This document shows, piece after piece, positions 1-64,000 of a stretch of DNA of 64,000 nucleotides (its first letter is position 1; the number at the start of each line of letters is the position of its first letter). Made by a program: the position numbers and the translations under genes. The stretch lies in contig NZ_JBALDC010000040.1 in NCBI RefSeq assembly GCF_036917575.1, forward strand, positions 83 through 64,082. The letters are read 5' to 3'. Below the pieces are notes generated by a model. It did not search any database and was not told the origin of the DNA. It worked only from the letters and a program-made list of their open reading frames with translations. The DNA is from Nostoc sp. GTDB taxonomy: Bacteria > Cyanobacteriota > Cyanobacteriia > Cyanobacteriales > Nostocaceae.

Positions 1-72
1 TGGGATGCTCCCGAAGGAATGTATAGTGGGAGCATCCCTTTAATGTATGGTGTCCAGGCATAAGTCGTAAAC

Positions 73-2754
73 TCAAAACTTCCAAGAAATTCTCCCTTCG
101 ACCATCAACGGACTACCGGGAATCACACGTGAAATATCCGCAGCCGTTTCAAAATAATCGATATTAAACAGATTTCGGAAATTAAGCTGTGCCCCGAACT
201 GTCCACCCTTGTAGAACAGAGCCGCATCAGTGCGAAAATAATCTGGCAGTCGAAAACTATTCAATAAATCTCCTTCTCGCTCTCCGACGTAGAACAATCC
301 CAACCCAACCCCAAAGCCTTTCAAGCCGCCCCTTTGAAATTCATAAGTTGTCCACAGGTTAAGGGCATTCTCTGGTGTACTATACAGCCGATTCCCAACG
401 CGATAGGTGTTGTCTTTGGTGATGCGGGCATCGGTGTAACCATAGCCTGCATAGATATTCCATCCCGGCAAAATCTCGCCAGTCAGATTCAATTCAATGC
501 CTCGACTACGCTGCTGACCGGTCTGAATCGAATAATCAGCATGGTTTGGATCCTCTGTTAAAACGTTGTTGAGTACGATATCGTAAAAAGCGAGGGTGGC
601 AGAAAGACTTGTACTCAAATCTGCTTTCACACCAACTTCGTACTGTCTGCCTTGCTGTGGGTCAAATAGGCTGTTATCAAAGGCTCTGCCACCGTTCGGA
701 GCAAAGGAGCGACTATAACTGCCATAAAGCGAAATGGCTTTGTTCGGCTGGTAGACAATGCCAACACGAGGACTAAACGCATCACCTTTTTGGGAATCTG
801 AAGTATCGGCAAGTATATCTGCATTCCTCTGTCTAAAAAGATCAAACCGTCCGCCCAGTAGTAACTTTAAATTCTCGGCAATATTGACTTGATCCTGAAT
901 GTAGATACCAAGTTGATCGGTTAATCTAGTAGAAGAACCCAAATTACTGGGATCATCATTTGGTACAGGAACCCGTGGTGGCAGACGATACACGGGGTTA
1001 AATATGTCAAATGCTGCCGCTTCTCCGAACTCACTGGTATACAGTGGGTATCCACCCTGACTGAGATCGACTCCAAAAAGTAACCGATGTTGAACAGGAC
1101 CAGTTAAGAACTTGCCAATCACATTGGTTGTTAGGTTATAGCTATAATTATCAAAAACTTCAGCTATAATAAGGCGATCTAGGGAACGGTTATCGTCTAG
1201 AATCTCACTGCCCACATATCGAAAACTATTACCACGCACGTAGGAGAATCGAAAGGCGTTGCGGAGCGACCAGTTGTCGCTAAATTGATGCTCCAGATTG
1301 TAACCAAGGCTACTGGTATTGTACTGATAATAGTAATTAGGCTCACCAGTACTTCGGTTGATGGGGATTTTACCATTTTGGTTGGGAAGCACCGTGCCTT
1401 GAGCTGGTAGACCCAAGTTAAACCCATCGACACGCGAATGCCTATATTCTGCGTCTAGAGTTAATTTTGTTCTTTTGCCAATCATCAAACTTACCACCGG
1501 GGCAATCGAATAACTTTTGCTGTTCTGAAAATCGACGAAACTACCCCTGTATTGGTAAAAGGCATTCAAACGATACAACACCGTTTTGGACTCGTTTAAG
1601 GGTCCAGATAAATCTATCGCACCACGGTAAGTGCTGTAGTTGCCAACGGTGGCATCGACCTGATAGAAAGGATCTGGAAGCGGTTTTTTTGTAATCAGGT
1701 TGATTGTGGCACCTGGAGAACCTAGACCAAACAGCACTGATGCTGGGCCCTTTAGAACTTCCACTCGCTCAATATTAGCCAGATCAGCTGATTGAGAACT
1801 GTTGGCATCAAACAAACCATCTCTGAGATAACTACCAGCAAAACCTCGAAGCACAAAGTTGCTTGATTGAAAACCGGGAATCTGTGTAATATTCGCTCCA
1901 CTCACGTTTCTAAGGGCATCTTGAATGGTGGTCGCTTGTTGGTCGCGCAAGACTTGTTGCGGGATTACCTGAATCGATTGCGGAATGTCGCGTAGAGGAG
2001 TGTCAGTTCTGGTAGCAGTTGATCCATCTGTGGCACGGTAATTATCTTGTTCCCCAGTCACCACTAACTCAATCGGCTCATCACCCGAAGCTGATGGTTG
2101 AGTTGGTTGTGTCTGATTCTGTGGCTGACTAGTTTGGTTTGGTTGTGTTTGCGGTTGCTGCTGTGATGACGTGGCAGATGCAGCACTTGCAACAGAGAAA
2201 ATTATCCCCTCATCAGGACTATCAAACAACTCCACAACTGGCAAATTCACTTGGCCTGTAACACTCACCCTGATGGTATTGGCATCAAAGTTTGTCACCG
2301 TGATTTCGCTAACACCCGCTATTGGTTTTTCTGAGCGAAATGTAAACGCATCGCCTGACGGCAGGCGCAGTTGGGCATTCGGAATATCAGTGATAAAGTT
2401 ATTGCCACTGGAGCGATTTACTAGCTGCAACTGTTGACCTTTTGATGTCTGTAAAATCAACTCCACGCCTTTAGAGGTGGGGTTTGCTTTGACAGCTGTA
2501 ACTTGGACAATTTCTGATGTGGGTGTTGGCGACTGCACCAATAACATTCTCGCGCTAGTAAAAACTGGTTCTAGCTCGCTTAATTGCTTAATCCTCCTAT
2601 TTGCATGAGTTGCTGGCAATTTTATCTGGTGTTTCTGATTTTCTTGGTTGTCTGTCAGATTTTGCCTCTTACTAACTTCCTGTGCTAATACAGTCTGTGC
2701 AAAAAATACCGACATCAAAGTAGCCGCCAACAATGACAGTTGCAAATTCCACAT
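73..2754 (-). CDS. TonB-dependent outer-membrane receptor (siderophore/haem type) with N-terminal extension and Q/P/T-rich linker
   Basis: 893-aa ORF with signal peptide MWNLQLSLLAATLMSVFFAQTVLA. Plug-domain motifs are present (IQVIPQQVLRDQQ, ERVEVLKGPASVLFG). A long beta-barrel region ends in the aromatic C-terminus ...RISWKF. Confidence 0.9.
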   Translation of the reverse strand: MWNLQLSLLAATLMSVFFAQTVLAQEVSKRQNLTDNQENQKHQIKLPATHANRRIKQLSELEPVFTSARMLLVQSPTPTSEIVQVTAVKANPTSKGVELILQTSKGQQLQLVNRSSGNNFITDIPNAQLRLPSGDAFTFRSEKPIAGVSEITVTNFDANTIRVSVTGQVNLPVVELFDSPDEGIIFSVASAASATSSQQQPQTQPNQTSQPQNQTQPTQPSASGDEPIELVVTGEQDNYRATDGSTATRTDTPLRDIPQSIQVIPQQVLRDQQATTIQDALRNVSGANITQIPGFQSSNFVLRGFAGSYLRDGLFDANSSQSADLANIERVEVLKGPASVLFGLGSPGATINLITKKPLPDPFYQVDATVGNYSTYRGAIDLSGPLNESKTVLYRLNAFYQYRGSFVDFQNSKSYSIAPVVSLMIGKRTKLTLDAEYRHSRVDGFNLGLPAQGTVLPNQNGKIPINRSTGEPNYYYQYNTSSLGYNLEHQFSDNWSLRNAFRFSYVRGNSFRYVGSEILDDNRSLDRLIIAEVFDNYSYNLTTNVIGKFLTGPVQHRLLFGVDLSQGGYPLYTSEFGEAAAFDIFNPVYRLPPRVPVPNDDPSNLGSSTRLTDQLGIYIQDQVNIAENLKLLLGGRFDLFRQRNADILADTSDSQKGDAFSPRVGIVYQPNKAISLYGSYSRSFAPNGGRAFDNSLFDPQQGRQYEVGVKADLSTSLSATLAFYDIVLNNVLTEDPNHADYSIQTGQQRSRGIELNLTGEILPGWNIYAGYGYTDARITKDNTYRVGNRLYSTPENALNLWTTYEFQRGGLKGFGVGLGLFYVGEREGDLLNSFRLPDYFRTDAALFYKGGQFGAQLNFRNLFNIDYFETAADISRVIPGSPLMVEGRISWKF

Positions 2755-3262
2755 ATTTTCCTCACACCAAAATAAATTAAGCAGGCGTTAGCAACAGAGC
2801 AAATATTTTTGCTTGCTAGTCAAGAAGATTTCTCAACTTGCTCTTGCTAGTACAATACAGGATTTCAGTCCAAAAAATGGCTCCTAAACGGAATTTTTTT
2901 GCGCCTTAATTGGAATTTATGAGGGGGTGACAAGACAGCTAAGAGCTTTGACCTTCTTATAGATAGAGTCTTATTGACAACTGGAGTTTAGTTTAGTCCG
3001 CGGTGCAAAACTCTTTTTGAGTCAAAGTTAACTCTCATTAAGCTCAGTTATTTGAGAACAAGCTATGATTTTTTGTGAATGACTAATAATTCTCCTTTGT
3101 CCCCTTGTCTCCCCTGCTTCCTACCGCTTCACTTAATACCTTATAGCTAAAGCAAAATGCATAATTAGTAAGAGGTGGCAACCTCCTGCGTTGGAGAACT
3201 GTCTCATCTTAAAGTAGTAGATGCCATAATCCAGAGCGTCAATTAGATACTAGTGTGATTAG

Positions 3263-4417
3263 ATGATCGGTATGAAATTCCAACTTTACTTAGGCTCTTT
3301 ATTTTCTCAGATTAAAATACGTTATTGGTGGGTCAGTATCTTTTTGTGGATAGCTTTGGTTGCTCCAGCCCAAGCGTCTGTAATCCTACGTGTGGCAATT
3401 GAGAGGGGCGTTAATCAGGTAAAAGTGGGTAGTTCCACTACTGGGATCGTTAAAGATAGTACTGGCCGGACTCTTGGACAGTTGCCAGCAATGAGTGCAT
3501 ATTATGCTCAAGCCGTTCCTGGCGGAGTTGCTTTAGATAAGTGGCAGTCTGGTTTATTTTGGATTGAGCCAACTGGCAAGGGATTTGTTTATATTGGCGA
3601 TCGCTGGTATCGGGGCAGAACTCTAGTTGTCCCCACAGAAAAAGGCTTAACCGCCGTTAACTGGGTTGACGATCAAGAATATCTCTACAGCGTTCTTGGT
3701 GGCGAAATGGATGCTAGCTGGCCCCAAGAAGCTTTAAAAGCCCAAGCGATCGCAGCCCGCACTTATGCCCTTTACGAACGGGAAAAACAACGAAATAATC
3801 CCGTTTATGATTTAGGTAATACGCCCGATCGCTGGCAAATTTACAAAGGTGTCATTAGTGAATCTCCTGCTACTTACACCGCAGTGGATTCTACTCTAGG
3901 GCAGGTACTAACTTACAAAAACCGAATTATTCTCTCAGTCTTCCACGCTTGTTCTGGCGGACACACTGAAAACGTAGAAGATGTTTGGGGAAGCAGCGAA
4001 CCTTATCTACGTGCTGTTCAAGACTACGATCAAAATATCCGCGAGTGTAATTGGGTGAAAACCTTCTCGCCCAGTGAAATTAGCGTTAAATTTCCTGAGG
4101 TGGGCAGTGTGACGGCGATGATTCCAGAAACATACTCACCTTTTGGCAGTGTTAAAGTTTTAAAAATTGTCGGCAACAAGGGCACGAAGGTGCTACAGGG
4201 CGAGCAAGTACGAACAGCCCTCAAGTTAAAAAGTACCCGCTTTACCGTCACCAAAGGAGGCGATGGTAGTTTTGTACTGCAAGGACTTGGCTACGGTCAT
4301 GCTTTAGGCATGAGTCAGTGGGGGGCGTACAATCTGGCTCGGCAAGGAGTGAACCATTTGCAAATTTTGGGACATTATTATCAAGGTGTAGCCCTAACAC
4401 CGATTCAGGCGAAGTAA
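3263..4417 (+). CDS. SpoIID/LytB-domain protein (peptidoglycan lytic transglycosylase-like)
   Basis: 384-aa ORF with a hydrophobic N-terminus. SpoIID-type segments are present: ALKAQAIAARTYAL, FHACSGGHTENVEDVWG, GHALGMSQWGA. Confidence 0.85.
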   Translation: MIGMKFQLYLGSLFSQIKIRYWWVSIFLWIALVAPAQASVILRVAIERGVNQVKVGSSTTGIVKDSTGRTLGQLPAMSAYYAQAVPGGVALDKWQSGLFWIEPTGKGFVYIGDRWYRGRTLVVPTEKGLTAVNWVDDQEYLYSVLGGEMDASWPQEALKAQAIAARTYALYEREKQRNNPVYDLGNTPDRWQIYKGVISESPATYTAVDSTLGQVLTYKNRIILSVFHACSGGHTENVEDVWGSSEPYLRAVQDYDQNIRECNWVKTFSPSEISVKFPEVGSVTAMIPETYSPFGSVKVLKIVGNKGTKVLQGEQVRTALKLKSTRFTVTKGGDGSFVLQGLGYGHALGMSQWGAYNLARQGVNHLQILGHYYQGVALTPIQAK

Positions 4418-4420
4418 TCA

Positions 4421-4471
4421 GGGATTGGGGATTGGGGATTGGGGATTGGGGATTGGGGATTGGGGATTGGG
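4421..4471. repeat. STRR-type tandem heptamer array (GGGGATT, about 7 copies)
   Basis: Direct reading: gggattggggattggggatt..., followed by a C-rich tract (ccctgccccc ctgcccctct acccctc) up to about 4540. It lies between two convergent genes. Confidence 0.9.
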
Positions 4472-4533
4472 CAAAGGAGTACTGAGTTTATCTCCTTGTC
4501 CCCTGCCCCCCTGCCCCTCTACCCCTCTGCTTC

Positions 4534-5832
4534 CTATTCCCCACTCCCACGTTCTAACCGCCGTTGCCATTCAGCGTCAATTTGTGCAGAACGTTCAACT
4601 TCTTGGTCGAGTAAGTCAGTTTCGCTAGAATACACTAAATCTTCGTTGCCGATGACTTTTTCTGCGGCAAATTGTTGGGCATAGTCAATTTTTTGTTGCA
4701 AAGGTGCATCAGGACTGGCCAATTGCCTTGCTCTGGAAAGCCGTTCGCGGTTGCGATCGCCAAATTGGCGATTACGCCACTGAATCCAGAAATAACGCAA
4801 TAACGGTATGCCTAAAAAACCTGCTCCGTAAGCCAATAGCAGCCAATAAATTCCTTGTACAAAAGCTACCAGTCCACCTAATTGAACAGCAACAGTTCCA
4901 TCCCTCAATAAACTTCCCAGTACTAAAGCACCAACAAAATTTAGTATCCCTAACCCAGCACTCAGCATAATTTGCCCGGAACTTGCAGCGCTAAAACGCC
5001 AGGGAAATTCCTCCAAGTGATCTGATATTGCATGACGGCGCTTTTTAACTGCACTCACCTGCAACTCTGGGAAGTAATAAACAATTTGTCCTTCTGGGCT
5101 TACTCCTGGTTGCCCATTAAATCGCGTCAGAACGGGCAGCATATAATCTTCGTACTCTCTTGTGTATCCCTGACCAATGTCATCCAAATATGGGGCAATT
5201 TGTTCTGCCACCACTGCACCACGGTTACTCCGAATCACCGTAGCAATTTCTTGCCAGCGACGTTCTTCTAAGTTGGCGTTTGGATTACCATCGCCAAACA
5301 AAAACGAAAATACAGCTTCAAAGAAGTTCAGATTGCTTTCTTCCCGGCTTCCACGTTGCGGTTCCTGGTAGTGGGTGTCATAATTTGGGCTAAGATACCA
5401 AAATAAATTTGGAAAATAGAAGAACCCGCCACCGCCGGAATTACTGCCCCGATTGTCGCCGTTACGGTCTGAATTAGCAGCAGTAATGATAATAAAGATA
5501 GTAATAGTTATCAGGGCGATGGAAACAGTTAAGAAAATTCCAAAAGAAATGCGAATCAGGTAAAACAGAACACTCCAGACCTTTTTCCACCATTCCTGCA
5601 ATCGTAAACGGAAGTATTTATTACGCAAAATTGCTCGAAAATTTTGTGGAAAAAGGAAAATTATATCACCGGAATCCGCTACCTGTAAATGTCCGCCAGC
5701 ATCAGATGCCAGGGCTAACAAACTTTGATTAGCTTCAGCGACGTTCAATCCTGCCTGAGTTGCCACATCACCAACGGTAACACGGTAGCCCAGTTGTTCC
5801 ACAGCTTGCATGATGGTGGGACTGGGAGCCAT
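4534..5832 (-). CDS. conserved multi-pass membrane protein of unknown function
   Basis: 432-aa ORF with a soluble N-terminal domain (MAPSPTIMQAVEQLGYRVTVGDVATQAGL...). It has a hydrophobic segment after WWKKVW and two more near the C-terminal third. The C-terminus is acidic/basic. Confidence 0.7.
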   Translation of the reverse strand: MAPSPTIMQAVEQLGYRVTVGDVATQAGLNVAEANQSLLALASDAGGHLQVADSGDIIFLFPQNFRAILRNKYFRLRLQEWWKKVWSVLFYLIRISFGIFLTVSIALITITIFIIITAANSDRNGDNRGSNSGGGGFFYFPNLFWYLSPNYDTHYQEPQRGSREESNLNFFEAVFSFLFGDGNPNANLEERRWQEIATVIRSNRGAVVAEQIAPYLDDIGQGYTREYEDYMLPVLTRFNGQPGVSPEGQIVYYFPELQVSAVKKRRHAISDHLEEFPWRFSAASSGQIMLSAGLGILNFVGALVLGSLLRDGTVAVQLGGLVAFVQGIYWLLLAYGAGFLGIPLLRYFWIQWRNRQFGDRNRERLSRARQLASPDAPLQQKIDYAQQFAAEKVIGNEDLVYSSETDLLDQEVERSAQIDAEWQRRLERGSGE

Positions 5833-6171
5833 TGCTCTCCCCTCCTGTTAAAACTTATTCCCTTTTCTTAAGTATAAAGTTTTATTTTGAGTGACTTAGC
5901 AGGGATGATATGAGGTAACAATTCAAAATTCAAAATTGTTTGCACAGCATTTGGTAGAGAAGAGAGTTTTAGACTTTAATTTCAACTCCCACTCTAGCTT
6001 CCTTCCCACAGAGTAGCTGAGTAAAGTCGGAACCACTAAACTTTCCCAAACTACGTGTTGACGTTCGGTCTGAAACCTTGAATTGACTACACAATCAACA
6101 ATAGTCTGACACGCAAAATGATATAATTACTTGCCTTGGCTTGATTAAATCAGCAAATTTTCTGCTCAAAT

Positions 6172-6651
6172 ATGGTTCAATACACTCTCGCTCAAAGCCC
6201 AGAAATTATCCTTACTGTTTCTGGAAAAGATTCAGCTAAAGCCCGTGATAAAGCAATGGATCAGCTAATGGAACTGATGGATGCAGGTAAGCTACCCACG
6301 GAACTGGAAGAAGGATTTGGCCCTCAACAATTAATTGAGGTAAAAGAGTCAACTATTGATACTGCTAATGGTGAGGATACAATTACACAAGCTGTCCAGA
6401 TTCTGAGTAACTTGGCAACGCTCAAGCTGAAAGTTCAGGAATCACGATCTGAAGCGTTGGAAATTCGCAAAGCTATTGATATTCTGTTCACTGATGAGTC
6501 GGTGACTGAAGAGGAAATTACTCGACTCAAGGAAGGTTTTAAAGTTCTCAAAAATTTTGCTCAAGCAAATGTGCGTTACCAAGAAGCGCGGTCTAAAGCA
6601 GAACTAGCCAGGCAAACTCTAGATCAAGCTCTCAAATCCTCTGACAAGTAA
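6172..6651 (+). CDS. hypothetical acidic, helical (coiled-coil-like) protein
   Basis: 159-aa ORF that fills an otherwise empty interval. The composition is E/K/L-rich. No family was recognised. Confidence 0.5.
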   Translation: MVQYTLAQSPEIILTVSGKDSAKARDKAMDQLMELMDAGKLPTELEEGFGPQQLIEVKESTIDTANGEDTITQAVQILSNLATLKLKVQESRSEALEIRKAIDILFTDESVTEEEITRLKEGFKVLKNFAQANVRYQEARSKAELARQTLDQALKSSDK

Positions 6652-6696
6652 CGTTTACAGGATTATATGCACTGAGATACATCTTAAAAATGCAAT

Positions 6697-6737
6697 TAAA
6701 AAATCTAGAATGCAATTTGAAAAACCTGCATTCTAGA
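6697..6737 (-). terminator. intrinsic terminator hairpin downstream of tRNA-Gln (also faces the convergent + strand gene)
   Basis: An 11-bp stem pairs tctagaatgca (6704-6714) with tgcattctaga (6727-6737). A-run 6698-6703 becomes a U-tract on the minus strand. Confidence 0.55.
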
Positions 6738-6741
6738 TTAA

Positions 6742-6813
6742 CTGGGGCGCTAGGATTCGAACCCAGGGATGGCGAGACCAAAACCCGCTGCCTTACCACT
6801 TGGCGACGCCCCA
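6742..6813 (-). tRNA. tRNA-Gln (anticodon UUG)
   Basis: Reverse complement: TGGGGCGTCGCCAAGTGGTAAGGCAGCGGGTTTTGGTCTCGCCATCCCTGGGTTCGAATCCTAGCGCCCCAG. It folds as a cloverleaf with anticodon loop tTTTGGt and T-loop GTTCGAATC. Confidence 0.9.
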
Positions 6814-7069
6814 ACAATTTCACTATGCTTAGTATAACACTTAGTCTTGGGTTAATGTCAAGTACTTTAATAGTTGATTTCAGATAATGGGTTTTTACAG
6901 CAGGACATTGATGAGTCGGAATCTTTACATTTAGAATCTTTGATCATTTTGTTGAGGTTGACTCCTTGATTTTTGATGCTTAAGGCATAAAATTCTTTCC
7001 TTGGCATCTAAAATCTGCTTTACTTGATGGGTAAACGCCTTAGATGTCGTCTCACCTATTTCTTGTTCT

Positions 7070-7915
7070 TTACTCCCCAGTCTCGTGAAGGAAAACTGCT
7101 GCAATCCGACTTGATGATAATAGTTGTTTAGTAGCTAGCCATATAAAAAGTGGAATAGTCTTTGCATAGCGGCCGCAAAGTCGGCGCGGTTCTTGAATCC
7201 ATCGATATAGCCATTCAAGTCCTAAGTCTCGAACTATGCGGGGTGCCCGCTTATGAATTCCGGCATAAACTGGGAAAACTCCACCCAGTCCAATCATTAC
7301 AGCTTGTATTTTGCCCTTATGTTGAGCTATCCAATTTTCTTGTTTGGGACATCCCAGAGAAACTAAAACAGCGTTAGCACCACTAGAGTTAATCTTTTTA
7401 ACCAAAGTTTCGTCTTCAATTTCCGTTAGAGGACGAAAGGGTAGAGGTTCCATCGCCGCAATCTTTATCTGCGGAAATTCTTTCTCTAATCTGTTTTGCA
7501 TCCTAGACAGAATTTCTGTTTGGGAACCTACAAAGAAAATGCTTAGATTTTGTGTTTGAGTTCGCTGACACAATGCCAAAAAAATATCCATCCCTGCCAC
7601 ACGGTCTTGGCAAAATGCTCCCATTTTTCGCATCATCCATACCAGAGGCATACCATCAGGAGTAACTATATCTGCATTTCGCAATATGGTGGCAAACTCT
7701 GGATTCCAATGGGCTTCAATAAGCATGTGTACATTGGCTACATACACAGTTTTGCTTTCACGCCTACTTGCCCACTTCAGTATTGTTTGTATCTGCTGGT
7801 CAAACCGTAAAGCAGTAATAGGAAAATCAAGCACTTTTTTAGTAGGTAGAAGCACTCTCGCCACCATCAATAACTCCTGTATCCAAGAAAACAATTCATA
7901 GATTACCCAAACCAA
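7070..7915 (-). CDS. WecG/TagA/CpsF-family glycosyltransferase
   Basis: Motifs VANVHMLIEA, DIVTPDGMPLVW, SLGCPKQENWI, GLGGVFPVYAG and LEWLYRWIQEPRR are present. The true start is probably the internal Met at about 7867 (MVARVLLPTKK...). Confidence 0.85.
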   Translation of the reverse strand: MVWVIYELFSWIQELLMVARVLLPTKKVLDFPITALRFDQQIQTILKWASRRESKTVYVANVHMLIEAHWNPEFATILRNADIVTPDGMPLVWMMRKMGAFCQDRVAGMDIFLALCQRTQTQNLSIFFVGSQTEILSRMQNRLEKEFPQIKIAAMEPLPFRPLTEIEDETLVKKINSSGANAVLVSLGCPKQENWIAQHKGKIQAVMIGLGGVFPVYAGIHKRAPRIVRDLGLEWLYRWIQEPRRLCGRYAKTIPLFIWLATKQLLSSSRIAAVFLHETGE

Positions 7916-8417
7916 TCCAAATTATTTAATAATTCGGATTGGATGACTCCTGACTTTTTGTAGGCTTGTGTCATTGTTGGAAGTTAACACGTGGAGGTGC
8001 AATTGGCTTTTAGTATACTTTTAGCTTAATCGGTAATACTAGAATTATTTGCTGCTGTGTCTTAGCTTACTGTTTTATGTTAAGGATTTTAGACATTGCT
8101 TGACAAAATTCATACTTCCTTCATAATTGATTTTTAGTTAGTTCATCCAAGCATTACAATTGCAATAAATTCCTAGATAAATGCTGTATATTAAGTAGTA
8201 TATAGTACTTAGCTTCTTAAGTAAGAAAGTAAAATGCTAGTTATTTAGTCTGCTGATTTTATACGTAAATATGCGCTTAAGAGCTTGAATTAAAATTAGT
8301 ATATGTTAAAGAACGGCTAATAACTTTTGATTACAATTTACAAATTTATGACAGATTTAATTTAATCTCTGTACTGATGAAAAATCTCTAGATTTTATTT
8401 TTCTCTGAAATAAAAGC

Positions 8418-8452
8418 CCAAAAAATAAGGGAAAGATAAATTTATCTTTCCC
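8418..8452 (-). terminator. strong intrinsic terminator about 195 nt downstream of tRNA-Leu
   Basis: Perfect 24-nt palindrome gggaaagataaatttatctttccc (8429-8452). On the minus strand it is followed by ttattttttg. Confidence 0.6.
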
Positions 8453-8645
8453 TGCTCTCTCGTTTTTGTTATTGTCTGGCTTGTTACTTTCTTTAAGTTT
8501 TTGGCGTAACATTTGCCTTTGCTTTTTCAGTTGACGCTTCCTAGCAGAACCGCCTCTACCTTTATCATTTCTGCCTTCTTTACGGGGAGATTCCCATCTT
8601 TTCAGGCGCATAAATTTTTTACCTCTTTAGCAACTTGTTTAGTAG

Positions 8646-8729
8646 TGGGCAGGAGGAGAATCGAACTCCTATGACCGTAAGGCCGCCACATTTTGAGTGT
8701 GGTGCGTCTACCAATTCCGCCACCCGCCC
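8646..8729 (-). tRNA. tRNA-Leu (anticodon CAA), class II with long variable arm
   Basis: Reverse complement: GGGCGGGTGGCGGAATTGGTAGACGCACCACACTCAAAATGTGGCGGCCTTACGGTCATAGGAGTTCGATTCTCCTCCTGCCCA. The anticodon stem is CCACA/TGTGG with loop CTCAAAA. Confidence 0.9.
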
Positions 8730-8835
8730 TTATATCTAATCTTAACTAGTATACACTAAATTAAGAGATTTTGTAACAAGTATGAAAATTATTTCTCAAA
8801 GTTTTGCTGGAATAATAGTTTTCAGAATCTCCAGC

Positions 8836-10014
8836 TTAAAGGCGTGGCAGGTTCAATAAACTAGGGTCAATATCCTGTATTTTGGCACAGCCGCTAAGGG
8901 CCATTCCTACATTTAACTCATCTTGCAGCAGTGAAATGATATGAGATACGCCGATTTGTCCGGCTACCGCTAGTCCCCATAAAATAGGTCGTCCGATCAG
9001 TACTGCTTTTGCTCCTAATGCCAGAGCTTTGAGAATGTCTGTGCCTCTACGAATGCCTCCATCCAACACGACTTCTACTTTACCATCGACTGCGGCTACT
9101 ATTTCAGTCAGGGCATCTAAAGAAGCGATCGCACCATCAAGTTGTCTGCCACCATGATTGGAAACAACAATTGCTTTGGCTCCATATTCTACAGCCCGCA
9201 CAGCATCATCTGGGCGTAAAACTCCTTTGATGACTAAAGGTAGCCCAGATAATGACTGCAACCATTCTAAATCGTCCCAAGTGACTGCTGGGTTGAGCTG
9301 TTGGGCAAAATAGGTAAATAACCCAGATTCACCTTTTTCATGGGAAATATCTAGCCCTGAGATGCTCGCAAGATTAGCCAGATGTAAGTCTTGCGGTAAG
9401 GCAAACTCATTACGTCTATCTCTCTCGCGCTGTCCGAGAACGGGTGCATCTACAGTGAGACAAAGTGCTTTGTAGCCTGCTTTATCAGCTTTTTCTACCA
9501 AAGCGCGAGTTAATCCCCGATCTTTATGGATATAAAGCTGGAACCATCGTAGAGAATCTGGAAACTGATTACACGCAGTCGCCACTTCTTCAATGCTCTT
9601 TGTTGCCATTGTACTTAACACCATGCCCACACCAGCTGATGCAGCAGCTAAAGCTGTGGCAACTTCTCCGTCTGGATGGGCTAGACATTGAAAAGCCATC
9701 GGTGCAATTAACATAGGTAGTTGCAGGGGTTCTCCTAAAATGGAAGTACTTAGATTGCGATCGCTCACATCGACTAATATCCGAGGTCGCAGCTTGACTC
9801 GCTCAAAAGCAGCACGATTATCTCGCAATGTGATTTCGTCCCAAGCACCACTGCTGTAGTAATCAAGTGTCGTTTGAGACAAATGTTTTTTTGCTAGCTG
9901 TTCGTACTCAAAAAGGTTGATGGGTTGAAAGCGATCGTCTGTAGATAAGTAGGTAGACATAATTAAATCTAAGATAAAACTTTTGTTCGTAGTCAGCGAT
10001 TTATCGCTCTGCAT
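8836..10014 (-). CDS. FMN-dependent alpha-hydroxy-acid oxidase (L-lactate/glycolate oxidase family)
   Basis: Family motifs are present: WFQLY, SNHGGRQLD, VLDGGIRRGTDILKALALGA. The likely true start is Met19 (MSTYLSTDD, about 9960). Confidence 0.9.
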   Translation of the reverse strand: MQSDKSLTTNKSFILDLIMSTYLSTDDRFQPINLFEYEQLAKKHLSQTTLDYYSSGAWDEITLRDNRAAFERVKLRPRILVDVSDRNLSTSILGEPLQLPMLIAPMAFQCLAHPDGEVATALAAASAGVGMVLSTMATKSIEEVATACNQFPDSLRWFQLYIHKDRGLTRALVEKADKAGYKALCLTVDAPVLGQRERDRRNEFALPQDLHLANLASISGLDISHEKGESGLFTYFAQQLNPAVTWDDLEWLQSLSGLPLVIKGVLRPDDAVRAVEYGAKAIVVSNHGGRQLDGAIASLDALTEIVAAVDGKVEVVLDGGIRRGTDILKALALGAKAVLIGRPILWGLAVAGQIGVSHIISLLQDELNVGMALSGCAKIQDIDPSLLNLPRL

Positions 10015-10433
10015 AAGATTTTAAATGGCTAGAGCCGCTGACTACGATTATTCCTTGTCAAGGCTTTTAGGATAGTTGTATTTATTTTTACTCACTTGGT
10101 TAGCGATCGCTCAACTGAATTTATGTACTGAGGTGTTGCTCAAACAGTATAAAAATTGCTCCCAAAAAAAAGACCTTTGCTTTGCGCCAAAAGTCTTTCC
10201 GTTTCAGAACGTTGTAAAATTTATAAGCAACGTAAAACGCTGATATGGTTAATTTAGTGGCTTCTATGCCATGAACGCAAAAATAACAACCCAATTACCA
10301 ATTACATACTGACCATTATTATTACCCTTATACTAAAAATGCGTAGGCGCAGCCCGCCGCAGGCATCGCCAACATTTAAGTATAGACCCAGAAATCTCAT
10401 CCTGCAACCAAAACTTCGTCTTAATGCAAGGTT

Positions 10434-10667
10434 TTAGGAGAAATTTTCCCAGGATTGGGCAACTAATTGAGTTAACCAGCGACGTTGTTGCTGATCCAGG
10501 AGTGGATCGTCTGCTAACAACTGAGCGGTCAATTCTTCCAAAGATTGACCCTGAGCGCGGACAATTTTAATGACTCCAGCGATCGCACTGGCAACTAGTT
10601 CTTCATCAATTGGCTGTTGTCGCAGAGCGATAATTTCTTGGGGACTGTCTGGAATGGGATAATTCAT
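10434..10667 (-). CDS. hypothetical small protein
   Basis: 77-aa ORF with non-repetitive composition. It is divergent from the next gene. No family was recognised. Confidence 0.45.
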   Translation of the reverse strand: MNYPIPDSPQEIIALRQQPIDEELVASAIAGVIKIVRAQGQSLEELTAQLLADDPLLDQQQRRWLTQLVAQSWENFS

Positions 10668-10827
10668 GGCGTGGGTTTACAGAAATACAAAATGAACAAT
10701 AACTTTGACAAATTCTTAAAATTTCTTCACTGAATCTTTACGAAACTAATAGGGCGGAGTGTACCTTACTTTATGTCTTAAGAAAATCTGTCTTAGTGAA
10801 TAAATTGATGGGAGATGTCAGGAAAAA

Positions 10828-12972
10828 ATGAAAGAAATACTTTATTTAGAAGTTCCAACTCCAGATATAGAATCTGTGCGTAGTTGGTTACAAACAGATT
10901 TTGAACCTGGAAATGGAGAAAAAGTGCTTACCTCGGAAGGCTTTCGCCTTAAAATAGCTAGTAGCACCACACCTGCTGGAGTGGCTTTTTCCGAAAACTT
11001 GTCTATAGAACTTTCGGTATTTATCTGGTCGGTGCAACGAACTACCTACTTGAAAGTGTTTCGCTGGTCAGAACAACCCTTTCCCAGTGAAAAACAAATT
11101 CTGCAACGCTTGACCAAAGAAATCAGAAGCCGTTTTCCGCATCATTACCCAGAACCGCCAGCAATTGATTTATCCCAGCAATCAATATTTGCCGCACTCG
11201 GCTCTACTTATCCCCTTACCGTCAAGTATTTTCAGAAAATGCCCAACGGTGAATATGACCTAACTCGTGCCTATTGGTGGGAACAACGATGGCGCGAAGG
11301 GGTGCAGAATCCGCAGCAGCCGCGTCGAGTGGTGTTTTCCAGTCAAAGGGACTGGGGACTGGGGACTGGGGACTGGGGAAAAGGTAATCCCAATACCCAA
11401 TCTTTAATCCCTAATTCCCAGTACGACATCATCTATATTGGCGGCGCATTAGGCGTAATCCATGCAGCACTAATGGCGAAACTGGGATACAAAGTCTTGC
11501 TGGTGGAACGAATGCCCTTTGGGCGGATGAACCGAGAATGGAATATTTCCCGCGACGAGATTCAAAGCTTAGTTAACTTGGGTTTAATCACCCCCGCTGA
11601 GTTAGAAACCATCATTGCCAGGGAATACAAAGATGGATTTAATAAGTTTTTTGATGCTAATAATCCAGTCAAACTGCGATCGCCCATCCTCCACACACCC
11701 ACAGTCCTAAATTTAGGCTTGGATTCCGAAAAATGGCTCCAAATGTGTGGGCAAAAACTGCAAGCCGCAGGCGGTGAAATTTGGGATGAAACAGAGTTTA
11801 TCCGTGCAGATATTGATATATCACAGGTAGTTTTACAAGTCAAGCACTTGCCCAGTCAGATTGAGAAGCAAGTAAGTGGACGATTGCTAATAGATGCAAT
11901 GGGAACTGCATCCCCGATCGCTTGGCAATTAAATGGTGGTCGTGCCTTTGATAGTGTCTGTCCAACAGTGGGAGCGGCAGTTGAGAGCGGATTTGAGCCG
12001 GGAGTATGGGATTCCCAATATGGGGACGTTCTTTATAGTCATGGGGATATTTCACGGGGAAGGCAGTTAATTTGGGAATTGTTTCCCGCAGCAGATGATG
12101 AACTGACGATTTATTTATTTCATTACCACGAAGTTAATGCTGAAAATCCTGGTTCTTTGCTGGAGATGTACGAGGACTTTTTCACGATTTTGCCAGAGTA
12201 TCGCAGATGCGATATGGACAAATTGGTGTGGAAGAAGCCGACATTTGGGTATATACCAGGGCATTTTAGTGTGGGAAGTCGCGATCGCACAGTTGCCTTC
12301 GATCGATTGATAGCGATCGGTGATGCGGCATCACTCCAATCTCCCCTCGTTTTCACAGGTTTTGGTTCCTTAGTTCGCAACTTAGAGCGCTTAACAACGC
12401 TGTTGGATACTGCCCTCAAACATGAGTTGTTGAGTTTCCGCCACTTAAACCAAATTCGCGCCTATCAAACCAACGTTTCCGTGACTTGGCTCTTTTCCAA
12501 AGGCATGATGGTACCCACAGGGAAATTTTTACCACCGCAACGAATTAACGCCATGCTCAATACCTTTTTTGGGCTATTAGCAGACGAACCGCTAGAGGTG
12601 GCAGATAACTTCATCAAAGACCGATGTGATTGGTTAACCTTTAACCGTTTAGCACTGAAAGCCGCTTATAAAAATCCTGCCTTGCTTTTATGGATTTGGG
12701 AACTTGCTGGCCCTAGAGATTTAGTGCGATGGCTTGGTAGTTATTTCAACTTCGGTCGTCATGCCCTGGTTAGTGCTTTATTAAGTCCGTGGTTCTCACG
12801 CTTCTTGAACCGAGTAGGTTTTTGGCTAGAACCCCGGAATCCAGGCTTGTGGCTGTGGTTATTGGCGATTAATTATGCGATCGCCACAGGCAAACCGCGA
12901 TCGCCCAGCCAGGTAGCAAAAACCAACCCAGAAGCCATAATTCCGAAGTCAGAAGCAAGGATTCTGAATTAA
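10828..12972 (+). CDS. FAD-dependent oxidoreductase with about 195-aa N-terminal extension; possibly CruA-type lycopene cyclase
   Basis: 714-aa ORF. A Rossmann dinucleotide motif DIIYIGGALGVIHAALMAKLGYKVLLVE begins near aa 200, and the C-terminal segments are hydrophobic. The CruA assignment is from memory of domain architecture only. Confidence 0.8.
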   Translation: MKEILYLEVPTPDIESVRSWLQTDFEPGNGEKVLTSEGFRLKIASSTTPAGVAFSENLSIELSVFIWSVQRTTYLKVFRWSEQPFPSEKQILQRLTKEIRSRFPHHYPEPPAIDLSQQSIFAALGSTYPLTVKYFQKMPNGEYDLTRAYWWEQRWREGVQNPQQPRRVVFSSQRDWGLGTGDWGKGNPNTQSLIPNSQYDIIYIGGALGVIHAALMAKLGYKVLLVERMPFGRMNREWNISRDEIQSLVNLGLITPAELETIIAREYKDGFNKFFDANNPVKLRSPILHTPTVLNLGLDSEKWLQMCGQKLQAAGGEIWDETEFIRADIDISQVVLQVKHLPSQIEKQVSGRLLIDAMGTASPIAWQLNGGRAFDSVCPTVGAAVESGFEPGVWDSQYGDVLYSHGDISRGRQLIWELFPAADDELTIYLFHYHEVNAENPGSLLEMYEDFFTILPEYRRCDMDKLVWKKPTFGYIPGHFSVGSRDRTVAFDRLIAIGDAASLQSPLVFTGFGSLVRNLERLTTLLDTALKHELLSFRHLNQIRAYQTNVSVTWLFSKGMMVPTGKFLPPQRINAMLNTFFGLLADEPLEVADNFIKDRCDWLTFNRLALKAAYKNPALLLWIWELAGPRDLVRWLGSYFNFGRHALVSALLSPWFSRFLNRVGFWLEPRNPGLWLWLLAINYAIATGKPRSPSQVAKTNPEAIIPKSEARILN
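11351..11378. repeat. STRR heptamer array (ACTGGGG x4) inside a coding region
   Basis: The run gggactggggactggggactggggactgggg is translated in-frame as DWGLGTGDWG within the 10828-12972 ORF. Confidence 0.9.
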
Positions 12973-13024
12973 TCATTGGGTATAGGGCATAAATTACTTG
13001 ACTCCCTATTTCCAACTCTTGTAC

Positions 13025-13044
13025 AGACGCGATTAATCGCGTCT
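13025..13044. terminator. perfect 20-nt palindrome between convergent genes (bidirectional terminator-like / dispersed hairpin family)
   Basis: agacgcgattaatcgcgtct reads identically on both strands. A related hairpin occurs at 56875-56899. Confidence 0.5.
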
Positions 13045-13047
13045 CTC

Positions 13048-14586
13048 CTAATTCTTGGGGCGAAAATTCGGCAGTTCTACAGATGCCAATGACTTACGCC
13101 CCTTGGGTGGACGCTGGGGATAAACTACTGGTGAAGGTGAATTATCATCATTAGTGTTATCACCTAATGACTCTGAGGACAAATTACTTGCTGACAATTG
13201 TGAAACTTCTGACCAGTAGTCTTCAGTTTCTCCGACAGGCGTTTCGGTGTGAGATGGAGTCGAGGAAACTAGTAAGTCATTGGCTGGTGAAAGCATAGAA
13301 TCCGTCCTCCAAGAAGTAGAGGTAGTTGCAGGAGGATTAATTTCTGCTTCCATCTGTACGTCCTGTGGATTTTTTAGTTCCTCATCGTCTTCTAAGATTG
13401 TTGCTAAAGTCTCCCAAATTGGAGCATCACTAACATCCGTTTTCGCAGCAGGTGGTGGTGATGTAGATGCAGGCTGGGAGGTAAAAAACATTTGGATTAA
13501 ACTATCCAATTGCCGATCTAAATTTGATGAATCCGAAGGTGAAACCGCTTCAGTTGTATCTGGTGTATCTGGAGAATCATCAACTTTTGGAGATGATGGG
13601 GGTTGTGTTGGTGTTGGCGTGTCTTTATTAACTGTCCAGTTCCAAGCAGATGATGCCGATGTCGTAGGGGCTTCATTTTTTTGGAATGGGATTGGTGCTG
13701 AAGGTTCGCCCCAAGAATTATCTAAATCTTTACTCAAGGATTCTTCTTCTGCTGACCAAGGTTGAATTGGCTGGGCGTTAGAAAACAAAGACCGAGCTTT
13801 TCTAGAAAATCTTCCTTGGCTAGTAGTTATGTCTTTAGGATGTTTTGCAGCATCCTCTAAAGAGTCGTAGCTAGGAACCGATGTATCTAGACATTTTTCC
13901 AAAGCTGCTTTGAATTGCAGCGTCTGGCGTTGTTGTCGCATCAGTCTTGTACGTAACTCCCGACAAACATTTTCTGACTGCAATAACTGCTGAGATTGTT
14001 CGTTGTTATTAGTGTGTAGCAACGAACATTCTCGCTCTAACTGGGCAAGGCGTTGTTGGCTAATTTGTAGCTGTGCTTTATAAGTATCAGTAAAAATTTC
14101 CTGACGTTGAACAGTTTGTACAGCAGTTTCTAATTGTTGAAATAAAGATTTTATCTGTTCTTGAGCCGCAGCTAATTCCTGAGTATGTTGGTTGAGCATC
14201 GACTCACTAACGCTAGAACGCGTTTTCTGCCACTGCAAAACCTTTTCTGACTCGGCTAGGTTGTCTTTTAGCTGCTCTACTTGTTCATACAATTTATTGT
14301 TAGCCGCACTTAATTCTTCGTTCAATGCCAGCAATTTCTGAAATTCCGAGTCAATAAGTGCTTGTTTGCCGCTTTCAGGCTCTGCAACCCAGTCCTGCTG
14401 GGTAGTATCTTGTAAAAATTGTGTATCTTCAGCTGGCATGAGGAGTGGCAGTTTTTTAACTGTCATATTGTCATTAGGCACAACTGAGTAAAAGGGACAA
14501 TTCGCCTGTTCTGATTGTGGCGAATTAGCAGAATTTAGGGATTCCATCACAGCCCCCTTGTTTGAGGTGTCAGCTTCGTTCATCAC
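13048..14586 (-). CDS. coiled-coil protein with S/T/P-rich acidic C-terminal region
   Basis: 512-aa ORF. The central 250 aa are heptad-like and Q/E/L-rich (LKDNLAESEKVLQWQK..., QISQQRLAQLERE). The C-terminal half is low-complexity (P/S/T/D). Confidence 0.7.
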   Translation of the reverse strand: MMNEADTSNKGAVMESLNSANSPQSEQANCPFYSVVPNDNMTVKKLPLLMPAEDTQFLQDTTQQDWVAEPESGKQALIDSEFQKLLALNEELSAANNKLYEQVEQLKDNLAESEKVLQWQKTRSSVSESMLNQHTQELAAAQEQIKSLFQQLETAVQTVQRQEIFTDTYKAQLQISQQRLAQLERECSLLHTNNNEQSQQLLQSENVCRELRTRLMRQQRQTLQFKAALEKCLDTSVPSYDSLEDAAKHPKDITTSQGRFSRKARSLFSNAQPIQPWSAEEESLSKDLDNSWGEPSAPIPFQKNEAPTTSASSAWNWTVNKDTPTPTQPPSSPKVDDSPDTPDTTEAVSPSDSSNLDRQLDSLIQMFFTSQPASTSPPPAAKTDVSDAPIWETLATILEDDEELKNPQDVQMEAEINPPATTSTSWRTDSMLSPANDLLVSSTPSHTETPVGETEDYWSEVSQLSASNLSSESLGDNTNDDNSPSPVVYPQRPPKGRKSLASVELPNFRPKN

Positions 14587-15605
14587 TCTTGACTCACCTG
14601 CTTAAAAATATTCAGCAGTGCTGGCATTAGCATTGCTTATCAACTCGTGTCTAATCAGGGTTTGCTCTAGAAGCTAAGTGTAACTCTCTCCAAGCACCAG
14701 TAATTAATTATCAATTGGTCTTCCCTATTTTGTATCTAGACTGATGCCGTTATAACACTATGATGCTCTTTCCCGTCAAGATAAAGCAAACAGAAAAAGA
14801 ACTCGATCCGCCTTTGAGGATAGGCAACAGAGGGGAGAAATCCAATACGTTAAAAACTAAATTGCATTTGCTACTGGCTGATGAAATTTGTCTAGATCCA
14901 AAAACTGCTTTGGTTTATATTTTGGTCATAACCGCATCTGTCTTAAGACATAAATATAAAATGTCTCCTTCAATACATTTTTATACTGATTTATTTATTA
15001 CTTAGGATAGATGTCCGTATAACTATCTACTATTAGATGATAATTCTGCGCTCCTAGACGATCGCTATTCAATGTCAGCAAACAACTAAGAGCTTCTGTA
15101 ATGGCTCTAATATCATTAAAGCTTGACAATTGCGAATAAATACGTATAAAGCAATGTTGAAGAAGTAACAATGAGTCTAAGTTAATTAATAAAGCTTTTT
15201 TAAAGAGCAATCTCAAATCAGTAGAAGCTTTTTTATCCTTAAATACAGTCCCAGCAAGCAATTATAGTCTTAGTTAGTGAGAGACTTTTTCGATCAACTT
15301 GTCTTCAATGCATCAAGTTTGTTTAATGACTACAAGAAAATTGTTTAAAGTATACTTGACTGCTTCTGAATATTGTTTACATCGTGTATTTAATAACAAT
15401 ACAAACACTATAGTTAAGTGTAGATACGAATATCCTTTTTTATTATTTTATTAAAGAATAATTATTATGACCGAGTTTTCTACTAGAATAAAAGTAATAA
15501 TAGAGACTATGGTTACTGGCAATTGATATTATTTTGTCACGAAGTAAAGCTTTGTGGCGGTTATGTTTGTCTAAAAAATACAAAATTAAAGTAGAGGTGC
15601 TAAAG

Positions 15606-17069
15606 ATGACTGACGTACTTGCAATAAATGCAACAATCAAGCAAGAAGCTGTCCAATTCCCGATATTTGCAGAAAATTGTGACAGCTTTTGGGACAAAGA
15701 AATTAGACCCTTATTTACAGATGAGTCTCTATCTTTTAAGGTAAAAACTCTTAACGGAAACTATGTCAAGTACGTCAACTTGGATAATGGAGCTACAACC
15801 ACACCCTTTGCAACCCTCAAGCAGTACGTGGATGAAATGCTTGATACCTATGGCAGTGTACATCGAGGTTCTGGGCAAAAGTCGATCATCACTACACGAG
15901 AATATGATGCCAGTCGGAACATTATTCGGGACTTTGTGGGATCATCTGCAAATAACTATGTAATCTTTGCGAAGAATACTACAGAAGCAATTAATGGAGC
16001 CGCCACACTTTGGGCAAAAAAACCTGGGAAAATCTTAGTTTCTGATATCGAGCATTCATCTAACCTGCTGCCTTGGGTTACTAGAGACGAAGTTGTGCAG
16101 TACAGAACGCAGCCAGATGGAAGTGTAAGTATTGCAGAAATTGAAGATATCTTTAAGGCACACCAAAATCTCCCCGAAGCCGAGCAAATTAAGTTAGTAA
16201 CTATTACAGGTGCTTCCACAATTACAGGTTACAGACCGCCAATTTATGAAATCGCAGCTTTAGCACATCGGTATGGTGCAAAAATATTCGCTGATGTGTG
16301 TCAGTTAATTCAGCATGAACGAGTCGATATGCGTGCAGATGATGACCCATGTCATTTAGATTTTGTGGCTTTCTCTGGACACAAGATGTATGCCCCTTAT
16401 GGAACCGGAGTTTTGCTAGGGCCAAAGGAATTTTTTGATAGCTCCTACCCTTATCAAATCGGGGGTGGAAATCTGCCTTATATCACCAGGAACCTGGAGA
16501 TCAAGCGTTTTTATACAGAACGGGCCCATGACCCTGGAACACCAAACGCAATGGGTGCGATCGCCATTGCCAAGGCGATTGAAATTATCGAAGCAGTAGG
16601 GCGCGATCGCATTGCTAATTATGAACATTCTCTAGTTGACTTCACATTCACACGACTTCAAGCTATTTCTGGTGTAAAAGTACATATCCGAGGAGATAAT
16701 TTAGCCCATGTTATTCCCTTGGATCTTGATGGGTTTGATGGACGCTTAGTAGCAGAAATTCTGGCACAGGAATATGGCATTGGCATTCGGGCTGGGGCTT
16801 TCTGCACTTATGAATACATTCGCAAACTCAAGAATATTTCAGACGAGCAAGACTGGGAAATTGCTCAGGAAGTAGACAGAGGAATTACACGCAATATTCC
16901 TAGTATTATCCGCGCCAGCTTTGCTGTATATAATACATTAGAAGATTGCGATCGCTTTATAGATGCGATCGCTCAAATAGCTAAAAACGGATTGGCTCAT
17001 TATTTGCCCGATTACACACAAGATCAGATGACTGGTGTTTGGACAGCAATAAACAGCCAGTTTTTTTAA
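15606..17069 (+). CDS. class-V aminotransferase (cysteine desulfurase / cysteine-sulfinate desulfinase-like PLP enzyme)
   Basis: PLP-lysine motif FSGHKMYAPYGTGVLLG and a candidate active-site Cys in GIRAGAFCTYEY. The ATG at 15606 (MTDVLAINA) is preferred over the track start at 15534. Confidence 0.85.
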   Translation: MTDVLAINATIKQEAVQFPIFAENCDSFWDKEIRPLFTDESLSFKVKTLNGNYVKYVNLDNGATTTPFATLKQYVDEMLDTYGSVHRGSGQKSIITTREYDASRNIIRDFVGSSANNYVIFAKNTTEAINGAATLWAKKPGKILVSDIEHSSNLLPWVTRDEVVQYRTQPDGSVSIAEIEDIFKAHQNLPEAEQIKLVTITGASTITGYRPPIYEIAALAHRYGAKIFADVCQLIQHERVDMRADDDPCHLDFVAFSGHKMYAPYGTGVLLGPKEFFDSSYPYQIGGGNLPYITRNLEIKRFYTERAHDPGTPNAMGAIAIAKAIEIIEAVGRDRIANYEHSLVDFTFTRLQAISGVKVHIRGDNLAHVIPLDLDGFDGRLVAEILAQEYGIGIRAGAFCTYEYIRKLKNISDEQDWEIAQEVDRGITRNIPSIIRASFAVYNTLEDCDRFIDAIAQIAKNGLAHYLPDYTQDQMTGVWTAINSQFF

Positions 17070-17174
17070 GGCATTGAAAGAGGCAGTACAGAGGGGAAAG
17101 ACTGACTGCAACTTTTCCCCTGCTTCATTTTCTGTTTCTTAATTAGGAAGTACAAATTATAAGGAGGTAATAGC

Positions 17175-18455
17175 TTGAGCGATGAAAACCTCTTTGACCA
17201 CGAGGATTATCTACAGGCACGGGTTGAACAGTGCATCTGGCAAAAAAGTACAGATGCAGGTATTTCGCGCCAGCGCTTTCTGAAAATACTAGCTACTATG
17301 GTTGGTGCAACAGCCATCGGAGGGTTAGCTAAACCTGCACTCGCTCACAGTCAGACAGTTGTTAAAACTAAAGGCAGTAAAATACTTAAGCCATTGCCAC
17401 CAGGGTATATCTCTCATAGCAAAGGCACATTAGAAATGAACTGGGAAGCGATGTATGGGCGTGGCTATTTAGTACCAAATGATTGGTTCTATGTTCACAA
17501 CCGTAGTACACCTCCCCCTTTTGACCCATCTAGATGGCGTTTGCAAATTCATGGAACTGGCGTTTCTGCCCCCTGTGAATTTACCTACGATGAAATCATC
17601 GCCATGCCATCGATTTCAGTCACTTGTGCTATTGAGTGTGCTGCCAATGGTCGGCGCTTCTTTGAAGAAGCTTACAACACCCCACTCCCTGGAACACGGT
17701 GGAGACTTGGGGCTATTGGTGTGGCTGAGTGGACTGGTGTACCACTTGGGATGTTATTAGAGCGAGCTGGACTGAAATCCACTGCAAAAGACGTACTCGT
17801 TGAGGGTGCAGATGTAGATTCACTGGACTCAAAACATAAATCCAAGTTCAGTAGCGTAGTTCCAATTAGCAAAGCATTAGCAGATAACTCCCTCGTCGTC
17901 TACGCCATGAATGGAGAACCATTACCTCCAGATCATGGTCAGCCGTGTCGTGTTTTGTTCCCTGGTTGGGGAGGAAACGCCAACGTTAAATGGATTGAGC
18001 GGATTGAGGTTTCCGAAACACCGATATATACACAGTGGGTAACAGAGCAGATGGTGCTGGTTGGTGCAGATTATCCAGCGATCGCACCGTATAAAGGTAA
18101 GCTGATTACCTATCAAAATGTTAAGAGTGCTTTTGAGTTGGCTTGGCCCGCTACGCTTTCTGCTCGAACCCACTTACTACGTGGACGTTCTTGGTCTGGA
18201 AAAGGAAAAATTATCCGTGTAGAAGTCAGTTTAGATGGCGGCAAAACTTGGCAATTTGCACGACTGAGAGAACCAAATTTTCCATTTGCGTGGGTACGCT
18301 GGGACATTGAATGGAACCCACTTCCTGGGGAATATTTTCTCCAGGCTCGTGCTACTGACAATTTAGGTAATACACAACCAACTACTGTTCCGTGGAATGA
18401 CTGTGGATTGCTCTATGGAGGTGTTGTTAGCCATCCGGTGACAGTACAAGGTTAA
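17175..18455 (+). CDS. sulfite-oxidase-family molybdopterin oxidoreductase, Tat-exported
   Basis: Twin-arginine signal SRQRFLKILATMVGATAIGG. Moco-Cys motif CAIECAANGRRFF and a C-terminal dimerisation-type Ig region. TTG start, 7 nt after the SD aaggagg. Confidence 0.85.
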   Translation: MSDENLFDHEDYLQARVEQCIWQKSTDAGISRQRFLKILATMVGATAIGGLAKPALAHSQTVVKTKGSKILKPLPPGYISHSKGTLEMNWEAMYGRGYLVPNDWFYVHNRSTPPPFDPSRWRLQIHGTGVSAPCEFTYDEIIAMPSISVTCAIECAANGRRFFEEAYNTPLPGTRWRLGAIGVAEWTGVPLGMLLERAGLKSTAKDVLVEGADVDSLDSKHKSKFSSVVPISKALADNSLVVYAMNGEPLPPDHGQPCRVLFPGWGGNANVKWIERIEVSETPIYTQWVTEQMVLVGADYPAIAPYKGKLITYQNVKSAFELAWPATLSARTHLLRGRSWSGKGKIIRVEVSLDGGKTWQFARLREPNFPFAWVRWDIEWNPLPGEYFLQARATDNLGNTQPTTVPWNDCGLLYGGVVSHPVTVQG

Positions 18456-18491
18456 TCACACCAAATCAATTCTCTAGAAAAATAATTATTT

Positions 18492-19283
18492 ATGATTGAT
18501 TTTAGTTGGTTGATTTTAATCAGTGGGGGTTTAATATCTGGAGTCATAGCTGGACTTTTAGGAATAGGTGGCGGTATTATCACAATTCCTCTTTTAGTCA
18601 CACTAGGTTATACTCCTGTTCAAGCGATCGCAACTAGTAGCCTTGCTATTGTGATTACTTCAATTTCTGGAAGTTTACAGAATTGGTGGATGGGCTACTT
18701 TGACTTTAAACGAGTAATTTATTTGGGAATTCCAGCTTTTTTAACTACTGGAATAGGCGTATATTTCGCCAATAAAATACCATCTTATATAATACTTTTT
18801 ACATTTGGCATCATACTACTTGCTAATATCTATCTGATTGAGCTTCGCAAGCAACTATCCTTCCAGGGAATTGAGAATACAGCACCAGTATTTAACCCAT
18901 TAGTTTCTAAAATTGGCACTGGGGGAGCAGCAGGAATTTTAGCAGGTTTATTCGGTTTAGGTGGCGGTACGATTATGGTTCCACTGCAAATGCTGCTACT
19001 GGGAGAAGAAATTAAAGTAGCAATTCAGACTAGTTTGGGCGTGATTGTCATCACTGCTTTAGCTGCCTGCACAGGTCATACATTAGAAGGAAATATTCTG
19101 TTTGTTCAAGGTATAGTTTTGGGATGTGGCGGTCTTTTAGGGGTTCAGATGAGTACTCGCACATTGCCTAAACTGCCAGATTCCACCGTGAGTTTAGTGC
19201 TTCGCATTTTCTTAGGAATACTATCAATTTATATTTTTTGGCAAGCTTGGACAAATTATCAACAAATAATTACTAATTCGTAA
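18492..19283 (+). CDS. TauE/SafE-family (DUF81) sulfite/anion exporter
   Basis: 263-aa polytopic membrane protein with duplicated GxGGG motifs (LLGIGGGIITIPLL and LFGLGGGTIMVPL). Confidence 0.85.
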   Translation: MIDFSWLILISGGLISGVIAGLLGIGGGIITIPLLVTLGYTPVQAIATSSLAIVITSISGSLQNWWMGYFDFKRVIYLGIPAFLTTGIGVYFANKIPSYIILFTFGIILLANIYLIELRKQLSFQGIENTAPVFNPLVSKIGTGGAAGILAGLFGLGGGTIMVPLQMLLLGEEIKVAIQTSLGVIVITALAACTGHTLEGNILFVQGIVLGCGGLLGVQMSTRTLPKLPDSTVSLVLRIFLGILSIYIFWQAWTNYQQIITNS

Positions 19284-19300
19284 TTCGTAATTCGTAATTC
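19274..19300. repeat. tandem heptamer array (TAATTCG x about 4) overlapping the tauE-like stop codon
   Basis: The run is ctaattcgtaattcgtaattcgtaattc. A partially inverted counterpart (cgaatta units) lies at 19429-19458. Confidence 0.85.
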
Positions 19301-19459
19301 TTATAATTACAGCAGGTTTAATTTATTTTAACCACATACCTTGTAGGAAAATTCCTAGTCCAAGACTGGGAACGAGGCAACCTAAATTTGATGTTTGTAG
19401 TGGTGTCCATCCTAAAGTTATTGCTACTCGTAATTACGAACTACGAATTAATTATTCGC

Positions 19460-20959
19460 TCAAGGTAGCCACCGGGGATGAAATCCGGCTAAGGGGAGTT
19501 GTTCTGGTCTAATTTCAACAGTCGCAGCATCGGCGATGGGTAACAGAGGCATTAACCACAGGCTACTGGTAGCAATAACATCTCCGTCATCGGTTTTCAA
19601 AGTATTTGCGGGTAATGATGCTGTTGTGTTTGTCTGCGGTACTACTTGGTCAAATAACAAGCCCAAACCGTCGGCAGATAAACTCATTTGCACATTCCGT
19701 TGAGCCGGAGGCAGTACTAACAGTGGTTTCTGTTGCCCAGTTTTCAAATCAATTGCTACCACATAGGGCTGTTCTATGTATTGTTCCTTGGATACTAGCT
19801 GTGTTAGCAAGCAATAGAGGGTGGGTGAAGCGATGTCAAATTGGCAACTGAGAATTGAGCCTGTTGTTTTTAATAGCTGTTTCTGTACACCTTGGTTTGT
19901 CACCAAAAATAAATCCCGCGTGTAATCTGTATTAAACTTTACCATCGCTGCTTGAGAGCCATCTTTGGAGAAAGCCTGTACCAAACCAAACTGCGGCAGA
20001 AAATCCAGGGGTTTACTAGCATCACCTTGCAGTGGTAAAATCGCTGCTCCCTGTCCTTGGGCAACTGCTACAGCTTTACTATCTGGTGTCACCATAAAGT
20101 CTCCCCCTGGTTGGCTTTTTAGACGTTTCGGGGTGGGTTTTTCTGCTGAACCATCAGTGATTGCTGGCATAAACCATAGTCCAAAGTCGCCAGGATTAGT
20201 TTTATTTCCCCTCTGGATGACAATAGTTTGCCCATCAGGTGATAAGTCAAATTTCAGGTTTTGATAATCTTTACTATCTAAAGTTAGGTCAACTTTGCCT
20301 TCTGATTCTGCTTTTTGTCCAGATTTAGCAGAAACGCCTGTTGTCACCGTATACAGTTTGGCTGAAAGTAAGTCTTGATTGTTTGCGGCGCGAGCAGAAA
20401 ATAAAATTTTCTCCCCATCAGGAAATGACTCAAAGTCGATTACTATCAGGTCTTTGGGGGTAAGTACCCTTTTTTGCTCTTGGGTTAAGTTATAAAGAAC
20501 TAACCGTCCCTGTTCTTCTTTATCGGTTCCGATGTAAAGAATAACGCGATCGCGTGTCCGAAAGCTACCTGTAAAAGGCTGTATGACACGATTTTTGCCT
20601 TCTTGCTCCGCAAACTTATCTTTAGCTCCCTGTAACTGCACTTTATAATTTGTGCCATAAGGTGCTGGTGTTATCAGTGTATAAACCATCCGCCGCCCTG
20701 CCCAACTGAATTTACCTGCTAAGGGTGGCTCGATTTTCAAGTTATCCTCGACGCTTTTTACTTCCATTGGGCGGCTGAAGGTGAGGGTGAAAGAATTATC
20801 TTCTGCCCCAATTTGTTGATTTTGCCAGGTAAATTCCCGGACACGAGCAGTTACCACATCACCTTGCAAGATGATTAACCCAATCACCACACTCAGCAGT
20901 AGCATTAGTGCGATCGCTATACGATCCAGTGGTTGGATAAATGCTTTAGATTTAGTCAT
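19460..20959 (-). CDS. membrane-anchored periplasmic protein, Ig-like domain plus TolB-like beta-propeller repeats
   Basis: 499-aa ORF with N-terminal TM IAIALMLLLSVVIGLIIL. Repeated DG/beta-strand segments are present (PDGEKILFSA, SPDGQTIVIQ, KDGSQAAMV). Confidence 0.7.
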   Translation of the reverse strand: MTKSKAFIQPLDRIAIALMLLLSVVIGLIILQGDVVTARVREFTWQNQQIGAEDNSFTLTFSRPMEVKSVEDNLKIEPPLAGKFSWAGRRMVYTLITPAPYGTNYKVQLQGAKDKFAEQEGKNRVIQPFTGSFRTRDRVILYIGTDKEEQGRLVLYNLTQEQKRVLTPKDLIVIDFESFPDGEKILFSARAANNQDLLSAKLYTVTTGVSAKSGQKAESEGKVDLTLDSKDYQNLKFDLSPDGQTIVIQRGNKTNPGDFGLWFMPAITDGSAEKPTPKRLKSQPGGDFMVTPDSKAVAVAQGQGAAILPLQGDASKPLDFLPQFGLVQAFSKDGSQAAMVKFNTDYTRDLFLVTNQGVQKQLLKTTGSILSCQFDIASPTLYCLLTQLVSKEQYIEQPYVVAIDLKTGQQKPLLVLPPAQRNVQMSLSADGLGLLFDQVVPQTNTTASLPANTLKTDDGDVIATSSLWLMPLLPIADAATVEIRPEQLPLAGFHPRWLP

Positions 20960-21000
20960 TAGTCATTTGTTATTAGTCATTTGTCATTAGTCATTTGTCA
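20953..21000. repeat. tandem heptamer array (TAGTCAT/TTGTCAT; ATGACTA on minus strand) abutting a start codon
   Basis: The run is agtcattagtcatttgttattagtcatttgtcattagtcatttgtca. The annotated ATG (20957-20959) is part of the last unit. Confidence 0.85.
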
Positions 21001-21011
21001 TCAACAAACAA

Positions 21012-21785
21012 CTAATAACTATAAGGATTTTGGGGTTGAGGAATCTTTTTGAGAGAGGTAGCGGCAATGGTAAGTTGGCGTTTACCTGCCAAATTTTCTG
21101 TTACCATTTGTCCTTCTACTTCCAGCCAGGTATCAGCAGAGTAAGGCTCTTGATTATTTGGGAGTTTAACGGGCAATCCCACTGGGTAAGCATCTGCTGC
21201 ACAGCAAGTTAAGACAAATCGAGCTAAAAACAAATATTCTTTTCCTATATCCGGGGGATGGATGACAAATCCCTGCACCTTGACTTTTTGTCCTGTATAT
21301 GTGTCTGGCTCTGGATAGACATTAACAGTGCGTACCCAGTCTACAAGCGATCGCTCCTCTGGACGAACAGTAGCCCGAAAGGCTTGAGGTTTGACACGTG
21401 TGCTTCCCAATAAATCAGCCGTCACCCCCCTTTGGAGTGCTTTATCACTGGCAAAAACTTGCGGTGTAATAATAAAACCTAGAATCGCTGTAGTCAACAA
21501 CAAAGTACTGCCCCAACCAGGGGGAAATAAACTAATATGCGGAGCGTTTGGCGTCACATCACGGCGACGACGTTGCCAAAGTTCCTGCATCTTGAAGAAA
21601 CCAATAACAATCAAGCTGATACCAGTCACAACTACGAACCAAATGTAATTTGGATGAATTAACAGGTTCAGCTTGTTAGTTAGCCAATATCTCAACATCA
21701 AAGTGCCCCAAGCTGTAATTGCTAGAGCATCGAGCCAAGGGAGTAATAAATTTGGGATTCTAGATTTGGGATTTTTGTTAGTCAT
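21012..21785 (-). CDS. TIGR03943/DUF1980-like two-TM protein (putative permease accessory subunit)
   Basis: 257-aa ORF with N-terminal TM helices. The C-terminal domain carries the Cys motif LTCCAADAYPVGLPV. It sits next to a DUF318-type permease, which is the usual pairing. Confidence 0.7.
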   Translation of the reverse strand: MTNKNPKSRIPNLLLPWLDALAITAWGTLMLRYWLTNKLNLLIHPNYIWFVVVTGISLIVIGFFKMQELWQRRRRDVTPNAPHISLFPPGWGSTLLLTTAILGFIITPQVFASDKALQRGVTADLLGSTRVKPQAFRATVRPEERSLVDWVRTVNVYPEPDTYTGQKVKVQGFVIHPPDIGKEYLFLARFVLTCCAADAYPVGLPVKLPNNQEPYSADTWLEVEGQMVTENLAGKRQLTIAATSLKKIPQPQNPYSY

Positions 21786-21815
21786 TGGTCATTAGTCATC
21801 GGTCATTAGTCATTG
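21781..21815. repeat. tandem heptamer array (GTCATTG/GTCATTA; ATGACNA on minus strand) abutting a start codon
   Basis: The run is gtcattggtcattagtcatcggtcattagtcattg. The annotated ATG (21783-21785) lies in the last unit. Confidence 0.85.
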
Positions 21816-21848
21816 GTTATTAACAATGGACTAATGACAAATAATTTT

Positions 21849-22916
21849 TTAAAAGACGTGCAAGTTTAGGAAAAGTGTAAACACAAATGTTAATTGTGCT
21901 GCTAAAGCAAATAAGTAAAAAACTGTTTTGGGTTTAAAAATGGATAACATCAAACCAATACCTTTGATGTCAATCATTGGGCCAAACACTAGAAATGCCA
22001 ACAATGAACCACTGCTAAAGGTTGAGGCAAAAGATAGGGCAAAGAAAGAATCAACTGTAGAACAAATTGACACGACTACCGCTAATATCAGCATGACCAC
22101 AATTGAGGTAATCGGCCCAGCACCCAAACTGAGAATTAATTCACGGGGAGCTAGGACTTGAATCGCAGCAGCGATCGCACTTCCAAGAACCATGACTCCG
22201 CCGAGTTCTCGGAATTCTTGGATGCTATTATCCACAACTAAGCGCAGTTTTGCTGCTAGCGGTTTATTGGAAGTAGAGACTGTAGTAGGTGGTATGAAAT
22301 TAGCATCTATCCGTAGAGGTATACCTGCTTTTCCTCCTAAGATATAAGTCCCAGATTGCAAGAGATTTGGTATTGTTGCTTCCTCTTGTGCTTGGTAAGT
22401 TTTACCACGGCGTTTGGTTTCAGGCTGCGCGGGTGGATTAAACTTCATATAACGAGCGATCGCAGGTTGGATTATGGGATTTAAATCCTTTTGAAAACTG
22501 AAAACATACCCGATAATTGTGGCAATTGCTAAGGAAAATACGACTCTTAAGACCACTATTTCTGGCTGATCTCGAAATGCTGTCCAAGTTGACCAAATTA
22601 CAATTGGGTTAATTGTTGGTGCTGCTAGCAAAAAACCAATTGCCACTGGTGTGGGTACTCCTTGAATCAGGAATCGCCGCGCTACCGGTACATTCCCACA
22701 CTCACACACCGGAAATAAAAAGCCGATCGCGCTGCCAACTAAAGCACCCAGCAACGGATTTTTGGGCATTTTTTCTACTAGTTTGCGCTCATCAACAAAA
22801 AATAGCAGCAAACTGGAGAATAAAACCCCAAGAAGCAAAAAAGGCATCGCCTCGACTAGCAGACTTAAAAATAGCGTAAAACCATTGTTCAATTGATTCA
22901 TGGGCGTCGCAGTCAA
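21849..22916 (-). CDS. DUF318/ArsP-type predicted permease
   Basis: 355-aa polytopic membrane protein with the characteristic FPVCECGNVPVARR motif. Confidence 0.8.
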   Translation of the reverse strand: MTATPMNQLNNGFTLFLSLLVEAMPFLLLGVLFSSLLLFFVDERKLVEKMPKNPLLGALVGSAIGFLFPVCECGNVPVARRFLIQGVPTPVAIGFLLAAPTINPIVIWSTWTAFRDQPEIVVLRVVFSLAIATIIGYVFSFQKDLNPIIQPAIARYMKFNPPAQPETKRRGKTYQAQEEATIPNLLQSGTYILGGKAGIPLRIDANFIPPTTVSTSNKPLAAKLRLVVDNSIQEFRELGGVMVLGSAIAAAIQVLAPRELILSLGAGPITSIVVMLILAVVVSICSTVDSFFALSFASTFSSGSLLAFLVFGPMIDIKGIGLMLSIFKPKTVFYLFALAAQLTFVFTLFLNLHVF

Positions 22917-23514
22917 AAGCGGTTTTTAGTTTTAGGGTTCTGCTTAGTCATTCTATCGAAATGGGGATCAAAAGCAGTTCGGGAAAATTAAACATCATTT
23001 ATGTAGCAAGTTATCCTATTTACAAATAACGCTTGAGCGCTACAAACCTTGATTTCACAAAATTTCGTGACTTTTAACTGAGTGTATTTACTAACAATGA
23101 CCATTTCTAAGATTGTCTAAGTTCAGAAATTGTTCCCATCTAGAGAGCAAGTAACTGCACAGATGATTTGAAATTACCTATGTTTATACTTACAGTAATT
23201 TGCTGGATAAAATATTAGTTCGGCTGTATTTTCATCAAGTATTCACAGTTCTTCAAAATTTGGGGTAGGCGTAGCCCGTCGTAGACATCGCTGTTGGTTG
23301 CTACCATGATTGATTTTGACTAGTTCTAGCAAAATTTGATTTGAGCTTTGGTTGATTTTTTACTACAAAAATTTTAAAAAGGCAAGACCAAAGTTTAGCA
23401 GATACAGGAAATGATTGGGGAAATATTTTGGCATTAGCGATCGCCTGAATTTCTGCATAATATAAAAAGTTGAGTGATGGCGAGTCAATCAGCCTTAAAA
23501 AGAGTGTAAAAATA

Positions 23515-23548
23515 ATATCCCCGACTTCTGAAAAGAAATCGGGGATAT
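23515..23548. repeat. dispersed hairpin element (copy A)
   Basis: atatccccgacttctgaaaagaaatcggggatat has a 10-bp stem (atatccccga/tcggggatat). A near-identical copy lies at 50180-50212. Confidence 0.85.
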
Positions 23549-23565
23549 AGTCTACTTTTTGACGA

Positions 23566-24639
23566 TTATTTTTGATTACGTTTTGTGGGAATCCCCCAAA
23601 TCTTGATTTGTCGATCAAATCCACCACTGGCAAGAATTTTACCATTTGGACTAAAAGCGATCGCGCTTACCCAGTCTGAATGTCCATTCAGTGTATTTAT
23701 TAACTCGCCTGTAGTTAAATTCCACAACTTAATCCCATCTCTGCCGGCACTAGCAAGAGTTTGTCCATCGGGATTAAGGGCGATCGCATTTACCCAGTTA
23801 TTATGTCCTGTAAAAGTGCGGACTAATTCTCCAGTATTAATATTCCACAGTTTTATGGTGCGATCGTGGCTAGCACTAATTAATGTTTGTCCATCTGGCG
23901 TAAAGGTTACAGCACTAATAACATCGGAATGAGCTGCCAATTGACTGATTAATTTACCAGTACTCAAGTTCCACAGCTTGATTACACCCTTATTATCACC
24001 GCTAGCCAAGGTCTGTCCATCAGGACTGATAGCTAAAGTATAAATCGAATTATCAAAGCGTACTATAGTCCCTAGAGGACGCTGCTGTAGCAAATCCCAG
24101 AGACGAATCCCATCTAAAGCTCCACTGACGAGAACTTTACTATCAGGAGACACCGCTAAAGATAATACGTTACTGGTATGTCCGACAAAAGAGCGGCTAA
24201 ATTTTAAATTTTTCAGGTTCCAGAGGTTAATTGTATCGTCATCGCTACAACTAATCAGGGTTTGCCCATCTGGTGAAATTACTAAAGATTCTACGGCTTC
24301 TTTGTGTGCTTTGTTAATAGTCGCTAACTTTTTACCCTTTGCTAAATTCCACAGGCGAATTATACCTTCGTTTTCTGCACCTCCGCTCACAAGAATTCTG
24401 CTATCTGGAGTGAAAGCAAGGGATTTAATGGTTCCGTTATGTCCGATGAGTGTGTAAAGCAGTTGAGCATTAGCAAAGTTGGTATTAGCTGGGAAGTTTG
24501 GCGTTACTTCAATAGCAGCATGAGCTTGATGAATATAAAACCCTTCCCAAGTAATCACTGGAAGGGCCACAGCTGCCATAAATGCCAGGATAATATCTGG
24601 TCGCAGAAATTTACCGCCACCTCTTCCCTCACTACTCAC
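23566..24639 (-). CDS. WD40-repeat protein with N-terminal membrane anchor
   Basis: 357-aa ORF with seven repeats of the pattern GH...V.S.A.SPDGQ.L.S...D..IKLWN. Confidence 0.9.
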   Translation of the reverse strand: MSSEGRGGGKFLRPDIILAFMAAVALPVITWEGFYIHQAHAAIEVTPNFPANTNFANAQLLYTLIGHNGTIKSLAFTPDSRILVSGGAENEGIIRLWNLAKGKKLATINKAHKEAVESLVISPDGQTLISCSDDDTINLWNLKNLKFSRSFVGHTSNVLSLAVSPDSKVLVSGALDGIRLWDLLQQRPLGTIVRFDNSIYTLAISPDGQTLASGDNKGVIKLWNLSTGKLISQLAAHSDVISAVTFTPDGQTLISASHDRTIKLWNINTGELVRTFTGHNNWVNAIALNPDGQTLASAGRDGIKLWNLTTGELINTLNGHSDWVSAIAFSPNGKILASGGFDRQIKIWGIPTKRNQK

Positions 24640-24716
24640 TCTTTTTCCTCACTTTTATAAATACAGTTAAACCCAATAAATTTTGCAGAGTTATTTAAGT
24701 AATAACTCTGCATATC

Positions 24717-25016
24717 TTAAAGAGGTGGTTTTTTCTTAGAAACGCTTAACATTGGTAAAGGCGCAGTAGAAGAAGAACGAGAGGGCAAATAATGTTGCAC
24801 TACAGGCTCCTCTGGTAAAATACGACGCTGCTGAAAACGCCACAACTTAAAGCCTAGCGCTATCCCTGCCGTTCCCAAACCAAAAGCAAACAACGACCAG
24901 CTATCATTCAATCCGCCAATCATAGCATCCATAACACCCATCGTTATCAATACACTGATTAGTGGCTCTTTTCGGTAGGTTGACTTCAAAAAACGAGGTA
25001 ATACAGCATTCATCAC
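24717..25016 (-). CDS. hypothetical small membrane protein
   Basis: 99-aa ORF with two hydrophobic helices (LISVLITMGVMDAMIGG; LFAFGLGTAGIALGF). No family was recognised. Confidence 0.45.
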   Translation of the reverse strand: MMNAVLPRFLKSTYRKEPLISVLITMGVMDAMIGGLNDSWSLFAFGLGTAGIALGFKLWRFQQRRILPEEPVVQHYLPSRSSSTAPLPMLSVSKKKPPL

Positions 25017-25380
25017 AGCTTGGTTAGTTCCAGTTCACCTTTTGTGTATATTTACCAAGAATACCTCACCCATAATTTGCCTTTCTCATTCAAGGCAGAC
25101 ACTAATTCATGATTGTTTTTAGTAGGGGGAGGAAATTTACTCATTAATCGCCTTGCATATACTAGCTGCAAGTCTATGATATTTTGATTGCTAATAAATA
25201 TTTAAATTCCTCTCTTACTTACATTCTAGGGCAGTTATTTATGAATAAGTTTAATTAATCTATTTAGGGCGAAGTACTCCGCTATCAATATATTGAAGTT
25301 AAAACCAACTGGTTGTTCCAGCTGGTTGAAACTCTTTTAATTACTAGCTTACAACTTCAAGATCGTGCTTGTTGATGGCA

Positions 25381-25550
25381 TTACTTCAGACCCAGCCATG
25401 ATAGCACCCCTTGATTGCTTGTATATTCAATCACCAGCAGCAAACCAAAGCCAATCATTGCAGCTCGACCATTCAAGCGTTCGGCATATTCGTTAAAGCC
25501 AAACTTAGGCTCTTCTAGTTTAGGTGTAATTGTTGGTTGTGTTTGTGTCA
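25381..25550 (-). pseudogene. high-light-inducible (HLIP/Scp, CAB-family one-helix) gene with an apparent 1-nt frameshift
   Basis: The minus strand reads ATG..MTQTQPTITPKLEEPK, then shifts frame to GFNEYAERLNGRAAMIGFGLLLVIEYTSNQGVLSWLGLK*. The interval is 170 nt, not a multiple of 3. The junction reads aagttggcttt where aagtttggcttt would restore ...PKFGFNEYAE. Confidence 0.6.
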
Positions 25551-26129
25551 TGTTTTTCAGAAACCTTTTTTTGGCAGACGGGACTTGATATCAGACTTCT
25601 GGTAGAAGTCAAGGAATGTAGGTATAATTACTACTTACTTTTCATGGTATCTGAAAAACTTCTCTCTAAATCTCTCTTTTTAAAAGAGAGAGTTTGAATT
25701 TTTACAGATGACATAAAAAGTCAGGATAGCTTAAAAGTTAATTGCAGTGCTTGAATGCCAAAATGACTTGATAAATTCAGCAAGAGCCTCCTACTAATCC
25801 ACCACATCAACTTTGGTAGATGAATAACTTTGTAGTAAAAACTTTAGCCCTCGTTACGAACTCCGCAAGGTTGGCTTAATACAATACTAGTAGTAAGCTG
25901 TATACAATCGTTTTTTTAATAAATTGTTACTATTATTTATATATTGTATAAATACTGGGGCAATAGTCAAGGGTAAGAGTTTGGGCTACTCAGATTGAAT
26001 TGAGAAAGTTAGAACAGAAGTTAGGTATTTCTAATCCAGCTATCTCTAATACGGAACTAACAAGATGGAAGTAGCAAGCTTGAAATTGGAAGGCTACAGT
26101 TAAACAAAAAAAATTATCTGAGGCGATAT

Positions 26130-27221
26130 ATGGAAATCGGCGTTCCCAAGGAAAATAAGGATCAAGAGTTTCGGGTAGGGTTAAGTCCTTCTAGCGTGCG
26201 GGTGCTGCGAGAAAATGGTCATAGCATCTGTGTCGAGACGCAAGCAGGTAATGGTGCTGGATTTTCTGATGATGATTATAGAGTTGCTGGAGCCGAGATT
26301 GTCCCTACATCAGAAATGGCTTGGAATCGGGAATTGGTTGTTAAAGTCAAAGAGCCTCTGACCTCTGAGTATAAATTTTTGCAAAAAGGGCAGATATTAT
26401 TTACCTATTTACATTTAGCAGCCGATCGCAAATTGACAGAGCATTTAATTGATTGTGGCACTTGTGCGATCGCTTACGAAACTGTAGAACAACCTGGTGC
26501 TAACAGATTACCTTTACTCACTCCCATGAGCGTAATTGCTGGTCGGCTAGCAGTACAATTTGGGGCCAGATTCTTAGAACGTCAACAAGGTGGTAGAGGT
26601 GTACTTTTGGGCGGTGTGCCTGGAGTTAAACCAGGCAAAGTAGTAATTTTAGGTGGCGGTGTTGTCGGCACAGAAGCAGCTAAAATTGCTGTAGGCATGG
26701 GTGCGAACGTACAGATTTTAGATGTGAGTGTCGAGCGCTTATCTTATTTAGAAACACTCTTTGGCTCTAGAGTCGAATTGCTTTACAGCAACTCTGCTCA
26801 TATTGAAGCCGCAGTCATTGAAGCCGATTTGCTTATTGGTGCAGTTTTAGTGTTAGGACGTAGAGCGCCTATACTAGTATCTCGCGAATTTGTCAAGCAA
26901 ATGCGTCCTGGTTCGGTAATAGTTGATGTTGCCGTTGACCAAGGCGGTTGCATAGAAACCTTACACCCTACATCCCACACAAATCCGGTATACCTTGAAG
27001 AGGGTGTGGTGCATTATGGCGTTCCTAATATGCCAGGAGCAGTACCTTGGACAGCAACTCAGGCACTTAATAATAGTACATTACCTTATGTTGTCCAGTT
27101 GGCGAATTTTGGAATTTTAGCACTGGAAGTTAACCCAGTATTAGCTAAAGGTGTGAATGTGCAGAATCATCGCTTAGTGCATCCTGCTGTGCAAGAAGTG
27201 TTCCCTGATTTGATAAATTAA
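26130..27221 (+). CDS. ald: alanine dehydrogenase
   Basis: 363-aa ORF beginning MEIGVPKENKDQEFRVGLSP. NAD motif VVILGGGVVGTEAAKIA. AlaDH/PNT family throughout. Confidence 0.95.
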   Translation: MEIGVPKENKDQEFRVGLSPSSVRVLRENGHSICVETQAGNGAGFSDDDYRVAGAEIVPTSEMAWNRELVVKVKEPLTSEYKFLQKGQILFTYLHLAADRKLTEHLIDCGTCAIAYETVEQPGANRLPLLTPMSVIAGRLAVQFGARFLERQQGGRGVLLGGVPGVKPGKVVILGGGVVGTEAAKIAVGMGANVQILDVSVERLSYLETLFGSRVELLYSNSAHIEAAVIEADLLIGAVLVLGRRAPILVSREFVKQMRPGSVIVDVAVDQGGCIETLHPTSHTNPVYLEEGVVHYGVPNMPGAVPWTATQALNNSTLPYVVQLANFGILALEVNPVLAKGVNVQNHRLVHPAVQEVFPDLIN

Positions 27222-27522
27222 GGTGTGCAAGAATTAGGCGATCGCTTATTTTAATGGTGGTAGCGATCGGTAACTAGACTAATTTTCTTGCCAAATGCGC
27301 GGATGGGTAGGTGTACAAAATCAGAAGGCGTAAAAAAAGCTGTACGCTCCATCTATACAAGACTTTGAGGGCAATGGTACTTTCAACCCATCCGCGCACC
27401 TTATGGGGACTGGTTTTCAGCGATTTGTATCTTGTAATATTACTATTCCCTGTGTTATGATTCGTTCATTCGCGCAACTGAACCTTGAAAACCAAATACA
27501 GCAGCGCTTTCAGAAGCCAGCG

Positions 27523-28129
27523 ATTGCAATTAACTAAAATCCCTATTAGGGATTGAAACTCTTTAATGTCATCCTTGAAGACCAGACAGGGATAATTGCA
27601 ATTAACTAAAATCCCTATTAGGGATTGAAACCTGATAAAATATCATTCAGCGTCAATGGCTGAAATTGCAATTAACTAAAATCCCTATTAGGGATTGAAA
27701 CTAGTTCTAACTCCGGGTAATCGAGCATTGTTCCATTGCAATTAACTAAAATCCCTATTAGGGATTGAAACAAAAATCACAATATGATGAGGGTTGCTAC
27801 CTCCTATTGCAATTAACTAAAATCCCTATTAGGGATTGAAACTTTTATTGGGTCTTGAATCACCTTATCAATTAAATATTGCAATTAACTAAAATCCCTA
27901 TTAGGGATTGAAACAGATATTCAATAGCTTTTTGTTCCGTCAAACAAATTGCAATTAACTAAAATCCCTATTAGGGATTGAAACATTACAATGCCTATTC
28001 CTGAGTCTCAAAAACAATTAATTGCAATTAACTAAAATCCCTATTAGGGATTGAAACTTTTTGTTTTTGAGACAACCTTAAATTAACTTTTAATTGCAAT
28101 TAACTAAAATCCCTATTAGGGATTGAAAC
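27523..28129 (+). CRISPR. CRISPR array, 9 identical 37-nt repeats and 8 spacers (33-36 nt); no cas genes in the window
   Basis: The repeat ATTGCAATTAACTAAAATCCCTATTAGGGATTGAAAC starts at 27523, 27595, 27665, 27735, 27806, 27878, 27948, 28021 and 28093. It has an internal 7-bp hairpin AATCCCT/AGGGATT. The 3' ATTGAAAC end suggests + strand transcription. Confidence 0.95.
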
Positions 28130-28159
28130 CAAAAATTAGAGTATGCTTTACTCATGTTG

Positions 28160-28213
28160 CTCTCTCAGTACTGTCTACTATCTATTCACAGCGTATACTG
28201 AGAGAGGTTTTTT
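28160..28213 (+). terminator. possible terminator after the CRISPR array
   Basis: An 11-bp stem pairs ctctctcagta (28160-28170) with tactgagagag (28196-28206), followed by gtttttt. The 25-nt loop is large, so confidence is modest. Confidence 0.4.
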
Positions 28214-28520
28214 ACCATTTGTCTGACTTTTCAAACAGTATCTTAGCTCGACTTTATCCAAAATTAAGACTCGGTTTTCATTATCCGGCAAAAACCCTAG
28301 CTTATTAGCAAATACTTTTTCCACCTCACAGATTATCGATGAAGTTAAAAAAGTAAAACTAATGTTCCATAAAGGTTTCAGTTGAAACGATCGCGTTGGG
28401 GAAAAAATGGATAAAGTCGAGTTTAGGAGGTAATTGACAATGCTGCAATATCTCAGGTTAAAAGACTTGAAGCTAGCGTGCGAATTCTATTCACCAGAAC
28501 TTAAGTTAACACCAGTGTAT

Positions 28521-29942
28521 TTAACCAAAATGCTGAATAATTGCTTCGGCAAATTCAGAACATTTTAAGGGTTTAACTGGCGGTTCTAGCAATCGGGCCA
28601 AATCGTAAGTGACTTGACTACTCGCGATCGCATCGCTTAAACCTTTCTTAATTAGGTCTGCCGCTTCTTGCCAACCCATAAATTCCAGCATCATCACACC
28701 AGATAAAATCACTGAACCAGGATTAATCCGATCTAAACCGGCGTGTTTCGGTGCAGTACCGTGTGTAGCTTCAAATATGGCACTAGAATCACCAATATTT
28801 GCTCCTGGCCCCATTCCCAATCCTCCAACAATGGCGGCGGCGGCATCAGACAAGTAATCGCCGTTCAAGTTCATCGTCGCCAAAATCGAATATTCATCCG
28901 GTCTGGTTTGGATTTGTTGAAAAATACTGTCAGCAATTCGGTCATTCACCAAAACTTTATCTTTCCATTTTCCCTCGCCGTGGGTTGCCCAAATTGAGTT
29001 AAGAACAGTTTCAACTTCCTTGACAATTTGCGCTTTTTTCTCTTCAGTGAGAGCATCAAACCCCGGATCGATCTCGCGGGCATTTTCTTCCAAGGAAATA
29101 TTTGGATTTTTTTCCTTGTTACTTAAAATCCAAGATTCCCGTTCGGTAACAGTTTCTTGGCGAAATTCGCTCGTTGCTAGTTCATAACCCCAATCGCGGA
29201 AAGCGCCTTCGGTGTACTTCATGATGTTGCCCTTATGCACCAAAGTCACTTGTTGCTTGTGTTTGGGCAATAGCAAAGCGTGTTTAATCGCACGTCTAAC
29301 TAGACGCTGGGAACCAGTTTTACTGATGGGTTTGATGCCAATACCAGAATCAAGAGGGATGCGTTTTTTCCCATGTTCTGGGGTACTGGGGATCAGTTCT
29401 TCATTGAGAATTTTAATTAAGCGATCGCCGATTTCGCTACCTTGTCGCCACTCAATGCCTAAATAAATATCTTCTGTATTCTCCCGATAAACAATTACAT
29501 CTAGCTTTTCAGGATTTTTGTGGGGTGAGGGCGTACCTGCATAGTAACGGCAAGGACGCACGCAGGCATACAAGTCAAAAATTTGTCGCAGTGCCACATT
29601 TAAAGAACGAATTCCCCCACCAACGGGAGTAGTTAAAGGCCCTTTAATAGCTACACCATATTCTTCAATTGCCGTAAGAGTGTCTTGAGGTAAATACTGG
29701 TAAGTACCATATAAATCACAAGCTTCATCACCAGCGTAAACCTTGAACCAACTAATTTGACGCTGACCCTTATATGCTTTGGCTACCGCAGCATCTAGCA
29801 CTTTTTGGGTAGCAGGCCAAATGTCTATACCTGTACCATCGCCACGAATAAAGGGGATAATTGGATTGTCCGGTACAGTTGGTTCACCATTTTTGAAGGT
29901 GATTTTTGCTCCGGTTCCGGGGGGGGTAATCTTTTCGTACAT
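28521..29942 (-). CDS. icd: NADP-dependent isocitrate dehydrogenase
   Basis: 473-aa ORF beginning [38 protein letters not shown]. Motifs include LNVALRQ and [13 protein letters not shown]. Confidence 0.95.
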
Positions 29943-30008
29943 CGTTCACACACTCCTAATCGATACACTGCTAGTCAAAAAATCCTGATGTGGCAGGCTT
30001 GTATATTA

Positions 30009-30045
30009 GGGACTGGGTATTGGGTATTGGGGACTGGGTATTGGG
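30009..30045. repeat. STRR heptamer array (GGGGACT/GGGTATT units)
   Basis: The run is gggactgggtattgggtattggggactgggtattggg, in the divergent icd/gun4 intergenic region. Confidence 0.85.
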
Positions 30046-30094
30046 AAGAGACAATGGAGTGATTTTTTAAATAATTCCCCTTCTTGTCCATGTT

Positions 30095-30132
30095 CCCCCA
30101 GTCCCCAGTCCCCAGTCCCCAGTCCCCAATCC
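30095..30132. repeat. STRR heptamer array in inverse orientation (AGTCCCC x about 5)
   Basis: The run is cccccagtccccagtccccagtccccagtccccaatcc. It is largely the reverse complement of the 30009-30045 block. Confidence 0.85.
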
Positions 30133-30310
30133 GCAGATTTTCCCCTTATTCCCCTTGTACATTATTTGGGAATTAAGTGTGGGATTTCAGTGAAGCGATC
30201 GCAATTTTGTACGATCAAAAATAGTAAACTACTTTTCGCTATCAGTACTTCACTTTAGAGAATGCCCGATAGCTTACCGCTCTTTCACTGACCGTTAACA
30301 CAAGAATGGC

Positions 30311-31039
30311 ATGACAGACCCAATGATTTTATCAGGCCCTGCTAATGACATCGACTCTCTCCGAATACTGTTAATCACTGGGTCTGAAAAAGTCCAACAA
30401 CAGATAATCCCACAATTAGCTGAGTTGGGTAATGAGGGATTAAACGTGTTGATGGAATTTTTACTGAAACGACGTGATAACCCAGTGACTTGGATTGACG
30501 GCAAAGCCTACCAAATGCTTTACAACTCTGATGCACCTCAAGCCAAAGAATTTTTGCGTTCCTATTTTCCTGAAGGAATTGTACCTCTAAAATCAGAGTG
30601 CGGGATTAATTACAATTCTTTGCAACAACTACTTGCTGCTCAAGATTTCCAAGCAGCCGATCGCGTCACCATCGAAAAAATGTGCGAACTATCAGGGCCA
30701 ACGGCTGTACAACGAAAATGGTTGTATTTTACCGAAGTAGAAAATACCTCGTCTGTTGACTTACAAACCATTAACAACCTATGGTTAGTCTACTCCGAAG
30801 GTAAATTTGGTTTTTCAGTGCAGCGAGAAATCTGGTTGAGTTTGGGTAAAAATTGGGAGAATTTCTGGCCGAAAATTGGCTGGAAGGCAGGTAATAACTG
30901 GACGCGATACCCTAACGAGTTTACCTGGGATTTAAGTGCGCCTAAAGGTCACTTACCCCTTTCTAATCAACTTCGCGGAGTACGAGTTTTTGCTTCTTTA
31001 CTTTCTCACCCAGCTTGGTCTAAAAATCCAGAAAAATAA
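30311..31039 (+). CDS. gun4: GUN4-domain protein (Mg-chelatase activator / porphyrin-binding)
   Basis: 242-aa ORF. The C-terminal GUN4 core reads LQQLLAAQDFQAADRVT..., WLYFTEV..., LWLVYSEGKFGFSVQREIW, WTRYPNEFTWDLSAPKGHLP. Confidence 0.9.
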   Translation: MTDPMILSGPANDIDSLRILLITGSEKVQQQIIPQLAELGNEGLNVLMEFLLKRRDNPVTWIDGKAYQMLYNSDAPQAKEFLRSYFPEGIVPLKSECGINYNSLQQLLAAQDFQAADRVTIEKMCELSGPTAVQRKWLYFTEVENTSSVDLQTINNLWLVYSEGKFGFSVQREIWLSLGKNWENFWPKIGWKAGNNWTRYPNEFTWDLSAPKGHLPLSNQLRGVRVFASLLSHPAWSKNPEK

Positions 31040-31065
31040 TTTTGAGCCTACGGACAAATAGACTT

Positions 31066-31227
31066 ATGATCAATCCCACCAACAGAGAATTCTACGTCAT
31101 TATTGAACGGGATGAAGATGGCTACTATGTCGGAGAAGTAACTCAGCTACAAGCCTGTTACAGTCAAGGGGAAACAATTGATAAGTTGATGGTTAACATA
31201 AAAGAAGTAATTGAACTTTGTTTATAA
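31066..31227 (+). CDS. hicB: HicB-family antitoxin (UPF0150-like), probably C-terminally truncated, no hicA partner
   Basis: MINPTNREFYVIIERDEDGYYVGEVTQLQACYSQGETIDKLMVNIKEVIELCL*. The ATG at 31066 is preferred over the TTG at 31042. Confidence 0.65.
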   Translation: MINPTNREFYVIIERDEDGYYVGEVTQLQACYSQGETIDKLMVNIKEVIELCL

Positions 31228-31292
31228 ACAAAAATTGATGAAAAAAATACCAGAATTTATCGGTATTCAAAAGGTAGTGATTTAATAATTTC

Positions 31293-31565
31293 ATGAAGTT
31301 TGAGTGGGACGAAAATAAAGCGGCAATAAATCTTTTAAAACATCAGGTTTCGTTTGAAGAAGCCAAAACTGTTTTCGACGATCCGCTTTATGTTGACTTC
31401 TATGATCCAGACCACTCTGATGATGAGGAGCGTTACCTTATTATTCGAGAGTCAAATCAGGGACGCTTACTAATCATGTCGTATACGGAAAGGGGAAATT
31501 CGATTCGTCTCATTAGTGCAAGAGAAGTAACGCGAGCCGAGCGAGAAGTATATGAAGAAGAATAA
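31293..31565 (+). CDS. brnT: BrnT-family (DUF497) type II toxin
   Basis: MKFEWDENKAAINLLKHQVSFEEAKTVFDDPLYVDFYDPDHSDDEERYLIIRESNQGRLLIMSYTERGNSIRLISAREVTRAER is the typical BrnT pattern. Confidence 0.85.
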   Translation: MKFEWDENKAAINLLKHQVSFEEAKTVFDDPLYVDFYDPDHSDDEERYLIIRESNQGRLLIMSYTERGNSIRLISAREVTRAEREVYEEE

Positions 31566-31818
31566 GCCAGAAATGGAAGAGGATTTGCGTTCAGAGTATG
31601 ACTTAAAAAGCCTAAGAGTCAGAAAATTCGGCCTTGAACGAAAGAGCTTTGGTAAAACAACAATTCGTTTAGAACCTGATGTTGCAGAGGTTTTTCCCAA
31701 TGCCGATGCTGTTAATGAAGCTCTAAGATTTCTGATTAGAGTTGTGCAGGACAATCAAGTTTCTGCACTTACAAAGCAGCCTCACAGTTCCTCAAAAGGG
31801 GCGGATAAAAGCCCCTAG
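31552..31818 (+). CDS. brnA: BrnA-like antitoxin
   Basis: It overlaps brnT by 14 nt. EYDLKSLRVRKFG...IRLEPDVAEVFPNADAVNEALRFLI is typical of BrnT partners. Confidence 0.75.
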   Translation: MKKNKPEMEEDLRSEYDLKSLRVRKFGLERKSFGKTTIRLEPDVAEVFPNADAVNEALRFLIRVVQDNQVSALTKQPHSSSKGADKSP

Positions 31819-31875
31819 TACTGAGTTGGAGGTTACTTGCCACATGATCCCAAACTAAAAATATCAAATCAGATA

Positions 31876-32997
31876 ATGGCAAACGTTCGTCTAGAAGATA
31901 TTAAGCGTAGATTCAATAACGTCACCGCAATTGAGGACATTAGCTTTGAAATTCCTGATGGCGAGTTTTGGGTTTTAGTCGGGCCATCGGGTTGTGGTAA
32001 GTCTACAATTTTGCGAACGATCGCCGGTTTAGAAACCGCTACATCTGGCAAACTCTATATTGGCGATCGCTTGGTGAATAATATCCCAGCCAGACAACGA
32101 GATGTGGCGATGGTGTTTCAAAACTACGCTCTTTATCCTCACATGAGTGTGGCGCAAAACATCGGCTTTGGCTTGGAAATGCGGAAGGTTGACCGAAAAA
32201 TCATTCAAGAACGGGTGATGAATGTGGCGCAAGCCCTTTCTCTGGATCGCTTGCTAGATCGTAAACCCAAACAACTTTCAGGGGGACAGCAACAAAGAGT
32301 AGCATTAGGGAGAGCGATCGCTCGTGAACCACAAGTGTTTTTACTTGATGAACCTTTGTCTAATTTAGATGCCCAATTGCGCGATGATACCAGGGCAGAA
32401 TTGAAACAGTTACATCAAGAATTAGGCATTACAACTATTTACGTTACCCACGATCAAGTTGAAGCGATGACTTTGGCTGATAAAATTGTCATCCTAAATC
32501 GAGGACGTATTCAACAAATTGGCGATCCCCAAACTATTTATGGAAATCCTGCTAATCAAATGGTGGCAGGTTTTTTAGGCAGTCCGCCAATGAATATTTT
32601 GCCTGGAATCTATCAAAACAATGGTTTTGATGTGAGTGGACAGTTATTAGCGATTCCAGCCGTTGTAAATGAAAAATTACACTTGCGTCAGGGACATAGT
32701 TTTAATTTAGGGATTCGTCCAGAGCATATTAAAATCAACACTGATTCAGAACGAGCTGATCCTCCCGCTACCGCTAACAGTACTCAAAACTCAGGACTAT
32801 TATCAGTTGAAGTTAAGGTTGTGGAACCTTTGGGAAGAGAAACTTTGATTCGTGCTAGTTTACCTGGTTCGGAGGTGATGTTGAATATTCAAGTAGGCGG
32901 TAATATGCGTCTTCGTCTAGGCGATCGCCTTTCTCTACAGCTCGATTTAAATCATTTGTTTGTATTCGATCCCAAAACTGGGGACAGAATTTTATAA
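31876..32997 (+). CDS. ABC transporter ATP-binding protein, MalK/UgpC-type (sugar import) with C-terminal regulatory domain
   Basis: Walker A GPSGCGKST, signature LSGGQQQRVALGRA, Walker B FLLDEPLSNLD. Start taken at MANVRLEDIK (31876). Confidence 0.9.
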   Translation: MANVRLEDIKRRFNNVTAIEDISFEIPDGEFWVLVGPSGCGKSTILRTIAGLETATSGKLYIGDRLVNNIPARQRDVAMVFQNYALYPHMSVAQNIGFGLEMRKVDRKIIQERVMNVAQALSLDRLLDRKPKQLSGGQQQRVALGRAIAREPQVFLLDEPLSNLDAQLRDDTRAELKQLHQELGITTIYVTHDQVEAMTLADKIVILNRGRIQQIGDPQTIYGNPANQMVAGFLGSPPMNILPGIYQNNGFDVSGQLLAIPAVVNEKLHLRQGHSFNLGIRPEHIKINTDSERADPPATANSTQNSGLLSVEVKVVEPLGRETLIRASLPGSEVMLNIQVGGNMRLRLGDRLSLQLDLNHLFVFDPKTGDRIL

Positions 32998-33108
32998 ATA
33001 GTTTCTTAAACTGCCAGAAGTAATCGCTAATTTCTAATTTTTTGTAGCCAAAATCTAAGAAAATGAAAACTGCAATATAGACTCAATAGATTCGTTGTAA
33101 AAACTTAT

Positions 33109-33924
33109 ATGACTATTAATCGACGCCATTTCTTAGTTTTACTTGCATCGGGTGCTGGTGCTTTTGCATTAGACGCTTGTGCATCGGCAGAGAAATCTTC
33201 TCAGGGAAACACTGCAACTTCCAACACAACACCAAATACAGCAGCAAATACAGCAGCAAATACAACACCAAATACAGCAGCAAATACAACGGCAAGTACA
33301 CCAGGTGCTATCCAACTACCACCTTTACCTTACGCTTACGAAGCACTAGAACCACACATCGATACCAAAACGATGCAATTTCACCATGATAAACACCACG
33401 CAACTTATGTGAAAAACCTGAATGCAGCGTTAGCCAAACATCCAGAACTCAAAGGCAAAACTGTTGAAGAAATGTTGCAAAAAATTGACAGCGTACCACA
33501 AGATATTCGCAAAATAGTACGTAATAATGGCGGTGGTCATGTCAACCACTCAATGTTCTGGCAAATTATGAAGCCGAAAGGTGGGGGAGAACCAACAGGG
33601 AATATAGCCACCGCAATTAATCAAAATTTTGGCTCTTTTGCAGCTTTCAAAAAACAGTTTAACGAGGCTGGTGCTGGTCGTTTTGGTAGTGGTTGGGTTT
33701 GGCTAGTGCGTAACAAGGGTGGCAAGTTGGAAGTGGCAACTACAGCCAATCAAGATACTCCCTTAAGTGCAGGTAAATATCCAATTTTGGGTAATGATGT
33801 ATGGGAACATGCATATTATCTCAATTACCAGAATCGCCGTGCCGATTATTTAGACGCTTGGTGGAACGTGGTTAATTGGGATGAAATTAATAAGCGGTTT
33901 GCAGCAGCAAGTAAATTTGCCTGA
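33109..33924 (+). CDS. sodA: Mn-type superoxide dismutase with N-terminal export/anchor signal and N/T/A repeat linker
   Basis: The Fe/Mn-SOD core reads [28 protein letters not shown]..., [15 protein letters not shown]. The N-terminus is [24 protein letters not shown], followed by (NTAA)n. Confidence 0.9.
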
Positions 33925-33960
33925 AACCAGACAATAATTTAGAGTTATAGGGGCTTAAAA

Positions 33961-34000
33961 ACTGGCTACAGAAACAACATTCTGCTGCCAGTTTTTTTTT
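33961..34000 (+). terminator. intrinsic terminator of sodA
   Basis: actggctacag...ctgctgccagt forms an imperfect stem and is followed by a 9-T run (33992-34000). Confidence 0.65.
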
Positions 34001-34284
34001 AATGAAAAACGCAGTGCAAGTGTTCGCAATCGTCAGTCTAAAAACGTCAACTCAAACCTTGATTGCTTCGTCAACCGACAAAAGTTTTCCATCTCCTGAA
34101 ATTGTTTTTGTGAACTCCGTTCACACGTTGTCACCACACGCTGATCTCCAACACTATAAACTGCTACTTTTACCAATTTATTTTGATTTTTGCTCACCTT
34201 CTCCCCGCAAGAGGGGAGAAGTCATTTTATGTGGCTAATTCATCCTTTCACTCAGCAACGCCTTTTTCTCGCACTGATTCCTCC

Positions 34285-35019
34285 TCAAAGCGGTTTTTGA
34301 GAAGGTACACCTACAGCACGAGGAAAATTAAGTGCTGTATTTGCTACCTTACGCACATAAAGGCAATGACGGATGCTATCACTTAGAGGAGTGGTAAATT
34401 TTTCAATTAACTCAATCACACCACCTAATTGGTTAACAGCATTTTGTAAATCTGTGGTTTCTTCCTTTGTCCAATTACCGCGATAAATTATGGCTAAACC
34501 TCCCTGTTTCAGGAGTGGTAAAGTATATTCTGCACAGACGGAGGCTGCCCCTACAGCACGGATCAATGCAATATCATAAGCTCGTCGATGCTGTGGGTGT
34601 TGACCAATTTCTTCCGCTCTACTAACAATAGTTTTGGCATTGGTTAGAGCAAGTTCATTTAATATATTGTCGAGAAAAATAATTTTTTTACGAGTGGAAT
34701 CGAGAAGAGTAATTGTGCAATTAGGTACAGTAATTGCTACTGGAACACCCGGAAAACCCGCACCTGTACCAATATCGATGATAGCGGGAGAAGCAGGGTA
34801 AAAATTTGCTGATAACAAGGGCGCAATTCCCCGCAGAGAATCCCAGAGATGTTTTTCCCAAAACTCTTGGGGTTCAACGATCCGAGTTAAATTTTGTTGG
34901 CGATTACCTTCTAGGATTAACTCATAAAGCTTTTGAAGTTGCGTTTGCTGTTGGACAGAAGGTTGCCAATTGAGAGTTTGCTGCCAGATTTCTGCCATCT
35001 CAGGCAATAAATTTGTCAT
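34285..35019 (-). CDS. rsmG: 16S rRNA (guanine527-N7)-methyltransferase
   Basis: 244-aa ORF with the SAM motif IIDIGTGAGFPGVPVAI and GidB-family N-terminus ...NLTRIVEPQEFWEKHLWDSL. Confidence 0.9.
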   Translation of the reverse strand: MTNLLPEMAEIWQQTLNWQPSVQQQTQLQKLYELILEGNRQQNLTRIVEPQEFWEKHLWDSLRGIAPLLSANFYPASPAIIDIGTGAGFPGVPVAITVPNCTITLLDSTRKKIIFLDNILNELALTNAKTIVSRAEEIGQHPQHRRAYDIALIRAVGAASVCAEYTLPLLKQGGLAIIYRGNWTKEETTDLQNAVNQLGGVIELIEKFTTPLSDSIRHCLYVRKVANTALNFPRAVGVPSQKPL

Positions 35020-35071
35020 TTGTCATGGAGTATGGTTATTCTTTTTGTCCCCTTGTCTCCCTGCTCTCCTC

Positions 35072-35746
35072 TCACACCGTTGGTAAAGGTTCATTGACTT
35101 TGGATTCTAGTGTCTTTGGGTCTACTGATTGTAATTCACCGTGGTTGAGTGTCCAGCATCGATCTGCGATCGCTAACAGATCCCCAGCATCGTGTGTCAC
35201 GATCAACAATGTCCAATCTTGTTTCAGTTTCGCTAATAAACTTACCAGTTGCCGACGCATTGACCAATCTAAACCAGCTGTGGGTTCATCCAATAACAGT
35301 AAATTTGGCTGGCGAATTAATTGCACTGCCAAAGCTAAACGTCGTTGTTGACCACCACTCAAAGCATAAGGGGCAGCAGATAGCGATAAATGCTCTAATC
35401 CCACTTCACTCAGCGCCTGTCTGACTCGTTCTGATCCTAACTCAGGATGTCCTAAACGCAATTCTTCTAAAATCGAACCACCACAAAAGTGTCGCTCTGG
35501 AAACTGAAATACCAACCCGGCTAATTGTTGTAGTTGTTCGGCTATAAGTTCTTGTTCCCGCCAGAAGAGAGCGCCAGTAGTGGGTTCGGCTAGTCCCGAC
35601 AAAATTTCTAGTAAGGTACTTTTACCCGAACCACTCGGGCCAATAATCAGACCTAGCTGCTGGGGTGCTAATTCTAAATTGATCGATTTGAGAATCGCTG
35701 TTGGACACGCTGTCGGATGATAATTTACATTTCGGAGATAAAGCAT
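35072..35746 (-). CDS. ABC transporter ATP-binding protein (ECF/CbiO-like)
   Basis: Walker A GPSGSGKST, signature LSGGQQRRLALAVQL, Walker B LLLDEPTAGLD. Confidence 0.85.
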   Translation of the reverse strand: MLYLRNVNYHPTACPTAILKSINLELAPQQLGLIIGPSGSGKSTLLEILSGLAEPTTGALFWREQELIAEQLQQLAGLVFQFPERHFCGGSILEELRLGHPELGSERVRQALSEVGLEHLSLSAAPYALSGGQQRRLALAVQLIRQPNLLLLDEPTAGLDWSMRRQLVSLLAKLKQDWTLLIVTHDAGDLLAIADRCWTLNHGELQSVDPKTLESKVNEPLPTV

Positions 35747-36052
35747 TTGTTAAGATTACCAAAAAGTCAGCAAATTACTGATTAGCTACACTGAGAGGAT
35801 CTGAAAAATTCTGGAAAAATTTATAACGCATTACCTGGATTAACACCTTAATTTAGCAGCAAGAATTATTCACTTTTTCTTTATTGTGGCAGACTAAGCC
35901 TGAAATAATGGTTAAAGCAAGCCTAGAAACATAGAAAGATTACCAATATATAAGAAAATTTTGGTTGAAGCAGAGGTAAGTTAAAATTAACCATTTTTGC
36001 ATTCTAAGTAACACATACAACTATTTCAACCGCAATTATTCTGAGGGTTAAA

Positions 36053-36985
36053 ATGATTAAAAGGTTTTATTCGCCTCGATTAGTAGTGTTTGCTAAACTC
36101 ACTACCTTTGCTCAGACTGCTTTTGCAACTGCGTTCGCACTTAATTTGTGGGTAAATCCCTCTTTGGCTGGCGATCCATTTCGCAATCGCGAACCTCATC
36201 CAATTGGCGACCAAACAGAAGCAGCTTTTAAAGCGATTTTTCAACAAGGTAACTATCCAGCAGCAGCTCGTTATCTGGAACAAGCACTATCCAAAGAGCC
36301 AAATGAACCTCTAGCTTATGCTATGCAGGCATCTTTAGCATACGGAAATAAGGATTGGGCTAAACTTGACACCTATAGTCAGAAAACTCTAGAAACAGGA
36401 CAAAAACTGATTCCTAGCGATCCATTACGTGGTAATTTATACACTGCTGTTGGTCATTTTTTAGAAGGTGCAGTAGTTATCACTCGTCAAGGTACAGTCA
36501 ACGGTGTACCCCAAGCCTTGAGTCGGCTGCGACAAGTTTATGAATATTTAGACAAAGCCGAAGCGATTTCTGCCAACGATCCAGAACTGAATTTAATCAA
36601 AGGTTATATGGATTTATTATTGGCGGTTAATTTGCCTTTTGCTAGCCCAGATCAGGCAATTCAACGCTTAGAACAAAATGCTTCTCCTCAATATCTAGTG
36701 GATCGGGGTATTGCTCTTGCTTACCGAGATTTAAAAAGGTATCCAGAGGCACTAGAGTATGTGAATCGGGCGATTCAAACCACATCCGATAATCCAGAAA
36801 TTTATTATCTCAAAGCCCAAATCCTTAAACAACTGGGGCAAAAAGAAAAAAGCCAGCAGATGTTCCAGGAAGCGATCGCTAATTTTGACAAAGCATTGAC
36901 TAAAAAATCCCAACTACCAGGCGATTTAGTCAAACAAATTGAGCGCGAACGCAGAAGTGCAGTTAGTCTTAAAAATCCTGGATAA
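36053..36985 (+). CDS. secreted TPR-like helical-repeat protein
   Basis: 310-aa ORF with a hydrophobic N-terminal signal. Repeated A/L/Y helical pairs are present (YPAAARYLEQAL, YPEALEYVNRAI, YYLKAQILKQLG). Confidence 0.7.
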   Translation: MIKRFYSPRLVVFAKLTTFAQTAFATAFALNLWVNPSLAGDPFRNREPHPIGDQTEAAFKAIFQQGNYPAAARYLEQALSKEPNEPLAYAMQASLAYGNKDWAKLDTYSQKTLETGQKLIPSDPLRGNLYTAVGHFLEGAVVITRQGTVNGVPQALSRLRQVYEYLDKAEAISANDPELNLIKGYMDLLLAVNLPFASPDQAIQRLEQNASPQYLVDRGIALAYRDLKRYPEALEYVNRAIQTTSDNPEIYYLKAQILKQLGQKEKSQQMFQEAIANFDKALTKKSQLPGDLVKQIERERRSAVSLKNPG

Positions 36986-37077
36986 TTGGGCATTGGCGAT
37001 TAAGTTTTTTTTACTATGCCCTATTCCCCATTTTGATATGCTTATTTCCAAGAGAGTAATTGAGATATTAGACCAAA

Positions 37078-37530
37078 ATGGAGATTCAGTTCCGCGAAAT
37101 TAATCCTTTTGATGTGTGGATTTGGCTGAAATTCAGTACAAATCCTTCTGCGCGTGAAAAGCAATATGTAGAAGAAGTTTTCAATTCCTGGTTTTATCTG
37201 GGTAAATTGGGTGCATTTAATGCAGAGAATCTCCAGGTGCAGGACACTGGACTCGATATCAGCTACATGAATTATGATGAACAAGGCTATGACAAAAGCC
37301 TACTAGCATTGATGCATAACATTGGTGAATTTGAATATGAGGGACAATGGGGACGTTGTTGGTTTGACTTAGGAACCAGTGATGCGATCGCTCTGGATAT
37401 TTTAATCAATGCCCTCACTCAACTAAATCAGGAATATGTCACCATTGAAGAATTATACATCGGTGGCGAAAATCCAGATTGGCCTATTGAGGATAGCGAA
37501 AGTCGTCCTCAGTCTATTTATGAGAATTAA
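37078..37530 (+). CDS. conserved cyanobacterial/plastid-lineage protein of unknown function (DUF3531-like, from memory)
   Basis: 150-aa ORF beginning MEIQFREINPFDVWIWLKF...WFYLGKLGAFNAENLQV. The family name was not verified. Confidence 0.6.
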   Translation: MEIQFREINPFDVWIWLKFSTNPSAREKQYVEEVFNSWFYLGKLGAFNAENLQVQDTGLDISYMNYDEQGYDKSLLALMHNIGEFEYEGQWGRCWFDLGTSDAIALDILINALTQLNQEYVTIEELYIGGENPDWPIEDSESRPQSIYEN

Positions 37531-37538
37531 TTATAAAA

Positions 37539-37970
37539 ATGAATAAAGCAGGCGAAATTCGCGTAATAGCTTTGGGGCTAATTCGGAATGGCGATGGCAT
37601 ATTTCTTTCTGAAGGCTACGATCCCGTAAAACAACAAACATTTTATCGGGCTTTAGGCGGCGGGGTCGAATTTGGCGAAACCAGCCGTGCCGCCTTAGAA
37701 CGAGAGTTTCAAGAGGAAATTCAGGCAGATTTAACAAATATTAAATATCTCGGTTGTATAGAGAACCTGTTTACATTTAATGGTAGGCAAGGTCATGAAA
37801 TTATTCAGCTTTTTCAATGTGACTTTGTTGATTCCAAATTTTATCAACTGGAAAGTTTAATTTTTTCCGAATCGCCACATCATAAACATAGAGCGTTATG
37901 GATAGATATATCTCGCTTGAAATCTGGGGAATTCAGATTAGTACCTGAAGTCTTTTTTGAATATTTATAA
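37539..37970 (+). CDS. NUDIX hydrolase
   Basis: Nudix box GGGVEFGETSRAALEREFQEEIQA, matching Gx5Ex7REuxEExGu. Confidence 0.85.
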   Translation: MNKAGEIRVIALGLIRNGDGIFLSEGYDPVKQQTFYRALGGGVEFGETSRAALEREFQEEIQADLTNIKYLGCIENLFTFNGRQGHEIIQLFQCDFVDSKFYQLESLIFSESPHHKHRALWIDISRLKSGEFRLVPEVFFEYL

Positions 37971-38364
37971 ATCATTTGGAAATCGCACTCAGCAAAAACA
38001 CAATATACTGATTGAGTTAATTCTGCTTTAGATTTTGCCACCATTCCTGCACAATAAGCACTCATCTTATGATCAAAATTGGGAATCAGGGCGGCCGCAT
38101 CATGTCAACAAGCAAAGTCTATTCTCAATAGAACTAAAAACAATGTCATTAACTCTTGCTTATTGCGAAAATTTTAGGCGATCGCTTTGGGGCTTAAAAA
38201 ATAATTAAGCGCGAAATCCTGATTTTTTCGTTGGTTCTTAACCTTCGTTGTGATCAAGAGTAATTTAGATGCGTTTGCCCTGAATTGGGAATGCAATCGC
38301 TCCCCTAGCCGAAGTAGTAGGGTTTGAGTAGAAGCAAGTGTTGAGTTGATTCAAGAAACCCAAA

Positions 38365-40362
38365 CTACGTTGAAGGCGATTGCACTAATGCCTCAGCTAC
38401 ATAGAGAATTGGATATTTTTTAAGAATGGGTTCTATAGTGATTTCTGTCAAATGTACACTTAACTCAAGCATATAACCTGTTTCTGTAAAGCAATAAAGG
38501 GCTGTAAATGAGTCTGTATTGGCAGCTTGCCATAGTCCGATAGTACGACCAATACGTTTTAGTTCTAAGTAAACTTTTTCATCATTTGTAATGAACTTGA
38601 GGCAATTTGGTTCGCTTCCTTTGATAGTTACTATTCCAGATTCTAGTTCAATTTGTTTGCCTTCTAGAGTGAGCTTGTTACTGCGAATCGCTTCCCACCC
38701 AAAATGACCTATCATCTCGGCAACTTTATACCCTTGCTTATATAGCTCTTCTGCTTTTTTATGCTCTTTCTGGACACTTCGCTCAAGTTCAGCCCGAATA
38801 TGGTATGGATATCCAGCGTCAGCAGCGTCGTAAGTTCCTGTATGTTCTTTTAAAAGTTTAAGACCAGCAGCCGGAAGAGGATTCCATAAATGAAGATTTG
38901 CAATATTAACCTTAGCCACAGATATTCCAGCTTCAGCTGCTTTAGCATACGCAAGATATGCAAGTGAATAAAGTTTTAATTCAGAAAACGCACGCCCTAG
39001 ATTATTTGCAGCAGTTCCTTGAACATCAACCTGATCTGCACATTGAGCGAAATAAGTAAGCAAAGAAGACCATTTATGATCGAGAGCCAACTCTGTGAGG
39101 GCGTTGAGCATAATTGAAGAGTCAGCTTTATCGCTTAAACCAGTTAATAAAATAACTAGTTTCTCAAGAAAGTGAGGCTTTTGGTCAAGATTTTGCCACG
39201 TTTCTACAGTTTCAGTTCTAAGGTCTCTATCTTCACTTACCATTGCTTGTCGTAAGTTGTTAAGTGCTATCTCTTGCTCACCGATTTTGAATCTCTTCTT
39301 AGCTAAATAAAGAGTTGCCGGGTTAGAAAATAAAGTAGCATTTTTGGCTGTAGCTAGACGTAGGCATTCTTCATAATAGGAGATGGAAGCAGCAACACGA
39401 GATTCAAATAAGCCAAGCCAAAACTGGCAATGGTAAGTATTACGTAATTCAGGAGCTAACGACTCTAGCTCCTTTAGAGGGTTACGTTCTTCCCGATCAC
39501 TATTTAGCAATCTCACAATTTTAATATTTGCTTTATCTTCGTTGGTGGATGCAGTTTCTTCAAGCCGATCAAATATCGTGTTAGCTTTCTCTACTTCTCC
39601 ACGTTGCAAAAGCTTAATTGCTTGAGGTAGAGATGAAGACTGTTCTATGTTTTCTTCAACAAGCTCTGATAGAGATGAAGACTGTTCTATGTTTTCTTCA
39701 ATAATCTCTATTTTTTGATAAGCTTCAATTTGTTTAGAAAAAGTTTGATATCGTTGACTTAAACGTGTCTTAATATTACCACCGACCGCCTGAGCGACTG
39801 CAATTAAGAGATTTTTAACTTCTTCTCGATCAGATGCTCGCACTGTTTGATAGTCAGCCATAGTACTAGCTAGCTCACTTGGGCTTGTACCAACTAGTAA
39901 GGGTGCATACAACTGATTGCGTCCCCAAGCAGCTCCAGCTTCAAAGAAAAGCCACTCACGTTCCTTGGATTGCTGAGTAATGATAGCAATAAATGCTCGT
40001 GAAGATTGTGCGGCTGCTTGTATCTGGGGTTTGTAACCGATGTTAGATGGACGTAGACCACCTGCCCCAGCAACAAAAACGTGAGGTCGAGGTTCTATTG
40101 CTGCCTCAATCAGTTCTTTAAGAGCAACTGCAAGACTTTGATCGGGGCTAGTACGATAGGAAATAAATACCTCAAATTCACTGGAAACCTTTTCAGTTTT
40201 GAAACTACTATTGCTTGACTGGCTTATTTGAACTACCGAGGATTGTAGAGATGCATGAACATTGTCTGACATAATTTGTTCTGAGCGGGCAGCCTTGTAA
40301 TAAGTTTTTTGAGCAGCAAGACCAAGTATAGCTTTCTGTTTTTCAGAAGCAATATAGTTCAC
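38365..40362 (-). CDS. TIR-domain protein fused to helical (TPR-like) repeats and an uncharacterised C-terminal domain
   Basis: The TIR-like block is FEVFISYRTSPDQSLAVALKELIE...HVFVAG...SSRAFIAIITQQSKEREWLFFEAGAAWG (aa about 62-150). The middle is helical-repeat and the C-terminal 130 aa are beta-rich. Alternative start at Met31 (40272). Confidence 0.8.
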   Translation of the reverse strand: MNYIASEKQKAILGLAAQKTYYKAARSEQIMSDNVHASLQSSVVQISQSSNSSFKTEKVSSEFEVFISYRTSPDQSLAVALKELIEAAIEPRPHVFVAGAGGLRPSNIGYKPQIQAAAQSSRAFIAIITQQSKEREWLFFEAGAAWGRNQLYAPLLVGTSPSELASTMADYQTVRASDREEVKNLLIAVAQAVGGNIKTRLSQRYQTFSKQIEAYQKIEIIEENIEQSSSLSELVEENIEQSSSLPQAIKLLQRGEVEKANTIFDRLEETASTNEDKANIKIVRLLNSDREERNPLKELESLAPELRNTYHCQFWLGLFESRVAASISYYEECLRLATAKNATLFSNPATLYLAKKRFKIGEQEIALNNLRQAMVSEDRDLRTETVETWQNLDQKPHFLEKLVILLTGLSDKADSSIMLNALTELALDHKWSSLLTYFAQCADQVDVQGTAANNLGRAFSELKLYSLAYLAYAKAAEAGISVAKVNIANLHLWNPLPAAGLKLLKEHTGTYDAADAGYPYHIRAELERSVQKEHKKAEELYKQGYKVAEMIGHFGWEAIRSNKLTLEGKQIELESGIVTIKGSEPNCLKFITNDEKVYLELKRIGRTIGLWQAANTDSFTALYCFTETGYMLELSVHLTEITIEPILKKYPILYVAEALVQSPST

Positions 40363-40492
40363 TTTAAAAAAGAAAATGAGGGGAGGTGTGAAATTGCGCG
40401 ATCGCTCTCCACAACAATAACTATTGTTTAACTACTGCTTAAAGAATAGCCACTTTAGCGATCGCACCTTGCATTCTCGCAGTAATTTGAAA

Positions 40493-40700
40493 TTAAAGTA
40501 AATCTTCTTCAGATAGCTGGGCTATTTTCATTAAAGCTTTCAAGATTCCAACTTTCAAATCTTGATTGCAGTGAACAGGAATTGACAGGATTTTTTCTAC
40601 TTAAGGGTTTTCATAAATATGATGACTGCCAGTAATTATCAGGGTTTGATCTACATCAATTGCCGTTAAGGTTTGGAGTTTTGCACTCCTGACTAGTCTA
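40493..40700 (-). pseudogene. hicA-like toxin remnant with in-frame TAA and no credible start
   Basis: The minus-strand frame reads ...LLLESRLVRSAKLQTLTAIDVDQTLIITGSHHIYENP*VEKILSIPVHCNQDLKVGILKALMKIAQLSEEDLL*. The internal stop is at 40601-40603. The GSH...P.H...DL..G.L pattern is HicA-like. Confidence 0.5.
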
Positions 40701-40720
40701 GATTCCAGTAATAAATCAAC

Positions 40721-40750
40721 ATTAGGGGCGTACAGATATACGCCCCTAAT
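40721..40750 (-). terminator. hairpin downstream of the GH57 gene
   Basis: A perfect 10-bp stem pairs attaggggcg with cgcccctaat around a 10-nt loop. It lies 32 nt after the stop at 40782. The U-tract is weak. Confidence 0.5.
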
Positions 40751-40781
40751 TGGTATTTCGCAAAACCAAAGGTATTAAGTT

Positions 40782-43016
40782 CTAAGGTACCTCAATGGGA
40801 ATCAAAGTATTTTCTGGCAAATAGTTGGAAAAACGCCCTTCATCTGCAAGCACCAAAATCAGGCGTAGAGGAGAATCTGGCGGAACTTGCAAGTCTGCCC
40901 ACGGCACTGCTAACTCTAAACAACTATTTAAAGCTACTTGAGCGCGACTGAAACGGGGATGCCATTGATGATTGTCTCCAGCTTCCCGAAACTGAATCGA
41001 TTGCGTTAGCAAGTTAACTTCTAAAAGATGGTGAAAAAGGTAATTAAGTGGGGCTGCATCTGGTACATCTGCCAAGGGAACTGGGCTATTGACCATTGCT
41101 TTTTCTGGATAGAACCACAGCAAATTCAACTCTGTTGGCAAATCCTGCCCTGGTGCAGCGCCACTTTTGAAGTCCAGCCGCAAATAGAAATTCAGGTGAT
41201 CGACTCCATACCAAAGTCGCTGGATGACGCTGCTATTGTGCATCGTTCCCCGCGCTCCGCCGATTTCTATGCGTCCAGCTTTGTCCCAGTCTTGTTCGTC
41301 ACCCCTACCATCAATCACGGGATGAATAAACCCTTGTGGGGTGTGATTTCCCTGTGCTTGGTGGTTTTCCACTGGTTGCTTGAGATAGGGCGGTACAGGT
41401 TCATTTAATGCCTTGTAAATACCAAATAAGTGTTCTCGAAACAACCGATCAAAGATGGCATCCTGATTTGAAGAGTGTCCTGCACCAAACCACCAGAACC
41501 AGTCGGAACCCTCTGCGGCATACAATGCTTCCCACGCTTCGGGGTTGTTTTCTTCCGTCGCTTCGGGATGACTTGCGAGCATAATTCTTGCTTCTGTTAA
41601 ATAATCCCAAGCACGATTTTTGGCGGGATCGCCAATCCAAGTGGTGAAACTGCCATCTACCCAAGAACCACTATGTAGTTGTCCTCCAGGAATAGTTGCT
41701 GTAGCTGGAAATTCTTCGAGAAATTCGGAGACGGTGACAAGTTTGAGGTGGGGTTCATCGCTCAAACTTTGATACAAAGCTTCTAGAAAGGGTTTGCCAT
41801 CTTGGGGATAAAATTCCCAGCAATTCTCGCCATCCAAAGCGATGGTAACTAGCCAAGGTTGTTCGCTTTGACTATCTCTTTGCATTTTAGCGATCGCTTG
41901 CAAATGTCCCACTAAATCTGCTGCTGCCTGTTTTGCTGGCATTGCACTATAAGTAAAGCCAATCAAATCTGATAATCTATGGTCACGAAACACAATTGAT
42001 AAATCACCCTCGGCGGTTTGGAGGCGATAGGGTCGGTACAGCAGTTCTGGTTGCTGCACATTTCCCGCTCCATCCCGATGAAAAAGATGTTTCAGCGTCG
42101 ACCCTAAGACGGTTTCATCTGAGCATATCCACTTAAATCCTTGGTTAATAATATCTGGAAGTATTGCTGGACTTACTGATTGTTCTGAAGGCCACAAACC
42201 ACGAGGTATCTGTCCAAAGCGGTCTTGATAAATGTCCCAAGCTTTCCGCAAGTGGCGGGGAATATCTTCTGCCCACTGAAAGCGTTGTTTAGGTAATGTC
42301 ATATTGGGCACAGCTACCCGACCGGAGTTAGTATCAGCTAGCAAAGGTAAAATCGGGTGGGTGTAAGGCGTAATGGTAACTTCTAGCTGCCCCGCATCTT
42401 GCATTTTCCGATGTTGGGGAATAATTCGGCTCAAGATTTCTCGCTGTTTGGAATAAATGCGCTGGCGATCGCCTAAAGTAAAATTCCGACCCTGTTTTAA
42501 CCAAGCAGCAATTTCTGGGTCATCCCAAAATAGCGGATCGATCCAAGCCAAATTGTGCCAAGCTAGCAAATCACCATAATCTGACAACTCCCAATTTGCC
42601 AAACACCAAGCTTGCCCTTTTTCCTGCCTTTGCTGGTACAACTGGGCATAGCGAGGATGAGGATCGATCAAGGTATGGTGATTGGCATCAAAAAAGTGTT
42701 GGATAATAAATTCGCGCTGTTGGTAGGTGAGTTGTTCATCTGGCGTTAAGCTGGCTGTGAGATAAGGGTCAAAAGCAGTGCCAGCAATATAATCTTCAAG
42801 TTGCAATATCAGCGATGGAACTAAATTCACCGTTTGGTGTAACTTAGGATATTGCTCTAAGAGTAATACTAAATCCAGATAATCCTTAGTTCCATGCAAA
42901 CGTACCCAAGGTAGGCGGTACTGCTGACTTGGAGATAGCGAAACGCCGCTGCCAGGAGATTTGTACAGCGGCTGATGTTGATGCCAGATAAAAGCAATGT
43001 AGAGAGGATGGGACAT
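40782..43016 (-). CDS. glycoside hydrolase family 57 protein (alpha-glucan acting)
   Basis: 744-aa ORF with the N-terminal GH57 signature LYIAFIWHQHQPLYKS...WVRLHGTKDYLD. Further motifs are ITPYTHPILPLL and WPSEQSVS. Confidence 0.9.
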   Translation of the reverse strand: MSHPLYIAFIWHQHQPLYKSPGSGVSLSPSQQYRLPWVRLHGTKDYLDLVLLLEQYPKLHQTVNLVPSLILQLEDYIAGTAFDPYLTASLTPDEQLTYQQREFIIQHFFDANHHTLIDPHPRYAQLYQQRQEKGQAWCLANWELSDYGDLLAWHNLAWIDPLFWDDPEIAAWLKQGRNFTLGDRQRIYSKQREILSRIIPQHRKMQDAGQLEVTITPYTHPILPLLADTNSGRVAVPNMTLPKQRFQWAEDIPRHLRKAWDIYQDRFGQIPRGLWPSEQSVSPAILPDIINQGFKWICSDETVLGSTLKHLFHRDGAGNVQQPELLYRPYRLQTAEGDLSIVFRDHRLSDLIGFTYSAMPAKQAAADLVGHLQAIAKMQRDSQSEQPWLVTIALDGENCWEFYPQDGKPFLEALYQSLSDEPHLKLVTVSEFLEEFPATATIPGGQLHSGSWVDGSFTTWIGDPAKNRAWDYLTEARIMLASHPEATEENNPEAWEALYAAEGSDWFWWFGAGHSSNQDAIFDRLFREHLFGIYKALNEPVPPYLKQPVENHQAQGNHTPQGFIHPVIDGRGDEQDWDKAGRIEIGGARGTMHNSSVIQRLWYGVDHLNFYLRLDFKSGAAPGQDLPTELNLLWFYPEKAMVNSPVPLADVPDAAPLNYLFHHLLEVNLLTQSIQFREAGDNHQWHPRFSRAQVALNSCLELAVPWADLQVPPDSPLRLILVLADEGRFSNYLPENTLIPIEVP

Positions 43017-43023
43017 AAGAATA

Positions 43024-43093
43024 GTTAGGAGTTAAGAATAAGGAGTTAGGAGTTGATTCAAAACTCATAACTCCTAACTCCTAACTCCTAACT
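43024..43093. repeat. inverted pair of heptamer arrays (GGAGTTA units facing TAACTCC units) forming a long hairpin
   Basis: ttaggagttaagaataaggagttaggagtt ... aactcctaactcctaactcctaact, between the nfu stop and the GH57 start. Confidence 0.85.
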
Positions 43094-43094
43094 T

Positions 43095-43325
43095 TTACAC
43101 CACTTGCTCAATTTCTGCAATTTCGGGAATCATTTCCTTAAGGCGACGCTCAATACCCATTCTCAGGGTCATTGCAGAACTGGGACAAGAACCACAAGCA
43201 CCTTGCAGCCGCAGTTTTACAACGGGCCCGTCAAGTTCTACGAGTTCCACGTTGCCGCCATCAGACATGAGATAAGGGCGCATTTCATCTAAGACTGTTT
43301 CAACGTTGTCAATTGTGAGTTCCAT
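43095..43325 (-). CDS. NifU C-terminal-domain (Nfu-type) Fe-S cluster scaffold/carrier
   Basis: 76-aa ORF with [29 protein letters not shown], which carries the CxxC motif. Confidence 0.9.
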
Positions 43326-43992
43326 AGTTTAGACCTGCTAAGTTAAGGATGGGTATGGGGAATGGAGAATGGGGCATGGGGCATAGTAAAATAATAACGA
43401 TCCCTATCACCAATGCACCCTTACTCATTAACCATTATCCAAAGTTTTATTTTCCAGCTTTGTTAAATCGATCCTAAATCTAGTTGCCGATAAATTGTCA
43501 GGTGTCAGTTTTTAATGACTTTTGACTAAACCACTGCTGATTTTAGCAACTTGAGATTAGATTAGCTGAAACTTTGTTTCCCTTTGAGCCTCCTACTTTA
43601 CTCTAGCCTTTAGGTTCTGTTTTGCAGTCCAACGGAAGACAGGATTTTAGGCTCCTCAGTACACTCCCTGTAAAAAAGGGTCAAAAATCTATTTCTCGTA
43701 AATGGAGTAAAGTCGAGCAAAAGCCAATATTTAAGCGTTTGTTGTATTTTGTTCTTCAACCGAATGGCATTCAGTTAAGATACAGCCGTTGCTCCAACTA
43801 GTTAAAAGGGCTTTTCTTAGTATCATTCGTTTTTCAACCCAATCTATAATTATATAACTTTAATGGTTATGGAAAGAACTCTTCCCAATTTTAAATTTAG
43901 TTATTAAATAATAGTTGCTCAAAAAATTTAAATTTAAAATCTCAAAACCCAGTATTGGTAATGTTCCAAATGACCAATGACCAATGACTAAA

Positions 43993-45756
43993 TCAACACT
44001 CAGCACTACTTGTTGAGTCGCCATCATTAGACGAAACCATAACTGGTTGTTGATATAGTGGCACGGTAAATGTGACTGTTGAGCCAAGTCCTTCGCCCAA
44101 ACTATAAAAATGTACCTCGCCGCCCATTGCCTCCACGAGCTTTTGAGATATTGCTAATCCCAAACCTGTGCCGCCGTACTGGCGAGTGCGGGAACCATCG
44201 ACTTGAGAGAATAATTGAAACAGTTTATCTTGTTTGTCTAAGGAAACACCAATACCAGTATCTGCTACACGTACTTTCACCATCCCAGGAAATTGCTGCT
44301 CTTGAAAGTTTGCCTTTTTGAGTACTAAATCGGCACTGACGGTAACGCCACCCTCATGGGTAAATTTGATCGCATTACCTACCAAATTGATCATTACTTG
44401 TAGCAACCGTTGGTAGTTGCTTTGGACAATGATTTCATCGGAGGTAGCAGGCATTTGCATCTGGAAGCTGAGGTTTTTCATTTCTGCTTGGGGACGCATG
44501 AAACCTTCTACAGCGCTGAATAGCTCATCTAGCTTGACTGGAGCGTAAGCTAGCTCCATTTTCCCAGCTTCAATTTTGGCAATGTCCAAAATATCGTTAA
44601 TGATATTTAGCAGATGTATCGATAAGTGATGAGCTTCTGCCAAAAACTGATTTTGTTCTTCTGGATCGTCTGCCATCCCTTCTAAAATCAGCTTCAAAAA
44701 GCCAATCATACCGTTAAGGGGGGTACGAATTTCATGGGATACATTAGCTAGAAACTCGCTTTTGAGGCGGGAAGCTTCTTCGGCTTTTTGACGCGCTATT
44801 TCTAATTCTTCATATAAAGTAGCATGAGCGATCGCAGTTCCCAATTGATCTGCTGCTTCTTTTGCCAGTTCTAATTCCAGTTCTGTTAATGTATAGCATT
44901 CATCCTGCCAATTCAAGGCAACCAATCCATTGGCTTGGTCTTGATAGCAAGTCGCAACTACCAAAGTTCTCTGCCGCCCAGACTCTTTGTATCCAGGCAC
45001 TTCCATCATAACTGGTTCTAGGGTTGCCAAGGCTTGAGCAAAGGCAGGCTCAGAAGCTATATCTATATCTAAGCCAAGCATTGATTTGAGTTCTTGCTGG
45101 CGATACTCAGCCTTCACCTGCACTTTTGAGCTTGAGGGCTGATAAGGACAAATAATGCAGCGTTCTACCCGCAGTGCTTTCCCCAAACTGTCAACTGTTT
45201 GCTGCCAAATAATATCCAAATCCAATGTCCGGCGAATATTTCTGGTAATGCGATTTACGAGTTTTTGGTGTTGTTGCGATCGTAAAGCTAACTCTATTTG
45301 TGTGGGCGTTTTTGCTGCCGCACACGCCTGTTTTTTGTTGAGTGTCGCTTGTACTAACCGTCCCATCACTAAAACTGTAGTGGCAGTTGTTCCCAAACTC
45401 GGCATAATCGGACTAATCGCTAAGTCCAACTCAAATAATTCCTTGTGATAGCTAAACCAACACTGAAACCTTTCTGGTACCAAACTTGTCAAAATTCGGT
45501 GCAATCGTTCCAAATAAGTAACCTTATCCACCGGGGCAAAGGTTTGAGTCTGGTTTAGGTCGTCAACTATTTTTTCAGTATTTAACCCCAGGAGTTCGCT
45601 ATACTGCCAATAAAAGGTCAGATAGTGTCCTGCCCCATTTTGCGTATAAACCAATTCAGCTCCTAGAGTTGGTAATGAGCCATCAGTATTACTGGTAATG
45701 GATTCCAGGTTTTGGGAAAATACATTCGACAATTGGGAATTGGCAGTAATAGTCAT
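43993..45756 (-). CDS. GAF-domain sensor histidine kinase
   Basis: H-box FLANVSHEIRTPLNGMIGF, N/G boxes NLVGNAIKFT and DTGIGV...GGTGLGLAIS. A GAF-like region lies upstream (WQQTVDSLGKALRVERCIICPY). Confidence 0.9.
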   Translation of the reverse strand: MTITANSQLSNVFSQNLESITSNTDGSLPTLGAELVYTQNGAGHYLTFYWQYSELLGLNTEKIVDDLNQTQTFAPVDKVTYLERLHRILTSLVPERFQCWFSYHKELFELDLAISPIMPSLGTTATTVLVMGRLVQATLNKKQACAAAKTPTQIELALRSQQHQKLVNRITRNIRRTLDLDIIWQQTVDSLGKALRVERCIICPYQPSSSKVQVKAEYRQQELKSMLGLDIDIASEPAFAQALATLEPVMMEVPGYKESGRQRTLVVATCYQDQANGLVALNWQDECYTLTELELELAKEAADQLGTAIAHATLYEELEIARQKAEEASRLKSEFLANVSHEIRTPLNGMIGFLKLILEGMADDPEEQNQFLAEAHHLSIHLLNIINDILDIAKIEAGKMELAYAPVKLDELFSAVEGFMRPQAEMKNLSFQMQMPATSDEIIVQSNYQRLLQVMINLVGNAIKFTHEGGVTVSADLVLKKANFQEQQFPGMVKVRVADTGIGVSLDKQDKLFQLFSQVDGSRTRQYGGTGLGLAISQKLVEAMGGEVHFYSLGEGLGSTVTFTVPLYQQPVMVSSNDGDSTSSAEC

Positions 45757-45930
45757 TAATTGAGTTGGATAGACAAAGAGTATCCGACCGTAATTTTACT
45801 AAAGCCGCTGAAATTTATACATAAATTTTTACAGCTTTCTTGTGTTTTATAAGGTATTTTTTGGTGTTTTGAAAACCAGATTGGCAAACTTTACTTTTTT
45901 TAACTTGCATTGACTAGTTAAATAATGGCC

Positions 45931-46233
45931 TCAATCATTCCATTCACCGCGAGGAGGAACAGAAGTACGCACAGGTGTACGCGTTAGTTCGTCATCTCTG
46001 AGGAGTTCACCCCGTAACCACTGGCGAATCGCCACCTCAATTACTTTACTTGGGTCATTGGTGAGATGCTGAATTTGCTTTAGTAACTCGGAGTCTAGGC
46101 GGACAGCAATTTCTACCTTATCGGCTTGTGTATTTTCCGCTTTGGTAGTTTTCTCTCTCATATTCATAGGTTTATATACTCTAAATTCTTGGAATTGGTT
46201 TTGTCTAAAGCTTTGTAAAGTAGTTATATTCAT
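45931..46233 (-). CDS. hypothetical small protein (possible ribbon-helix-helix)
   Basis: The ORF probably starts at an internal Met (MNMREK...). The VEIAVRLDSELLKQIQHL segment is RHH-like. No family was recognised. Confidence 0.45.
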   Translation of the reverse strand: MNITTLQSFRQNQFQEFRVYKPMNMREKTTKAENTQADKVEIAVRLDSELLKQIQHLTNDPSKVIEVAIRQWLRGELLRDDELTRTPVRTSVPPRGEWND

Positions 46234-46640
46234 TATTTGGGCTAATTCGCAAAAAAATTTTCAAGTGCACAATTAAATATTTCCCTGAAATAGCACCAAA
46301 GTAACAGCTTTAAGTTTTAAATCGCATTTTTCATATAACTGACTAGACAATAGCTCTAGAAGTTTTGCTAATAAATCAGCGCTCATAGGCAATTACTAGT
46401 CGCAATTACCCATGAACCCTACACGATCTCTACATGTACTTATTTACATTTATTGTACGCTCCTAGCTGTTGAATACTAGCAGCGACAAATAGACTTTCA
46501 TAATATTCTTAAATGGCCACCTATTTAGCTCGAAAGTTAAAGATGGGGTGAAGAGGGGAAAGAGGCAGGGGTGCAGGGGAGCAAGAGAGCAGGGGAAGAA
46601 TAATAACTCTTAACTCTTAATTCTTAACTTTTAACTCCTC

Positions 46641-46663
46641 ACTCAGCACTCAGAACTCAGCAC
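46641..46663. repeat. heptamer array (ACTCAGC/ACTCAGA units) upstream of lepA
   Basis: The run is actcagcactcagaactcagcac. It is preceded by AACTCTT-type heptamers and a G-rich tract (46545-46598). Confidence 0.85.
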
Positions 46664-46754
46664 TAAAAGCGGAGCGTCTTGGCTAAGAAAGCATTAAAAT
46701 ACATTAAGTAAATTGCCCTTTTAACTTTGGTTGCTGCTAAGGCAAAGATAGTAT

Positions 46755-48566
46755 ATGACTGACGTTCCCGCAGTTCGCATTCGCAATTTTTGTATTATTG
46801 CTCACATCGACCACGGGAAATCAACCCTCGCCGATCGCTTGCTACAAGCTACTGGCACTGTTGAAGACCGACAGATGAAGGAACAGTTTCTCGACAATAT
46901 GGATTTGGAACGGGAGCGCGGCATTACAATTAAGCTGCAAGCTGCCCGGATGAACTACACAGCCAAAGATGGTCAGCAGTATGTGCTGAACTTGATTGAT
47001 ACTCCGGGACACGTGGATTTCTCTTATGAAGTCTCCCGCTCTCTTGTTGCTTGTGAAGGAGCGCTATTGGTAGTAGATGCGTCCCAAGGTGTAGAGGCGC
47101 AAACTTTGGCTAATGTATATTTAGCTTTAGAGAATAACCTGGAAATTATCCCGGTTTTGAATAAAATTGATTTGCCAGGGGCTGAACCAGAACGGGTAAT
47201 TGGCGAAATTGAAGAAATTATCGGTCTAGATTGCAGTGGGGCGATTCTGGCTTCTGCTAAAGAAGGAATTGGTATTGATGAGATTTTAGAAGCAGTTGTT
47301 GAACGGATACCGCCACCACCAAATACGATAAATGAACGCTTACGAGCGTTAATATTTGATAGCTATTACGACAGTTACCGGGGAGTAATTGTGTATTTTC
47401 GGGTGATGGATGGCACCCTTAAAAAAGGCGATCGCATCCATTTAATGGCATCTGGTAAAGAATTTGAAATTGATGAAGTGGGTGTCCTTTCTCCGACTCA
47501 AAAGCAAGTTGAAGAACTGCACGCTGGGGAAGTCGGCTATTTGGGAGCGGCAATTAAAGCTGTAGCTGATGCACGGGTAGGAGACACAATTACCCTCAGT
47601 AAGGCGAAAGCAGATGCACCCTTACCAGGTTACGCAGAAGCGAACCCGATGGTTTTTTGCGGAATGTTCCCCATTGATGCCGATCAATTTGAAGATTTGC
47701 GCGAAGCCTTGGAAAAGCTGGAACTCAACGACGCAGCGCTGCACTACGAACCAGAAACTTCCAGCGCGATGGGGTTCGGTTTCCGTTGCGGGTTCTTGGG
47801 TTTGCTGCACATGGAAATTGTCCAAGAACGTCTAGAGCGAGAGTATAACCTAGATTTAATCATTACAGCCCCCTCAGTGGTTTATAAGGTGATTACCCTG
47901 AAAGGTGAGGAAGTGTACATTGATAATCCTAGTCGTTTGCCTTCTCCCAACGATCGCGAAAGAATTGAAGAACCTTACGTGCAAGTTGAGATGATTACCC
48001 CGGAAACTTATGTCGGCAGTTTGATGGAGTTGTCACAAAATCGTCGGGGGATCTTCAAAGATATGAAATATCTCGCCCAAGGACGAACCACCCTCACTTA
48101 TGAGCTACCCTTGGCGGAAGTCGTGACTGACTTTTTCGATCAGATGAAATCGCGATCGCGCGGTTATGCCAGTATGGAATATCACCTCATCGGCTACCGT
48201 GAAAATCCTTTGGTGAAGCTGGATATCATGATTAACGGCGATCCTGTGGATTCTTTGGCGATGATTGTACATCGAGATAAAGCTTACAACGTTGGGCGGG
48301 CAATGGCAGAAAAACTCAAGGAATTAATTCCCCGCCATCAATTCAAAGTGCCAATTCAGGCATCTATTGGCAGTAAAGTTATTGCCAGCGAACATATCCC
48401 GGCTCTGCGGAAAGATGTGCTAGCCAAATGCTACGGTGGTGACATCAGTCGCAAGAAAAAACTTTTGCAGAAGCAAGCAAAAGGTAAAAAGCGGATGAAA
48501 TCTGTAGGTACTGTAGATGTACCCCAGGAAGCCTTTATGGCAGTACTGCGCTTGGATCAAAGCTAA
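46755..48566 (+). CDS. lepA: translation elongation factor 4
   Basis: 603-aa ORF with [30 protein letters not shown] and NKIDLP. A LepA-specific C-terminal domain is present. Confidence 0.97.
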
Positions 48567-48627
48567 TAGAATTCAGCTAAATCATGTATTGCGCGTAGGG
48601 TAGGTTCCTCCTGCCCCTGACTTGAAA

Positions 48628-48658
48628 GTGCTGAGTGCTGAGTGCTGAGTGCTGAGTG
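48628..48658. repeat. heptamer array (GTGCTGA x4) downstream of lepA
   Basis: The run is gtgctgagtgctgagtgctgagtgctgagtg. Its reverse complement matches 46641-46663 at 22 of 23 positions. Confidence 0.9.
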
Positions 48659-48849
48659 GGAAATCTCACTTAATTTACTCAGAACTCGGAACTCGGAACT
48701 GTTTTGCCCCCTACCCCCTGCCCCCTACCTTCTGTTACTGTTAAAAAATCAAAAAATTTTAGTAAAAGTACTCACTACACTGGTCAGACCTGTATTTTTA
48801 GGTAAATGTAGTTTGTTAGATATTTATAAAGTGTTGGGGAGGCTTGTAG

Positions 48850-50037
48850 ATGAAGATACTGGTACTAAGTTGGGAGTTTCCACCAAGGATTGTTGGGGGA
48901 ATTGCGCGACACGTGGCGGAGTTATACCCGGAACTGGTAAAGCTAGGACATGAAATTCACCTGATTACAGCAGAGTTTGGTCACGCATCGATGTATGAGG
49001 TAGTTGAAGGAGTAAAGATACATCGAGTGCCAGTGGCATATAGTAATGACTTTTTCCACTGGGTAGTCAATCTCAACTTGAGTATGGGAGATCACGGTGG
49101 TAAGTTGATTTTAGAAGACGGGCCTTTTGATTTAATTCATGCCCATGACTGGTTAGTTGGAGATGCTGCGATCGCTCTCAAGCATAATTTTAAAATACCA
49201 CTAATTGCCACAATTCACGCTACAGAATACGGACGCTGTAACGGTATTAACACTGATATTCAAGGTTATATAAATGGCAAAGAAACCTTGTTAGCTTTCA
49301 ACGCTTGGCGGATTATCGTTTGTAGCGATTATATGCGCCAAGAAATAGAAAGAGCATTGCATAGTCCTTGGGATAAAATGGATGTCATTTATAACGGTAT
49401 CCGAGCCGAAAAGAAACAGCATCACGTAGATTTTCATCCACTAGATTTTCGCCGCCAATTTGCCACAGACAATGAGAAAATCGTTTATTACCTCGGTCGC
49501 ATGACCTACGAAAAGGGTGTACCAATATTACTCAATGCTGCACCTAAGATCCTTTACCAAATGGGAGGTAATGTTAAATTTGTGATCGTTGGTGGCGGGA
49601 ATACTGACCATCTCAAGCGCCAAGCCTGGAATTTGGGAATTTGGCATCATTGCTATTTTACCGGTTTTCTCTCCGATGAATACTTAGATAAATTTCAAAC
49701 TGTTGCAGACTGCGCGGTGTTTCCGAGTCTTTACGAACCCTTTGGGATTGTTGCTTTAGAAAGCTTTGCCTCTCGTGTACCTGTAGTAGTTTCTGATACT
49801 GGTGGTTTTCCTGAAGTGGTGCAACATACCAAAACAGGCATTGTCACTTGGGTAAACAATCCTGATTCTTTAGCTTGGGGAATTTTAGAAGTGTTGAAAA
49901 ATCCAGGTTATCGCCAATGGCTGATAGATAATGCTTATGAGGATTTAGAGCGACGCTTTAGCTGGTCGAAATTAGCCAATCAAACAGAACAAGTGTATCA
50001 GCGAGTTGTCCAAGAGCGATCGCAAATAGCGTGGTAA
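48850..50037 (+). CDS. GT4-family (GT-B fold) glycosyltransferase
   Basis: 395-aa ORF beginning MKILVLSWEFPPRIVGGIARHV. The C-terminal region reads ...FPSLYEPFGIVALESFA... Confidence 0.85.
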   Translation: MKILVLSWEFPPRIVGGIARHVAELYPELVKLGHEIHLITAEFGHASMYEVVEGVKIHRVPVAYSNDFFHWVVNLNLSMGDHGGKLILEDGPFDLIHAHDWLVGDAAIALKHNFKIPLIATIHATEYGRCNGINTDIQGYINGKETLLAFNAWRIIVCSDYMRQEIERALHSPWDKMDVIYNGIRAEKKQHHVDFHPLDFRRQFATDNEKIVYYLGRMTYEKGVPILLNAAPKILYQMGGNVKFVIVGGGNTDHLKRQAWNLGIWHHCYFTGFLSDEYLDKFQTVADCAVFPSLYEPFGIVALESFASRVPVVVSDTGGFPEVVQHTKTGIVTWVNNPDSLAWGILEVLKNPGYRQWLIDNAYEDLERRFSWSKLANQTEQVYQRVVQERSQIAW

Positions 50038-50072
50038 TATAGCAATCCGATTTGATTCCTAAATTATTCGTA

Positions 50073-50123
50073 GAGACTAGAGACTAGGGACTAGGGACTA
50101 GGGACTAGGGACTGGGGACTGGG
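50073..50123. repeat. STRR heptamer array (GGGACTA/GGGGACT units)
   Basis: The run is gagactagagactagggactagggactagggactagggactggggactggg. Confidence 0.9.
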
Positions 50124-50179
50124 AAAAAGGAATAAAGGTGTACTGAGTTTTTTCACGCAATCAAATATGAGTCCTATAT

Positions 50180-50212
50180 ATATCCCCGACTTCTTAAAGA
50201 AATCGGGGATAT
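50180..50212. repeat. dispersed hairpin element (copy B)
   Basis: atatccccgacttcttaaagaaatcggggatat has the same stem as 23515-23548. The loops differ by one substitution and one nucleotide of length. Confidence 0.85.
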
Positions 50213-50404
50213 AAAATTTTCTTTAAACTTGCATAAATCTTTAATCAACCTTTGATGAGTATAGCCTTAACGGTAGATTGGGTCTTTTTACTAATTCGCT
50301 ATTTTGGTGTAGATGAACGATTTGGTAAAAGAAAAGATTTACGAGGTTTAATTGATGCGGCACATCAAAATATAAAACTATATGGGGTTGCGATCGCAAA
50401 CTTA

Positions 50405-51694
50405 TCAGCCATTGACTAAATACCAACGCTGTAGCGCCAGTCGTTGAATTTCGCGCCAAGGAATCTTATGCTTTCGGGCTAAGTCTGCACAATCTTCATA
50501 TTCTGGCTGCACATTTGCAATAACTTTTTCTGGTGATTGCTTTTTCCATGCTATTTTGACACGCACTTTGCCATATTCAATTTCCACTTGTTGAATTTCC
50601 CGTTGTAAAATGGCGCGTTGCTGAGTTGTTCGCCGAATGCCCAAAGTTGTAGTTTCGCGGAAAATAACCGCTTCACAACTGAGTAAATTTTCTGGATGAC
50701 AAATCACAGTTAGCAAAATCCCCGGACGGGACTTTTTCATACCGATCGCTTGGGTAAAAACATCCAGCGCCCCAGCCGCAAACAACGCCTCAAACACATA
50801 GCCAATCGCTTGTGGACTTAAATCATCAATTTGGGTTTCTAATACCGAAATGGTTTCCAAGTTTGAGCTAGTAGCTTCCAAATCACTGAAATTTGCCTGT
50901 AAACTAGCGCTTTCACCCAACCAGAGGCGTAAAATATTGGGAATGGGTAAATTTATGGTTCCTGCTCCCAGTCCTATCTGCTTGATAGCGATCGCAGGTG
51001 GCGAACCAAAATCTCTTGCCAAAGTAGTGGCGATCGCCGCTCCTGTTGGTGTTACTAATTCTCTGTCAATACCATTGCTATAAACTGGACAACCCCGCAT
51101 TTCCCACAGCTTTAATACCGCTGGTACTGGTACTGCCATCTGACCATGTGCAGCCCGAACAGTGCCACCACCAGTTGGAAACGCCGAGCAGTAAAGTAGG
51201 GGCAATCCTTCGTTATTGCTTTCAATCCCCAACCAATCTAACCCCAGGCAAGTGCCCACAATATCTACGATCGCATCTATAGCACCCACCTCATGAAAAT
51301 GAACTTTTTCAGGCGAAATGCCATGCACCGCCCCTTCTGCTACTGCTAGCTGTTGGAATACTGCCAAACTCCAAGCTTCTGCCCGTGGTGGTAACGCCGC
51401 TTTGATAATCATCCCCTCTATTTCTGGCAAATGGCGTGTGTGATGGTGACTGTGTTCGCGATCGTGGTGATGATGGTGATGGCGATCGTCGTGTACTAAA
51501 TCTACATGGACTTTAGTCGCCTGCTGACCATTCCGTTGAACAAGTTCTGCTTTTAACTGATATTCCTGTTCAATACCCAACCCATTAAGTTTTGCAATTA
51601 AATACTCCACAGGAACACCCAAACTGACTAAAGCACCCAGGCACATATCACCAGAAATTCCTGTCGGACATTGAAGATAAGCAATTTTATTCAT
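50405..51694 (-). CDS. larC: LarC-family (DUF111) nickel-insertion protein
   Basis: 429-aa ORF beginning MNKIAYLQCPTGISGDMCLGAL. The His-rich tract is HDDRHHHHHHDREHSHHHTRH, followed by HFHEVGAIDAIVDIVG. Confidence 0.85.
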   Translation of the reverse strand: MNKIAYLQCPTGISGDMCLGALVSLGVPVEYLIAKLNGLGIEQEYQLKAELVQRNGQQATKVHVDLVHDDRHHHHHHDREHSHHHTRHLPEIEGMIIKAALPPRAEAWSLAVFQQLAVAEGAVHGISPEKVHFHEVGAIDAIVDIVGTCLGLDWLGIESNNEGLPLLYCSAFPTGGGTVRAAHGQMAVPVPAVLKLWEMRGCPVYSNGIDRELVTPTGAAIATTLARDFGSPPAIAIKQIGLGAGTINLPIPNILRLWLGESASLQANFSDLEATSSNLETISVLETQIDDLSPQAIGYVFEALFAAGALDVFTQAIGMKKSRPGILLTVICHPENLLSCEAVIFRETTTLGIRRTTQQRAILQREIQQVEIEYGKVRVKIAWKKQSPEKVIANVQPEYEDCADLARKHKIPWREIQRLALQRWYLVNG

Positions 51695-51700
51695 AAAAAA

Positions 51701-51735
51701 TTAGTCATTAATCATTAGTTATTAGTCATTAGTCA
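51701..51735. repeat. heptamer array (TTAGTCA-type) immediately upstream of larC start
   Basis: The run is ttagtcattaatcattagttattagtcattagtca. A degenerate CCCCAAT-type tract follows at 51760-51808. Confidence 0.8.
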
Positions 51736-51812
51736 AGAATCATTTTTTATTCTCTCCTATCCCCAATTCCCAGTTCCTAGTCCCCATTACCCCTTATCCC
51801 AATCCCCGTCCT

Positions 51813-52472
51813 ATGGCAAAAATTTTCCCAGTTCATCCGGATAATCCTCAAATTCGCCGAATAGAGGAAGTAAAGTCGGCGCTCTCTGGTGGAGCAGTCA
51901 TGCTTTACCCTACTGATACAGTCTATGCGATTGGTTGTGATTTGAATGCTAAGTCGGCGGTAGAACGAGTGCGGCAAATTAAACAGCTAGCAAACGATAA
52001 ACCATTGACATTTTTATGTCCCTCACTTTCAAATGTGGCAACTTATGCCTTCGTAAGTGACACAGCCTATCGGATTATGAAACGCCTAATTCCAGGGCCA
52101 TACACGTTTTTGCTCCCAGCTACGAAGTTGGTACCACGATTGGTGCAAAGCCCCAAGCGGAAAACTACTGGAATTAGAGTACCAAACCATACTGTATGTT
52201 TGGAATTGCTGGCAGCGTTAGGCAATCCGATTATTTCAACTTCAGCACATCTGCCATCAGATGAACTAGATAATGGCATGATTCGGATAAATCCTGAAAC
52301 GATTCAGTCGCGGGTAGAGCTATTCGATCGTTTGGACAAGTTGGTAGACATAATTGTAGACACTGGTGAGGAACCTACATTTGAAGTATCTACTATCTTG
52401 GATCTGACCGGAGACGAAGCAGCAATTATACGGAGGGGTTTAGGTTGGGAAACAGCAGCAGCATGGGTATAA
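51813..52472 (+). CDS. tsaC: L-threonylcarbamoyladenylate synthase (YrdC/Sua5 family)
   Basis: 219-aa ORF with YPTDTVYAIGCDL, DKPLTFLC, PGPYTFLL and TGIRVPNH. Confidence 0.85.
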   Translation: MAKIFPVHPDNPQIRRIEEVKSALSGGAVMLYPTDTVYAIGCDLNAKSAVERVRQIKQLANDKPLTFLCPSLSNVATYAFVSDTAYRIMKRLIPGPYTFLLPATKLVPRLVQSPKRKTTGIRVPNHTVCLELLAALGNPIISTSAHLPSDELDNGMIRINPETIQSRVELFDRLDKLVDIIVDTGEEPTFEVSTILDLTGDEAAIIRRGLGWETAAAWV

Positions 52473-52877
52473 AAATTCCACTTCACAGGCGCACCTCTTT
52501 GTTTCGGAAATTGTGATAAAAATCACTCCAGTTTTAAAATTGTCATATTTAAAAGCGATGTCTAGGATTGACTGTTCGGTGAGGCAGTAGATATAAGAGG
52601 ATGGTGGCAACACTTGACACAGTAAGGTATTTGACAAGTTTAAAAAAATGGCGGGTACTCGTGTGCCAGCGTTGAGATGGTGGCTTGTGAACGAAACCGA
52701 CACATTGCCATAACTGTAACTCTTTCGTATTTCCTATAGTTTTAATATATGAGCTTTAGATGTGAGCATTATATACGGCAAGTCTTGATGGATGAATGCC
52801 TAAAGATTCTCCAGCCTTGGACGGTCTTGATTGCTGTGTCTGCGTTGTAATTACGGTGCAATACTACTGGAAAAGTC

Positions 52878-54098
52878 ATGAAAGCTAACGTCGTCAGTCT
52901 ACCAAACTCTACACCCATTTTTGAGAATCACATTTCAACTGAAGAATTTTCAGATAGCAGCAGCGATCGCTTGATTCAATTGCTGTCTAAGGAAATGCAA
53001 GCGCAAGTGAAAGCAACACCCAAGTGTGTAGAAGCTTTAGCAAAGCGCATAGCCGTAGAAGTAGAACGCATTTGCGACAAAAGCTCCCGCATTCAAACAT
53101 CTGGGGAAATCAAGTCCTGGCAAATGACGTTGGGCAGGCATCGGATGCAAAAATGCTTACGTTACTACCAACTAGGTTCCAAGCAAGGGCGGGTAGAATT
53201 ACATAGCAATTTGGGTGCTATGGTCTACCGTCATGTAACTATGTCTGGTTCAGAGTTGGGCTTTGATGCTCGTTACAGCCTGATTGAAGATTTTTTACAA
53301 GCATTTTATATCGAAGCAATCAAAGCTTTCCGTAGAGAAAACGAACTACCAGAGAATCACACGCCGCGTACTCAGCTGCAATTAGCTGAATACATGGCTT
53401 TTACAGAGCAATATGCCAAACGCCGGATCAATTTACCTGGTGGTGCAAATCAGCAATTGATTATCTTGCGCGCTCAAGGTTTTGCTCGTCGTCAGCCCCA
53501 AGAAACTACCGTGGATATTGAAATGGCGGTAGAGTCTGCTAAGGGTGAAGAAGCAGAATCTTACCAACGTAACTCGGCGGTGCAACAGCTGCGATCGCAA
53601 ATGATTGCCCAAACTAATTTCGATCCATCTGAAGAATCAGAACGCGATCGCGTCATCACTGAATTGATGAAATATCTGGAGTCTCAAGGTCAATCTGATT
53701 GTATGAATTACCTCAGTTTGAAACTTCAAGACCTTTCAGCCCCAGAAATTGACCAAATTCTCGGTTTAACTAGCCGTCAGCGCGATTATCTCCAACAACG
53801 GTTTAAATATCATGTAGAAAAGTTTGCCAAACAACACCACTGGCAATTAGTACATCAATGGTTAGGCGCGGGTTTAGAGCAAAAATTGGGTTTATCTTGC
53901 CAGCAGTGGGAAATCTTTGTGAATCAACTCACAGAACAGCAACAGCAAATATTACAGTTAAAAACTGCACGAGAAAACGACGTTGCGATCGCTAAAGCCA
54001 TTAAATGCACCCCCAAACAGCTGCAAAAGCGCTGGACTCAACTTTTAGAACTAGCATGGGCTATCCGCAACGGTCATACTGAAGCTCAAACAGGTTGA
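52878..54098 (+). CDS. HetZ-family protein (HetZ or HetZ-related paralogue)
   Basis: 406-aa ORF. Segments recalled from Anabaena HetZ are present: CLRYYQLGSKQGRVELHS, EDFLQAFYIEAIKAFRREN, LILRAQ, LTSRQRDYLQQRFKYH. The assignment is from memory. Confidence 0.7.
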   Translation: MKANVVSLPNSTPIFENHISTEEFSDSSSDRLIQLLSKEMQAQVKATPKCVEALAKRIAVEVERICDKSSRIQTSGEIKSWQMTLGRHRMQKCLRYYQLGSKQGRVELHSNLGAMVYRHVTMSGSELGFDARYSLIEDFLQAFYIEAIKAFRRENELPENHTPRTQLQLAEYMAFTEQYAKRRINLPGGANQQLIILRAQGFARRQPQETTVDIEMAVESAKGEEAESYQRNSAVQQLRSQMIAQTNFDPSEESERDRVITELMKYLESQGQSDCMNYLSLKLQDLSAPEIDQILGLTSRQRDYLQQRFKYHVEKFAKQHHWQLVHQWLGAGLEQKLGLSCQQWEIFVNQLTEQQQQILQLKTARENDVAIAKAIKCTPKQLQKRWTQLLELAWAIRNGHTEAQTG

Positions 54099-54592
54099 AG
54101 CCAAGACGAAATCACTAAAATTTATCCAAGCTAAATTGCAGTTATTAAAAATGTTGTAATGCCTGCCTGAATTTAATTCAGCGTCACCCCAGCACATATT
54201 AGATTATTCATGAAACTTATCGCCACGCTACAGTCAGGCGTTTTCCCTACGTCGTTTTTTACGAGTTTATGAACAGGAGATTATTGTCTACGCTGTTTTC
54301 CATTGTTCCCAATATTTAGAAAAATGGCGTAGTTGCTTGCAATAGTTGGTTTTTGAGACTATAGATAAATCCATTATTTTAACTATTATCTGAAGAACTG
54401 TAACTCGTTCTTACGCAAATTATTAATACATTTGTATTTATTTAGTACAAAAATACCAATAAATTCAGATTTTTTACTTATTAATCCAACCACGTTTAGC
54501 CAAAATCAAAAATTCATATTAAGTAATTGACCCTTTTTTACTACTTCTGTGAAATCCTATAATAAGCAGGACTTTTGGCAGAGGGATTGAAG

Positions 54593-55069
54593 ATGGCTCT
54601 GACTCAAGGCGGACGGGCAAATAAATCTGGGAATATTTTAGAAGCAAATGTAGAAGCAATCTTGCATGGGCATAATTATTTCCAAGTAGGAAATTATGTT
54701 CAAAAAGAATTTATATTAAATGCTACTTTATTGCCAAAACGTTATGGCAAAGAAGTTTATATTGGCACTGGAATTTATCATACGTATCTAAAGGTTGATT
54801 TTTATGTTGTTGGCTCATCTGTAATGCCATCTGGTTTAATTTTCGAGTGCAAATGGCAAGAAAGCCCCGGTTCCGTTGATGAAAAGTTTCCTTACTTGAA
54901 CATGAATATTCAGCACTATTACCCTGCACCAACTATCGTAATTTTAGGTGGTGAAGGTATGCGAGAAGGTGCAAGCAAATGGTTGAAAGCAAGAGTTAAT
55001 GATAATCAGAATTTATTGGCAGTTTATAGCTTAGACAGATTCATTGCTTGGGCAAATAAAAATCTTTAA
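54593..55069 (+). CDS. short PD-(D/E)xK nuclease, DpnII/MboI-core-like putative restriction endonuclease
   Basis: 158 aa from ATG 54593 (the track starts at TTG 54575). It contains GGRANKSGNILEANVEAIL and KVDFYVV...LIFECKWQ (D...ExK). It is convergent with, and overlaps, the methylase. Confidence 0.6.
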   Translation: MALTQGGRANKSGNILEANVEAILHGHNYFQVGNYVQKEFILNATLLPKRYGKEVYIGTGIYHTYLKVDFYVVGSSVMPSGLIFECKWQESPGSVDEKFPYLNMNIQHYYPAPTIVILGGEGMREGASKWLKARVNDNQNLLAVYSLDRFIAWANKNL

Positions 55070-55898
55070 AAGATGTAATTAATAGTTCGTCAATCATCCC
55101 TCTGTTTTTTATATTTGAGTTAATTGAACGCACTGCTTTAATTTTATAAGTTTCAAAATTGATCTCACTATAAATTTTTCTAATAAATTCACTATTAGAA
55201 TTGCATATCATAACTTTGACACCACGACTTGCTAACTCTGCACAAACATCTCTTAAAAGTTCCTGGTCTTTTTTACTAAAACAATTTTGACTATAAGCAG
55301 TGAAATAGCTAGTATCACTGATAGGATGGTAGGGCGGATCAAAAAATACAAAGTCATCACTGCTAGTCGCATGATTTAGGACTTCTGTAAAATCTGCTTG
55401 CTTAATTTCTGCATGGAAAAGCGTTTCGGAGGCTGATTTAAGTAAAATCTCAGCACAAATATTGGGATTATTATATCTGCCTAAAGGTACATTAAATTTG
55501 CCCTGTGAGTTTACTCGATAAAGACCATTAAAACAAGTCTTATTCAGATAAATTAGACGAGCCGCTTTTTCTATATCACTACCACCAGAGTTGTTTCTGA
55601 TACTGTAGTAATAATCTTTATCATGTCGGATTTTATGCTCTTTTAATAGAGAAATTAATTCCTCAACACGATCTCTAACACAACAATAAGTGTTAATTAG
55701 TTCGGCATTAATATCAGTTAAAATCGCTGCATTTGGTTGGAGATAGAAAAAAACAGCACCACCACCTAAAAATGGCTCATAGTAATTTTTATAACTCTTG
55801 GGAAAATAAGGAATATATTGCTGTATTAACCGATTTTTACCCCCTGCCCACTTCAAAAATGGACGCGGGCTAATTTCGTTAGGGATTTGAATTACCAT
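55041..55898 (-). CDS. dam: Dam-family (D12 class) N6-adenine DNA methyltransferase
   Basis: Contains PFLKWAGGKNRL, EPFLGGGAVFF and the catalytic FFDPPY. Confidence 0.9.
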   Translation of the reverse strand: MVIQIPNEISPRPFLKWAGGKNRLIQQYIPYFPKSYKNYYEPFLGGGAVFFYLQPNAAILTDINAELINTYCCVRDRVEELISLLKEHKIRHDKDYYYSIRNNSGGSDIEKAARLIYLNKTCFNGLYRVNSQGKFNVPLGRYNNPNICAEILLKSASETLFHAEIKQADFTEVLNHATSSDDFVFFDPPYHPISDTSYFTAYSQNCFSKKDQELLRDVCAELASRGVKVMICNSNSEFIRKIYSEINFETYKIKAVRSINSNIKNRGMIDELLITSFKDFYLPKQ

Positions 55899-56063
55899 TT
55901 ATTTACAATTTAACTAAAAATAATTATGACTAAATAAAGCCAATATAACCGACAAACCAAATTTTAGATTAACTGGCTAATTTTCCAGCCGCATATATTA
56001 CAATTGAGTAGATAAAGCATATCAAAACAAACGTAAGTATATAACAAGGCAGTTTAGATTCAG

Positions 56064-56270
56064 ATGTTTGACGGATTTTGGGATAACGTCTTTCGCTACC
56101 CCCGATACTTAATTACGATAGTCTTAGGCTTGTTTCTGAACACTTTTGCGCCATTAGTGCCATTGTTGAAACGCCCTATCACCTTGATCGCTATCTTGGG
56201 TTTATTTGTGAGCAGCCTAGTTTTCCTTACTTTCACTTTACGGGCAATGCTGGGCTTGAGTACAATCTAG
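56064..56270 (+). CDS. small two-TM membrane protein (DUF751/Ycf33-like, from memory)
   Basis: 68-aa ORF beginning MFDGFWDNVFRYPRYLITIVLGLFLN, with two hydrophobic helices. Confidence 0.6.
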   Translation: MFDGFWDNVFRYPRYLITIVLGLFLNTFAPLVPLLKRPITLIAILGLFVSSLVFLTFTLRAMLGLSTI

Positions 56271-56393
56271 ACTTGCGTTATATCGGGGCTATACCCCACA
56301 GACGGTTGCTCTTGGCGTTGCTCCCGCTAAGTACTGTCTACCCAACTTTCATTTATTTTTGTCGTACAACCTCTGTGATGAGGCAAGATTTTT

Positions 56394-56813
56394 ATGGCTA
56401 CAAATCGTCGAGTTTCCCGCGTTGCTGAACTGATCAAACGGGAAGTTAGCCAAATGCTGCTTAACGGAATTAAGGATGACCGTGTGGGTACTGGAATGGT
56501 CAGTGTTACTGATGTTGATGTTTCCGGCGATCTCCAACACGCTAAAATTTATGTCAGCATTTATGGTACGGATGAAGCTAAGGTAGAAACAATGGCAGGC
56601 TTAAAGTCAGCCACGGGTTACGTCCGTAGCGAACTTGGGGCGCGGGTACGGCTACGTCGTACACCAGAAGTAATATTTCTCGAAGATCGCTCCATAGAAC
56701 GTGGTAATAAGGTATTGGCATTACTAAACCAACTTAACCATGATCGTCCACCAGAAAATCTGCTAGCAGTAGAAGACAGCACTGTTCCAAATGATCAGGA
56801 ATCTTCCGAATAA
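56394..56813 (+). CDS. rbfA: ribosome-binding factor A
   Basis: Reads [27 protein letters not shown]...[23 protein letters not shown], followed by LRRTPEVIF. Confidence 0.92.
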
Positions 56814-56874
56814 GTAACTAAAACAACAATGTAACTTCAGAACAATTAATCTCAGCAAATCCGCCAAACAGTTT

Positions 56875-56904
56875 ACAGACGTGACTAGATCGCGTCTGTT
56901 TTAA
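56875..56904 (+). terminator. possible rbfA terminator hairpin
   Basis: acagacg (56875-56881) pairs with cgtctgt (56893-56899), followed by tttta. It is related to the 13025 palindrome family. Confidence 0.45.
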
Positions 56905-57643
56905 TGTAAACATAACCTAATTCAGCAGTACACTTCTTTTCTTGCGGGCGAAACAAAGTTTAAATATTCTTCCTTGTTTTGTTAAAGCTCTATTCCTTGA
57001 GAGGCGGAATATTTAGCAATTCTGTATTCTCACTTTTGTTTATGTGTGTCCTAATTATGAATCAGAGTATTATTCCACCCTTTTACAGATGTTTTTTAAA
57101 AGAAAACTGGATATTTTTAGTGCTGAAATTAACTAAGAAATTATGGGCTTACTTAAGAAATTGCTAACAGATGCTATGGTAAAAACCTTGATAGTATACT
57201 TTAGCCGTTATGTTTTGCAACAGTTTATACAAAAATAACTGACAAATATTATTGTGTTGTTTACCTTAGATGAATACCAGCAGTTATAGATCCAACTTTT
57301 AAGGTGATTTTTTGATATGTAAGCCATCGCGATATAAACTCTTACTAACCACCAAATCTTGCCTATACACAGTAACAGCAGGACTTTCAGACTTGTGGCA
57401 TCAAAGTCATACGAGCTAATAAGCAGGTTAAGTTAACTACTCGGAATTTTTTTTGTAAAGCGGATTTTTCCAAAATGTCAGGATTCGTTGACTTTCTTAA
57501 CATTTCTTGAGATATTTTCCAGAGATGTAGCGTCAAAATAAAAATAGTTCCGTATAGCAAACTACAAAATTGTAGCCATAAGTATAATTTCTGTAATGTT
57601 TGTTCCTAATTTTTAACGGGAACACTATCGTAAGTGTTAATTT

Positions 57644-57892
57644 GTGAGTAAAAACATGAGTGTGAATACGGTGCCTTCTATTAATTACTACTCTCTAGAT
57701 GTGATTCAAGACGAAGCACGCCGACTGGTACAAAAGGGAATGATTAGCCGACAACAGCCAATATATACCCTCTGCCAATACATCCCAGCCAGAGAGTGGG
57801 TTTGCGTTGAATGTGAATTAGAGAAATGTGACTTTTTGTTACGCGATCGCATTGGCGACCTAATTGGTCGCGAACAGTGGGACAACGACTAA
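57644..57892 (+). CDS. hypothetical small Cys-containing protein
   Basis: 82-aa ORF with a GTG start (alternative ATG at 57656). The sequence is non-repetitive and no family was recognised. Confidence 0.45.
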   Translation: MSKNMSVNTVPSINYYSLDVIQDEARRLVQKGMISRQQPIYTLCQYIPAREWVCVECELEKCDFLLRDRIGDLIGREQWDND

Positions 57893-58144
57893 TCAATGTT
57901 TGGTTTCGGTTTGGGATTGGGAGTTCGTTTTTGATGTGTGGATGGTACCATCAACGATTCAACATTCAATCAGGAGGATAATCTCTGGTTTTTAATGAGC
58001 ATTGCCCTATACAGAATTTTGCGTTTTTGATTAACACAGAAGTATTGGAGTCTGAATTTATACAACTTTTCAAGTGAAAAAAGGCATCAAAACCATTTGT
58101 TCTGTACATCTGGTGTCACGGCTTGAGTTTAGTATGTAGATTCT

Positions 58145-58191
58145 GTGAAGTTCCCACATTGAGCCGATAGAAGTGTAGGAACTTCACTTTT
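58145..58191 (+). terminator. orphan intrinsic terminator (possible sRNA 3' end)
   Basis: gtgaagttcc (58145-58154) pairs with ggaacttcac (58178-58187), and the stem extends via aca/tgt. It is followed by tttt. Confidence 0.5.
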
Positions 58192-58413
58192 GACTCCCAA
58201 TTTATTGCATCGCTTACCTTCAGTAAGTGATAACCTGCTTGCTGTTTAAAGCTAAAATCTATTTGGAAAAGTTTGCTAAGTCGGGCTAACCGTTACCAGT
58301 TACGACCACGAAGGGAACCTCCGCCAGCAATTGGCTCAACCTTCACAAAATCCAAAATTAATCGTATTTTTCCTGAAAAAATCTCGAAAAGCATAGAAAA
58401 ATCGGATGAACTA

Positions 58414-58767
58414 TTATCCTACTCGCTCTAAATATTGATTAATGTCTTCAATGATGCGAGTAAGTTCAGCTTCAGTAGTCAAACGAATGTTGACATTGCG
58501 GACAGTCAACAAAACTTTAGCTGCGAAGGGCGTTGGCCAGATATTAGGATTACAAAAAACTTCTAAAAATACTTCACCCGTATAACGATATTCTAAGGGA
58601 GGCTGGGGAGTGACTCTACCACCGCCAGGAGTGGGTTTAGCGGCGATCGCTTTCAGGCGTTCCATCAGTTGATCCGTTGCTGTTTTTAATTCTCGTGCTG
58701 CTTGGGGTGAAAAGCTAAAGGAGACTGAACCTTCAATTAAGTTCAATGTTAAAGGAATTGAAGACAT
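58414..58767 (-). CDS. hypothetical protein
   Basis: 117-aa ORF with ordinary composition and no overlapping alternatives. No family was recognised. Confidence 0.5.
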   Translation of the reverse strand: MSSIPLTLNLIEGSVSFSFSPQAARELKTATDQLMERLKAIAAKPTPGGGRVTPQPPLEYRYTGEVFLEVFCNPNIWPTPFAAKVLLTVRNVNIRLTTEAELTRIIEDINQYLERVG

Positions 58768-59028
58768 ATTTTTTTATTTAAAACTTCTTGATAAGTACTT
58801 ATATTACCGGAAGAAGAGTTCTGAATCCCACTTTGATAGTTATCGGTGTCTTCTTCAAAGACCACCAATACAGCATGGCGTAAATAAACATACCCTACCC
58901 TTCGGGAACGCCAAGGGCGAACGGGTGACGCTCTCTACGAGACGCTGCGCGAACGCAGGCTCACTAACGCTACGCTAACGGCAGTTCCTCATGGGGGGAA
59001 CCCCCTTTCTGCGGACTGTCTCACCATT

Positions 59029-59181
59029 TCAAATGGCGTAAGAGCTTGGCATATAATTCTTTTGACTTTTGACTTTTGAACGCGCCCCATCCTGGGTAAG
59101 ACGTTTAGCGATCGCCGCCCCTAGACCGCGTGAGCCGCCTGTTACCAATGCCACCTTACCTGTAAGTTTTTTATTGCTCAT
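59029..59181 (-). pseudogene. 5' fragment of a short-chain dehydrogenase/reductase gene
   Basis: The minus strand reads MSNKKLTGKVALVTGGSRGLGAAIAKRLTQDGA (TGxxxGxG Rossmann start). It then runs into TCAAAAG x3 heptamers and unrelated sequence and stops after 50 codons. Confidence 0.55.
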
Positions 59182-59592
59182 AGTATCCTTTTGTGATGAC
59201 AATTTTGTATCGCATGGGATAGATATAAGACATGGGGGTAAGCTTGTTAATAAACTATTATACTGATGAGTATGAACTTATTCCACTAATAATATTTGTG
59301 CGACAGAACTTAAGCTTATTGAAAAGTGAAAACGACAAATTAAGATTCTGAAACATACTTAACGACAACAACTAGAGATTTTTAGAATAGTGGGATCAGG
59401 TCATAATTGTTTATTTTTAATCAAAGCTGAATTTTGGTTAGTGTGAAGATGAAAAAACTTCTATCTAACACGAGCGGATTTATACCCAAACAAACCTGTA
59501 GCTGTAAATAACCAATTCACTTTTAGATGAGGAACATGGGAAGAGATGAGGCAAATAACAAATAAGAACCGACAAATAACTGCATCTTTGTG

Positions 59593-59997
59593 TTAATTCT
59601 TATAAGAAGCAATCAATTCTGCAACAATCGCAACTAGTTCTCCTGGCTCGACAGGTTTAGCTATATGAGTCTGAAAACCCGCTTCTAGAGCACGGCTACG
59701 ATACTCGCGATCGCCATAAGCAGTTAAAGCGATCGCAGGAAGTTTTCCATAAATATCAGGCTTCAATGCTCGGATCTTACGGATGAGCGTGTAGCCATCT
59801 TCATCAGGCATAGCAATATCACAAATCAAGACATCTGGTTGCAACTCAGGTAATACTTTCAATGCTATCGCTGCTGATGCAACTGCCATTATGGTGGCTC
59901 CATCAGTTTCTAACACAGTAGTAATGTAAAAGCGGCTATCATCATCATCATCAACTACGAGGATGTTTAAGCCAGCAAGGGGAAGAGCAGGTTCCAT
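59593..59997 (-). CDS. single-domain response regulator (CheY-like receiver)
   Basis: Contains ILVVDDDDDSRFYI, the phospho-acceptor context DVLICDIAMPDEDG, and LPAIALTA ... KP. Confidence 0.9.
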   Translation of the reverse strand: MEPALPLAGLNILVVDDDDDSRFYITTVLETDGATIMAVASAAIALKVLPELQPDVLICDIAMPDEDGYTLIRKIRALKPDIYGKLPAIALTAYGDREYRSRALEAGFQTHIAKPVEPGELVAIVAELIASYKN

Positions 59998-60450
59998 AAC
60001 ATCTCCATCAATGTTGATCGAATGAAATATATTTCCAATGAGCGGTTTGTTTTTTTCTCTGTCACCATACCATTGGTAATTTTACTGCGATCGCGCCGAT
60101 TTTTCTAGACAATAACTCAATTTATCTAGTTACCATCCAATTGATGGTTAATTATTCACTGGCATTTATCATTATTGACTAAATAAAATTATGTAAGTTT
60201 TTCAATTCTTTTACATTTACAAATTAACTTGAACGAATAGTTTAAGTTCAGACATAATCTTACTAATTACTGACTAGTTTGGATTTTGATAGAACTTGAA
60301 AAATTAAAAGTAGTAATACTATTTCTTTGTAAGCTTGTATTTAATGATTACTTTTTCTCCTTGGCTTATTTAGCAAATTGGTATAAAGTTACTTAAACTT
60401 TAGCAGATAGGGGATTTTGCGGCATTTGTACTCTGAATAAACCGAAAGTT

Positions 60451-60499
60451 CAAAAAAATAGACAATGCCGAATTTTAAAACGAGTTGGTCGGCATTGTC
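60451..60499 (-). terminator. intrinsic terminator about 240 nt downstream of guaA
   Basis: gacaatgccg (60461-60470) pairs with cggcattgtc (60490-60499). The A-run 60452-60458 gives a U-tract on the minus strand. Confidence 0.55.
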
Positions 60500-60739
60500 A
60501 TTTTTAAATACAGTAAAAGCAGAGTTGAAGACGCTTCGCCTCCAATCGGAAATTACGAATTAGAAGTAATATACCTAACTATTAACTTGCAAACTGCTGT
60601 TTGTGAATCTGAACCATAGCAAAAAGTAATAAGCTTTTAGTTATAGCTGTAGTCACATAGGTTAGGACATAAGGATGGGATGAAAGAAGAGAGTTAGCAA
60701 TAGTTCTGCCTCCTGCTATAAGTCAAATCCAAAACTTGA

Positions 60740-62362
60740 TTACTCCCATTCAATGGTTCCAGGCGGCTTTGAGGTGATGTCATAAACCACCCGATTCACC
60801 CCTTTTACCTCATTCACAATTCGAGTAGAAATCACTTCCAGGACATCATAAGGCACTCTCGCCCAATCAGCAGTCATGCCATCTTCACTGGTAACAATCC
60901 GCAAAACAATCGGGTAGGCGTAAGTACGTTGATCTCCCATAACGCCAACACTACGAATCGGCAGCAATACAGCAAACGCTTGCCAGAAATCATGATACAT
61001 ACCGCGTTGATTAATTTCTTGCCGCACAATCAAATCGGCATCGCGCAAAATACTTAGCCGCTCAGATGTAACTTCCCCCAGAATCCGAATTGCTAAACCA
61101 GGCCCAGGAAAAGGTTGCCGTTGAACAATTTCTTCTGGTAAACCAATGGAACGTCCAAGTTTGCGGACTTCATCTTTAAATAGTTTCCGTAGAGGTTCCA
61201 CTAATTTAAATCTTAAGTCTTTGGGCAAACCACCAACATTGTGATGACTCTTAATTTTCACCGCTACCCGCTCACCAGTTTGGGGATCAACGTTGGTGTC
61301 CGCAGATTCAATCACATCTGGATAAAGAGTTCCTTGAGCTAAATAGTCAAAGTGACCGAGGCGCTTGGATGTTTCCTCAAATACATTGATAAATTCGTGT
61401 CCGATGCGGCGGCGTTTTTCTTCGGGATCTGTAATCCCAGCAACTTTAGCCAAAAAGCGATCGCGGGCCTTAACATACTCTACAGGAATGTGAAACTGCT
61501 CTTGAAACAGCTTTACCAATCGCTCTGGCTCATATTTCCGCATAAAGCCTTGATCGATAAACACACAAGTCAGTTGCTCGCCAATCGCTTTATACAGCAA
61601 GAAAGCCAAGGTAGAAGAATCCACTCCACCAGACAGCGCCAACAGCACCCGTTTATCTCCAACTCTGGCGCGAATTTCTCGAATTGCCTCTTCGACAAAA
61701 GCCGCTGTTGTCCAAGTAGGTTCGCAATCGCAGATATGGTAGACAAAATTACGGATTAATGCTATACCACCAAGAGAATGTACCACCTCTGGATGGAATT
61801 GAACACCGTAAAGTTTTCTTTCGTGATCAGCAATGGCAGCACAAGGAGTATTTTCTGTATGTGCTAGCAGTTCAAACCCTGATGGCATTTGGATAACTGA
61901 GTCTGCATGACTCATCCACATGGTAGTGCCATCTTCAACATTAGTGAGTAAATCTGTAGGATCATCAATGTATAATGAGGCTTTGCCGTATTCACCTCGA
62001 TCGGCCTTTACCACTTCCCCACCGAGTTGATTTACCATCAACTGCATCCCATAGCAAACACCCAAAATGGGTATTCCCAAATTCCAGATTTCTGAGTCAC
62101 AATGGGGAGCGTTGTCACTGTAAACTGAACTTGGGCCACCTGAGAGAATAATTCCCTTGGGATTAAGTTGGCGCAAATGCTCAGAAGTAGTGCGATAGGA
62201 TAAAACTTCGGAGTATACTTGAGTCTCGCGGATGCGACGGGCAATCAATTCAGAATATTGAGAGCCAAAGTCCAAAATTACAATCAATTGCCGATCAAGC
62301 CGCCCAAAAGTTTCCAATGTTTGGGGCGCTTGTTCTGTTGGTAGAGTCACCGCTGTATTCAT
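60740..62362 (-). CDS. guaA: glutamine-hydrolysing GMP synthase
   Basis: 540-aa ORF. GATase motif [11 protein letters not shown]-PPase motif SGGVDSS, C-terminus ...KPPGTIEWE. Confidence 0.97.
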
Positions 62363-62590
62363 GACGGGAGAATTATCTCTGTTAAGGATAAATAGATGCT
62401 TTGTGGTCTATGGTGATGTTATTATCCAGCCTATACAGGCTGATAATGGTATAGAAAGCTTTGACAAACGCTAGTTTCAGTGCATTTGTCAAACCTCGGA
62501 GTTGGAGATGGTATTAAAACGATAAATCTACCCGAGAGTGGTTGCTTAAAGAATTATTTGTTTGGATTGTTTACGATTATTCATAATAAA

Positions 62591-63703
62591 TTAACATAAT
62601 TTTCCCATCAACAGAGCAGCAGTTTTACTCTTCACGATAATTTTGCGATCGCGATCAAAGAGAATAGAGCCACAGACTGTTACTTTTTTGCCACTTTCGC
62701 TATGGCTTTGGATGTATTCTTGAGAACGAACATCGATAGTTTCGGCGATCGCACTGTAAACTTGATTTACCCAATCACTACCAGTTTCAGTATCTATGGA
62801 TTTTAGGTGTGTTAGTGCTGCTTCAGCAGTTGCACTGTTAAACACAGCTTGGATATCAGGTGATTTTAAACCTGCGATCGCACAGTGGGCTGCTAAAATT
62901 TCCCGCCGTCCATCAGCTAAGTAGTGATGGGTGTGAAAAATCCCGCCAGCCAGTTTCATTAGCTTACCGTGATAGCCAAATAATAAGATTTCTTTAATAC
63001 CCAGCACATCAGCTTCTACTAACATTGGCCCAAGCCAGTTAGCAGTTTTGACCAATTGTTCGGGATTAATCCCTAGTTTACGCGCCAAATCTAGGCCATT
63101 CTCCCCGATACAAAATACTAAACTCTCAAAACGACTGGCTTTATTTTGTAATTCAGCTCGAAAAACGGCAAGCTGATCTGGTGTACTCAAAGGTTGAGAA
63201 ATACCGGTTGTGCCTAAAAGGGAAAGTCCTTCAACCACACCAAAAGCAGAATTTGAAGTCCGAACAGCAAGCGATCGCCCTTCGGGTAAAATAATCGTCA
63301 CCGTGATTTTTTCCCCAGGTGCTAATATTCGTTGCAAATTCTCTTGCAATAGCCTTTGAGCATAAGCATAAATAGCTGGCTTGTCATCAGCATTTAATTG
63401 CTTACCAATTCCTTCCCCACCTTTAATAATTACTGCCTCACCTTCTTCCCTCCACTCCACCAATGCCCAAATCGGTGTATTTATGGTCAGGTCAAGATTA
63501 TCACCAGGATCGCTGCGAGCGATCGCCAAAGCTGTATTCTCAGATAATCCTGCTACCTGTTCAATAGGGATTTCTGCAATTTGAGCGGGTTCAATCAAAT
63601 CTATAGATGCTATGCTTAGGGGTTGGCGATCGCGTAACCAGTGTAAAGCTGCAACAGCAGCAGCACAGGCAAAGACGGGAAGTGTGTATCCAGAACGGGA
63701 CAT
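62591..63703 (-). CDS. cbiD: cobalt-precorrin-5B (C1)-methyltransferase
   Basis: 370-aa ORF beginning MSRSGYTLPVFACAAAVAA. It contains GLSLLGTTGISQPLS and the CbiD family pattern. Confidence 0.9.
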   Translation of the reverse strand: MSRSGYTLPVFACAAAVAALHWLRDRQPLSIASIDLIEPAQIAEIPIEQVAGLSENTALAIARSDPGDNLDLTINTPIWALVEWREEGEAVIIKGGEGIGKQLNADDKPAIYAYAQRLLQENLQRILAPGEKITVTIILPEGRSLAVRTSNSAFGVVEGLSLLGTTGISQPLSTPDQLAVFRAELQNKASRFESLVFCIGENGLDLARKLGINPEQLVKTANWLGPMLVEADVLGIKEILLFGYHGKLMKLAGGIFHTHHYLADGRREILAAHCAIAGLKSPDIQAVFNSATAEAALTHLKSIDTETGSDWVNQVYSAIAETIDVRSQEYIQSHSESGKKVTVCGSILFDRDRKIIVKSKTAALLMGKLC

Positions 63704-63761
63704 TTTGTAAATTTAAAAGTCAAAATAATTCTTCAAAACGGTTTTATGCCTTATTTTCAAC

Positions 63762-64000
63762 CTACGCTAACACCAAAATACTTTCCACTTCGCTACCTCC
63801 AAACTGGCTGATTATACCAAAGTTATCTCGCAGGATTTGGACAATTTTAGAAGTTGGACTGTTGCCAATACGGAGATAGATAAATTTAGGTGGATGACCA
63901 TATAGAAGACTGCGCTGATGAAAATCAGAATCTTTGGAAGCAATTACAAAATCGTGTACTTTAGCGTACTCCCAGATAAGCAGATCGTCTGTGTTGATTA
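63762..64000 (-). CDS. DUF5615-type PIN-like protein, C-terminal part (5' end lies beyond the window)
   Basis: This minus-strand frame has no Met and so is absent from the ORF track. It reads ...INTDDLLIWEYAKVHDFVIASKDSDFHQRSLLYGHPPKFIYLRIGNSPTSKIVQILRDNFGIISQF...LVLA*. Confidence 0.6.
   Translation of the reverse strand, partial: INTDDLLIWEYAKVHDFVIASKDSDFHQRSLLYGHPPKFIYLRIGNSPTSKIVQILRDNFGIISQFGGSEVESILVLA

What the first reader, a model, noticed from the sequence alone, without database searches (positions are those of the whole stretch)
37539..40700. TIR-domain protein with helical repeats and an unknown C-terminal domain, flanked by a NUDIX hydrolase and a dead hicA: candidate NAD-linked defence gene
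The 665-aa ORF at 38365-40362 (-) has an N-terminal block that reads like a bacterial TIR domain. The block is FEVFISYRTS...HVFVAG...AFIAIITQQSKEREWLFFEAGAAWG, with a Glu in the position where TIR NADases carry their catalytic Glu. About 300 aa of TPR-like helical repeats follow, and then a beta-rich C-terminal domain of about 130 aa that I cannot assign to any family. No ThsA-, STING-, NTPase- or Cap-like partner gene is present, so it does not fit Thoeris, CBASS, Avs or the other TIR systems I know. It sits between core genes (DUF3531-like/NUDIX and GH57). A decayed hicA toxin lies immediately upstream and the local sequence is visibly more AT-rich, which is consistent with an accessory insertion. 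The convergent NUDIX gene (37539-37970) is notable because TIR enzymes make ADP-ribose-derived products and NUDIX enzymes hydrolyse such nucleotides. That link is inference only.
Basis: partly seen in the sequence, partly recalled or inferred. Interest (0 to 1): 0.7.

Follow-up and report, generated by a model that had tools for sequence, protein, structure and literature searches.

The report
Stand-alone TIR–TPR accessory gene in Nostoc
This is an intact, rare accessory gene that fuses a probable NAD-cleaving TIR enzyme to a repeat "sensor" and an unknown beta-rich tail; it most likely works alone as a suicide-type anti-phage switch, and the NUDIX gene next to it is an ordinary core gene with no special link to it.

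Summary
The ORF is real, though the true start is the ATG at 40272 (635 aa, not 665). Its N-terminal domain is a TIR domain with an invariant W-x-x-x-E catalytic motif. A TPR solenoid follows, then one long helix and an all-beta tail of about 100 aa with no significant structural match. The hicA remnant is real, and the AT-richness is real but mild.

The gene is a rare, patchily distributed accessory gene: 14 loci in about 185,000 species genomes (cyanobacteria, Myxococcota, Planctomycetota). In Nostoc it is one alternative cargo in a hotspot rich in toxin-antitoxin genes and IS elements beside Mfd and/or NUDIX. Four of nine Nostocales copies are disrupted. No partner gene is conserved in any lineage.

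The suggested NUDIX link is refuted. NUDIX is a core Nostocales gene that is present without this gene, and this gene occurs without NUDIX.

The best reading is a self-contained TIR sensor-effector of the abortive-infection type, resembling E. coli TIR-II, SpbK and DSR2. This is inferred, not shown. It belongs to a known kind of system, with an unassigned C-terminal module and a sister family that has a transmembrane head in place of TIR.

The parts
38365..40272 (-). CDS of the TIR-TPR-beta-tail protein (635 aa plus stop); true start is the ATG at 40272
   Evidence: ORF list. 100% identical to the annotated 635-aa Nostoc protein P0001. Family N-termini align at this Met. Coordinates verified.
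39763..40173 (-). TIR domain, residues 34-170 (alpha/beta, flavodoxin-like)
   Evidence: Pfam TIR_2 at 29.4 bits on the isolated domain, and 23/23 family members hit TIR_2. PADLOC TIR-TM model E 1.2e-8. Fold matches to TIR-STING 6wt7 (139 columns, rmsd 3.6 A, prob 1.0) and TIR-APAZ 8i87. dN/dS 0.05-0.22.
39922..39960 (-). Signature motif REWLFFEAGAAWG; W107-x-x-x-E111 (E111 codon 39940-39942) is the putative catalytic Glu
   Evidence: R105, W107, E111, A112, G113, A114, A115 are invariant in 28 sequences. The motif aligns in register with RPWVKYE of the ThsB-like TIR structure 8wcf.
39634..39762 (-). Linker: helix 171-198, then a disordered stretch (198-212) that contains a 42-bp in-frame tandem duplication (39628-39709)
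   Evidence: AF2 pLDDT below 50 at 198-212. TRF reports period 42, 2.0 copies, 95% match.
38845..39633 (-). TPR-like alpha-solenoid, residues 214-476
   Evidence: AF2 helices at pLDDT above 90. Top Foldseek PDB hits are CTPR proteins and the OGT TPR (E 3e-5 to 4e-4). dN/dS 0.26-0.54.
38764..39018 (-). Most conserved non-TIR block, residues 419-503: last TPR/Sel1-like repeats plus the loop EH.G.FDA..P.YP..VR..LE with invariant S436, A438, G449, N456, A458, H477, P489
   Evidence: Family alignment A1. Function unknown. A role as oligomerisation or ligand site is inference only.
38686..38805 (-). Single long helix, residues 490-529
   Evidence: AF2 models. This is the only post-TPR part that aligns with the TM-headed sister family (hhalign 72%, E 3.3e-5).
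38404..38655 (-). All-beta C-terminal domain, residues 540-623 (8 antiparallel strands); fold unassigned
   Evidence: Dedicated AF2 model pLDDT 85.2. Best PDB fold hit E 0.048 and best viral hit E 0.017, only generic up-and-down barrels. Least conserved part: mean column identity 23% against 61% for TIR. dN/dS 0.27-0.88.
38293..40478 (-). Block of DNA homology shared with all Nostoc copies, with the same boundaries in different genomic contexts
   Evidence: blastn against L002 and L007-L012.
40479..40702 (-). hicA pseudogene. The 3' 159 bp (40479-40637) are homologous to an intact 69-aa HicA in L007/L008, with a GAA-to-TAA stop; the 5' part is unrelated and has no start codon
   Evidence: Translation. 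Pfam HicA_toxin E 3.1e-10. Comparison with the intact hicBA in L007/L008.
37971..38292 (.). Variable spacer between the gene block and NUDIX. The equivalent interval holds a 72-aa/ParE-like TA pair in L002 and hicBA plus parE-like pairs in N. punctiforme; no such ORFs remain here
37539..37970 (+). NUDIX hydrolase gene: a neighbour only, a core Nostocales gene, not part of the system
   Evidence: Pfam NUDIX E 2e-10. 1,392 homologues at E<=1e-20, at 80-94% identity across Nostocales genera. Present next to the hotspot without the TIR gene.

Best explanation
The gene encodes a self-contained sensor-effector protein of the abortive-infection (conflict-system) type. The N-terminal TIR domain is the effector, most likely an NAD+ glycohydrolase that uses the invariant Glu111. 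The TPR solenoid, the conserved 419-503 block and the long helix form the regulatory and assembly scaffold. The fast-evolving all-beta C-terminal domain is the likeliest specificity or sensing element.

Proposed mechanism: in the resting state the TIR heads are kept apart or inactive. When the C-terminal part binds a trigger (probably a cyanophage protein), the protein self-associates. This brings TIR domains together to form composite active sites, as in other TIR enzymes. NAD+ is then depleted and the infected cell stops growing or dies.

No second gene is needed. The gene is dispensable cargo in a TA/IS-rich variable hotspot of Nostoc chromosomes, and the adjacent NUDIX gene is unrelated.

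Shown: the domain anatomy, the TIR fold and motif conservation, purifying selection on the TIR domain, the absence of a conserved partner, and the gene's rarity, mobility and frequent decay.

Inferred: NADase chemistry, activation by oligomerisation, the trigger, and the anti-phage role.
For: TIR assignment:
- TIR_2 matches in 23/23 members, best E 3e-9.
- Fold matches to TIR-STING and TIR-APAZ.
- W-x-x-x-E aligns with a ThsB-like TIR structure, and the profile also matches C. elegans TIR-1/SARM1 at lower significance.
- The motif is invariant.
- The TIR domain has the lowest dN/dS (0.05-0.22), against 0.27-0.88 for the C-terminal domain.

Single-gene unit:
- Clustering of neighbour ORFs over 19 loci found no gene family that recurs with it across lineages.
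- No Thoeris, CBASS or Avs component is present in the window.

Accessory and mobile character:
- Only 33 close clusters among 5.8 billion proteins and 14 loci in 185,579 species genomes.
- The same 2.2-kb block occurs in at least three different Nostocales contexts.
- It fills the slot that holds an IS-interrupted WD40 gene in N. punctiforme.
- It is surrounded by hicBA, vapBC-like and parDE-like pairs and IS fragments.
- 4 of 9 Nostocales copies are disrupted.
- GC3 z is about -2.

Modularity:
- A sister family keeps the TPR and long helix but has a transmembrane head instead of TIR. It sits on a conjugative element and on a mobile region containing conflict-type genes.
- One member carries an extra Mrr-type nuclease head.

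Precedent:
- E. coli TIR-II, a single-protein TIR+TPR system whose phage defence needs the TIR catalytic residue (PMC11350192).
- SpbK, a single-protein TIR NADase (PMC12847820).
- DSR2, a SIR2 NADase with a solenoid sensor (PMC11850899).
Against: - There are no functional data of any kind.
- The defence-island signal is weak. Among 149 neighbour ORFs in 12 non-Nostoc loci there is one strong SspH hit and a few generic helicase- or kinase-type hits. One locus (L021) is purely housekeeping.
- No relatives were found on sequenced phages, plasmids or IMG/VR viral contigs.
- The full-length protein falls just under Pfam's TIR_2 cutoff (26.5 against 28 bits).
- PDB sequence matches are marginal (best E 0.0021).
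- Homology of the beta tail between the TIR-headed and TM-headed families could not be shown, so 'head swapping' is only partly supported.
- A conserved Glu does not prove NADase activity. Some TIRs make signals or act on nucleic acids.
Confidence: 0.55

Rival explanations
1. The TIR domain is a signal generator rather than a killer. On activation it makes a cyclic-ADPR-type or other nucleotide signal that is read by an effector encoded elsewhere in the genome, a Thoeris-like system split in trans. Alternatively it acts on a substrate other than NAD+, such as nucleic acids.
For: The closest solved sequence relative is a ThsB-like TIR. 3 of 23 members also hit Pfam ThsB_TIR, and there is a weak PADLOC ThsB hit. 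ThsB proteins are signal-producing TIRs. Many TIR signalling systems were recently described, some with TPR-containing receptors (10.64898/2025.12.03.692087).
Against: No effector gene is linked in any of about 20 loci from four phyla. No Thoeris effector model hits anywhere in the window. Signalling TIRs are almost always operonic with their effector. The protein carries its own large sensor-like module, which fits the single-protein NAD-depleting systems better.
Confidence: 0.15
2. It is not an immune gene. It would be a cellular regulatory or scaffold protein, for example in programmed cell death, kin discrimination or development in filamentous and social bacteria, with the TIR domain acting as an interaction module or a metabolic NAD regulator.
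For: The family is found mainly in morphologically complex bacteria (Nostoc, Leptolyngbyaceae, Myxococcota, Gemmataceae), the group where Kaur et al. place apoptosis-like systems (PMC7159879, PMC8195603). The defence-island signal is weak, and some contexts are housekeeping.
Against: The distribution is extremely patchy even within Nostoc, and 4 of 9 copies are disrupted. This argues against a needed cellular role. The invariant W-x-x-x-E enzymatic motif argues against a pure adaptor. The gene's location in a TA/IS hotspot and its alternative-cargo behaviour are typical of conflict genes.
Confidence: 0.15
3. The copy in this window is a decaying or silent relic. It has an intact reading frame but is no longer expressed or functional, like the hicA next to it.
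For: Four related Nostoc copies carry stops, a frameshift or a truncation. The flanking TA genes seen in relatives have been deleted here, and hicA is dead. No promoter-like site above chance was found. Whole-gene dN/dS is fairly high at 0.31-0.50.
Against: The 635-codon frame is fully open with every invariant family residue in place. dN/dS of the TIR domain between this copy and other intact copies is 0.10-0.20, so it has been under purifying selection until recently. The promoter scan is a crude sigma-70 consensus and says little for cyanobacteria.
Confidence: 0.1
4. One reading: the TIR protein and the convergent NUDIX hydrolase form a functional pair, in which NUDIX degrades or tunes the ADP-ribose-derived TIR product.
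For: They are adjacent in the window and in L002, L009, L010 and L011. It is chemically plausible. The NUDIX protein gives a weak hit to the PADLOC candidate PDC-S07 (E 1.3e-7) and to NAD+ diphosphatase models far below their cutoffs.
Against: NUDIX forms a fixed pair with DUF3531 and belongs to a conserved GidB-ABC-TPR-DUF3531-NUDIX block in genomes without the TIR gene, N. punctiforme PCC 73102 and KVJ20. It has 1,392 homologues against about 9 Nostocales TIR copies. In KVJ20 the two genes are on different contigs. Dendronalium and all non-Nostoc members have no NUDIX neighbour. The genes are convergent, not co-transcribed. In relatives, TA genes lie between them.
Confidence: 0.03

Closest known systems
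E. coli TIR-II (single-protein TIR + TPR anti-phage system; PMC11350192)
   Same: TIR and TPR are on one polypeptide. It works as a single-gene system, and defence depends on the TIR catalytic residue. It is the closest functional precedent.
   Different: About 30% of TIR-II proteins also carry an ATPase domain, which is absent here. TIR-II is reported as abundant and also phage-borne, whereas this family is rare and has no phage or plasmid relatives. This family has a distinctive long helix plus beta tail.
Kaur/Aravind 'variable effector + TPR + GreA/B-C + PIN' stand-alone conflict genes (PMC8195603, Fig. 2K)
   Same: It has a swappable N-terminal effector, with TIR among the options. The C-terminal region contains TPR and is constant in layout but evolves fast. 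The genes are mostly stand-alone without conserved neighbours, and the archetype is cyanobacterial.
   Different: The tail here is one helix and an all-beta domain. There is no GreA_GreB or PIN Pfam hit, no such fold match, and no alpha/beta PIN-like secondary structure.
SpbK (B. subtilis) and DSR1/DSR2: single-protein NADase sensors (PMC12847820, PMC11850899)
   Same: One polypeptide joins an NAD+-cleaving head (TIR or SIR2) to a sensor region (an alpha-solenoid in DSR2). A phage structural protein activates it and causes abortive infection. This is the mechanism proposed here.
   Different: No detectable sequence relationship. The PADLOC spbK model does not hit this protein, only a distant TIR relative, P0145. 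DSR2 uses SIR2, not TIR. The triggers of those systems are known; here none is.
Thoeris (ThsB TIR + ThsA or other effectors), including type VIII ThsI / BcTpr (CMP-hydrolase + TPR-S sensor)
   Same: The TIR head is closest in sequence to ThsB-like TIRs. TPR repeats are used in TIR-linked immunity.
   Different: There is no effector gene next to it in any locus. In Thoeris type VIII the TPR is on the receptor/effector, not on the TIR. There is no TPR-S (PF20308) or CMP-hydrolase match.
Avs / bacterial NLR-like STAND proteins with TIR heads and TPR sensors
   Same: The logic is effector head plus repeat sensor, and the sensor evolves fast.
   Different: No NTPase (STAND) module lies between head and repeats. 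No P-loop domain appears in Pfam or in the AF2 model.

Membership tests
TIR domain (Pfam TIR_2, PF13676) | Profile match at or above the curated cutoff | tested here: met
   Isolated domain 29.4 bits against cutoff 28. 23/23 family members match, best E 3e-9. The full-length protein scores 26.5 bits, just under the cutoff.
TIR domain (Pfam TIR_2, PF13676) | Flavodoxin-like alpha/beta fold superposable on solved TIR domains | tested here: met
   AF2 model pLDDT about 85-94 in residues 35-165. Foldseek hits 6wt7 TIR-STING (139 columns, rmsd 3.6 A, prob 1.00) and 8i87_G TIR-APAZ.
Catalytic (NADase-type) TIR | Conserved Glu on the alpha-C helix, four residues after a conserved Trp (W-x-x-x-E) | tested here: met
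   W107 and E111 are invariant in 28 sequences. They are in register with W-V-K-Y-E of ThsB-like 8wcf in the HMM and hhalign alignments. That this is the catalytic position in TIR NADases is established knowledge, not tested here.
Catalytic (NADase-type) TIR | NAD+ cleavage activity | not testable with these tools
   Needs biochemistry.
Thoeris | TIR (ThsB) gene adjacent to an effector gene (ThsA: SIR2/Macro/SLOG, or another Ths effector) | tested here: not met
   No such gene in the window (PADLOC on 35 ORFs). No recurrent neighbour in 19 loci.
Thoeris type VIII ThsI / BcTpr architecture | CMP-hydrolase/DrHyd-type N-terminal domain plus TPR-S (PF20308) repeats, usually beside a TIR gene | tested here: not met
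   The N-terminal domain is TIR_2. There is no TPR-S hit at E<=1 and no neighbouring TIR gene.
Effector-TPR-GreA/B-C-PIN conflict genes (Kaur et al. 2021) | GreA/B C-terminal-like domain followed by a PIN domain after the TPRs | tested here: not met
   No GreA_GreB or PIN Pfam hits. The tail is one helix and 8 beta-strands. There are no GreA or PIN fold matches.
Effector-TPR-GreA/B-C-PIN conflict genes (Kaur et al. 2021) | Stand-alone gene with a variable N-terminal effector and a TPR region | tested here: met
E. coli TIR-II | TIR and TPR domains in one protein acting as a single-gene system | tested here: met
   Architecture shown. No partner gene.
E. coli TIR-II | Sequence homology to the validated TIR-II protein | not tested
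   No TIR-II sequence is held. tblastn against the phage and plasmid collections found nothing.
Avs / STAND NLR-like | Central STAND NTPase (NACHT / NB-ARC / AAA) module | tested here: not met
   No NTPase family in Pfam or NCBIfam. AF2 shows the TIR domain followed directly by a linker helix and the solenoid.
HicA toxin (the upstream remnant) | HicA_toxin profile match in an intact ORF next to hicB | tested here: not met
   The profile match is present (E 3.1e-10). However, only the C-terminal 40 model positions match, there is an in-frame TAA, no start codon and no hicB. An intact hicB-hicA exists in L007/L008. It is a pseudogene.

The most novel reading that the evidence does not exclude
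The TPR + conserved block + long helix + variable beta-domain module is a previously undescribed stand-alone invader sensor. It can be plugged onto alternative killing heads: a TIR NADase here, a membrane-spanning head in the sister family, and an added Mrr nuclease in one member. Its beta-domain would be a new fold that recognises a cyanophage or myxophage component. That would define a new single-gene defence family centred on multicellular-type bacteria.
Probability: 0.3. Interest if true: 0.55.

Novelty: new member of a known kind. Interest (0 to 1): 0.38.

Why it matters
If the prediction holds, this would be an uncharacterised family of single-protein TIR immune sensors in filamentous cyanobacteria, myxobacteria and planctomycetes. 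Anti-phage defence has hardly been tested experimentally in these groups. The family has a C-terminal domain of unknown fold that could reveal a new recognition mode.

It also marks the Mfd/NUDIX-adjacent interval as a variable hotspot for TA modules and accessory cargo in Nostoc, which could be used to find more such genes.

The general principle (TIR head plus repeat sensor acting alone) is already established in E. coli, so a specialist would not be surprised. The practical value is a clean, testable candidate and the removal of a tempting but false TIR-NUDIX link.

Tried and rejected
- Single-sequence PDB search with the TIR domain found nothing. Only the family profile gave marginal hits.
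- Pfam and NCBIfam on the full protein gave no TPR, Sel1, GreA, PIN, NTPase or TPR-S assignment. The Guanylin and SctY hits are noise.
- Fold searches of the C-terminal model against the PDB and the viral library gave nothing significant. A lipocalin/avidin-like description is only topological.
- At first I read P0021's Mrr_cat_2 as a replacement of the TIR domain. It is an addition in front of the TIR domain.
- At first I dismissed the TPR-only relatives (P0138 and others) as generic TPR hits. On reading the sequences, they form a coherent TM-headed sister family. Homology of their beta tails could not be shown.
- P0101 is a family member with a non-TIR N-terminus. That N-terminus looks like a mis-called or decayed start and was not used as evidence.
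- Searches for relatives on phages, plasmids and IMG/VR viral contigs were empty.
- The promoter/terminator scan was uninformative for the gene itself.
- The literature search for '8WCF' and 'TIR-TM' gave nothing useful.
- PADLOC on neighbours gives family counts only, so individual hits could not be assigned to loci. The exception is by inference: the SspH hit probably corresponds to the ScoMcrA_N gene in L006.

Full report
1. WHAT IS THERE

The public 635-aa Nostoc protein P0001 is 100% identical from the ATG at 40272. Family members from other lineages begin at the aligned 'MSD/MSE/MTD'. The CDS is therefore 38365-40272. All residue numbers below use the 635-aa form, and the coordinates were checked.

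An AlphaFold2 model built on a 28-sequence family alignment is confident (mean pLDDT 84.4). It shows:
- a disordered N-terminus (residues 1-33);
- an alpha/beta domain (34-170);
- a linker helix (171-198);
- a disordered stretch (198-212) that coincides with a 42-bp in-frame tandem duplication at 39628-39709;
- a helical solenoid (214-476);
- a loop, then one 40-residue helix (490-529);
- an eight-stranded all-beta domain (540-623).

2. THE N-TERMINAL DOMAIN IS A TIR DOMAIN WITH THE CATALYTIC-TYPE MOTIF

Pfam TIR_2 matches the full protein at E 9.5e-6 and 26.5 bits, just under the 28-bit cutoff. The isolated domain scores 29.4 bits. All 23 homologous domains that were scanned hit TIR_2 (best E 3e-9), and three also hit ThsB_TIR. 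PADLOC's TIR-TM model matches at E 1.2e-8.

In the fold search the TPR part dominates, but TIR-STING (6wt7; 139 columns, rmsd 3.6 A, probability 1.00) and TIR-APAZ (8i87) are also recovered.

A profile of the domain finds a ThsB-like 'Molecular chaperone Tir' structure (8wcf, E 0.0021) and C. elegans TIR-1/SARM1 (E 0.018). In the 8wcf alignment, RPWVKYE lines up with REWiFFE, and hhalign gives the same register.

F36, S38, Y39, D44, R105, W107, E111, A112, G113, A114 and A115 are invariant across 28 sequences from several phyla. W-x-x-x-E on helix alpha-C is the catalytic signature of TIR NADases. That is established knowledge and was not tested here.

The nearest TIR heads outside the family are all bona fide TIR_2 domains (35-54 bits). 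One of them matches the SpbK model.

3. THE REST OF THE PROTEIN

Pfam sees no TPR in this sequence. The best PDB fold matches of the model, however, are consensus-TPR superhelices and the OGT TPR domain (E 3e-5 to 4e-4), so 'TPR-like' is right.

The most conserved non-TIR part is the end of the solenoid plus the following loop (419-503). It carries invariant S436, A438, G449, N456, A458, H477 and P489. Its role is unknown. An assembly interface or a ligand site are guesses.

A dedicated model of the C-terminus (pLDDT 85.2) has no significant structural relative in the PDB (best E 0.048) or in the viral library (best E 0.017). Only generic up-and-down barrels appear.

This tail is the least conserved region, with mean column identity 23% against 61% for the TIR domain. 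Among intact Nostocales copies, dN/dS is 0.05-0.22 for the TIR domain, 0.26-0.54 for the TPR region and 0.27-0.88 for the tail. The enzyme head is constrained and the tail evolves fast.

4. DISTRIBUTION, CONTEXT AND MOBILITY

The family is small. There are 33 clusters at 90% identity among 5.8 billion proteins and about 65 full-length clusters at 50% identity among 1.84 billion representatives.

In 185,579 species genomes it was found at 14 loci: six Nostoc, Leptolyngbyaceae, Acaryochloridaceae, Labilithrix, Polyangiaceae, another Myxococcota, Gemmataceae, Fimbriiglobus, and a weak Nitrospira hit. The search pattern was strict, so this is a lower bound. Anaeromyxobacter also has a copy.

Clustering of all neighbour ORFs from 19 loci found no family that travels with the gene across lineages.

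Within Nostoc, the same 2.2-kb DNA block (window 40478 to 38293) has identical boundaries in every strain, while the surroundings differ:
- In L002, L009, L010 and L011 the NUDIX-DUF3531-TPR-ABC-GidB block lies downstream, as in the window.
- In L007 and L008 it does not.
- In Dendronalium the gene lies between GCV_T and cpcD.
- GH57 is not upstream of the gene in any other locus.

N. punctiforme PCC 73102 lacks the gene. Its NUDIX-to-Mfd interval holds hicBA, two parE-type pairs, a DDE transposase and an IS-split WD40 gene. In L002 the TIR-TPR gene sits exactly between the conserved 87-aa gene and the 72-aa/ParE-like pair, where N. punctiforme has the WD40 gene. L007 and L008 show Mfd, several TA pairs, the gene, a vapBC-like pair, an intact hicB-hicA and DUF29, plus IS fragments in L008.

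So the gene is one of several alternative cargos in a TA/IS-rich hotspot.

Of nine Nostocales copies, five are intact and four are disrupted: stop at codon 141, frameshift near 178, stop at codon 61, truncation at 395. Some of these are MAGs, so sequencing error cannot be excluded for the frameshift.

GC3 is 0.26 against 0.352 +/- 0.047 for the window's long ORFs. This is a mild compositional signal.

5. THE NEIGHBOURS

The hicA remnant is real (HicA_toxin E 3.1e-10, in-frame TAA, no start codon). Its 3' 159 bp are homologous to the intact 69-aa HicA of L007/L008.

NUDIX is a core Nostocales gene. It has 1,392 homologues at E<=1e-20, with 80-94% identical orthologues in Nostoc, Calothrix, Tolypothrix, Cylindrospermum, Anabaena and Nodularia. 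It is always paired with DUF3531, including in genomes without the TIR gene. In KVJ20 the two genes are on different contigs. The proposed TIR-NUDIX link is therefore an accident of the hotspot's position.

PADLOC on 35 window ORFs finds no Thoeris, CBASS or Avs component.

6. IS IT A DEFENCE GENE?

Direct evidence is lacking, and the context evidence is moderate.

In favour:
- Nostoc copies sit in TA-rich hotspots.
- A transposase fragment and a Multi_ubiq/E2/JAB/ThiF cluster lie nearby in Anaeromyxobacter.
- A ScoMcrA/SspH-type gene and many small hypothetical genes surround the gene in L006.
- ParE-type and other TA genes occur in L022.

Against:
- Only isolated PADLOC hits among 149 neighbour ORFs.
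- One fully housekeeping neighbourhood.
- No relatives on phages, plasmids or viral contigs.

A further argument comes from modularity. Six proteins from the representative search share the TPR region and long helix (E about 1e-16 over profile positions ~190-555). In place of the TIR domain they have an N-terminal hydrophobic segment, with 19-residue Kyte-Doolittle hydropathy of 1.84-2.88 against 0.64 for the window protein. They end in a beta-rich tail of similar size. hhalign confirms only the helix (72%, E 3.3e-5), so homology of the tails is not shown.

These TM-headed genes lie on a conjugative element, and on a mobile region with PIN, CyanoTRADDas_TM and ImmA/IrrE genes. One TIR-headed member carries an additional Mrr-type nuclease domain. 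Alternative 'killing heads' on one sensor-like body is the usual design of abortive-infection proteins.

7. COMPARISON WITH KNOWN SYSTEMS

- Single-protein TIR+TPR defence is already validated in E. coli as TIR-II. It needs the catalytic residue, and the authors report it as the most abundant TIR system (PMC11350192). I could not obtain its sequence, so homology is untested.
- Kaur et al. described stand-alone 'effector + TPR + GreA/B-C + PIN' genes with TIR among the heads (PMC8195603). The theme is the same, but the tail here has neither domain.
- Thoeris type VIII ThsI/BcTpr puts TPR-S on a CMP-hydrolase effector beside a TIR gene. There is no TPR-S or CMP-hydrolase signal and no TIR neighbour here.
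- Avs/NLR-like proteins need a STAND NTPase, which is absent.
- Mechanistically the closest analogues are SpbK and DSR2, which are single-chain NADases switched on by a phage structural protein (abstracts).

8. VERDICT

The best explanation (confidence about 0.55) is a self-contained TIR sensor-effector that depletes NAD+ when its TPR/beta-tail module detects a trigger. It is a new member of a known kind. Its C-terminal module is unassigned, and it may share a sensor body with a TM-headed sister family. Interest is moderate (0.38). It is a good, cleanly delimited experimental candidate in an under-studied host group, but not conceptually surprising.

Noticed in passing
window 27523-28129 (+): Orphan CRISPR array: nine 37-nt repeats (Rfam CRISPR-DR5, 58 bits each). 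It lies between an alanine dehydrogenase gene (26130-27218) and an isocitrate dehydrogenase gene (28524-29942), with no cas genes beside it, about 10 kb from the TIR gene.
   Followed up: partly
window 54575-55898: Probable type II restriction-modification pair: a PD-(D/E)XK nuclease (PDDEXK_11, 54575-55069 +, E 7e-46) converging on and overlapping a D12 Dam-like DNA methyltransferase (55041-55898 -, E 7e-65). The methyltransferase has the lowest GC (0.329) of the window's 33 long ORFs.
   Followed up: partly
window 40478/40479 junction; L007 9780-13483; L008 9826-12516: In the window the 3' end of hicA is fused directly to the 5' boundary of the TIR-TPR block. In L007/L008 the same hicA lies downstream of the block, in the order block, (vapBC-like pair in L007), hicB, hicA. 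The window order is a circular permutation of that order. This suggests either a tandem duplication followed by deletion, or a circular intermediate of a TIR-TPR + TA module.
   Followed up: partly
window 39628-39709 (-): 42-bp in-frame tandem duplication (EENIEQSSSLSELV, two copies) in the disordered linker between the TIR and TPR regions. It is present in the window and in L002, and absent in Dendronalium (L004) and P0006.
   Followed up: yes
P0138, P0141, P0148, P0150, P0159, P0164; loci L026, L027: Sister family of about 520-560-aa proteins. They have an N-terminal transmembrane-like segment instead of TIR, the same TPR + long-helix body, and a beta-rich tail. The family is found only in metagenomes, on a conjugative element and on a mobile region with PIN, CyanoTRADDas_TM and ImmA/IrrE genes. 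It has no PADLOC match.
   Followed up: partly
L024 (N. punctiforme PCC 73102, 7470-12900) compared with L002, L007, L008: The interval between the NUDIX gene and mfd is a variable hotspot in Nostoc. It is filled with different combinations of hicBA, parDE-like, vapBC-like and DUF433/PIN-like pairs, DUF29, IS elements and alternative cargo genes (WD40-repeat gene or TIR-TPR gene).
   Followed up: partly
P0021 (Logan contig, 802 aa): One family member carries an extra N-terminal Mrr_cat_2 restriction-endonuclease domain (E 6.5e-25) in front of the TIR domain. This is a single occurrence on a 5.8-kb contig, and a fusion artefact was not excluded.
   Followed up: no
window 40721-40750: Perfect 13-bp-stem hairpin followed by a T-rich tail, just downstream of the GH57 gene stop (40782). 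It is probably that gene's terminator and marks the edge of the core gene before the hicA remnant.
   Followed up: no
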